A DNA stretch of 64,000 nt, taken from the NCBI RefSeq assembly GCF_964204645.1, contig NC_134031.1, forward strand, positions 5,766,001-5,830,000, in the 5' to 3' direction. A program made the translations under genes and the position numbers. This document shows, one piece after another, positions 1-64,000 of this stretch. Numbering within the stretch: position 1 is the stretch's first letter; every line of letters begins with the position of its first letter. Origin of the DNA: Tubulanus polymorphus (Eukaryota; Animalia; Nemertea). The notes under the pieces are model-generated. The model did no database searches and was not told where the DNA came from. It saw only the letters and a list, made by a program, of their open reading frames with translations.

Positions 1-112
1 TGAACACGCTGGCCACTGGAATGCATGCTGGCTCAAACATAGCGTATTGGCTTGACGAGACGACTAGTGGTGTCTAGGTTGACCATGCCATTGGTAATCT
101 TGTACATCATGG
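1..112 (-). mobile_element. Possible LINE ORF2 C-terminal remnant within a GTF2H2 intron
   Basis: The minus strand reads MMYKITNGMV..., resembling the 'MMYKI.N.LV' segment at the end of many CR1/L2-group ORF2s. The match is very short. Confidence 0.35.
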
Positions 113-162
113 CTAGTCTGGCATTTCTGCGCCTATTCTCCAGTGTCGGCCAATGAGCTTAC

Positions 163-1306
163 CTTCAGAGATGAAAGGAGTCGGTTCGGTTTCAGATCTT
201 GGTCTTCCATCGCATTCGACATGTCTAATACAAGAAACATGTGTCTCATCTATAATAGATATATTCACTGTAATTTTATTTATCAATCCATTCAACCAAT
301 CCTAAAAAAACTAGCGGCAGTATTTTCACTAGATTCCTACCATTCCGAGTCGAACATTATTCGGTCTTTCTTCCAGCCTCTTACGTTTAGCTCGTAGCAC
401 GATTTCATCGATGCTCGCTTGTAACGACCCATCATCCCCTTCCTTTAATGCTTCCCTATATCAATCGAATAGAATCAGTTGCTATATCAAAAGGCCTATT
501 GTTCAGTTTTTAAATGGTTGCACAAGGCAGGTTCTTGCAGGTTTCCCAATTTCATTTTCCGCACCTTTTCCAAACCCAGATTAAAGATTTTCCACACTCC
601 TAAGTAACACATTCCCGACCTTGACTGACCAGGGGCTGATTGCTCATGAGTTGGTTAAAGATAACCAGCGGATAAATACTGTAGTAACAATGAACATCTA
701 ATTGTCATTACGTCAACTATCCACTGGTTAACTCTAACCAACTTGGCCCCGGAAAGTCAAAACTAGTATTTCAGTAGCAGCAGAATCCTGACACTCAAGA
801 AGGTCAGCATCAGTATGATTCGCACATAACCTCTTCAAGAACTCGAAGGTCTTGTCTAGTGCTTCGCCTTCTACTCAGTTCACCAGAGCTAGTACTAGGG
901 TCATCCTCGCTAGCCAGAATTCGGGTTTGGGTCTCATACAGGCCCCAGGACAGGGTTTGGGCCTCCTGCAGGCCAAGCACACATACAGCTAATCCCATAT
1001 AACCCGATTCTCTCAAACAATCTAAGTAAGATCTAAACTACGTGAAGCAAGATTAAAACAAGCATATAGCCCGCAATAACGGAACATTTTGTGACCGTCA
1101 AGTGCTGCCACCACAAAAAATTACTTTACACGAAATCAACGATTGTACGAGTCCATGACTAAAATTCAAATTATAACTTCATTGAGTAAATAAGATATAT
1201 ATTTCCTACTAATGTGAATATCTATTTACCAGGTTCGTTCGTATTCCGTCTCCCAGCGATAGAATTTACCCAGTTCTTCGCCAATACCGGCACTGGTGGA
1301 AGCCAT
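163..1306 (-). CDS. GTF2H2: General transcription factor IIH subunit 2 (p44/Ssl1), first three coding exons; the gene continues beyond the left edge of the window
   Basis: Minus-strand exons 1306-1230, 455-341 and 249-163 have GT-AG boundaries and consistent phase. They translate to MASTSAGIGEELGKFYRWETEYERTW/EALKEGDDGSLQASIDEIVLRAKRKRLEERPNNVRLGM/MRHMFLVLDMSNAMEDQDLKPNRLLSSLK, which matches the p44 N-terminus (RWE.GYERTWE...AKRKR...VRLGMMRH...MEDQDLKPNRL). Not represented in the ORF track. Confidence 0.95.
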
Positions 1307-1518
1307 CTTTTAAACAGAACCGTACAGTGGCTCCGCCACCAATTAGCCGTGGCCTAATTGCCTGCCAATCATTCGTAACGGACCAATCACGATCCTCAAC
1401 GCCTACCGGAAGTGAACGGCGAGGGCTGTAAATTTTTCTAGAAAAATAAAGAAACACGTGTAATTTCCATGAATATTAGAGATGTTTTGTCGACCAGTAG
1501 GTCTCAATAGTGTTGAGA
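1307..1518. promoter_or_regulatory. Bidirectional promoter between GTF2H2 and the SLC5 gene
   Basis: 212 bp separate the divergent ATGs (1306 minus, 1519 plus). CCAAT boxes at 1339, 1365 and 1383; ETS/GABP-type CCGGAAGT at 1406-1413; AAGATGGC (YY1-like) over the GTF2H2 start; no TATA box. Confidence 0.7.
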
Positions 1519-4500
1519 ATGTCGACTGATGTAGTTGAAGGAACAGCGCTGCATTACGGGGATATCATCGTTATTTGTCTTTACTTTGTTTTCGTCTTAG
1601 GGATTGGACTATGGGTGAGGTTATTTCTTGTGATTTTTGTTCGCTAATAAAAAAAAGTGTAGACTGTAGTCAATGTGACTGTCATGGTAGTACTAGTAGT
1701 AGTGTAGAGACTGTTTCATTCTGCTGTCACCTGCGGTAGCCTGCGTGCAACTGTTAGGCCTATGCTGCATATACCCACTCTCCATAATCTGTGCTTAACA
1801 TCTCTCACCCACCACAGATCGAGAAGCCCTAATTAGTTCTCTGAAATATGATAATGCCTGCCTTGTTGAACTGACTGGGCAAAACGAAATGGCATATGTA
1901 GGCCTACTATCACTATTAAAATAGCCAGACCCGATAACTGATTAAGATAAAAAACCACTACAGTATTCAAATTGAAATATTAAAGGTGAATTTGATTTTT
2001 AATCTATCCGATTTGTATGTTGACGCTGGGTTTTTTCTTAAAACTCAAATAGTAAGTAGGCCTGTATTGTTCATTCTCATTGATCTAGTAAACAATGTAT
2101 TCGGCTGTCAGCAGAACCTTAAATCCCTCAAACTGAATATTGCCTCATTTGTTCCGAGTGTAGACTGTATGGACGTAAAGCACATATAACGTTCCGTATC
2201 AAGACTTTAGATAATATTGTTAATTCTTCTGATGCATGCTTCATCTGTGACATAAACCATGATTATTATTAGGGGCCTGTCAGCATCATCAAATATCGGT
2301 GATTGTGCTAGATTGACTTTGTTAATCATCCTTTTACATATATTTTATCATCACAGGGGCCTGACACAAAAAGTGTTTGACCCCAGTATATCCTGGGATA
2401 TCAGGCCCTTGTTGTTTAATTCTCATTTTAATGTTCCTCGACATTGGTCCTGTCAACTTTTTTGAACTGTCAGACAGATAATGTCTTAGTTAACATTTAG
2501 GACTGATAAAGTTATTTTTGGCTTTGATTTCGAGTTTGTGTTGGAGCCTCGTTCGCTAGTAGTTCAACTTGGCCCTATTATTGACATTGCGCATATCAAT
2601 CATGTTCCGTCAAAACTTCAATGGTTTGGCTCGTACTCGAATGGCCCCGACATACATAGGCCTGTATAGATAAGATGAAAAATATATTGAGAAAAGAAAT
2701 GATAAAATGGATGGTTCATTTTTTTGACGCTGTTATAAGCGTTACACTTATGTTTATATACATAATTGATACCTAGTATGCGTTATTTGAAGCGTTCTGT
2801 GTGAGTCGATGTGCACTACGCCATCAATATCAGCTTTTCAAGATAACAATTACAATTGTGAATTTTGGCCTTGATTTTGCAATTTTAGATATATTTCCTG
2901 ACTTATTTTCTATTCATATCTTCTTAATAATGAATTTTGAGTGGATGTGCCCGACGTTGTCATGTTTGGTACTAACTATTATTAGTCCGTGCTGTTATTT
3001 GGACCAGCGATGTTCCCTGTGGCTAGAAACTTAACTGAGCTTAATAGCATTTCGCCATACAACCACTTTTCCGAGAATTTTCGGTTCAGAGTTGCTTTTA
3101 AGGCTAATCAGTACTTTGGACCAATGACGAAGTGACCACCAAAACTGAATTGTTAACACGGTATTAATCGTTATCGTCGTATGTTTCTCATTTCAGAGCT
3201 CAAGATCAAACCGTGGAAGTGTTGGGGGTTATTTCCTGGCCGGCAGAAACATGCACTGGATCCCGGTAAGAAAGCGAGCCGGCCGACGGTATTCTTATAG
3301 CAGGAAACAAAGAGAACAAACGGCAGGCCTTCCTGGACTTTGTACCACAACAAAACTACGCACCTGGTACTTTCAAGAATTAGCAGTCCAAGGTCTTTTC
3401 TAATGATTAGATTTGAATTAAGTAGTTCATTTCTGTTGAAAGTCTTGTTTATATTTCCCCTTAGTATTCAGATAATGATCCCTGGGTGAAGAATGTAATG
3501 AAAACTGATAAGAAAATTAATTCCCTTATCGCTGTCAAATTCTTTGATTTGAATATTAGACTGTAGATAGTGAAATCTAGTTCATTTCCAATTGCTTAAC
3601 AAATTTAAAGTCAAAACTGAATCTGTGTATCGATTATTGATATTGTGTCTTGCAATGATATCCATTGGTCCTATCATCCTATATTCTTGAGGTATTCCAA
3701 TAAGAGCATTAAAGATCAGGCAAATTTACAGTCTGAACAAGAACTTTATAAAAAGAAATTGAGGAGAGAAAATTCTGGAAAACAGAAATGTTAGCAGAAA
3801 ATTCCGGAATTCTGGGGGTGGGGGGTGGGGGTTACCCATCAAGCAGACAACAGAAAATTCTGGAAAACAGAAATGATGGCAGAAAATTCTGGAAAACAGA
3901 AATATCTAGAAATATTTCCGGAATTGTCAAGTGTCAATTCTGGACCTATCTGGGTAGATCTTGAGTCAACACCTAGACTTTCTCTTATATTCTGGGAATA
4001 CAATACAATACGATCGTTCTATACCTTTTTTGAGATGTGGAAGTAAATTATCGTTTTAGGTGGGCGCCTCTTTGTTTGCCAGTAATATCGGCAGTATACA
4101 CTTCGTAGGTTTGGCAGGATCTGGGGCCGCGGCGGGTTTAGGCATTGCTTCGTATGAACTAAATGTAAGTATTATTCTGGCTAAATGTGATAAAATTCTG
4201 CACACAAGTACACATTTGAAAAAAAAAAACTGAAATTATCATTCAAATTATAATCACACCTATGTATATGATTTGAATGATTATTTTATTTTCAAATTCG
4301 TGCATAGTGGGGCTTTTTGTCATATCACCTATTCTCCACAGGCTATTAGGCACAGACAGACTGCCAAATTATTCTGAATTTTTTTAAGTCCCTTAACATT
4401 TTAAGAATGTGGATTGGCCTATATCTTTTTTCCATTCGGGGAACAAAATTTTGAATTATTGGAAACAACGCGTATTATTTGTTCAGCAACTCGGATAAAC

Positions 4501-7500
4501 GATACACACACTGTACATGAACCCGAAATTGACTTTATTTGGAAAATGGGGAAATCAAACATTTATATTCTGATATATCTTAACAAACAACTGCCGGCTG
4601 TATTTATTGACCGGTAACATCTGGTCACCAGGGGTCGGTGTGACCTATCTTGTATGGGTTTTCTGCAAAGGGTGAAAGAAGATCAGTCTGGTTTTCGATT
4701 GGAAATATTGATTCCGAGAGTAAAATCATTGTTACTGCTGAACTTAATTTGACTGGGACTGTCTCAAATTCTGAAAACAGAGATTCATTTCAGTGTTAAA
4801 TGTTGACATACTGGTATAGCGGATATGTGTCCAAATACGGGTAACATGCGATATTAAACTGTTGCCACTGTCCCATTTAAATAATAGATAATCTCAAATT
4901 AAGGGTCTGTGAATGAAAAATGTGGTTTTCTAGCATGTAGGCCTATCTGTTAGGACTGGCTGTGAGAATATCAGTCACATACATGTCTCAAAGGGTGACT
5001 CCGGGTGGACTTTTGGTTTAAGTATCAGTTAAGAATAACCATCGATAATCAATTAAGAATTATTAGAACATGGAAATTTTCGTTTGTTAGTTAAAGTATT
5101 TTTTGTGGGTTTTTTGAACAGGCTATTTTAGTGGTTCTTGTCTTAGGATGGCTGTTCACACCAGTTTACCTGTCATCAGGGGTAAGTCTTATATTAAACA
5201 TTTGTTTATCTTTTTGTCCGGATAATTTTGAGATTGTCGAACAGACGCCCGGTACTTTCTAAAAGAATCGTTGATAGAATTGACTAAACAAGGAGAAATA
5301 CTTTTTAGCTTCACTGCAACCGAAGGTCAGCGGAAACGCGGTACTAGTGAGCTGTGGCCAAAGGCGTAAATCGATATGGAGCTGTTTTTTGCCCACCCTA
5401 GCGGACTATTGCATTCGCTATTCGTCCACATACTACACACTACAGTGACTGATCTTATCTGATCCTTACCGCATTTAGTAGTATGGATGTTCTATGGGCA
5501 ACTAGTAAATTGCTAACTAGCTGTTTTAAGATTTGATCCCTAAGAGGTACCCTCAGTGGTGTGGGCATAAGATAAACAATAAGTATAATGGAAATTTACA
5601 AAACACAGCAGACCTATGTCAGCTGATATGTTGGGCGATGTAGCCGTAGAGGGCTATTGCATTCAGTTATTTTTGGAAGTTTAAACGACACTTCATTGGA
5701 TTGTGCTGATATTTGGTTTATACAGTTGACTACGCATGTATGGTCTCACTGCATTTATAAACATTTACTAATCTATTTTGCTCCCAATAAATCTCCGGTT
5801 AACCTAATATACATCAGCTGATCAGATAAACACTTACTGTATTACGCGTCATCTCAGCGATATCCATCCTTATGCCTAGGGCACATCGACACTGCGATTG
5901 GAGACAACTAGTTGCAAGGCTATTTTCAGCGCATGAGAGGAACTGGCTGGATACGATCAGTTGCTTGAATGTGTCGATGTGAGCGAGCTTACGATTGGTA
6001 AGCGTCGATCTATCTCCAGTTCCAGCCAGTTGCCCTTGTTCTACTTTTGAGCAACTGGTTGTACTCAATCGCAGTCATATCCGTCGATGTGCGCGCTCTG
6101 GATTTCGACGATCGACACGCGCTATGCAGTTGCTGCAACTGACCGGTTGTAACTAGATTTCGATGTCCGCGGGGTAATCGTTCGGTAGCAACTAGTTGTC
6201 TCCAATCGCAGTGTCGATGTGCGCTAGGCTTTAGATAATATCGAAAATACATATGTATTTTTGATATTATCTTTTATCTGGATATAGCTGGTACCAGCCG
6301 ATACCATAGAAGCGTAGACGACTGTACGCGTGTCTACCCTAGACATTATATGTACAGTAGAATAACTAGGGACTGCCCAAATTTATCTGAATTTAGTAAA
6401 ATCTGAATCATGAATATATTACATGGTTCCACTATTAGTTAAGCTAGATATGATATACAGTTTGCAAAAAGGTTTTTCTTGTGGTGAAAGTCTTGAAAGT
6501 GCTTCTTGAATGACCTTGAGACTATCAGAACCTAAGGACTTGACTATAAGCTCTATCTCAGAACTCTGAACTGCTAAATCATTCCTTTGCATATAAACTT
6601 AAGACATTACTATACAGGATTCCCTAGAAATTCCAAAACAGTCCAAAATTTCATTCTAGAAGCTTAACAAGTAATCCAGAACTGGATACCTGGTTATAAT
6701 AGAATATAGCAGCAATGATCACAGGTTTTCTGCATTATATTTTGATACTTGCAAGCGATAAACCTTTAATGAATGGATTTGTCTGCCTTGGTGTCCGTTA
6801 CGACACAGCTGCTGTCATTACGATATATTGATGGGGAATTATTATATGCATCAACTAAGGTTTTATTTTGATTTTAATGATAAAACCTTTCCGTATTGAT
6901 TCAAATGATTTCCTGCTTCAATGACTTATGTAGAGTCAGTTGAACTTAAGCAGGAAACAGCAAAGGAAATGAAAAAATAACCAATTGATTTAGAAGTGGT
7001 AACCAGTCTCTCGGCGGCTAATACAAATTAGGTTCATTTTTCAATTCAACTCAAGCTTCAGGTCTTTCATCTAACACTTTTGGACAAGCAAAGAAAGGCA
7101 AATAATTTCTATCCATTGGTCGTTTATATCGATTTAATCATTGTCGAAATTGGATCAGCATTCGGGGGCTTGTGGACTTTTAAAGATTGGAAGATGACTG
7201 CATAAAGAATGCTCTATGATTATGGTTTCAAGGTCATTGGTTTCTGTATATGCTCACCAGGGGGCGTTGAATAACGCAATAACATGGTATTTCCTTATTT
7301 ATATAATCAGTACCTGTTTTATGATCGAAGTGAGTTTCAAAGCATTCATTGATAAATGAATTTGTTCACCGGACGACGTTGAATGTTAAAATTTTCCAAT
7401 TGTCGAGCATTTCACCCAGTTGGTATGGTGTCCCTGGACCCCTAGTTCTTTGAGAATTTATGTATATAATATTCGATGCTTAATTCTAGGTGTTTACGAT

Positions 7501-8377
7501 GCCGGAGTATTTGAGAAAACGGTTCGGTGGGCAGAGAATTCGCGTGACGCTGTCGGTCATCTTGCTCCTGATGTACATATTCACTAAAATATCGGTGCGT
7601 ATTCTTTCATTATTCGTTTTTTTTTTTTGCTAACAGAGTGCTCTGCGATGTCGGAAAAAGGCTCAGTTCGTTCAACATCTTTCGTGACATGAACCGAGAG
7701 AACAGCGTTGTCTGAACATAGAACTATAACCAAATGTGAATGCTGACTCCTCAAAAATCAGCTAAGCACCACTGATTATCTTGGGCAGGTTTCGTAGTCA
7801 CGGCTTAGACTAAAGACCAGTCTAAGACCATCGCAGTTCTATAGCTTATCTAACAGCGCAGTTCTATAGCTTATTTAACAGTTAAGACCTCTTTTGGTCT
7901 TAGGTCTCGACTATGGAACCGGCCCCTTGCGTTTTGTTCAGCGTCTTCGTCGTAAGCAATAAACAATAGATTTTCTAGGCTGGTTGCCGGTCTCTATTCT
8001 TAGTAAGTATTTTTCATGATGCGTTAAAAGTCCGAAAACTTCAACAAATCTTGAATGACGCTATCCTCAACGCTCGCAGAGAAAATATCGAAAATATTAC
8101 CGAAAATCTATTGCTTATCATCACCACCGGTGAGGGCGCTGATCGCAGAGGCAAATAGTTATGTCTCGGAGTCGGTATTCCCGTTCGCCTATAGTTCTAT
8201 GGGCTGAATTATAGTTCGATGGCCGTAAGCTGAATACGCTTGCCTTATCCCGACATGCCAGTTTTAAAATCTGAACAGGTTTTCATGTAACGGCAATGCT
8301 GTGCATCCTGCCGAGATCCTTCTGCAAAGGGAGAATGATGTATTGAGAAATACAAGCAGTGGTCAATCACATCTGTC

Positions 8378-8414
<37 letters not shown>

Positions 8415-11400
8415 TGTTATTCATCGTTTCATTCCAATGGTAAATAACCGTGCCGGTTTTTCGGGGTTTTCATTTTCAGGCTGATCTGTACGCCGGCGCC
8501 ATCTTTATCGAACAATCATTACATTGGGATATTTACCTCGCGATTCTACTGTTGTTGGCTATCGCGGCGATTTTCACGATCACCGGCGGTTTGACCGCCG
8601 TAATCTGGACCGATTTCGTGCAGACTATTCTCATGATCGTTGGCGCCGTTTCGTTAATGGTTCTCAGTAAGTTTACGTCCGTTAGATCTATTTCGAGGAG
8701 GGAGGGTTGTTATTCTGATTAATGCAAATAAATGATAATTCGTGTATATCTTGTTCATCGCGGGGACTTGAAAACAGAGCTGAAAAACTGTTCAGGATTT
8801 TCAGTATTTGTTACTCTTTTATAAGGAGAAATACTGATTAGATTTGTTTGATGCATACAGAAATATGAAAGACTTCCCAGAGCCGAACGCTCTAACCACT
8901 CGCCCACTTACCGTATGCCTACCAAGGGTTTTGATTATACCAATTCGATGATTACTCGTGACCGCATTTTTGGTGCAGGAAATTGGGGGAATGACGTTGA
9001 TTTACGCTTATCGATCTATTTTAGTCACTGTTCGTTCTGTAAACATCATTGATAATTCTTCTAAAAAATTGAATACGTAATTCTTGGTGAATATGGATCA
9101 ATTTTGAGATAGTTTTTCCTTCGGACAATATTTTTCCCAATGTCATATCAATGAGTCGGCCCTAGTAACCTTCCAATTCACGTGTCAATGGTAACTTGCG
9201 GTTTCTCAACCCGTAATAAACTTAATGGCAGTTCATCGAATAACTTGTCAGTCCTATCAAAAACACATTGGCCCTATGTACAGTAGACCTCACTTACCTC
9301 AGATGTCGCGATACCATAAAATATTTTCTCAGGCAGGCAATATCCAGACATAAAGTATTGAAGGAACAACGGCGGATCCAGGGCGACTTAAGATACTTGT
9401 GCAAGTCCATCAAATTCTTTTGGGTCCTTATTCATTTCTTCCCAATTTTTACGCTAAAACTTCGCACAAATTTCCGAGGTAAGCACGGTCTACTGAAATT
9501 ATGTATGTATGCTTGTAAAATCGTTCGCATTTGGTGATTTAAATTTGTCGTATCTTGTACGTAGTCGTTCCTGGAGTTTGTAATCAATTTTCTGGGATGT
9601 TTCAAATCACGCTGTAACCTAATTTTACTGTTTGTACGCGAAGAATGAAGGGTATTTATTCGGATCCCTTCGAAAAAAGAACTGGAAATTTCTATCACTA
9701 GAGCATCGCTGTGCTGTATAATGCTGGTTTAGTTTCAATATTAACACCTATGATTCCTCCATCTAAACGGATAATGCTTTCGAAGGTGCTTGAAAACTCC
9801 AGGAATGACTGATCTGTAGGGACCCTGACACTGTAGAAATCATTGCATTCTATCTGAAAGAAGACGTTAATCAGATGTAGGCCTTCTTTCGAGGTTAGGT
9901 TTTCGGCTTCAGAAGACCTATTCATAAATTGAAGCTTTTTTCGAATTGCTTATTATTTTGATGTAATGCAGTTAAACGATCAGAATATTGTATCACTGTG
10001 TATTGATGATCGGGAGTGAATTATATATCTTTTTCTTTTATGTGATCTTGATTTGAAATCTGTTCATAGGACGGTAAAAAAATTGAGTATGAAATATCTA
10101 TGCATGTATATGCTGAATGATGTGAATCCTGGCCAAACAAAGTATGTTAGAATATTCTGAAGAATTATTTACAATACTCAATGACTGTCTTTTGTAGATG
10201 TACATAAAGTATCAGAAAACATGTCTCCAAAACATCTGCTGTTTTGACATAGGCCCTAGCGTATGAAATAGTAAAGGTTTTTTCATGCTATTTATACTCG
10301 GGTTAATTCAGGTATTTTGCTAGGTGATAAAATCGACCCTACCACAAGCAACCTCCTATAGCTGCCTCGCAAATTTTCATATCCAGTTCGATAGTTATCA
10401 ATTCCGCGATTCCATAATTTTTTCCAAACGCTCCAGCTGCTAGTTGAAACTAGAAACGAGAGATTTTATCAAAAAAATTGTGGAATCACGACCAAGCTGC
10501 TGTTCCGCGTTGTCGAGATATAGCGTCAACTGGATGCGCGCGGTTGTAAAAGCGATCGAATGTAACAAAGTATTTCGCCGTTTGAATTTTGCAGGTTTTA
10601 TCGAAGTTGGCGGTTATAAGGGAATGGTCGACAAGTATCCGCGCGCCATGTCGAATTACACGAAACGCACGAACGACACGTGCGGCCGACCTCGCCCGGA
10701 CTACATGAACCTCATACGAGATCCTTTAACCGCCGATTTGCCGTGGCCCGGGATTATCGGTCTTACGATCAATTCCATCTGGTATTGGTGTTCCGATCAG
10801 GTACGACGATTGTTCGGCGCGCTATTCATTCTATTCGTCGGCATGATAGGCCTATACATTTAGTCGTTAAGTTATACATTTGATTAAAAAAATGAATCAA
10901 AACATCAAACGAAATCTACCAATCAAATAAATAACAGGGTCAATCCCTATTTTGAGAAATAAAAGGGAAAAAATATGGAAATATTCATAATACTTACTAG
11001 ATGAATTACCTGATAATTATAATGATAATGATGATAATAATAATAATAATGATGATACAATATTACTCCTGTACCCAGTGGAAAGAATGCTAGTTCCCCA
11101 GCCAGCCTGCCAATATAACACCCAGCCGGTTACATATTCCTTCTTATTTTGAATTTTTGATGTCGTAAATCGTTAAAATAATGTGTTGTATGCATTGAAG
11201 GTACTGTGCATTATTCAAGGGGTACTGTGTCACATGAGTCGATGTGAATTCCTCATCAGTATTGACATTTCGAAATAACAATTACATATACATCTATATC
11301 AAAATTAACATTTATTTGGTTATTGAATAAATTCCATATCTCTTAATTTGCTATTTGATGAATTTCATGAACAATGAATTTTTAAGATGGATGTGCACTA

Positions 11401-14400
11401 CGTCATTATTGGGGGCTAGACTGGTTGATTAATATAGTCTGCTATATGTAAGCAATATATGTTATATTTCAAGGCGGCAATAACATCTAAAGTTAGTTGT
11501 GGGGATTATTAGGCTGGAGTTTTGTCTATCGGTAAGATTAGATTTTGAAAATTTTCAGGTGATCGTCCAGCGAGTGATGGCCGGGAAGAATTTCACGAAT
11601 GCTAAACTCGGCTGTATCCTCTGCGGTTATTTGAAGATTCTGCCGATGTTTTTATTGGTGATGCCAGGAATGATCGCTCGGATCCTTTATCCAGGTATTT
11701 CATTGTCGTCTGTCAAATTATTCCAGAATGACGAGGTGGGATGGAATTGGGCACGTCCGATTCGTGAATTTCTTCGAACTTTTCGTTAAAATCGAATGAA
11801 CTTTTTGATGAAGTTATTATATCACTGGATGTCTTGGAGTACAGTGGATTGCCGAAAAAGAAACGTGAGATCGATTTTATTACGATTCGCATTATTTTAC
11901 AGATACAGTTGCATGTACAGATCCGGATGAATGTTTTAGAATCTGCGGAAGTTACACGGGATGTTCGAACATCGCTTATCCTCTATTAGTGCTGAAGTTG
12001 ATGCCTGCAGGTACGGTGGAGTCGATCAACAAGTCATTTGAACTAATTGTACGACATATTGCCGACGATCGTGTCCAAATATCAGTTTCAGATCATGATA
12101 TTTCGTGTCGAAATTGAAATCCAGGCTCGATTTGCATTCAATAATGCAAGAATCTGAATTCTCGAGCTGATATTTAACGCCATCGTTCTTGCCAGTAAAA
12201 TTTGCGGGCAATGAAACCATCGGTCACAATAACGGGAATGAAGTACAGTTTGTTAACACTGTCAGCCAAAAAGCAACTGTACCATCCCGATTTCCAGGGT
12301 GGAACGGTGTACAAGAACGACCAGCTACGAGATCCATTTTAATGAAGCATTCTGTCCATACTATGATGATAATGTTGTACTAAAGAATTCCACAATAATA
12401 ATGCAAAATCAAGTCTGAAATCTTCCCATGAGCTTACAATTTATTCATTCAACGGTTCGATATTCGCTTTATCCTGATAGTCTATTCCTAAAGATGACTT
12501 TTAAAGGATATAGACAAAACATTAGATGAATTAAGTATTATTTCAAGGTAACATTTCGGACTTTGTCTTGCTTTATTGTTAGTGTGGGCTTCTCTATAAA
12601 CTGCGAGGTATCTCTCAGTAGCAAAAGTGGTGGAACCAGAAGTACCGGAGTTACCTGATATCGGCGTCGAACGTTTTGATAATGTCCTGACTAATTATAT
12701 TAACCTGGCTAATGCATTGCTGTTGTTTATTCACAGGTGCTCGCGGTTTGATGCTAGCTGTGATGATGGCAGCTTTAATGAGCTCGTTGACATCTATATT
12801 CAATTCGAGCAGCACGATCTTCACTCTGGATATATGGACGCGTATTCGTAGGAAAGCGAGTGAAGTTGAACTTATGATTGTTGGAAGGTAAGATTAACAC
12901 CAAGTTTATTGTCTTTACCTGCCAAGCACGACCTCGTCATATGGGCAGAAAATTACCTTCACTTATTTCCTGCCAAATCCATACTGGTACGCTTGAATTG
13001 TTCCTCTAATTCTCTACCTCTAATGTTAGGTGGCGAAGTGGCTGATTGGTGGCCATAATGACTCACCCTATAAGTTTTAAGAACCCAACCAATTTTTGTG
13101 ATATTTGCATTCTATATTATGTCCGACCGATTGCTATGATGGATGTTTTTGAATTAGGGCTATAGACATTTTCATCGGCCGAGGGGTATTGCTAGCGTAG
13201 CTCTAGTCGCTATTACACCGTGTCCGTATTTTAATTGATGGATATGTATTATTTTTTCAGGGTGTTCGTAATTGGTTTGGTGTCTATAAGTATCGCTTGG
13301 ATACCGATCATTAAAGCATCGCAAGGCAGTCAGTTGTTCGTGTATATACAAGAAGTATCTAGTTTCCTCCAGCCTCCGATATGTGCTATTTTCTTACTGG
13401 CTATCTTATGGTCTCGTATCAACGAAAAAGTAAGCGACTTCTTCCTCAATCTACATCTTCTTCGTACCAGAAGTCCTTTATCGCTGGATGTTAGAATGAA
13501 TTTAGTTTCAATTCCGAAATTAGTCATTTGTCTGTCTCGGAAACATGAGAGCCCCGAGAAATCCGAGCTGTCTAATAAAGAACATCCAAGGTCTACAAGT
13601 TTTGCTGCTGAACCAAACTGGAGTTCGAACCAACTGCCCATCGATTAGTCCAACGCCCTCTCCAATAAGTCTAGAGGATGAATGTTTCATTAAAACTTAA
13701 ACGATGTGATCAAGAAGATAAAAGATCTCGTAAAAACATAATCTTATAAAAAGTAGCTTGTGGTATTTCATACCTCCCTTCATACCTAATATATTGACCT
13801 AGATTATATAGCTAATTTGAAGTATGGCACTATCATGAGATGTAAGAGATTTGTTCGACTTTTCTGGATTAATCAGCTATGTCTCGCGTATGTGCATTTT
13901 AATGAGCTCTCGAATCGTTTTGGTTGTTGCGGTCAATGCTGGATTATTGAGATTTGCGTATTTTATGTATTTCAGGGGGCGTTTAGTGGATTGATTGTGG
14001 GACTCCTCGCTGGTCTGATCAGATTCGCCGTTGAATATGCTTACACCATTCCATACTGCACTCAACACTTGCCCGATCCGCGTCCGTCTATTATAACCAA
14101 TTTTCATTATTTGTATTTCGCGATATTTTTGTTCTTGTTGACACTGGCGACGGCTATCATCGTCAGCCTTCTCACGGAGCCTATCGACAAAAAACATGTG
14201 AGTGATCCCTTGAAACTGTCACATAGACCCTTCCCGCTAAGACTGTACATGAACTATCTTTTCTTGAATGTCTGAAGACTCGGAAGAATTATACAGTAAA
14301 TTCTGCCTTGCTGAAGCGTAGATATATAAGCAAGTTGAAGTGTAAGAAATTGAAAAATCTTTTCCAAAAAGATCAAAGCAATCAAAGCAGCAGTTTTCTG

Positions 14401-15866
14401 ACTTGGTTGGTATTGAGTACGGTCGACTGCATGGCAGAAGCGGATCCGGGAATTAAAGAAGAGGGGGTGCATTTAAACGGAGGTTTGGGGGACCTCCCTA
14501 GGAAATTTGAAAAAAAAGATCGGAAATGCTCTCTGAGCAGCTACAGTGATTCTTATACATAAGCAGCTTGCAAAAATGTTATCTTTGCAAAAGATTGGGG
14601 CCCGTAAATCTGTCCCTGGCAATCACTGACTCCTGATGAATTGTTTTTCTATTTTTCAGTTGTACCGTTTAACATTCTGGACGCGGCACAGTCGACAGTT
14701 ACGGGTTGACCTGGACTACGCTCGGCTGACCCGTTCCGATAATTCTTCTAAACAATCGAAAACCAGCGAAACGGTCGGTTTCATACGATCAAATGTGACT
14801 TTAATGTCGGCGACGCCTTCGCTAAAAGCGAACGGCAGCATTAACGAAAACGATGGCGACATCGAAAAAAATCAGGCAGACGGAGATCGAATAATGATGA
14901 ATAACGGGGAAACAATTATCAAACAACCTCAGGTCGTCGATCAGGAGTTAGACATATCACCTCAACCTACGGAAATTAAAAGTAGGTTTCATAAAATGGC
15001 ACTTAGAACCCTTTCAGTGCTGATTGATTGATACCGTAAAGTACTGGGGATAATCTAAGAAAATTCCACCCCAGTGTGTTGAATAACAGGTACACTGCTG
15101 TAGTGCATCTACACTGCGGTGCGGTGTATTGTTAGTTACTAATATTTAAGTTTGACAGGTGTAGCCATCTTTGATCAGAGATGAACACGTAACTACTAAT
15201 TACATCAATACACCGCAAAGCGTCGTATCTGTGTAAGTCCACCGATTTATACACTGTACTGTGGTGTAGACGCTCTGAAAGGGTTAATTACTGCATTTTC
15301 TCGTTGAGAAAAAAACATCTAAATTGTTGGTAGTTTTATACAAACAGTGAAAATTGTAAATGCAGCTATTGACCCTGCAGCCTGGGAACCACCTCATTTA
15401 TATATCAAACATGGTTGGCTTGATAAAACCACTTATTGTCTGGCAATTTGAGACCACTTGTTCTTCATTAGAAATGTCTGAGGTAATGACTCTAACAAAG
15501 GTGAAGCCTAGATTGATCAAAAATTGAAAGATAAGATTGTGTAAGAAGGGTGGAGGCTGCATATCGATAAATGCCTGCAATAGTGTGCCCGCTTTTAGCT
15601 CTAAATATTGACATGTTGTGTAAACATATTGCTTGTAATTTGTAGGTACGCTAGCAGCTCATTCGCCGTGGTGGAAAACTGCGTTATTGTGGATTTGTGG
15701 AATAGAACGACAGACGGATACGTCTGCCGTAGATGAAGAGGTTCGACAGGCAGCTCAAGAGAAACTCATGTCGTTAGAAGAATCGAAACTAGGCTGGTGG
15801 ACGTGTAATATCAACGCGATCGTATTGATCATCGCGGCGGTCGGGTTATTCATTTACTTCGCGTGA
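1519..15866 (+). CDS. SLC5 (SGLT/SMIT-type) sodium:glucose/myo-inositol cotransporter, 14 exons, 718 aa
   Basis: Exons 1519-1614, 3197-3265, 4060-4164, 5122-5181, 7490-7594, 8480-8666, 10595-10800, 11559-11694, 11903-12010, 12737-12887, 13261-13429, 13976-14197, 14660-14981 and 15646-15866; all GT-AG, phases consistent, total 2157 nt. SSF hallmarks: [90 protein letters not shown]. The paralogue (SLC5A1/A9/A3-like) cannot be assigned by eye. Confidence 0.95.
3766..3925. repeat. Degenerate minisatellite (AGAAAATTCTGGAAAACAGAAATG-like unit)
   Basis: The unit recurs about 4-5 times in SLC5 intron 2. Confidence 0.7.
5873..6230. mobile_element. Harbinger/PIF-type MITE
   Basis: ~45-bp terminal inverted repeats (GCCTAGGGCACATCGACACTGCGATTGGAGACAACTAGTTGC ... 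GCAACTAGTTGTCTCCAATCGCAGTGTCGATGTGCGCTAGGC), flanked by TTA on both sides. Confidence 0.8.
7783..7926. mobile_element. Hairpin MITE (TAAGACC-rich family)
   Basis: Imperfect inverted ends GGGCAGGTTTCGTAGTC...GACTATGGAACCGGCCCC; related copies are clustered at 42474-42805. Confidence 0.6.
8381..8411. repeat. (TA)n microsatellite
   Basis: Direct reading. Confidence 0.95.
9278..9496. mobile_element. pogo/Tigger-like MITE
   Basis: Inverted ends TACAGTAGACCTCACTTACCTC ... GAGGTAAGCACGGTCTACTG with TA/CAGT termini. Confidence 0.55.
15009..15283. mobile_element. piggyBac-like MITE (second copy at 33777-33971)
   Basis: TIRs CCCTTTCAGTGC ... GCTCTGAAAGGG followed by TTAA; a homologous, shorter copy lies at 33777-33971. 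Confidence 0.7.
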
Positions 15867-16235
15867 TTGACGACAGTGGAACCTCGTTATAACAACACTG
15901 GTTACTACGATTGATCGGTGTTTTTAAGGCGCGGACATGCTGGACGATCATTGACGGAATCACCTGACTCAACCGTCACGTCTGCCGTAGATGAAGAGGT
16001 TCGACAGGCAGCTCAAGAGAAACTCATGTCGTTAGAAGAATCGAAACTAGGCTGGTGGACGTGTAATATCAACGCGATCGTATTGATCATCGCGGCGGTC
16101 GGGTTATTCATTTACTTCGCGTGATTGACGACAGTGGAACCTCGTTATAACAACACTGGTTACTACGATTGATCGGTGTTTTTAAGGCGCGGACATGCTG
16201 GACGATCATTGACGGAATCACCTGACTCAACCGTC
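15720..16235 (+). repeat. Exact 258-bp tandem duplication covering the SLC5 C-terminal coding end, stop codon and start of the 3' UTR
   Basis: 15720-15977 equals 15978-16235, with no mismatch seen. Confidence 0.95.
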
Positions 16236-16757
16236 AGCGATTTGCTGAGCTATATGATCACCGAGCTGAGAGAAGCTGACGCATTCGACGGCGCTTTCGG
16301 TGACTGTTTGCGCCGCTGTTGTGAAATACGCTAGTGCCACTCTTTAGAAAATCTAGTCGCTATTCGGTAATCGTATCAACCATCGGAGAACCGTCATTGG
16401 CCGGTTAGTACTTCGATCGAGGCGTATGATCACCATAGCCTGACGCACAAGCCCATTTGGTCGACTCAGTCGCTAAAGGCATTCTTCAAGCGCCAACCCG
16501 GACATGCAAGGCAATTTTACCGACGATTCAATCGCGCAGTTAAATCACCTAGGACTGGTTTTATAGACTAGTTTCCTTTAACCCGGGGGGCTAAATCAAT
16601 TCATTTTCAATTGAGTTAGCCCCCGGGTTAAAGGTGATTCCAGTCTATGGAACGGATCCCTAGTGTTTTCTCTTGCTGTACAAACCTAGAAAATCGTGCG
16701 AAATAGGAAATGTATTTCAATACTTTTAGTGAATTTCGTTGTAACGAGGTTCTACTG
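16132..16757. mobile_element. pogo/Tigger-like non-autonomous element with a nested hairpin MITE (about 16550-16642)
   Basis: TIR CAGTGGAACCTCGTTATAAC ... GTTGTAACGAGGTTCTACTG-TA; the left TIR is also duplicated at 15874. Nested palindrome CCTTTAACCCGGGGGGCTAA...TTAGCCCCCGGGTTAAAGG. The same TIR family occurs at 45357-45530. Confidence 0.7.
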
Positions 16758-16898
16758 TACTTCTGCGGTCTAGATTCAGGTGCGGGTAATTGAGTGGCTT
16801 CAAGATAATCTCAGATTTCGGCTCCCTCGATGACACGGGAATCGATGTTGAAATTCCGTTGTCATAGGTCCTATTCTGACCAGCTCAAAAACCTGAAT

Positions 16899-17041
16899 TA
16901 CGGTAAACCTCGCCTCACTAGTATCAACTGGCACTGACAAAATTGGTCCGAGGTGAAGGCAGGAAAATGTGAAGAAAATCGTAAAAATGATTTCGTCTTT
17001 GTCCTGATTTTGTGAGTCGGAGTAAGGCGAGGTTTACTGTA
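16899..17041. mobile_element. pogo-like MITE
   Basis: Inverted ends TACGGTAAACCTCGCCTCACT ... AGTAAGGCGAGGTTTACTGTA with TA flanks. Confidence 0.65.
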
Positions 17042-17298
17042 TGATTGTGTACTATGAAAAAGGTTACGTGTTGCTTATGGCGTTCAGGTTAGATTTTATG
17101 CAGGGTGTGAAGCGAATGTCGATGTTTATTTAGCGCTAAATCAATGCAATTTTATGGATGTAAATTTCTAGACTAACTGTTCGTGTTCTTGCTCCAAATC
17201 GTTCGAATTTTGAAATTGTATAAAGCAGATCAGCTTCAAACTAGGACCTGATGATTCACTGTTCGACAAACTTATCCGTCTTATCCGTCTTAATTATG

Positions 17299-17770
17299 TA
17301 GGGGAGCGTCCAAAAATTACGTACCTCTAATTGGGGGAGGGGTTACTGAATTTTGGTACAAAGTGGTACATGGGGGGAGCGGGGGTCAGCAAAAAAGGTA
17401 CGTACTTTGAGGGAGGGGGTATTAATCAATCTTGGTACGTACTTTATGCACCAAACTCAAATGAAAATAGTGTTTTATCGCGGCCTTTAGTGACTTGTTC
17501 AAGTGACTTGTAGTAGACTTCAACTGGGAATTCCCCATACCAGGTACCAGTATCGATCTTACATGCACTTGTTGGAATCTGGTATTTATATTTTTTTATA
17601 TTTTGTTTTGATTTGTGTTCTTTGCATCAATATAATTTGGGGGGTGGTCATGGGTACCATGGTACGTACCTATGAGGGGGGTCAGTGAATTTGGTACAAA
17701 GGTGGTACAAGAGGGATGGGGGTCAGAAAAACGGGAGATTTTGAGGTACGTAATTTCTGGACGCTTCCTA
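17299..17770. mobile_element. MITE with GGGAGCGTCCA(A/G)AAATTACGTACCTC TIRs
   Basis: ~27-bp inverted termini with TA flanks; internal repeats of GAATTTGGTACAAAG. Confidence 0.75.
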
Positions 17771-18240
17771 GTGCCGGATCTAGAGTCAAACTTAACCCAC
17801 GTGGAACTTGGTCCACAGCCTTTATACGAAGTCCACAACTTCCCAACTGAGTCTCGAATCACTGTGCAACTGATTTCCTGGATTAATCACAGACAAGACT
17901 CCAAGCGCGGTGTAATTGAACGAACATCCGCCGATTACATGACCCGCGATTGAACCAACAATAAGTCGAGCTCACATTCGTGTGTACTATACTGGGATAG
18001 AATATAATATGTTTTATTGCTCGACAAAAATACAATTGCTTAGAGCACAAAGACAAAATAAAAGTTTATGGAAATTTACTGATACCTCACCGTGCTTCAA
18101 TGTTCATATTCCTCCACGGGCTACTGTCGCAGGCTTCCAAAAATGATGGAGTGGGCTTAGTTTTATTCTACGCGATAAAATTAGTTATTTACGATCAGTC
18201 TAATGATTATTGCATTTAAGAGCAAGATTACCGGTATATG

Positions 18241-18245
<5 letters not shown>

Positions 18246-18290
<45 letters not shown>

Positions 18291-18320
18291 ATATATATGT
18301 GTATATATATGTATATGTAC
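18246..18320. repeat. (TA)n/(TG) microsatellite
   Basis: Direct reading. Confidence 0.9.
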
Positions 18321-18448
18321 AAAAATGAAGATTCAACACGATTGTTAAAGATTTTGCGAGCGTTTATACATCAAATGTATCTTGTATCGATTGTATTTAT
18401 TATGTTGTTTACTTTGGCTAAACAAAAAATGTTAGTATTTATTATACG

Positions 18449-19292
18449 CAGGGGCGGATCCAGGGGGATGGGTAGACAGTATTGGAAGGAAATTTAAGGG
18501 CACCTTTCTGATCTTAGGGCACACCCAGTATCCAGGTCAATGCGAGCGCCGAAGGCGCGAAGTCCTTAGAGGGGGGTCTGGGGGCCCACCCCAAAAAATT
18601 TGAAAATATGGTACCATTTAAAGGCTTTTAGAGGGCTTCTAGAGGCTAGCAGAGCAATCCAGAATAAACGAATTCGAGACAAGATTTCAACACATGCGGA
18701 TAAAAAATGAAGCTGGCGAACCCATGAAAGAATGGTTGTCGCCAACTTCGCCTAGTGCCCCTATAATCTTTAAAAGTGCCCCTTAACAATTATACAGAAT
18801 ACGGCTAAGTGCCCCTTCATTGTTAACAATCGGCAAAAATTGCCTCGTCTTCACATTTGTCCTTATGTCGTGTGCCATCTTCCAAACCAAAAGTGCCCCT
18901 AAAATTTTAAAAATTAGGCAAAACAGTGCCCTTTTCTTCAACATTTTCAGCGTATAGTGCCCTCTCCTAAAGTACGAGTGCCCCTTTAGCCCTCCCTGAA
19001 AAGGCAAGGAAGGACAAGGTGCCCTCATCTAAAGCATGAGTGCCCCTTGCAAAAGGAAAGTGCCCTTTTTAATTTATCATGATTAAAGGCTTTACAAATA
19101 TAATTATCTCTCCTCACTTTCTTGGCAGCAGTATACACCGATTAATTTTATAATTATGCCCGCATTACGGACACGGAATTAGCGGTTGCTGAAATAATGC
19201 CGTAAAAATATTGCCGGTGAAATTTCGAAGGGCACTTAAAAATTCTAGACCGTATTGGGCAATACGGCTAATACGGTCTGGATCCGCCCCTG
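18449..19292. mobile_element. Non-autonomous DNA transposon with CAGGGGCGGATCCAG TIRs and a 5-bp TSD (ATACG)
   Basis: Perfect 15-bp TIRs; ATACG at 18444-18448 and 19293-19297; many internal AGTGCCC repeats. Related ends lie near 14440, 22385, 27765, 33271-33512, 33532-34085, 38730, 53315-53567 and 62789. Confidence 0.85.
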
Positions 19293-21008
19293 ATACGAAG
19301 CACGTTTCTAATATAGCGTTATGTACCTAACTCACGGCGGGGTTAAAGTTCTTTGTACCGAGTCGCGGTTCTGACCTTAGAATGGCTGGTTTTAAAAACC
19401 ACCGCATTTCCGTACGAAACGAGCAACATTTTTATTCAAAGAGGCTGACGAAAATTTCCAGTTCATGGACGTAACCGATCCCGAATTTTTAGAGGTCTGC
19501 CGTATAGCGGTAAAATTTTCTCATTAAGAAACGATTGTCGATTTTGTAAATTATTTTCAATGATGAATTTTAGATCATGTTCAGTCGAGTTTGTCTCAGT
19601 TTATGTCTTTCGCATAGGTTATGAAATGAGAGTGGCCGGTGCATATATTTGTGTGTCACGTGTTTTAACCGCGAGAAAAACGACGTACTTTTCATTGCCA
19701 AAAGAAATTTGAAGTGCTATCTTTTTTTCTGAATAAAGATAGTTATAACACTCCTACAAGAATCGATGTCTTCCGCCTTCTTAGTAGTATCAGGATTGTT
19801 ACAGGTTTTGGAAAATGGGATTTTTTTCCCGGCCATTGAAAAGCTATGGAATTTTTTTTTCTATCTAGCGATGGGAAAGAAATGGAAATCGGAAAATAGT
19901 CCCAAAATGAAATTTTCCTTCTACAGTGGAATTCGCAGAATTCGGATCATTTGGGACCAACAAAATTCATCCGGTTTACTGGACATCCGCAAGTCACTTC
20001 CCTGTATATAGATGAACAAATGGACGGCAAATATTGTCCGAATTAGAACAAAAATCCGGATACAACCGATACGGATTAAGCGGGTTTGACTACTTTTTAA
20101 CTTAATTTCTTGAAGTACGAGCTTTCGCTAAAAAAGGCGGATACGAAATGCAAGTAATTATAAAAAGCGCCCTACGACCACCTCTGTTACGTATCTGCCG
20201 ATGAAAATCATCGTAGGTAAGCGATTCTGAATGACAGTATGGGCGGACGCGGCTGTAAGTCATTTTAGACGGGCTCGTCGGAACAGTGGTGATCAGAGGC
20301 GCCACCCCTCCCGGACTGACGAAACTGATTCTCATGCCGCTGGATCGGGAAAATTCGAAACATTCAAAACCCATAATGATTTCATTTAACCATATTCATC
20401 AGTTTTCTCGTCGTATTGAATCTAACTAAAATTCTAATACACCATTGACGTTGCGAGGGGCGTTTCACTGATTTTCGTTTTACCAGATTCTCGGCGGTAC
20501 AAGAACATTCACAGCGGCGATAACGTGGTCATCACCTACAAAAAAAGTAAAAAAAAACACTTTATCCCTAGGCCTCCGAGGCTACGGGCAGCCTTTAAAT
20601 AGCCGTATTGGCCTTCCATCACTGTCTCGTTCTACCGACCATCCTAGCCTACGTATATCATGCGGAAAACTGAAGATAGTTTGAACACAGTTTTAAAAGT
20701 AGATCGTGGCATTAACTTAGAGGTTAGATTTCTCATTTTATCGATGACCTTGATTTCAGTAAAATACGAAGTAGAAAATATTCGTGTATTTCAGGAGAGA
20801 CTTGTGATAATATGATCCATATGTTCAAAACTCATGATATGTTTCGTGGGAGCACTGCTGCCTAATACTATATCATTATGAAGGATACATTTCTTTTGAC
20901 TGTGTAATTTTCTTTCCGCGCTAAGTATCGCTACAGAATTGAACGCGTGTTCGTCTACTGTGATTTGACTAGTGCGCGCAGTATCAAAACGTATACCACT
21001 CAAAGGCG

Positions 21009-21992
21009 ATGAAGCTTAACGCCACGGTCGTGAAAAAATGCTTCCCTAACGATCGCGTCATTTGGCATCTCGTCTCGGCGACTGTGATTGGACCGATCGG
21101 ATGGTTTGGTCTCGTCACTAACTCGCTAACTTTAGTCGTGCTATATCGACTGCATAAAATGAATAATTCCGCTACTTCGAATTTCGTTTTATTGTTACTG
21201 GCGGTTTTCGACATAGTCTGTTGCGTCGCGATCGTTATCTATAACCATTTAACTTGGGTTTTGAAACTTTCTCGCTATGGAACAGTGGCGCTGTATTTAG
21301 ATTCGGGTTTGGGAGCTCCTGAGCTTAACATAGCGGGCAACCTCCTCTCAAAATGGGGAAGTTATATTCGCAACAGTTTGACCTTATTAGTGACGTTCGA
21401 TCGAGCATTTCATATTTGTTTTCCGCTTAAAGCTAAGAGATATTGGAATCTGAAACATTGTTATGCATTTTCAGCCTTTTGGATTTTCGTATGGACTGGA
21501 GTACAGTCATATCGTTCTCTGAACCGACGCGTCGGGTTATCAAAATTAACATGCACTTACGGCCTCACTGTCTTCGATGGCAAATCGGTTTACGATCCCC
21601 ACAAATATTCGTATTTGTTAGAAAGTATTTTCTCCACATATGTGCCATTCGCGCTTGTACCTCTACTGAATTTGGTCATGATAATCAAATTACAACTTCA
21701 CGCTAAAAATAGGAACCAACTGACCAGTACAGACACTAAACAAACGAAACAAGATGGGACAGCGCACAGAATGGTATTTGTGGCATCCAGTATATTTATG
21801 GTGTCAGTTTCCCCTGATATGTTTTTCAATGTTTTAAGACTCTATTTACCATGGTCTGATATCTGGTGGGTTTTACTTTTGAATGACGTTTTTCAAGCCC
21901 TGAATTCGGCGGTAAACGGTATATTTTACTACGTGTACAGCAAAAACTTTAAAGAACAAATGAACTCGTTGTTACGCCGTGGACGATCGTAG
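21009..21992 (+). CDS. Intronless class A (rhodopsin-like) GPCR, peptide/FMRFamide-receptor-like orphan, 327 aa
   Basis: Seven hydrophobic segments: TM1 GLVTN, TM2 LAVFD, TM3 TFDRAFHICFP (DRY variant), TM5 YVPF..N, TM7 LNSAVNGIFY and helix 8 SKNFKEQ. Confidence 0.88.
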   Translation: MKLNATVVKKCFPNDRVIWHLVSATVIGPIGWFGLVTNSLTLVVLYRLHKMNNSATSNFVLLLLAVFDIVCCVAIVIYNHLTWVLKLSRYGTVALYLDSGLGAPELNIAGNLLSKWGSYIRNSLTLLVTFDRAFHICFPLKAKRYWNLKHCYAFSAFWIFVWTGVQSYRSLNRRVGLSKLTCTYGLTVFDGKSVYDPHKYSYLLESIFSTYVPFALVPLLNLVMIIKLQLHAKNRNQLTSTDTKQTKQDGTAHRMVFVASSIFMVSVSPDMFFNVLRLYLPWSDIWWVLLLNDVFQALNSAVNGIFYYVYSKNFKEQMNSLLRRGRS

Positions 21993-23344
21993 GGATTGAT
22001 TGGTTTGTTTTTCGAAAAGGCCACACGCTGAAACCGATTTCCTTAAGCTATGAGGCTCGTTCGTTCAACTTTCAAATCGAATAGAGCAATGGTTTGATGA
22101 AATCATGCTTGGCTGTTGTTGATAGTTACCTATCCAGAGGGGGTTTCAGGGTTCGTGACACCCCCCCCCCCCTGCTTGGCAACCAAAAAATGTTTAATCG
22201 TTTTCTTGTAGGAATGTACTCAAGACAAAGCGGACGGACAGCCACATAATCGGTATACCATATCATCTTATGTTTGGCCACACAATTATTGTGATGTCGT
22301 AGGGCCCCTTTCATTAGAGATTTTAGTAGGCAGTTTAACATTAACATTTTCTATGAACCCCCTCCTGGAAAAAAGTCCTGGATCCGCGCCTGACATGGTT
22401 TTTCCACTACAATGGAGAGTGACTTAAACATCTATCGCCTCATCCGAAATGGTTAGATAATTACAAGACTCAAGTAAAGCCTAATTTCATCGCAACTTTT
22501 AATTAACAATTATGTATTCAAATTTTACGGAAAACTCCGAATATCAATGTAGGCAGATTTATACATGTAAGTGTTCCGGTTATAATGTTTGTGTTGAAAC
22601 TGGCTGGTGGTTACACCATGTGTCATGAAAGAATATGTCATTATATCCTAAATATTTTTGAAAATGTACATCATGGTCTGGTAATTTGTGCCTCAGAAAC
22701 CTCGCAGATTCGACCAGTTCAGGGAAATTGCCATGTTCGTTTTACTGAGTAACTGTTTTTTTAACGCGCGCATCAAGCCCCACAGGTTTCTCCTAAAAGG
22801 GCAATGAATTGTTTAGTATCTCTAGTGAAAAGCTGCCAGCCATGAGTGCTGAAACTTATTATAACTATAGATAATAAACAAATGTTGCAATTGCGTTTAG
22901 TGCAAATGATTCTAGATTTTAATGGAAAGAACAAAACAATTAAATCGTTCCAAGCTGATCAACATCGTAAGTAAACTTCTACCAATTACCAGGACCAATT
23001 ACTTTTATGGTAAACGTATTTACAAAACTTAAGCAGGCCGTCAAAATATCTCCCAGACCTCGCAACTGCAGAAACCAATAGAAACAGATTATCCGCTTTT
23101 GCCGGCAGACGTATAGGATGTATTTATAAGTGGTTAAGTTTGATTTGAAACGAAAGAGAACGAAATACGTGTATTGAGGAAATCTAACCATCTAACACCC
23201 GAAATGATCCATGGTCACCCAGCCCCACTTAGATTTTGTCGGTCTATTATTTATGGTATTAATTAGTTCGCAGAAATTCCACTAGGTGACCATACGGCGC
23301 TGCCACCAAGTGAAATAGGTTCATATTTTGTAAATGTCTATATT

Positions 23345-23430
23345 TCATATTTTGTATTCAATCTTGCCTCCATGTACCATTCTTATGGTTGGAGTGAAAT
23401 AAATATCTTAATCTTAATCTTAATCTTAAT
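23345..23430 (+). mobile_element. Probable LINE 3' tail ending in (ATCTTA)n
   Basis: AATAAA immediately followed by four ATCTTA repeats, typical of CR1/L2-group 3' ends. Confidence 0.45.
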
Positions 23431-23854
23431 AGGGCTCGACTATGATAAGCATCTTGTCATGCCCTGCGTAATTTGTTGCATGAAATAATTCCTTTTAAGG
23501 GCTTACATGGAATGAGACTAAGAATAACTGGCGAATCTGTTTTCAACAATCTGTTTATGCATGAAAAGTATTTTTTATTCTAATGATTCATTAAAAAAAC
23601 TTCCTAGTTATATATATAGTATAGTGATTTAAAATACGGGGAAATAGAAGTGTGATAAAACCCATCCCACGTTGGTCGAAATTTACCTGTATAAAGGAAT
23701 TCCGTGAATAATCATTACATACAGCGATGCGTATTTTCACGCGTACAATACACTCATTCAGCTGCGTACTTTTCAAAAGAGGATGCGATTATGCAATACC
23801 ACGAAATACCGCAGCAATACCTCAACCAAACTGTTAGAATAGCCCGTACACTCC

Positions 23855-24175
23855 ATCCTCCCTGGGCAGGGATTCGAACCTGATTGCATCGCTACACTCA
23901 GCCACGGCACGAACCGTGGCAATCTCGATGCCAACAGATTCGAATCCCTGCCGAGGGCAGATTACTCAGACGTGGAGAACAAATAACGTGCTCAAAACCT
24001 ACTATATACAGAATTCAAAAGATTAAAATCGAATTTTATTTATCAAAAAATTTAAAATCAAAATACACTCGCTCGCACATGACGATGATCTCTAGTGAGA
24101 GTCCGAAACGTCGTGTATTTTGGTTTGAATTCTTGAAATTCGATTTTATTCTTTGAAAATTCTGTATATAGTGAC
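23855..24175. mobile_element. Composite palindromic repeat: back-to-back tRNA-like (B-box) heads plus a long inverted repeat with a degenerate hammerhead in the loop
   Basis: GGGATTCGAACC (reverse B box) near 23870 and GATTCGAATCCC near 23937. Inverted repeat of about 24003-24068 with 24113-24172 around ATGACGA-stem-GAAACGTC (24079-24112). Homologous to 46640-46910. Confidence 0.6.
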
Positions 24176-25646
24176 TTTAACCCTTATTATGAACCAAATG
24201 TATCTAGACAGGGTGTATAACAGGTGGGAGTTTTTTTAAATGTTTACCCGAAATATGCTAGAAGTTTTGAAATTGCTCCTAGTTGAGTCTGATTTTCAAA
24301 AATGGCCCCGCGCGAGTTCTCCCAGGACCCGACATCAGCGCGAGCACCATAAAAAAAGTCCCACTTTCATGGAAATCGAACAACCAACATAGTCTTTTGT
24401 TGATCACGCAGAATATTCATTTCTTCGCTGGCCTTGGTATATATTTTCTGAAAACATTTTCAAAATAAATTGCCCATGGGCAGTGTGGTTTACCTTGAAA
24501 GCTAGAGTTTGTTTGGAGTAGGGCATTGCTTGAGAAATCTTTTTAATTCGTGACTTCAAAGTTCTAGAAGTTTATATTGTATTTTATCTTTCTTAAAGAA
24601 TTATTTTGTAGTCAAATAAGACCAAAGATAGACACTTGTTTATGGTCTACGTCCAAAATTTCGTAGGGTTCAGGTAGGCGCGGCAGGGAAACTATTTTAT
24701 ATTTTCAAACAAATATTTTTCACAATATGAAAAAATATTAAAATAAAATTCATATGATGTCACATATCAGAGGGTGGCTGAATATTGAGTCTCGGTAACG
24801 AAACCTCTTCCAATTTATGGCCGCGGAAGCTAAAACACCGGGGCGTAGTATTAGATCGTTTTAAATCCTGGGATTTACCACCACAATATTCGGACCTCGA
24901 CCTATACCTATAGTTTGCTGCTTAGCATTTTCAGGTCACAAGAAATTACAATTTATTACGAATTCTATCAAACAGAAAACACAGCGCTCATCTTCTGCTA
25001 CGACGATTATTCAGCCTGTTATCATACCAAACGTGCACGCGTTACAGCGCATCACCATGTAGTAGTCTATATGAGCGTGAGTTTGTGTGTGCAACAGTCT
25101 AATGTTCAGCACTCCCGCGCACGTTGAGGCCGTGTGTAGTGAACGTTCGCTTCACATCAATCTCAATCAACACAATCACCGGGTATTAAAATGAAACAAT
25201 ACCTATGGCGATATGTGAAATAATTATATTCTCACCAGCAATTTAAAATTCGAACATAATACGGCACCTAGTCCAATGAAACGTCCGCCATTAATGGCCT
25301 TCCCATAATTATTTTAGTAGCGCCGGAATTCCCCGTATATCCCAAAAACAGCCAATCACATTCGCGACGCCCCCCAATCGAGGTCATTGCAATTTTATAC
25401 GCAAGAGCTAAGAATTTTCCCGCCAAAAACAGTTTTTCGTCGAATTTAAACAAAGTTGACCATGTCATCGACGGAGGTTCGTCATGTCTTCTGAATCGCA
25501 TCGATTACACATCGTTTAACCCGAGAACCAATGAAAAAATGCTCACATAAAAAACGTACCGCGATTTTACATGAATTGGCTCAATGCCAACCTCATACTG
25601 CTGACTAAGGTAAACCAAAAAACCCAATTTCAAGAATACATCTAAC

Positions 25647-25683
25647 CATGGACGTATAAACTAGACTAGTTTATACGTCCATG
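25647..25683. mobile_element. 37-bp perfect hairpin insertion with a 7-bp TSD
   Basis: CATGGACGTATAAACTAG-A-CTAGTTTATACGTCCATG flanked by ATCTAAC on both sides; a degenerate relative lies at 32455-32488. Confidence 0.75.
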
Positions 25684-26179
25684 ATCTAACCGAGCTATCA
25701 ACAAACAATACGCAGCCGATGATCTAAACCCATAGAAAATGCTTAATCATAGAGGGAATAATGAAAACGTCCTAATTGCTCTGGTATATTATGTATGTCG
25801 CCAATCTAGTACAGACATTTCACGTGCAAATTGATATTTCTATGTACGAAAAAGTTATCTAGGTGGACAACATCGTCATAGCCCTTATCCGAATAATCAC
25901 AATTTGGATGAAATGTCAATCGACAAGGCAAAAAATAGACCAGGGACCATTTCCACTTGGAATGACTTGCTGTTCACTGAGGAAAGACGCGTGGTCGTTA
26001 TATAATCAGGGGTCGGACTACTCCATACATGAGCTGTATATACCCAGATGCCCCAAATTGGGAGGACCAAACCAAATTCAAAAAACTTCTTACGGATAAA
26101 AAACTACATTGTCCAATTGGGGAATACATCTCTAAAGGCTTTGAAATCCTGAACTCTGGTAATGAAACTGCTGTTATTC

Positions 26180-26307
26180 TTCTTATTGTTATATTAATGT
26201 AAAATGTTTATGTTTTGTAAATACTACTTGTAAATATCACTCTGTACATCTCGACCCGAAAGGGTGTAATCAGTATAATAAAGAGTTTATTGAATTGAAT
26301 TGAATTG
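26180..26307 (+). mobile_element. Probable LINE 3' tail ending in (ATTGA)n
   Basis: Short hairpin (ACCCGAAAGGGT), then AATAAA, then ATTGA repeats. Confidence 0.45.
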
Positions 26308-26564
26308 TTTGAAATGAACATATGATTACGGAAAGAAAAGAACATACTGAGTGCAACAGTCTATCACAAATATGAATTAAAGATGAGGTTGATTAAAGTT
26401 TCGATTTTGTATCCGCGTCAATATTGAACATTGAATTAATCATTTGATTATTCATCACTCTCCATAGCCGTATATAATGAATTTGATGATACATATAATA
26501 TCCGGTCGATTGTCTGCCACATGTTCTGAATTTATTCCCCGTGCATAAACGCTCCCTCAGACTA

Positions 26565-26613
26565 TGACGTCAATAACACCTATAAAAGCGGAGCGATAGA
26601 TTTCAGTGAGTCA
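26565..26613 (+). promoter_or_regulatory. Core promoter: full CRE, TATA box, initiator and AP-1 site
   Basis: TGACGTCA at 26565-26572, TATAAAAG at 26581-26588, TCAGT (Inr-like) at about 26603-26607, TGAGTCA at 26607-26613. Confidence 0.8.
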
Positions 26614-26667
26614 TTAAACCAGTACTCTGTTAATACGCATAGGATAGTATATAACCGCCGTATATTC

Positions 26668-27316
26668 ATGCTATATCTGGTGAGTATGTGAACAATATAC
26701 CAAACGTATGAATTGGATTTTTAGGAAATTAATTTACCAATCCATATATCTCTTATCTTTTAATCTTTAATGATATAAGAAAGTTGTAATTTACTGATCC
26801 TTGGGCGTAGCTTCTGTGAGTAAATAAATTGACATTCTGTTAACGGCTGCGGGTGTGTCGGATCCCTATTCCTATTCATTTCATTGTTGTTGTAGGTGAG
26901 AGGGAAAGGGTATACGTGAAACGTTAGTACCATGAGGAATGATTATGTTATCATTTTTTTTCTATCAGGGGATGCCGTACGGATTGTACACAATTCCACC
27001 ACCTACCCGTGGTCAGTTAGCAGACATAGTGACCAATCGACCAGCTACCAGGCGCCGAAACGCAATGTCGAACATTTTCGAGAATCTGGCCACGAGTCAA
27101 ACGGAGTTCCTGGCCCGGCATAACGAGAACCGTTTGGAACCAGAACACGAAGACGACGACAGGAACGAATTGTTATTATCAACCGAACGATCGCGATTGC
27201 GTAATAGGCGGAATGGATTGAGCGAGATAGTTTTACCAGATGATTTTGATGCGGTCAGATGTCAAAGATACGGAAAACGCCGTAATGCGATAACAGACGA
27301 TGACCTTGATTCTTGA
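26668..27316 (+). CDS. Small PKI-like protein (119 aa) with three PKA pseudosubstrate motifs
   Basis: Exon 26668-26679 (MLYL, donor GTGAGT) joins in phase 0 to 26969-27316 (acceptor TTTTTTTTCTATCAG). Motifs RRRNAM (27050-27067), RRNGL (27206-27220) and KRRNAI (27275-27292). Upstream TATA box; ATTTA-rich tract near 27591; AATAAA at 27698. Confidence 0.75.
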
Positions 27317-28379
27317 GACTTTATACGTCAAAATCCGACAACCGCAGTTTGTCATTTTAGACTCGGTAAACTGTCAGCCAAAAGGAATTCTCTATAATTT
27401 ACGTTCAGTGAAAACAATAAGTTGGTCGACTTGGTAAACAACCCCCCGTGTCGCTTGGATTTTTATACCCATGTTTATATACCAGACGGAGCATATTTAA
27501 AACCGGGAAAAAAGTAATTTACTTCGTAATAAAAACGTCAAGAAACTTTTACAGAGTATTCTTTAATTCACCAAAACCATGTGTCAAAGTATTTATTTAT
27601 ATATTTTACATGCCACTTAACGCTTCTATATTTTGATTGAAATCAATTGTGAATATTCACGTGTTTAAAAACTAATTTTCGTAAGCTATTTTGTGTTAAT
27701 AAAAAATGTTCTATAAGAATCTCTATCGTGTATAGCATTGTTGGATCGTCACCGCAGGAGGAGCTGATCCAGGACCAATTTTCCATTGTGTATTCCGGAT
27801 TTTATAAGGGCACCCTTTTTACGGCCAATGAATATTTAACAAGTCCCCACGCTTTATATTAGACCCCCACATAACACTTGATAAAACGTCGTATATGCCG
27901 TTATTCAAGATGTTACCAGCAGACATCTCTTTTGAAATTGTTTATTGATAGGGTATGACAGAAATTCGTAAGGGCACTGTTTCAATCACCACTATATTCC
28001 GGAATGCATGAGTACGGTCTGCATCCGCGCTAGTCTACCTGGGATCCCTTTTGGAAAACTTCACTTAGGTTTTGTTGACTCGTAGGAAAATTCTACTAAG
28101 GTTAAGTTTTTTCTGGAATATCTTTTAGTTGAAAAGTATACTAAAAGTCTGTCTCAGTCCAGTTTGCCGCGGCATATCAAAGCTTTTCTATCATAACATC
28201 GCCTGATTCCCGTGGTTACTGCATGGTAACTGCGCACTCCACAGCATGACGTCTGGCCACTGTATCCAAGAGTGCGTATATAGGTTTCTGACTGACCAGA
28301 GCCTTCATAGGCAGTCTTCGAAAAGTTATAAAAATGTTGTCATTCTATTCTTGCGAATCTATGTTTTTCATGTTTTTAT

Positions 28380-28620
28380 TCTACGTGATGCGTGCGACAC
28401 CATCTGGCCTCAGTCTTATGAATTGAAAAAACATTCTAAAGGGCCTCAGAATAGTTCTAAAGAATAAACAATAGTTTTGAAAGTTTGGAACTATTTTCGC
28501 GAGAAATACATGAAATTAACGGTTGAAAAAGTAGATATTGAAACTGGAAAGGCGACGGGGATAAGTGAGCGATCAGTTAGTAATATACGGAAACAGATGA
28601 ATGACACTGGACGATTTTTA
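28380..28620 (+). pseudogene. Tc1/IS630-like transposase N-terminal HTH remnant
   Basis: In-frame ...SKE*TIVLKVWNYF...VDIETGKATGISERSVSNIRKQ. ORFs 28246-28467 and 28477-28683 are in the same frame, split by a TAA, and the HTH pattern 'A.ATG.SER.V..I.K' is present. Confidence 0.55.
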
Positions 28621-29080
28621 CATTTTACTGATTTACTTGATTACTTGAAGCCTTGCTTTTCCTACAGTTTCGGTACCCGATAACGACACGATTACGTACT
28701 CGTTACAATTTATTCCGGTAGATGGAGATATAGTGAACCATGACCCCCAACAGTTTACTAATTTCACGCCGTTCAACATAGGGAGCCAGTGACGTTCATC
28801 AGACATTGGTACCCCGTTAACAATTTTTTGACAATTTTAAAATAGATGGTTCTTCGTAGCAGTCCAAATAACCGCACAGGCTGAATCCCACCGCCGCCTA
28901 AATAATGATCCACTTACTGCAAAATCATGTTGTCAAGAAATCATGTAACATTGATCGACAGTAATTGTATCAGCCAAAAAATTAGGACGTAATACTCGCG
29001 CGCAAACAAAGGAAATATGTATTGGTTATCACAGCATTCAAATAGATAAAAAATTGAAAAGAACACCGCCGAGGGCTATT

Positions 29081-29154
29081 TGCCCCGTGTGAGACTCGAA
29101 CTCACGACCTTCAGATTATGAGACTGACGCGCTAACCAACTGCGCTAACGAGGC
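29081..29154 (-). tRNA. tRNA-Met (CAT), elongator type
   Basis: GCCTCGTTAGCGCAGTTGGTTAGCGCGTCAGTCTCATAATCTGAAGGTCGTGAGTTCGAGTCTCACACGGGGCA folds into a cloverleaf with anticodon CAT, a G1-C72 pair and a TTC T-loop; T-runs downstream. Confidence 0.97.
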
Positions 29155-30243
29155 GGTTATTCGGTTTTTCGAATATTCATATTTAAACCAAACATGAATA
29201 ATCATCACGCTGGCGGAGGGTTATCTGATTGTGATAGTTATCTGATATTTCGTTTTTGATTATCGAGGAACGATAATAGAAATGGAAACGACATCCCGTC
29301 ATTTGCTAGTACCACCTACATCGACCCAACAGGGGACCAGATCAGAAACTATGCCAAACTTGGTAAACATAGTGTTGATTTATACATTTTGCCACATGAC
29401 ACGAGGCCTGAGGACTAGGGGAATATAGGACAAGAAGTGACTTAGTAATCAAACATTCTGAGCGGCAAAACATAGTAGGCCTTAGGCCTATATTTACAAA
29501 TCGAAAGTTTACACTGCTAAGCGCATATTTGCTAAAACGTGAATGGAATTGTCCATCCGAAGACTCTACACGGTGTAAAGACGGCATTCGAAGATTCTAT
29601 GTTATTGTTAGCTTTAGAGTGCATACCACGGACACTGGGAGGTCAGTCGAGGAGGCATTACAAAATATTTGACTCTTCTCGCAAAAGACGGTCTATGGCG
29701 GGAGAGCGAGGTCGGGCCCCTAAGGCTACTTTGCCCTACTTGGGTGAGTGCGATATTTTGAAATAATAGAATATTTCAAGACATCTATCTGTCGATATCT
29801 ATAAATCATATATTTTTCATTTTTTTCAATCATTTTCAAAAGATAGATGCATTAGATTTCCAAAAATAATCATTTTCCAAAGTTGACATGAATTTATGCT
29901 TTTTCGCGTTTAGCCATCATAAACTAAGATGCAATCGATATTAACAAAATGCGAATGAAGCTGACATCTTAAGTTGATTTGTTTTGGCCGTTGCAATTTT
30001 ATAATAAGACGGCGAAAATATGCAAAACCAGATCGAAATTTTTGGTTAGCGTTTTAACCGCAAACACCAAATGGCGCGGTTCGAATCAAGAACATATGAT
30101 CTCACTTGTGTACAGAGGATATATACAATTTACAGATGGGAGTGATAAAACAGAACCAAAAAAAAACAACCTTATGAAATAAAAATTAGACGTATATATT
30201 TCACGCCGCAGTAGCAGACCACGCGGACGAGGATGATAATTTG

Positions 30244-30300
30244 ATGGAAGCAGATGATCAAAATGTAGCCATCATACCTGAAAATAACAACAGCTTAGAG
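30244..30300 (+). CDS. Candidate alternative first coding exon A of the SEA-Fz-LDLa gene
   Basis: ATG...GAG|GTAAG, phase 0, MEADDQNVAIIPENNNSLE; compatible with the phase-0 acceptor at 40904; in-frame TAG upstream at 30187. Confidence 0.5.
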
Positions 30301-31749
30301 GTAAGAGCTTTGCAATCGTTAGTACGAGTAGATATACTTACCGGTGGCCTCTTGGTTTATTTCTAGTAGAGCTCTTCTTAAGCATAACGGCAATATTGTT
30401 CTTTGCGGACGTTGACTTATGTGTGGCAGATTCCTGAAGATTTCTCTCGTGTTGAAATCAATATCGTATTAATTTTCCTCCCTCCCATTTCACCGGTTCA
30501 AGTAGGAAGCGAATGGGTTAGTTTAGAATTTTAGGGATGGTATTCATGTAGGGTTGGGCAGTATTGGATGTGCTAATTCTAAGCCACGGCCCTGTAATGT
30601 TCTCCCAGAATTTACCGACAATGGCGGCCGGGTATTTGGGTAATTCGGTAAAAATTCGGGGTCACCTCGAAAAACTTCAAACGATAGCCTTTAGTGAAAG
30701 CGTAATTGTTGAATCATTGTACAGACTAATGTAACATTAACAAGAATATGTCAACTTTCATAAATCATGCAGCGCTGATTGAGTAAGAGTTCTAGACGTT
30801 TGTGGTTATTCTTATCGTTTTGACTCCAGTCCTGTCTGATGCCGCTATCAAAATACAGAAAAAAAGCTTAAATACCGTGTATAAATAGCAACAAATAAAT
30901 TTGACGCGTCCACCAATTTTGGCCATTGAATGAAAAGGTTTCAAGCAATAAACAATCGCTTGAGTGGAGGATCTATTTTTCACTTCGCATATATATATAT
31001 ATATCTTCAAAGTTGGACTAGTGACTAAAAATTGTATAGTGGATCTTGCAAATAGGTGAATTTGGCTCGGCGAAATCGTTTCGTGGATAGTATTTCCCAA
31101 AATCTAAGAGGTATGTATGTTCCAGCATAGGCAAGTAACTTCCAAAAACTGTTTCGCGATTTCGTATGAATTCAAGCTGGTAGTGCAGTAAAACATTAAA
31201 CACTCAGCGTGCAGTCGTTCAGTTGCGTAATTCTAAACATGCGTTTGTCAGTCAGTTCAGACTAAACAACTGACTTTGATTGATACCCGTGGAGCATTGA
31301 GAAAGTTGCTCCGGGTCGATTTTTTCTCGGATTCGCAGCCTTTTCAGGAATAATTTAATGCCTTATTCGATTCCAGATCGTTCACTGCCGATCGTTAGAG
31401 ATATTGCGCAGCCTCAACCCACTCTTATTTCAGAAAACAAACTTGTCTTTTCTCATGCGAGTAGTTTTTATCTGCAGTATAGTTTGTGACGCCTGCGTAT
31501 TTTGTGTTTATGTAAGACCCTCTTTCTCTAAATAGTCGTAAGGACGTTTGATGTCGCCTGTGATAAGCGCAAACCCTTAGCGGAGTCCTTATCCTACCGA
31601 GGTATTTGACGTGGCTGGCAAGCATGTTTGAAATCATTTTTTACCTCTATAGAAAATACCTAAGTCATCAAATGATTACTCCAAGTTCACAGATTAATAT
31701 AAGGGGTTATAGGCAGCAGTGTGTGCAGGCCAGTAGGTCGGCGATATAA

Positions 31750-32440
31750 GCCGCGTTCACACGACAACTAGTTAGACCGGTCTAAATGGGTCCGTACCTG
31801 GTCCGGTCCAAATTTAGACCGGACCAAATTTTGGTGAGCGTTCACACGGCGTTTTGACACGCGGTGAAAAAATAGCTTGTCACCGAGCCCACAAGATGTC
31901 GCCATCTGCTAAATAATTAATTGCGCCTGGATGAAGTTTTGCTTTCAGATTCCAAGTAGAGCAAGGCATTCTTCATATCCTCTGTCAGGTTTATACATTT
32001 TTGCGATTCGATTTTATTCTATCATGCTGAAAGCACGGCAGTAAAACGGATGATGATCGCGATATACGAATACGAATTACGCTCCAAAAATTTCCATTGA
32101 ATAGGGAGGAAAAACAGTACTTAAAAATGATTACATAAACGGTAAAACTTAATAAACTGGACTCACACTCTACCGCAGAGGTTGTGACATCTACCGCACA
32201 GATTCAGAATTACGATTTAGACCGGACCTGGTACCAGTTTCTGTCCACACACGCATATTTAGACCGGTCCAAAATTTTGTCCGGACCTGGTTCGCTCTTT
32301 TAGACCGTGACAAATTAGACCGGTCTAAACTAGACCGGTCTAATTTGGAAGGGTATTTTTGCCCGTGTGAACGCTTGGTCCGGTCTAAATTGGACCGGAC
32401 CAAATTTAGACCGGTCTATATTTCGTCGTGTGAACGCGCC
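31750..32440. mobile_element. Harbinger/PIF-type MITE with subterminal (A/G)GACCGG(T/A)C arrays
   Basis: TIRs GCCGCGTTCACACGAC ... GTCGTGTGAACGCGCC; TAA/TAG flanks; more than 10 GACCGG motifs near both ends. Confidence 0.8.
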
Positions 32441-35400
32441 TAGTTCAGGTGGAACATGGGCGTATAATCTATAGTCTACACGTCCATGGAAGGACCCTTG
32501 GAGTAATCAGCGATAACTTGGAGGTGTTAAGCGATATGTGGGGATCGGTTGTCCTCCCTGGGTGAAAATATTCAGAATTTCAGCGGATTAGATGAATTTC
32601 CTGGCCAATTTTAGAGAGAGTGAAGTAGAAAAAATGTCTAACACGGGAATTAAACGAAAGCCGGACAGCGAGGAACAATCAGTGATGCAGAAATGTAGTT
32701 CGAAACTTTTCTTAGACAAAAAAGGATTATCGTATCCCCTGTGCGTACGGGCCGCGAATTCTATACCCGGTCGAATGTGTCAGCCAAGAAACAGTTCAAA
32801 TACTTATCAAAATTCGTACGTCTTCAATCGTTGCCCTCTTTCAGATATTGAGATCAAGAAACAGTTTAGCGATATGGCGAATGGCCGCTTTTGTTTTCCA
32901 TCGTCTTTTTCCCGAAGCAAAAAACGCTCGGAATTTCGTCTCAAGAACCTCGGGGGTCTTTTATCAAGCGAAACGATAAACTTATGGCATTAATTATATG
33001 TGTATGTATATACGTCTGACTATTTCCTTTCGAAAATAATCTCAGTGAATGCCTAAGATCTGAGACACCACCACGCTATATAACGGAGATCGCGCCACGG
33101 CGAGAAAACATTGTTTCATTGCGAAATAAAAAAATGACGATCTGATGGTAATGATTTGCAGCTGTGTAATATATTTCACTCTTCCCCCCGCGGATCGCTA
33201 TAGCTTCAACTCATCGATAGTAAACATATCGCTGGTATAATACGATGGAATTTGGTAGAAAAGAAAACCCAGGGGCGGACCTAAGCTATATTCCACTGTA
33301 TTCGAGAATATAGTCAGAAAAATGTGAATAACATATTTTCTAGAAGTATCTAATCTGAAACAGGTCCAGAATAAGCTTACAAGGAAAAAGAAAAAAAGAG
33401 TCTTTTCAAATTTTCCTTGGGGTGGAACCCTTTAATGAGCTTTGCCGCCGACATATCACTGAGCAATAATTTTTAGGAATATAGTCAAATTCACCGGCTG
33501 GATCTGCCCCTGAACCCCCCTTGCTAAAGGAGCGGATTTAGCGGTGGTTTCAGGGGTACGGATCCCTTCCTTCCCGTTGCGGTTGCCCTTTTCGTCAATA
33601 CAGAGATCATTCCCCGTTTCGCTCCCGGCAGGTGTGGTGGGTTTGTAAGGGGACACTAATTTTAAAAAAATCAAACGATATCTACCCATCAAATAACAGG
33701 GTCAACCCCTCTTACTAAGATAAAAAAAACCCTGTAAATTCGACGCTCATCGTATTTCTTCAATATTATATCAAAACCCTTTCAGTGCTGACTAACTATT
33801 ACCCTTTATTACTATTATTACTTTATTACTATCATTTCACTATGTTTGACAGATGTTGCCATCTGTCAATAGAGATAAAAACTAATTACACCAATAAACC
33901 GCAGTGCGGTGTACTGGCAAAATCCATCACCGATTTATACATCGCACTGCGGTGTAGACGCACTGAAAGGGATAACACTGAGATTGCGACCCCGCTAATG
34001 GCATTTAACTTGGCTGTTTTATCCGACAAATGCCGTTTCTTTTCTTCTAGACCGCGGCCTTCCAATTTTCCTTGATCCGCCTCTGATCAATACCGTGTTT
34101 ATGTCAAAAGACCCCAACGTCTGATTTCGGAAAATTCTAGATACCTGATGATTGAATGAACCGACACGTAAAAGCTTCCTATCTTTCGTTTTTTAGAACG
34201 GCTTTCTTGAATACAATCGCCTTATACTTAACAAAACAGAATGCGTTATCAAATCTTCTGTGTAAATACTTTCGGAATGAAGTGGAGATTCGTTCTTTTG
34301 TGCGCGCATAGAATTAACAGTTTTATTCCCGCTGTGCCGCCATATCCTTGTAAGGAGTTCAGTGTTTCAAAATATTTTACTTAATGCACCCGTTTTCCGT
34401 CATTGTGACCGAACGCGCCATTCAAACAGTATTTCATTCACAGACGGCTCGCTTTTTTGTGACTATTATTGAGTGAATTAATTATTCACATTCTATAGGC
34501 CTATAGTTCGCCGCGCGTTCCTAGAAGCGTCGAACATAAATCATGTCGCACGGTTAAGATAGCCTGGCATGTAATGAGGGGGTGGAATATTTAATGCGGG
34601 TTAGATTCCTAGTAGTTCTGAATTAAATTACGCTAATTTTTGCCAGTAATGGGCGCTAATATACGAGAAAGTCAGACAAAGGTAATTACGGGTTTGAAAC
34701 TATATACATGTGTCTTACTCCGAAGCGCTGACTGTTTGTATAGGAATGGTTGAATTACGGTAAAGACTGGGGCATAAAAGACTTTCTTCATTCGTGACTA
34801 AATTCGCTGTGTGTTTATTGACTGTTTGTGTTGATTAGTCGATAGAATCTCGCGAAGAGCTCGGCGGAGAAATTAATAGGATTAAATAACGTAAAATCGA
34901 TGGTGGATAAATCGCAAGGATTCATTTTGCTTAAGGTTCGTTGATTGTTTTTTTTTGTGATTGCTTTTCTCGGCGTCTTATTAGTTCATATTTCATAGCG
35001 GTGTATATTGAGACTCAAAAATAAGAGTTACCTGATTTGAAAATGCCCAGCCTCATTAGTTCTACGGTCAAATTCAAACCAAGTCACCCGCGGGTATTTT
35101 TTCTATAACGAAATATCAGTTACAAAGCTGATTATTTATCGTAATTTTTCACTTCATGTAACTCTAAATATATGAATGCATTGAAAAAAGAATTAAATCT
35201 ATAATTTTGGAAATATCACGGCCGGTTTTGTGTAGACTTTTTTGAGCGCGAATGTTCTCGATGCTAACTGCTAATTCGAATGTTTTCGTCGAATATTAAC
35301 AAAAACACAAACGAAAATCATCATCGTTTTTTTCTATTGCGGAGATTTTCATCCGTTTCGGGCCCGTTCGAAAATCAATAAATCAACATCAAAGTCCGAG

Positions 35401-36263
35401 TAGACTATATCTACGCGGGGAATTTCCGGCCGGTAGGCCAGGGGGTGCTTTAAACAATCAAAGCGATTAAAGACGACTCTGAATAAGCGACCGATTAAGT
35501 CCGGCTTTAGGATGTCCGGCAGAATGCCGTAACTCTCAGATCACGGGCTCCTTAGAAAAAGGGAGGAGCCGCGACCTCCCAGCGCTCAGATAAAGCTCCT
35601 GCCGACGACGGAGTTTCATCTCAATCTATACGTGTAATAACCTCGAGTAGTAATGTTAAATCTAGCGGGAAACAATCGTAAGATATCGTATTTTTAAACG
35701 TCTGCGATATGTTGTCGAAGAGATGAAAGATATTCATACATGTCGTCTGCGACTGAAACATTGACAGAATTCTATCCGTCTTCCAAATCGAGATTTGCTT
35801 TATTCGACCGAGTGCGCACGCGCAACCGTCTGCTAATTGAAAGTTGATGACTGATTCTCCCGGCGGAGAATGTTTCAATAATAACTTCTCTCTCCCAGAA
35901 ACGATCCTATTTCACCGAGAGACGAATTTTTCTCGACCCAATCACACGTGAAACCGCTTTTCGGCGTTATAGGAATTATTGCACCGAATTGAAAATCGGT
36001 GCGATCTTCGATTTATAAATTCCGACAGATTACGAAAGTAACGGGTATTTCTCAGACTATACTGGCGGAGAAAATCATTCGTGATTAGCAGCGAATGCGC
36101 GTGGGTTTTACCGAAGATGAGAAACGATTCGGGAACTGCGTAGACTGATCGGAAATCGTCATCGAATCGTGTGTGAACTGGACAGTGGTCATTTGTGAAC
36201 ACCGCATGCTGTCGGTCAATTTAGAAATATGAGATAGATGGATTATTGCAGAGAATCGATTTT

Positions 36264-36612
36264 AGGTAAACACCACCGACAACCTGGGGTGTACGTACAT
36301 GAGCTTTAATTCATATTCAAAATTGTGTCCCTTTTCGAAAGAGTGATTTGATAAAATGGATGAATATAAAAACATCGACAAAGAAAAAATAGGCTACGTG
36401 ATATTTAGCTCAAATTTTGCGAAGGATAACTTACCGCTATTCTGGATTTGAGGTAAACGCGCCGACAACCTGGGGTGAACATGAGCTTATTTCATATTCA
36501 AAATTGTGTCCTTTTCTGAGAGAATGATTTTATATGAAGCTAAAGAATACCAAAAAAGATCGACAAAGAAAAGATAGGCTAAGTGATATTTGCGAAGAAT
36601 AACTTACACTAT
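36264..36612. repeat. Diverged tandem duplication, ~187-bp unit
   Basis: AGGTAAAC..CCGACAACCTGGGGTG..CATGAGCTT..TTCATATTCAAAATTGTGTCC occurs twice. Confidence 0.8.
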
Positions 36613-37145
36613 AGGGTAGGCGATGCTTTGGTTGAATCTTTGCCATTTAAAAGTCAGATTAGGGGTGCGTCGTCTGTGCCGATAGAAATATATTCGATTG
36701 AAAAAAATGTTGTTTTTCAGACAGCTTATTTCGACTTACAGTTCACGTCCGATATTCTCGCGGGGTATTCTTTATTCGAACTCAAGTGAACAAACAACTT
36801 AATTCAATGTGACGAATATAATACGTGTGACTCGGATTCAAATGAAGCCGGGGACTCGACTACGTGAAACCAACCGGAGACAAATGGAATTAAAGATAAT
36901 TCGGTATAACCTCAAAAAATCACGCTTCGCAGGCGGCCGCGTTCGCCAAAGTGTGACCGAAGTCGTTTTAATGGATACGACTTAGTCGCAATTACCATAG
37001 CAATCAGCAACATCCAAGAACATCAAGAACAGTTCAATTCTCAGCACGGTAATCACGTGGACCTGGAGTCATTAATAAGAAAAGCGACGGGGAAATAGAA
37101 TTACGTATGTACCGGAATAGCGAGGACTAGTGCAGAGCAGGACAC

Positions 37146-37211
37146 ATGGATGACTACGGCGACGTGATGGAACTAGGTAGAGTTGAAGTGGTTACCGTTA
37201 AAACGAATCTG
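37146..37211 (+). CDS. Candidate alternative first coding exon B of the SEA-Fz-LDLa gene
   Basis: ATG...CTG|GTAGGT, phase 0, MDDYGDVMELGRVEVVTVKTNL. Confidence 0.5.
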
Positions 37212-39754
37212 GTAGGTCGTGCGTTTGTCGTTGTTGCTTTTTTACGACGTAATTCGCTTTCGAGTTGATAGTTACCGCGCAGCCGATAGATCGATTGGAT
37301 CGGTATTCAATTGTATAACTTTCACGTTATCGATTTATCATCATTTAACATTTTTGTAACAACGCACACAATCGCAGTAGAGATCTACATCGTAATATCA
37401 ATGTTCACTGTCTAACGCATATATACGTAATGATTGCAGTTATTCGATACAACGGAATCTAACCCCGCATTCGACATTTCTTTCTAATCTAATAGTAATT
37501 CAATAACAATTCGTGCTAAAGTTTTCGTTTTTATCTGATTGTTACTTTATTTAGTAAATCATAACTCTTCGGTAGAGAGTCGAGGTAGTTGAATAACCAT
37601 AAAAGCGTAAACACGATAAATCTCATTTTCAAATGAGTAAATACTTTTTTATTTAAAACGTACGTTAGTCAATTATTTTGGGGTCTAGCTTGTGCGCCTT
37701 ACTTAGACATCCGAAGAAAGAATGCTATCCAGAAATGTAACGGGCGTGTCAGCCTATCACAGTCTCAGAACGGGTCCACTCGTCGGCAGATCTCACGATA
37801 CACCTATCATGGGTTAACTGCCGATCGTACGTTTCACGCAGGATTATTGGACAGTCTTGTTCACCTTTTATCGAAAATACGTTAGACGGTATATTTGACC
37901 GTATTTCTATGACGTAATAGCCGTAAAAAGCCGTATCCTGATATAATCTTTATTTGTTGTAGGACTACACGAGTCCTTATACGAGCATTTTTGGTTTGCT
38001 AAGCCAGATTTCCCCCTAGCGTGTACATATCGTAGGCATAACGCGCACGGAGAATGTATAACAAAATAACAGCTACAGTAAATATGGTAATAGTATGTAA
38101 TTAGATTATTGTCATTGAACAAACGTAACATCGCCGAGAAAATTACCGGGGTCAAAATGAATTATGGTTTTCTGTTTATATTGCTTCCGTGCAAAATTAT
38201 CCTTCAAATTAGCATCGGTTATTTCTATATATACTTATATAAACGGCAGATTAGAACACGGCGCGCTTTACGTATCATGCGAAGAATAAACCGACAAGGG
38301 GAAATCAAAGGAATTCTCTCGATGAATCGAGTATACTTACGCTATTAACGTCGCACCGTAAATATCAAACGACTCGACTTTGATTTCTGCCCCGCAAAAC
38401 ATCAGAGAAAACCGTTCAAATTTTATCGCTCCCATTTTGCACTTAGAATTTTGAGCCGAACTATACGGACTTCGAAATTTCAATATAGATTTCAAATTCT
38501 GAATTATACATTAGACTCAGGCGCGAGGCCCTCCGAAAAAATGTCCTTCGTATTGTTAATTTTCAGTACTTCAATGCTACATTTCAAAGTACAAGGTACA
38601 TGTTAGATTAATGAGATGATCCCGCAGTGCTTAAAACGCCCAGAATACGTGAAGATTTGACTAATTTTTCAAAATTTTCTGGGGATGACTATAGAGAGCA
38701 CCACCCCCCCCCCTTTGAAAAATCCTGGATCCACCCCTGAGACTCCGCCCAAGTTGGATCCGATCAACTGGGATAACCGTTCAACTTTGATGTTTTTTGA
38801 AATATGTTTTTTTTCGACACCAATGAGATACATAACGTCCAACTAACTCGGGTATTACACATTTTTTACGGTCCCAAAAGATCCGACTTGAGCGAAGTCT
38901 ACTGTACATTATGTTCAAACTTCGGAATGTTTTGGGAGCACCTGGTCCAAGGCTATACAACACTATAAATCACTGGAAAGAACTAATCTGAAGAGAAAAT
39001 CACCGTTTATCTGATTCCATTCAGATATTTCATTTGATTTCTGATTTCAGATTTGATATTCGATGAGAATTTGCAATCTCTTGTCAAAATGACAAAAACA
39101 TTACTCGGATCACTTAGTCGAAAATTACTAGTTTCTTCTGGTTCAGGTTTCTAGCCGCGTAATGATTACATTATTCGCTTGAGTTGTTCTTGTTCCGGGT
39201 ATAGAGACGTAGACTGAATCAAACTCATTCACCTAAATACAACCATGAGTCCGCGCTAATAGCCGTGTTACGTAAATCGGAAATGGTCGGATAACATCTT
39301 ACGAAATTACGCCCGTTCTTGAAGTGGTTCCTTAATGAATGAACCTTCGACAAAACATTATTATAAACAAGCCTTGAGAATTTTCCACGAAATGTTGCCG
39401 AAACGCGCAACAATACCGCGCCCGCGGAATCGGTCAATGCAACAATAACAGGGCAACCAATTTGGAAACCATCTATATTCAGAGCTAGCTGTGTGTGCGA
39501 CCCGAGTCGGCTTTATATCTTCTATACACTGGTTTTTGTATTGAAACGCATTCACACGGTGAACTTTTAAATGTAATCCCCTGTTTAAATCTCGGTACAC
39601 TAAAATCCCTCAGTTCGGACGTAGGCCTTCTCGGTGTAAACATGCCGCCTGCCGTCGCAGTCTTGTAAGGAATTTCGCCCAATTTCAAAATCGCCCTCGA
39701 AACACATCGGAAATACCTTATTTCAACGTCCGAAAAGAATCGAAAATAGTCGAT

Positions 39755-39787
39755 ATGGCATCTTGGGCATATAGGCAGTACATGCAG
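39755..39787 (+). CDS. Candidate alternative first coding exon C of the SEA-Fz-LDLa gene
   Basis: ATG...CAG|GTACGT, phase 0, MASWAYRQYMQ. Confidence 0.45.
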
Positions 39788-40903
39788 GTACGTGTATAAA
39801 TAGATAGTAAACCATATTTCGCTCTAAGTATTGTCGAGCATCGAATGGATTTTCCGAAATGCCACGTATGGAACTAACACTTGCTTAACTTGCTCACAAT
39901 TTGCTAATTCAATTTGTCCGAAAAGAGCAAGGCTATTTTTGTATATATCTGTTTGATAAAAGGAGTGGTCGCGGAAGCCTAGTGTTTTATGAGTCGAACG
40001 AATTAGTTTTAGTTCGGGCGAAGTACACCTATTGGTTAACTTAGTGTGATATGTACTTAGTGTGATTGTGGCTACCGTCTTTAGTGTCCAACCAAAAGTG
40101 AATTATGTATATTTGGTGCAACGGATTTTACTACTAACGACATTGCGCCGACTTGCAACAAATGCGATCCCTGCGTGAATATCTGTATAGACATGTTCTA
40201 CTTACTGTATGTAATTATGCCTTTTTCGATATACAAATACAATAAAAGCAGTAGTAAGAATTCCAAATATTCGTTGGACGCTAACAAAAAACAGTCTCCT
40301 GGCTTTATATTGTCAGAAGACACAATCGTAACGGCTGCATGGACTAAAGGTTACAAATACTAATCACAAAACAATCTTTAACTTCGCTTATTCCATGTCA
40401 ACCGCTGGTGTATTATTATGTATCATTTAAAAAACGATAGTATTAGACTCGAGAATATGATGGGCGAAAATTTCAAGCAAAAACTGGATAATTTCTCGTA
40501 CTTAATTGATATTGTGGTCACCCAATCGTTGTTCTCCCATGGGAAACATATGCAATTTGGCTATTTATATTGGTATCTAGATATGTTTTGTATCGACAAT
40601 CAATTGCAAATCTCTAGCTCATCTTCTATGATTGTGGTATCAAGGTCATTTCTTTGTATATGTTCACCAGGGGGCGTTCAATAGCGGGATAACGTAGTAT
40701 TTCAATTTATATTGGTACCTATGCATAATTTGTAACCACAATGAATTGCAAGATTCTTGCTCATCACATGTTCTATGATTGTGGTGATATTCAGGCTCTT
40801 TAGTGGCTGTATTTGCTCACCAGGGGTTGTTGAATATTGAAGTAATCGGTCTGTAATTTCCCTTACTGGGATAATTCTAGATAACAACATCTATATTTTT
40901 CAG

Positions 40904-52629
<11,726 letters not shown>

Positions 52630-55444
52630 CAACCGTCTTTACGACTATTCCCCTTGTTCTCCCGTTGTCTTTTCTCGACGTTAATATTACCATTATCACC
52701 TTGACTTGATCTTTCCAAATTATGTTTTAGTTGCATTCAAAATGCTCTATGCATGTATATTTTGAAATAGCTTCTGTTTTAGAATCGATGGAGATAAATC
52801 TCACAATTTTGATGTTACATAGGTCTATACATACATATACGTATACATATAACTATTATTTCTCGTTTTGTAAACCGTTGATAATATTGTTGTTATAGTA
52901 CATTTTTTTCGTTGACGACACTTTGCGCAAATCACGTGATGCAGGTCATCCATTTTTGTCGACTGCGGTTTCGTTTTGTTATCGTATAATGTTTCATTCA
53001 GTGTCGGTCGATTTTTGTTGCATTCCAAAAATGTATCGACAACTCTGTTTGTCCGCTACTAACTTCTCGTTCCTCGTTCCTCTATCAGAAAAAACCATGA
53101 CGAATCTCGCGATGTACATAATGTATCGATCAGATTTTTGAACATCGCCCTCTATTGCTAATTTCTCGAAACTTGTATGCAGTCGTGTACATAAATATAT
53201 ATTTAATATATGTATTTTTCTACTTAAAGCAAACAATAAATGCATTTATAAGGAATGAATATTGATTTTTTTCGATCATTTTTGCTCCATTCATATCGCA
53301 GCAGAGGACGCCCGTAGTAGATCCAGGAGTAGACATGGGGACCCCAAGAAAAATGTTAACTGCCAAATGTATTTGGGTGGGGGGTTCTTTGAAAAATAGA
53401 AGCTTCCAAATGCATTTCCCTGCATTTAACCAGTGAAATTTAACATTCAGTGACATAGCAGTTTATACTACTGATTTTTTTTCGGAATGATTTGGAATAG
53501 CGGTGTTGAAAGAAAAACACTCGAAGGGCGAATTTCAGACACCCTGGAATCCTCCTGGACCCGCCCTTGTAACCATGTACAAAAACCAAAGAATTGTACA
53601 TTTTCAGTTCATGTTTGGAACATGGAGACTGGCCTGATGGCCACATCTGCGGTCAATATCGGTCGTAAGAATGATACTCTACGAATAAGCTGTTTTGCAA
53701 GTCATTATTCCTTGCTTAGTTATAAACGAAGTTGTCTCCGACACATCATCAAGGTTATGGTATCAACAATCTAGCAAGACGTAATCCTTATTACATTGTA
53801 TATCAACTTTTATTTAGAATAGATCTTTAACATACGTATTTATATTTACAAAATCTTGATAATTATTTTTACACAGAGTTACATATTTTTGTACATATTC
53901 TTATTATGTACAGTTTGTACGCGCACGATACCCTCGAATGTTGCGATGAAAACCGCGCCAAACAAAAACATTGAGATCTGGGAAGGTGAAATAACGATAA
54001 GAGGTAAAAATTTAATAGATGAGTTATAAGTGAACACTGAGAATGGTCCGGACGAGAACAGAATACAACTAACTTTCAGGTCAAGTCTTTACCGGGATCT
54101 GCATAATTTGTTAATTAAATGCGATATGTCGCATTCGATCTTATGCACTATATTAGGTAAGTCAATTTCATTTCGCTTAAAAACCTGAAATCTGATGACC
54201 TGTAAATAAAAATCTTAATTTCTCGCATCACCGGATGAGGGTAAATTCAATCAAATTCAATTGGGAATTTCATCGTTTGATTTGTTCTATAACCATTAAA
54301 TAACCATCAAATCTTATTACATAGATAAACTATGACTGAGAATTTATTTGGCTAGCAACCAAATATCCCTGTGGGAATTCATAAAATCTTAAGAAATTCA
54401 TACGTCAGTCATTCATAGGACATCGTCGAGTTAAGATATGCAAATCACCGTCGCTGTTATGCCATTTTCGTTTATCATAAGTTGGATTACGGATTTTATG
54501 GTCTTGAAATATTTGCGGAGGCGGGGAACAAATCTTAAAAGAATATTTGTTTTCTTAAGACATTGAAAAACATTTCTTAGTTTGGAGGTCATTTTCGATA
54601 ATAGTACTCGAATATTGTCTATTTACTGCCTACATAGATATTGTCCACCGCGATTTTTTGTGTTTGATGTAAAAAGATGACATGGCAGTGTTAAAACGTT
54701 ATAAATGTTGAATTTTATTTTCATAACACTATGCTTAAGGGGGCGGCGGGAAAAATCTAAATGAAATTTCGTTTTTTTCCTCGGAATCGGAAAACTCATC
54801 GACGGATCCGTAATCCAACAAATAACAAAAATATGGCTATATCACCATGAATTGCAACAGTTTCACTCGGACGAAAAAAAAAGAAGAAAATTATTTTTCA
54901 TTTAGAAGATATAAATCAGCACGGGGAAGAACAGCGTCGAAATGAAGAATTTTACGAGTTAGTCGAGCTTTTAAAAATGGATTGGAAATACACAACCATA
55001 TTGGAATGTAGCAACTATGTAATAACAGTGAGTATGGTCGGTATTTGGTATATGACACATGTAACATTAACCTATGCACATGTATATACATATATACGAC
55101 CTTTGTGAAGTCAGTACCACGGACTCTAAAACGAAGAGCCAATGGTGAATACTTTTTTTCGAATCACAGAAGTTAAGAAGCCTTGTTTACGTATAATTCC
55201 CAAGCTGTGAAATGTTTTCTTTTTAAAGTTTTTTACTATAATTTTCAACGACGGGTGTGAGATCAAAAACTTCATCGGAGAACACATTCGACTGAAACCG
55301 AATAGATTAAACCACTTTCAATAAGGAATTAAGTCGCGTCGGACTTATCTGACAACTTCGAATGGTGGATACAGCGGGCGAGCGCGTCTTTGACCTAGAT
55401 CGATAAAAAACGAACATCCAATCGAAACACTTTCTCGCGCGTTA

Positions 55445-57284
55445 TCAGGCTTCCGTTTCGACCTTGACCTCGTCTTTGTGCGTTTCCTCTTCTTGCATCA
55501 TTTCTAACGTCGGTTTACAACTGACCAATTGGCTGCAAGAATCGTTTTTGTGTAAATCGCGTTTCGGGCGAGCGCCCGATTGTTTGGCCGCTTTTTTCTC
55601 CTCCTCGATCTGAAGCGCCTCGATCGATCTGAGCGTGTTCATGCGTTCCAGTTTTTGTTCCCGTTTCTCCATCGTAAACGACAGTTGTCGGCTGTACGTT
55701 TTGTAGATGACGCTGTCGGTCGGGCGTTTGCAAACGCGGATTGTCTCGAGATTTTTCGGCTTGAAACTGTACCGCGGCTCGCGCGGCTGAACGATTCGTA
55801 TGCTACCCCATTTCTGTAGGAATATCGTGACGGCAACGCACCAGATAACTACGATTATCAAAACAACAGCGAAGTCGCCGATTCTGAAGGCGCGTAAAAA
55901 CTGTTCCGAGCTTTCGCGGTCTGAAACGACAAAAACAGGAAATCAGAGGAGGGGATACTCTTTCAAGAGTGACATGGAAAATGGAATCTAAACTTATTGC
56001 AATATATATTTCAGCCCTACACAGTGAGGATTTCGTATTGAGAATCCCTCCCCCTGGAATGGAAAGAAGCGCGATATTTTAATTTTTGTGCCCAATTCGT
56101 CGCAAGATACGAGGCGCAAATCTACAGCAGAAAGATAGATGGCGTATGTGACCAGGCTACCGCAAACTCTCAAGAAAACTTTTGAAGCTGATCTCGGCAA
56201 TTAGTACAAGCAATTAACCACCCTGCGAGTCTGAGAGCGGCTGCGCAATTCATCATAAATTCTGACAATGAAACTGTTGTGTTGGTCGTCCATCAAAATC
56301 CTAACAGCTAATATTCTCTTCGCTAGTTGATCGATGGGCTGCATACTATGCCGGATATCGACTCGGGTCGGCGGTGCATTTTAAGTAAGGATTCAATTAG
56401 TTTCTTGCCGATTTTATCAATGTCATATATCGATATATTTTATGGTCTAAAGGACATTTCGTGTAGATATTGGATATTCGGCATTTCCTGTCGCTTTTGC
56501 ACATTGGCAAGTTTATATGATAGCGATATGGGTAATGATCAGATATATTTGATTACGCGTCAACACGAATTTTATTTTACAATTTCTAGAACACAGGAGA
56601 GTTCCTTTCCGCAATTCCATTTGCGACGAACCGACTTCTTTGTACATTATTCAACATAGGCAAAATGCTACGCGGGGGGTTATTTAGAGTGTTAACTTAA
56701 TTCGAGGGTAAAAAACAATGAACTAATATAATATGAAGGAAGAAATATTGATAGTTTGAATAAAAGTGGACAGTTTGAGAAGGTACAAAAATGTCCATAG
56801 GTCTATAAAAGTTTCATATATTTTTGCGGTAAACATCGTAAAAACCAATAAACCAAGAATTACATTCAAAAGAATGTTTCCCGAGTGAACGGGTAAACTA
56901 TAGCCGTCAAATCTCACGTGCATACATAGTTTATAGCGAGGCACTTGTGCATCGACGTACCCGATAATGTGAGGAATGTTGCATTTGAGCTACTATTGCT
57001 TGAACCCTCGTCGTTGAACGCCCTCATATAGATTATATAGTACGTATCAGGAAGAAGCTGATTCACCGTCTTCAACCTGACATCGGGCTGTAAATACGTC
57101 ACCAGTCGAAACGGTCTCGAGTTAACGTTTCTCGTGTTGTTGTAGTAAGGAAGAACAGTCATTTCAAAATATCCGACCCGAATCTGAGACGTCGAACCGG
57201 TCGTAGTAGAGTGGGTCCATGTGACTACAGCAGTGCGGGAAAATACTTGCAGAATGCGTATGTTGCTCGGCGCCTGCGGGAGAG
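55445..57284 (-). CDS. FNDC4/FNDC5 (irisin)-like single-FN3 type I membrane protein; 5' exon(s) not resolved
   Basis: Exon 57284-56961 encodes an FN3 domain (PQAPSNIRI...VVTW...LLPDTYYIIYMRAFNDEGSS). It splices in phase to 55920-55445, which encodes a TM segment (GDFAVVLIIVVIWCVAVTIFL), the juxtamembrane KWGSIRIVQP and a charged tail. Confidence 0.8.
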
Positions 57285-57738
57285 CTGAAAATATGAAAAG
57301 AATCACGTTACGCTATATCATAAAAGTCTGATATAAATTGATTGAATTAGCTGAATAAGATATCCAGTTACGAGCTACTCGCGTGAATTATTCATATAAA
57401 AGCGTGTATTTACTAAATAGCCGTACTGCAGGTTCTGCACGACATAGGTAAAATAGAGAAGTGCATCAATGTCCAGCGACTAGGTTCTATTCATTAAGCA
57501 AAATGCTTTGATTACGTAGTTGCCACGGGAAACCTCGGTTATCCGTATAGAAACTCTTAATCCGAATTGTAGTTTCAAATGATTGACCGTAGATCGTGGA
57601 TCGTGGGTCAAGCCCAAACTGGTCCAGACTCATAAACGATCTTGAAATCAAAATACGACACCGGCATAAAATGGTGTAAATTCTCATTCTAGACTGGCTT
57701 TGGCCCCCCCTGGCTTATCCATACTAAGGTTACCGCGA

Positions 57739-57958
57739 GAGAAATCGCACAATAGATTCAGCCAAAAATTAAAAGATCTATAGTAAAATGGTATATAATA
57801 TTTCGAGCAACGTTTCGGCTTAATACTATTAGCCATCTTCAGGCCTACAAAGAAAAGAATGAAATTAACAGAATATCATTATATCCTTGCTCGAAATATA
57901 TACCATTTTACTATAGAACTTATAATTTTTGGGCGAATCTATTTTCGGATTTCTCTCG
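57739..57958 (-). mobile_element. Penelope-like inverted-repeat remnant with a minimal hammerhead (core 57842-57809, minus strand)
   Basis: Minus strand CUGAAGA-UGGCU(aauaguauua)AGCC-GAAAC-GUU; flanking ~70-bp inverted repeats (CTATAGTAAAATGGTATA...TTTCGAGCAA / TTGCTCGAAA...TATACCATTTTACTATAG). Confidence 0.6.
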
Positions 57959-58517
57959 TTATTCATCTTACACGGATATTGTGTATATTTTCTCGACTCA
58001 TAAGGTTGCTGTATTAAGGTCGAAAGCAATATAAGCGATTAAGCCAGACTTTTAGATCAAGTAAAACTTTCAAATTTGAGATGATTCTAGAAGGAAGACG
58101 GCATAGCCTGGCGTTATAACATAATGCGGAGACCCCGGTAGGGAGAATATTCGGTAGACAATGTCACGAAGGCGACGTTGCCAGCGAATGCGTGGAGTGA
58201 AATTTCACTATTCCTCGGTGCTAATGCGATTCCCCCAACCTCGAAACATCAGATTTAGCATCCTGTAGGTTGTTTATCATAATGTTTTTTTTTCAAGCCG
58301 TGGAAAAACCAGAAATATGATATAAAAACGAGATAATGTATCAGGAAAGATGCGATCTATACCGAACAATTGTGTCGACATGAAATAGAAATATGAGAGA
58401 TATCGGTATTAGATATTCGTAGCATCCTCCAACCCACGTGCACAAAACACTACGGTGATACAATACGGTGAAAATCCCACGATGTAGATAAGAACAAGAA
58501 AACTAATGGACGAAACG

Positions 58518-58638
58518 CACAGTTGATGATTTCACCACTTTTTCTCTGACAGTTTCGGAGTTTTTTGACTGAACTTCACCAAGGTTTAGTCAACACTTCG
58601 AAACTGTCAGAAAATAAATGGTTGAATGATCAACTGTG
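58518..58638. repeat. Inverted repeat with CGAAACTGTCAG arms
   Basis: CACAGTTGAT...CTGACAGTTTCG pairs with CGAAACTGTCAG...ATCAACTGTG. Confidence 0.55.
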
Positions 58639-60354
58639 GGTTTCGCTTATACGACTTCTTAATACTCAGATAAATATCTAAGACTACCGGTCACAAGAAA
58701 ACTAGCTTAAAAGTCAACGCTTTCAAAAGCAAATGACACATACACTGCCTAATATTATCGGCGACGAATAATATGATATGCTATTAAGGATCAATAAATT
58801 TATTTTGAATTTAATACACGACAATTGAATTGAATTTAATTTAATTGACCGGGAATCAGTCCAACCAGGCAAGGGCATAGGGCACATCCATCCAAAATGC
58901 ATTATTAAAAAGACATGAAAATGCACTTTACCAAAATTTCTGGGGGGATCTGCCCCTACCTAATATTATTAATACCCCCGCCAAATATGTTCCTGCTTTC
59001 CTATTCATAGAACTAAGGCCAAGTTGGATGGGGAAATCTCCTAGGTACTATTTTAATGTCCTGCCCTACGCATCTTCAGGCCTGCTAAACTAATTTCGGT
59101 CCAATGTCGACTACCGGTTGTACAACGGTCATGTACTGAAAAGTACGATGATTTGTAATCCGAAGTGAAAACATTGAAGGGGCTGCGCGACAGCTCTAAC
59201 ACTATGCCAGTATTTCTCATTTCCTGTCTTTCAGTTCTCCTCCTCTCTGCCTCAATACGTCTGAATGTTTATTCAATTTATTGAAAATCGTACACCGCAC
59301 TGACTTTCTCGCACGTCCATCAATATAATGACGTTAAGCCAAACTCTCCGAATAACGCCGCGTTTCCGGAACATTATTGCACGTATTTTTTTCTTTTCTC
59401 CGTTTCCCGCCAGGAAACATTTTCAGCAAAATAGGAAATTAGGCTTACTTCTGCAGTTTTTTTTTAAAGAATAAACCCCATCGACTTTCTTCTTCAATGA
59501 ACCCGATATGAATGCACAATTAACAATTTTAGGGAAAAACATGTCTCTACTTATGTATACAATTTAAATGGAAACTTCTATCGTGGGATCACGAACTATA
59601 ACCATTATACAAAAGCTTCCATCATTTCAATTCAAGCTTATTTTACCGCGTATAAACATACACAACGTTCTTCCCACGACATAATCCGAAAAGCTGAAAA
59701 AATACACTGTCGGAGTTCGTGTGTGTCGTATGTCGTTATATGCTCGTGGCAGGATTACAGAAAGATTACGAGGGAGGGTAATCGACATACGAACTGATGA
59801 ACCATTAACAGCTAGGCGAATCTCATAATCAACCGCGACCTCAATTCATTTACACTAATTCACGCTTCTCTCGCAGTATGGCTTCAGTGTAGAAAACTGT
59901 CTAAATTCCAGGGCAAACTTTGGGTTTTGTAGCCAGTCGACTAGTGGCTGGAACTAATTGCCGAACGCACTATAGTTCGGACAGTGTCGGCCATCTTGGA
60001 ACTAGGTCCGAACTACAGCGACCGTACTCAATTCCGTTGTCTATTACCAAACTAAATAACTGGCATTCGGTTTCACTAAGTTTTCAAATAGTCCGATAAC
60101 CGAGGTTTGCCCTGATCAGAAACACATTCGATGCGTAGTCACTAATGACTATATGCGGTAGAACGCAGTACCAAACAATCCCATCTTTGATGATGTCATT
60201 ATCAGCCAGTCGGAATTCCCGTTTTATTTACGCTCGGGTTTTACCATTTATAGTTTATCCGTGGAATTTGCCTCAGCAACTATACAACGTGCGTTCTGAT
60301 TGGTGCGGCAAGTTTTCGCGCGGCAAACCTGCGCATGTACCTGTGCACTCGGTC

Positions 60355-60420
60355 TCCGTGCCGTGGCTGAACCTAGCGATGCCATCAGGTTCGAATCCCT
60401 GCCGAGGAAGGTTGTACCAA
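60355..60420 (+). mobile_element. tRNA-like SINE head (A/B box) of the 23855/44380/46640 family
   Basis: GTGGCTGAACCTAGCGATGCCATCAGGTTCGAATCCCTGCCG. Confidence 0.55.
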
Positions 60421-61300
60421 CCCGCAGTAGTTTCAGTTCATATCATAGAAACGGTCATATCGTTACGTTTACGATTCTTCGTGAACACGCGAATAAGTTT
60501 TACTTGGATTTTGCTCATAACTCCGAGTGAATATACCATCACAATCGAGCCGGATCTATTCTCCGTGTAGAAATATCATTACGCATATTTCCACCATACT
60601 ATTCGCTTGGTCTACGCCGTTAATTATATCCTTGGTAGTTTTTTTCATGTCGCGGGACGAGACAGGAAACGAACTTCCGCTGGTTTGACTTCTCGTCGTT
60701 AATGACTTCTCAGAACGAACAGTTCGGTCCATCATAAATCCTCGCTGTGTGAGCTAACCGGACTGGAAGTAGCTGAGCCGATAGCTGTAAATGCATTTCT
60801 TACCCTCCACACTCTATCCTTTATCTTTCTCTCGCCTTGAATCTTCAATTCTCTTTTTATTTCCATTTGTCTCGGTCCTCACTCCACTCTCCCTTACATA
60901 CATTTTTCTAGTTTTTCTCATGCACTCATTACGCTCCAACAGCGTCGGTTCGATTTTCGATCTCAGTCGGATCACTCAGTACGTAGCATCGTAGATATAC
61001 TTTTACCTGATTTCATCCGCGAATGAATGAATACGATTCGATTCCAAATATCGTAAAACGTGATCTAACTCTCTGACTATCTCTCTTACTATCTGACTCT
61101 GCATGTTGGTTTCCACGGGAGCTGCACCTCAATACTTTATGAGTTATCAAAGCGGTCTCCGTTGGTTTCTATATTTCCAGGGCTAAAGAACAATGCAAAA
61201 TATTGGACTGAGAATATAAAAGTAAGATATTTACCATTTTTCAAAATATATTTTAAATCACTCTTGCCATTGATGTGTGTTACATAATCAAGCTCGAACC

Positions 61301-61708
61301 ATCAAATGTCAAACGGCAAAACTCACTGGTTACTTTTTACTGCGCTCTTCCGGTGGGTATCTTCATCGTGACAGTTAAAGGCGGTAAAACTATTCATAGA
61401 TTACCAGAGCCGTGTCGGGCTTTTTTGAGGGGCAGTTCTATTTCAAGAAAAATGCACTTTTTCACCGTGAAAATGGGGGACTTTTCTAATGTGCCTATCG
61501 TTCGCTTGCGTCATTCTCAAATGTCAAACGGCAGGTTTCACCGGTTACTTTTTACGAAACTCTGCCGGTGGGTATCTTCACCGTGACAGTTAAAGGCGGT
61601 AAAACTATTCATGGATTACCAGGCTCGTGTCGAGGTTTTTTAAGGGGCAGTTCTATTACATGGGAAAATGCACTTTTTCGCCGCGAAAAGTGAAGGACTT
61701 TCCTATCG
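61301..61708. repeat. Diverged tandem duplication, ~216-bp unit
   Basis: TCAAATGTCAAACGGCA...CCGGTGGGTATCTTCA.CGTGACAGTTAAAGGCGGTAAAACTATTCAT occurs twice. Confidence 0.85.
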
Positions 61709-64000
61709 AAAAATTCACTTGATAATGGATGACTGTTCATTTGAAATAAAAAATGAAAATTGTATCCAAATTTCGAAATCCCCCCCCCCAATTTTTTTCA
61801 AACTGAGTTTTTGGAGGGAATTTTTCAGGGCAAGAATTTAGGGGGTTCGTTCGCTACCCCCAAACCCCTTCCCCTCGGCACGGGGCTGATTACTTAGGAT
61901 TACAGAACTAGAACTCAACACTCAAAAGCCGAACAATGTGTACGCAGACGGATAGGTCAGCGTTTATTCCCCCATCTTCGTGGCAGCGACAGTTATATCA
62001 GTACCGGTGCTAATCCACATTCATCCTATACAGTCTCCGCAGAACGCAGGCACCACTCTCTCTCTCTCTCTGTCAGAGCACACAGTGGCGGAAGACGAAA
62101 TGTCAATCCCTATTGAAAAACGTCAAGGTACCGGAAATTTTGACATCGCTGAAATAATGAGAGGCATCCGCAGAAAAGCCGACATTCGCCGCGCGTGATA
62201 TCGCCTTCATCTCTGATCTGCACGTTCTAACCTTGGATTTGTTATCATTCTAACTTCTAACGGATTGATTGATCGCGCTCCGAGCTTCTGTTCGTGGAAC
62301 GTTAGCATAATATATCAAATATAATTCATAAAAAGTAGAGGTTAGCCTGTGACGCATCTATTCGGTTTTCTCACGGACTTCACGCAATTTATGGCGCCGC
62401 TTGTTAGCCCGAAAAAATGTCCATTGTTGTCGATGTAAGGAAAATCTCTTATTTGCTCGCAATTTCTTTAGGATTACGCGTATAGATGGTAACGGCTAAG
62501 GGGCTATCCACCCGTACGTACATATCGATTATGAAACGTATCGGTATCTGTAGTAGGTATCTATTCCTGCTCCAGATGATTTATAGCGTCTCACATCTGC
62601 AATCTAATTTCGGGTGTCATTGCGAAAATTCAAAACTGTTCATGTATGGGGAGCTCAGCAGGAAGAAACTGCCACAGCGGACAGAATCACAAGGAACTAA
62701 TAGGATCGTATGGGAGGTCGTGAGTGCCGCAGAATGAAAGAAGCTTCAATTAGGATTCAAGTCATCCTTGTGTGGAAAGTACATAAATCAGGGGCGGATC
62801 CAGTATTTTGTCGGGGTGGGGGAGGGGGTCCTGGGACCATAGGCACACGGACTGAATTTGAATAACACTATTTTCCAGAATTTTTTTTCAGCATGTATTT
62901 GTACTTGCACGGGGACTTGTTGGAAAAATGCTCTCTTTTGGCCACCGAGGGGGTTCTGACCCCATGATCCCCCTGTATCCCAAACCTGTAAACAACAGAA
63001 AGAAACTGTTATTATCATGATTTAACAAATATTGGGTGGTGAGGTCGGAGCACAACACTAACAGACCCCTGGCGTGGGGTTTCGACGAACCGGCCAAAAT
63101 CCGAAGAAGGAACGTATTTGAAAAATGAATTTTCAGAAATTGAATAAGATCTTGGACTTGTCCTATGTACTCCCGGTGCGATAGGACAACAGGTACTGAC
63201 TGGCATTGGACTTCTTAGGTAGCCAAGAACTGCATTTGCCATCACAACGCGACGTTTTACGTCTCAAAGAGGCCCACAATAGAGATCCGAATTTTAAAGA
63301 AAACGAACTACCCATAAAATCAGTCACGTTAGGTACGGGCCTGAATAACTTAGGATTGAAACCATCGATAGACGAGTGGGGCGGATAGTAACCACAATAG
63401 GGATCTGTCCCTATCGGTCTGCGTGAGATTAGATTTTTTTGTAAGTAATTTGATACGAACTGTGACGTCTTAGATTTGATGTTTGACCGCTTAAAGTGCG
63501 ATGGCATGCATGATATGCGCGGTGTCATCGAATCGTAAAATTCAGAATGAAAATAGAATTCCGCAACTGCACAATAACACATTTACTATCGCAATCGGAT
63601 GATACGAGTTCGATTCTAGGAATTCTAGGAATTCAACTGGAATGCGATTGAATACGTAGAATTAGCACGCTTCATAATTTCTGTTGTAATGAGCTCGATG
63701 TATTACCATAGCTCGATATGCTATGGTTATTGCGGTGAAAGCGGTGGATACCACTGTTGTGGTTTAGTTATGGCACGATCTGTCCACACATCATCAGCAT
63801 GAACGTGTACGTCGACTACAGTTGAATTGTATAATAAACATTTAATGATTTACTGGATTCTGGAGATTTACTCTCATTAGATTCTGAACACCACAGACCT
63901 CAACACATAATTATATAGCTTTGACTGGCCAAGGATGTTGCTACTTTGGACTGTTTCTAGAGCAGACTTGGATATTGTAATGCGGAGTATTGTTAAGTGT

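Follow-up and report, generated by a model that had tools for sequence, protein, structure and literature searches.

The window analyzed here, a stretch of 64,000 nucleotides of genomic DNA from the nemertean Tubulanus polymorphus, contains on its forward strand a compact two-exon gene, LOC141908742, that corresponds to the NCBI model XP_074655015.1 ('uncharacterized protein LOC141908742', 119 aa). A sequence-only reading of this DNA had proposed the same two-exon gene and protein length, and every sequence feature that it listed is found in the place it gave (Table 1). This gene does exist and is both expressed and spliced: the predicted 26679/26969 junction is present in transcript contigs from two studies. 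For example, the joined contig from one run (X2) has a depth of about 4400, versus 20-140 for the intron and upstream sequence, and a 429-nt contig from the other (X4) consists of 26629-26678 joined to 26968-27346. Read depth in X2 climbs inside 26624-26677, and the transcript probably starts near 26612; on the 3' side, transcript contigs extend to about 27660-27700. There is no ATG upstream of 26668 within 26590-26667. The ATG at 26668 lies in a poorer context than another in-frame ATG further on, at 26972. The GC content of the coding sequence (48.6%) is higher than in the flanks (31-36%), and X4 differences are fewer in the coding sequence (2 in ~360 nt) than in the 3' UTR (5 plus an indel in 343 nt).

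Table 1 Features of the LOC141908742 locus, in positions of the window
Feature	Position	Strand	Evidence or remark
Perfect palindromic CRE, TGACGTCA	26565-26572	.	Sequence; intact in a natural allele that has diverged at many sites close by
TATA box, TATAAAAG	26581-26588	+	8-bp gap after CRE
AP-1-like site, TGAGTCA	26607-26613	+	About at the predicted transcription start
Exon 1, part covered by transcript contigs	26629-26679	+	Encodes MLYL
Start codon (first ATG)	26668-26670	+	Sequence
Intron, 289 nt, GT..AG	26680-26968	+	Joined form in runs X2 and X4 (two studies)
Exon 2, coding part (115 codons and TGA)	26969-27316	+	Stop codon 27314-27316
Module A: short predicted helix (residues 18-26), then RRRNAMSNIFENL	27005-27091	+	Conserved in paralogue and metagenome relative
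Motif 1, RRNAM (residues 33-37)	27053-27067	+	Core of module A
Motif 2, RRNGL (residues 84-88), then SEIVLP	27206-27220	+	Matches RRNGLANILDP of the paralogue
Motif 3, RRNAI (residues 108-112), after DAVR..RYGK	27278-27292	+	Upstream flank kept in paralogue
3' UTR	27317-27725	+	Five ATTTA; AATAAA at 27528 and 27698

The coordinates of the promoter elements bear out a CRE lying 8 bp upstream of a TATA box, the latter being altered in one X2 allele (A>G at 26586). The CRE octamer is not rare by itself (2 occurrences in the 64-kb window, 1 expected), and close CRE-TATA pairs are, with repeat families excluded, about as frequent across the genome as chance predicts; what gives this CRE weight is therefore that it lies where an expressed gene begins. 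With respect to the CRE/TATA promoter definition (PMC5740062), both elements are in place and transcript contigs begin by 26629. CREB targets with such promoters make up the inducible class (PMC5740062), and the CRE adjoining the TATA box suggests CREB/ATF factors as drivers of LOC141908742. The AP-1 site claimed for the start region is present but its function is unsupported; TGA[CG]TCA occurs only 5 times in the window, which is no enrichment, and the site carries no weight alone. Likewise, the 3' UTR does contain the ATTTA elements that had been reported, with modest enrichment (5 versus 1.9 expected, p = 0.04) and an overlapping pair (TATTTATTTAT) at 27590-27600. The accompanying idea of immediate-early instability is weak, however, because ATTTA is absent downstream of the stop codon of a paralogue on chromosome C8 (described below).

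The protein, largely disordered and low in complexity, carries the three motifs RRNAM, RRNGL, and RRNAI to which the sequence-only reading had drawn attention. Three RRN[AG][ILMV] motifs together were not recovered in any composition-preserving shuffle (0/10^6), and the six-frame translation of the full 64 kb contains only these three. All of them follow the rule for PKA pseudosubstrates (Arg at P-3/P-2, Ala or Gly at P0, an aliphatic residue at P+1), in line with the published hallmarks of pseudosubstrates of the PKA catalytic subunit (PKA-C), i.e., Arg at P-3/P-2, a non-phosphorylatable P0, and a hydrophobic P+1 (10.1101/2021.07.05.451193; PMC6514771). Codon usage differs among the three motifs, and neither a DNA repeat linking them nor similarity among their flanks was found. 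Single-sequence AF2 modeling (mean pLDDT only 60.7) placed helices at residues 18-26, 67-85, and 99-106, each directly before a motif, and put motif 1 within a long low-confidence helix, even though decoy binding needs an extended form. The ESM Atlas model had a pLDDT of 0.42, and ESM Atlas feature and structure searches returned only noise (scores <=0.78). A loose, crude NES pattern found no NES-like stretch in the protein, whereas the Tubulanus PKI exon has one. Reading RRRNAMSNIFENL as a bHLH or bZIP segment was rejected, with no such Pfam match at E up to 10 and a misfit in register.

Comparison with the PKA inhibitor PKI showed that LOC141908742 is not a PKI orthologue. Against Pfam PKI (PF02827), the exon 2 product scored 12.9 bits (E = 0.14, residues 27-50), below the gathering cut-off of 25 bits, and isolated motif segments gave no match to this profile. 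The true Tubulanus orthologue lies on another chromosome (G000:C8:16055950-16056090; 43.4 bits), and no further PKI-type motifs were found within 10 kb of it. Neither BLASTP nor a semi-global alignment of the entire LOC141908742 protein gave a significant match to Tubulanus PKI. Queried with this protein or with motif 1, the PDB sequences yielded no PKI chain and nothing relevant. A second genomic match to the PKI profile (L003, ..DRTARRNAKPDF..) was taken as chance because the same exon matches APC1_C. As had been noted from the sequence, the residues that give PKI its high affinity (Arg at P-6, Phe at P-11) do not fall in register here. Motif 1 carries Val at P-11, and its counterpart of PKI Arg15 is moved from P-6 to P-8 by a 2-residue insertion; in motif 3, P-7 is Arg and P-6 is Tyr.

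A more distant relationship to PKI may nevertheless exist around the motif core. In hhalign comparisons with aligned lophotrochozoan PKIs, the link became stronger with each relative that was included: E was 4e-4 with one sequence of the LOC141908742 family, 6e-5 with two, and, for module A, 2.8e-5 (74% probability) with three. Asn at P-1 and the downstream pattern x-[N/D/E]-[I/V]-[L/F/V] also occur in PKI, which reads RRNAMPNVL in Tubulanus and RRNAMPDIL in the lophotrochozoan consensus. When flanks were shuffled with the core fixed, resemblance to PKI had p = 0.03-0.08 for motif 1 and p = 0.004 for a single-headed relative found in the environmental metagenome contigs Ga0209681_1005064 and Ga0209788_1043075 and in run SRR5420669; PKI-like flanks were not detected by these shuffles at motifs 2 and 3. 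In the metagenome relative, the I..GR..RRNAM register of PKI is intact: positions P-7/P-6 are Gly-Arg, and P-10 is Ile.

Within Tubulanus, a paralogue with two heads (RRNAM and RRNGL) sits within an EMC2 intron on C8. Module A aligns with it by BLASTP (E = 1e-4; flank-only shuffle p = 0.0002), the motif 2 region resembles its RRNGLANILDP (flank shuffle p = 0.013), and the upstream flank of motif 3, DAVR..R[FY]x[RK], is kept at its second head (p = 0.004), whereas the linkers between modules are unrelated. The promoter of the paralogue has a CRE-like TGACGTAG 44 bp upstream of TATAAAAG (L024:5323-5330), an octamer identical to the TATA box of LOC141908742. In all six motif copies, of which LOC141908742 has three, the C8 paralogue two, and the metagenome relative one, Arg-Arg-Asn is followed by Ala or Gly and an aliphatic residue, and P0 is never Ser or Thr. 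Conservation of the RRN[AG] motifs, which the sequence-only reading had named as a check, holds for two modules in the paralogue but does not reach an annotated homologue in any other animal in exhaustive protein searches, and outside Tubulanus it comprises the one organism in the metagenome contigs. The sole other match of the protein searches (P0002) is a translated tandem repeat and no relative, and a genomic match to the module A profile (L027, RRRNSTSN in a 50-aa ORF) was dismissed as chance. The AGC kinase genes of Tubulanus are divided into small exons.

Taken together, the product of LOC141908742 is best read as a decoy inhibitor of the PKA catalytic subunit, related to PKI but divergent and with several heads, whose gene would probably be driven by CREB; to this composite reading we give about an even chance. 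The earlier interpretation is supported in part: the gene, the motifs, and their register stand, and two motif modules recur in a paralogue. The product would be a small cytosolic protein, for the most part disordered, that carries three PKA-type decoy sites, RRN[A/G][M/L/I], and would belong to a small divergent PKI-related family with one two-headed and one three-headed member in Tubulanus. From the sequence we infer the PKA partner, its inhibition, the binding of three kinases at once, and induction through cAMP/CREB. Each head may occupy the substrate groove of a free catalytic subunit, with acidic pockets taking the P-3 and P-2 arginines, Ala or Gly in place of the phospho-acceptor, and the P+1 loop taking the aliphatic residue. 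Because the high-affinity helix and the P-6 arginine of PKI are displaced here, each head probably has moderate affinity, and potency would derive from the number of heads, by rebinding or avidity, together with strong expression. CREB/ATF drive via the CRE would close a feedback loop from PKA through CREB to the inhibitor.

The basic motifs may instead be read by another partner, such as PKG, PRKX, a PKC-type kinase, or a non-kinase protein gripping RRRNAMxNIFxxL as a helix, in which case the likeness to PKI would be convergent. We regard this as unlikely, even though several observations point in its direction: module A is conserved to about P+15, well beyond what the PKA groove needs, residues 30-57 are modeled as helical by AF2, and the Pfam PKI threshold was missed. 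The autoinhibitory sites of PKG are likewise of the x-[A/G]-I-S type. However, the PKI signature of Arg-Arg, Asn at P-1, and Ala/Gly at P0 recurs in 6/6 copies, the metagenome relative aligns with PKI in register up to and including Gly-Arg at P-7/P-6, and the pattern from P+3 to P+5 within the extended conservation is also conserved in PKI itself.

It is far less probable that the motifs are phosphorylation or docking sites of a substrate, with the acceptor Ser/Thr two residues past Ala/Gly (RRNAMS, RRNGLS, RRNAIT); such a residue occupies P+2 in 3/3 LOC141908742 motifs (chance ~0.002 given 14 Ser/Thr in 119 residues), as Ser does in the type I regulatory subunit of Tubulanus (RRGAVS), but P+2 is Ala in both heads of the paralogue and in the metagenome relative (RRNAMA, RRNGLA), and a conserved function therefore cannot need a hydroxyl at this position. 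Furthermore, we know of no basophilic kinase with a consensus of Arg at -5/-4 plus Asn at -3. We give equally little credence to the idea that the gene is young and confined to one lineage, that its protein serves no selected function, and that the motifs and promoter elements are accidents of history, for although no annotated homologue was found in other animals and the protein shows disorder and low complexity, motif recurrence was not reproduced by shuffling, the modules were kept between paralogues while linkers diverged past recognition, a relative is present in another organism, spliced RNA is abundant, and both the GC content and the X4 differences set the coding sequence apart from its surroundings.

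If LOC141908742 does encode a multi-headed decoy inhibitor of PKA, its design would bear on the buffering of free catalytic subunit, an active question in PKA signaling. To our knowledge, all described PKIs have a single decoy site and reach nanomolar affinity via the helix and Arg at P-6; two or three weaker heads would be a different path to potency, through avidity and abundance, and would give naturally evolved sequences from which tunable PKA sensors or inhibitors could be built. Should the CRE be functional, the locus would amount to a small feedback module complete in itself, with the kinase as its target instead of cAMP or CREB. We put forward only tentatively the broader idea of a second, hitherto unrecognized PKI branch in nemerteans, and perhaps other spiralians, in which two to three moderate-affinity heads on one disordered chain would have replaced the single high-affinity head and would serve as a multivalent PKA-C 'sponge', a self-buffer driven by a CRE/TATA promoter. 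Short-motif proteins of this kind slip past Pfam and whole-protein searches, and only motif-level comparison finds them.

Among known systems, PKI itself is similar in being a small disordered protein with the core R-R-N-A-[M/I] (Asn at P-1, Ala at P0) and a downstream x-[N/D]-[I/V]-[L/F], and in LOC141908742 a short predicted helix precedes the first head. LOC141908742 differs in having three heads instead of one, a separate locus and promoter, no Phe at P-11, Arg at P-8 instead of P-6, and no NES-like stretch by the pattern used above. The inhibitor site of the PKA type I regulatory subunit (in Tubulanus RRGAVSAEVYTEEDAASYVKKV, L018) shares RR-x-[A/G]-aliphatic-Ser with a small P+2 residue, but has Gly and not Asn at P-1, and the LOC141908742 protein has no dimerization domain and no cyclic-nucleotide-binding domains, so its release by cAMP is impossible.

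Smoothened (SMO) provides a precedent for a PKA-C decoy motif that lacks the full PKI determinants. Its PKI motif binds with a KD of 823 nM, versus 1.1 nM for PKI(5-24), i.e., ~800-fold more weakly, yet the tail decoy still functions via proximity or avidity (10.1101/2021.07.05.451193). In contrast to the several motifs of a free, soluble small protein in LOC141908742, SMO has one motif in a membrane receptor tail that is regulated by GRK phosphorylation. Duplication of an inhibitory box is known from Inka1, an endogenous PAK4 inhibitor with a duplicated substrate-like box (iBox and iBox-C; PMC4674680). It resembles LOC141908742 as a natural kinase inhibitor with scant conservation outside the boxes, whereas the kinase is PAK4, P0 is Pro, and the sequences are unrelated. 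As regards the promoter, ICER, PDE4D, and SIK1 are cAMP-inducible feedback genes with CRE/TATA promoters. LOC141908742 is like them in having a full CRE a few bp from a TATA box at the transcription start and a product that would damp the pathway, but this product would hit the kinase, not CREB, cAMP, or CRTC.

The two-exon gene at 26565-27725 of the window (hereafter, the three-headed gene, a head being one putative decoy, or pseudosubstrate, motif) encodes a 119-aa product identical to NCBI XP_074655015.1 ('uncharacterized protein LOC141908742') in the palaeonemertean Tubulanus polymorphus, and every sequence feature listed for it in the sequence-only reading was found in the window. Contigs from public sequencing runs were mapped over window 26300-27900, and the proposed 26679/26969 junction was seen in two studies as a 289-nt skip with GT..AG ends. 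In run X2, contig depth was ~4400 for the joined form and 4000-13000 for exon 2, versus 20-140 for the intron and upstream sequence; contig depth is a poor expression measure, and the comparison used, the exon-to-intron ratio inside one run, shows spliced RNA far above background. In run X4 (2014), a 429-nt contig covers 26629-26678 and then 26968-27346. Transcript coverage begins by 26629, which fits a transcription start ~30 bp past the TATA box, and contigs run to ~27660-27700, consistent with the AATAAA at 27698. A genuine coding gene is favoured by its single copy (protein and DNA level), its coding GC content (48.6% vs 31-36% for intron, UTR, and flanking sequence), and the differences between X4 and the window (two in the coding sequence, one synonymous and one Ala22Glu; five and an indel in a 3' UTR of about equal length). 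Both coding alleles, Ala22 and Glu22 (position 27021), occur at near-equal contig depth in X2. A single-exon 327-aa ORF (window 21009-21992, + strand) matching the serpentine GPCR family Srw (38 bits) lies 4.6 kb upstream.

Features of the three-headed gene and related loci (G000, the T. polymorphus genome; C, chromosome; L, sub-locus)
Feature	Location	Strand	Details
CRE	window 26565-26572		palindromic octamer TGACGTCA
TATA box	window 26581-26588	+	TATAAAAG, 8 bp beyond CRE
AP-1-like site	window 26607-26613		TGAGTCA
Exon 1 coding stub	window 26668-26679	+	12 nt, from first ATG
Intron	between window 26679 and 26969	+	289 nt, GT..AG
Exon 2	from window 26969; stop codon 27314-27316	+	
EMC2 exons	C8:10161321-10161410 and 10180959-10181117	+	PF22890
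Two-headed paralogue ORF	L024:5722-6339 (G000:C8:10177121-10177738)	+	205 aa, same strand as EMC2
Canonical PKI	L002:1492-1645 (G000:C8:16055950-16056090)		..VDEFITSGRTGRRNAMPNVLDENHL..
One-headed relative	L028:3001-3252 (Ga0209681_1005064); also L029-L033		83 aa, eukaryote
PKA type I regulatory subunit, inhibitor-site exon	L018:1459-1578 (G000:C4:6683202-6683225)		..KKRIRRGAVSAEVYTEEDAASYVKKV..; degenerate DNA pattern

The three reported motifs, RRNAM, RRNGL, and RRNAI (motifs 1-3; residues 33, 84, and 108), are all present and exceed chance: shuffles of the protein's own composition produced three RRN[AG][ILMV] matches in 0/10^6 cases and two in 5/10^6, and no other match appears when all 64 kb are translated in six frames. 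Recent tandem duplication is disfavoured, and the motifs behave as a short linear motif maintained by selection, because their codons differ (CGC CGA AAC GCA ATG; AGG CGG AAT GGA TTG; CGC CGT AAT GCG ATA), no DNA repeat linking the copies was found in the gene, and comparison of their flanks found no likeness; motifs 2 and 3 are only 24 residues apart. The probable disorder claimed for the protein is consistent with the ESM Atlas model (pLDDT 0.42) and single-sequence AF2 (pLDDT 60.7, with short helices immediately ahead of each motif), although these models add little beyond that.

Orthology to PKI was rejected: the Pfam PKI model scored the three-headed protein at 12.9 bits (E 0.14), below its cut-off of 25, and the canonical Tubulanus PKI is elsewhere, on C8 (genome scan, 41.5 bits; exon, 43.4 bits). 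The canonical protein shares 50-60% identity with mollusc proteins annotated as cAMP-dependent protein kinase inhibitor alpha-like and, through the mollusc alignment, hits chains of solved PKI-alpha structures (E 1e-8); the Pro/Ser/Leu-rich repeat into which the ORF at its locus continues lies past the splice donor and reflects read-through of the intron rather than protein. Separately, KFLCTDRTARRNAKPDF precedes an exon matching the APC1 C-terminal domain (L003:1357-1668, minus strand; G000:C1, ~3348337-3348405), whose Phe (P-11) and Arg (P-6; positions counted from the phospho-acceptor, P0) fit the PKI register perfectly, whereas P+1 is Lys; this is probably chance, though curious in an anaphase-promoting complex subunit.

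Whole-protein searches, run with the full-length database record, returned the query alone from 5.8 billion proteins (word-indexed) and, from 1.84 billion representatives (exhaustive phmmer), the query plus one repeat protein that was rejected as spurious. A genome search with a profile of module A (window 27005-27091, motif 1 with flanks) recovered only the three-headed gene and a two-headed paralogue nested in an EMC2 intron of roughly 19.5 kb. The paralogue may be unannotated, because no exact match of its protein was found in the protein collection. It carries RRNAM in ..EINVNRFTEPRRRRNAMANIFSGL.. near the N-terminus and RRNGL in ..DNDAVRDRTRFHRRRNGLANILDP.. near the C-terminus, with a Ser/Pro-rich repeat between them, and BLASTP aligned it to the three-headed protein at E 1e-4 (identities 12/21 over RRRNAMSNIFENLATSQTEFL). 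When the five-residue core was fixed and the flanks alone were shuffled, similarity past the core was still significant between module A and the paralogue (p 0.0002) and between paralogue head 2 and both motif 3 (p 0.004; common DAVR..R[F/Y]x[R/K]RRN[G/A][L/I]) and motif 2 (p 0.013; common RRNGL[S/A][E/N]I[V/L]xP). The linkers of the two genes are unrelated and very different in length. Functional disordered proteins typically combine conserved short modules with free-running linkers.

A module A scan of metagenome contigs from JGI revealed an 83-aa ORF (MAVIVTGRLCRRNAMANIF..) on Ga0209681_1005064 and Ga0209788_1043075; in all, three JGI samples, an ENA assembly, and an SRA run contain the identical protein. 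It has one head, no further heads being found in 1.9 kb downstream. Aligned without gaps to PKI (I-V-T-G-R-L-C-R-R-N-A-M-A-N-I-F / I-A-S-G-R-T-G-R-R-N-A-M-P-D-I-L), it retains Gly-Arg at P-7/P-6 and Ile at P-10, as PKI does (flank-shuffle p 0.004 against the lophotrochozoan PKI profile). In the three-way alignment, IVTNR of the three-headed protein pairs with IVTGR and is followed by a 2-residue insertion ahead of the core, which accounts for the Arg correctly described as out of PKI register. Profile-profile comparison with PKI moved from E 4e-4 to 6e-5 to 2.8e-5 (the last at 74% probability over 18 columns) as relatives joined; no PKI-like flanks were found around motifs 2 and 3. The three-headed gene is a member of a small PKI-related family having two- and three-headed members, and descent from PKI is probable, but not proven.

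The palindromic CRE described 8 bp upstream of a TATA box is present. Because the octamer by itself is unremarkable (2 seen vs 1 expected in the window) and the genome-wide pairs (TGACGTCA then TATAAAA within 4-14 bp: 68 vs 39 for the reversed control) are mostly repeat-borne, the weight of the pair lies in its position exactly at the transcript beginning. Most genomic pairs belong to two repeat families, TGACGTCACACTGTCAGTATAAAA (at least 30 copies) and TGACGTCACACTGCGCGGAATCTATAAAA, the latter often in same-strand pairs ~7.58 kb apart that resemble the LTR pair of a retroelement whose promoter is of the CRE/TATA type (example repeat sites: C2:20043952 and 20051530; C3:5898320 and 5905898; C6:17508071 and 17515650). 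A divergent natural allele in X2 (window 26306-26680) has 12 substitutions, with 11 nt inserted after 26615 and 2 nt missing at 26647; it keeps the CRE and AP-1-like site intact, and its TATA box reads TATAGAAG (A>G at 26586). The CRE-TATA arrangement recurs in part among relatives: TGACGTAG (L024:5272-5279) and the same TATAAAAG (5323-5330) lie upstream of the paralogue, although the surrounding DNA cannot be aligned with the window, and TGACGGACGTCG lies ~90 bp ahead of CATAAAAG in the metagenome relative. CREB targets with a CRE and nearby TATA box form a strongly inducible class (PMC5740062), and together with the CRE-TATA placement, the intact CRE of the allele, and the relatives' promoters, this makes CREB/ATF control plausible. 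Of the other regulatory elements proposed, the AP-1 site exists but carries no statistical weight, and the ATTTA-rich 3' UTR amounts to a modest enrichment (p 0.04) that is absent from the paralogue. The complete cAMP feedback loop, in which PKA would act through CREB to induce the three-headed inhibitor and this would in turn inhibit PKA, is a tentative prediction that we consider rather doubtful.

Decoys of the PKA catalytic subunit are marked by Arg at both P-3 and P-2, a P0 residue that cannot be phosphorylated, and a hydrophobic residue at P+1 (10.1101/2021.07.05.451193; PMC6514771; PMC4674680). All six motif copies across the three genes show these hallmarks, with Ser/Thr at P0 in none. 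A hydroxyl at P+2 (Ser, Ser, and Thr in the three-headed gene) is probably not the motif's purpose, because the paralogue and metagenome relative carry Ala there. PKA is the likeliest partner, and the three-headed protein is predicted to act as a PKA decoy, with a chance that we put at even or marginally better. The earlier interpretation is supported in part and has gained a firmer footing from the PKI-related family.

Compared with known systems, the Asn at P-1 of the RRN motifs is invariant in PKI, and x-[N/D/E]-[I/V]-[L/F/V] after P+1 is common to both. The Tubulanus type I regulatory subunit reads RRGAVS; therefore, Ala/Gly at P0 and a small P+2 are also native to that class. Unlike PKI, the heads of the three-headed protein lack Arg at P-6 and Phe at P-11, so each would be expected to bind much more weakly. 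The heads may engage several kinases together, or the extra ones may serve just to speed rebinding. There are precedents for both a weak PKI motif at work, in SMO (KD 823 nM; PKI(5-24), 1.1 nM; 10.1101/2021.07.05.451193), and a doubled inhibitory box, which Inka1 carries in two copies (PMC4674680).
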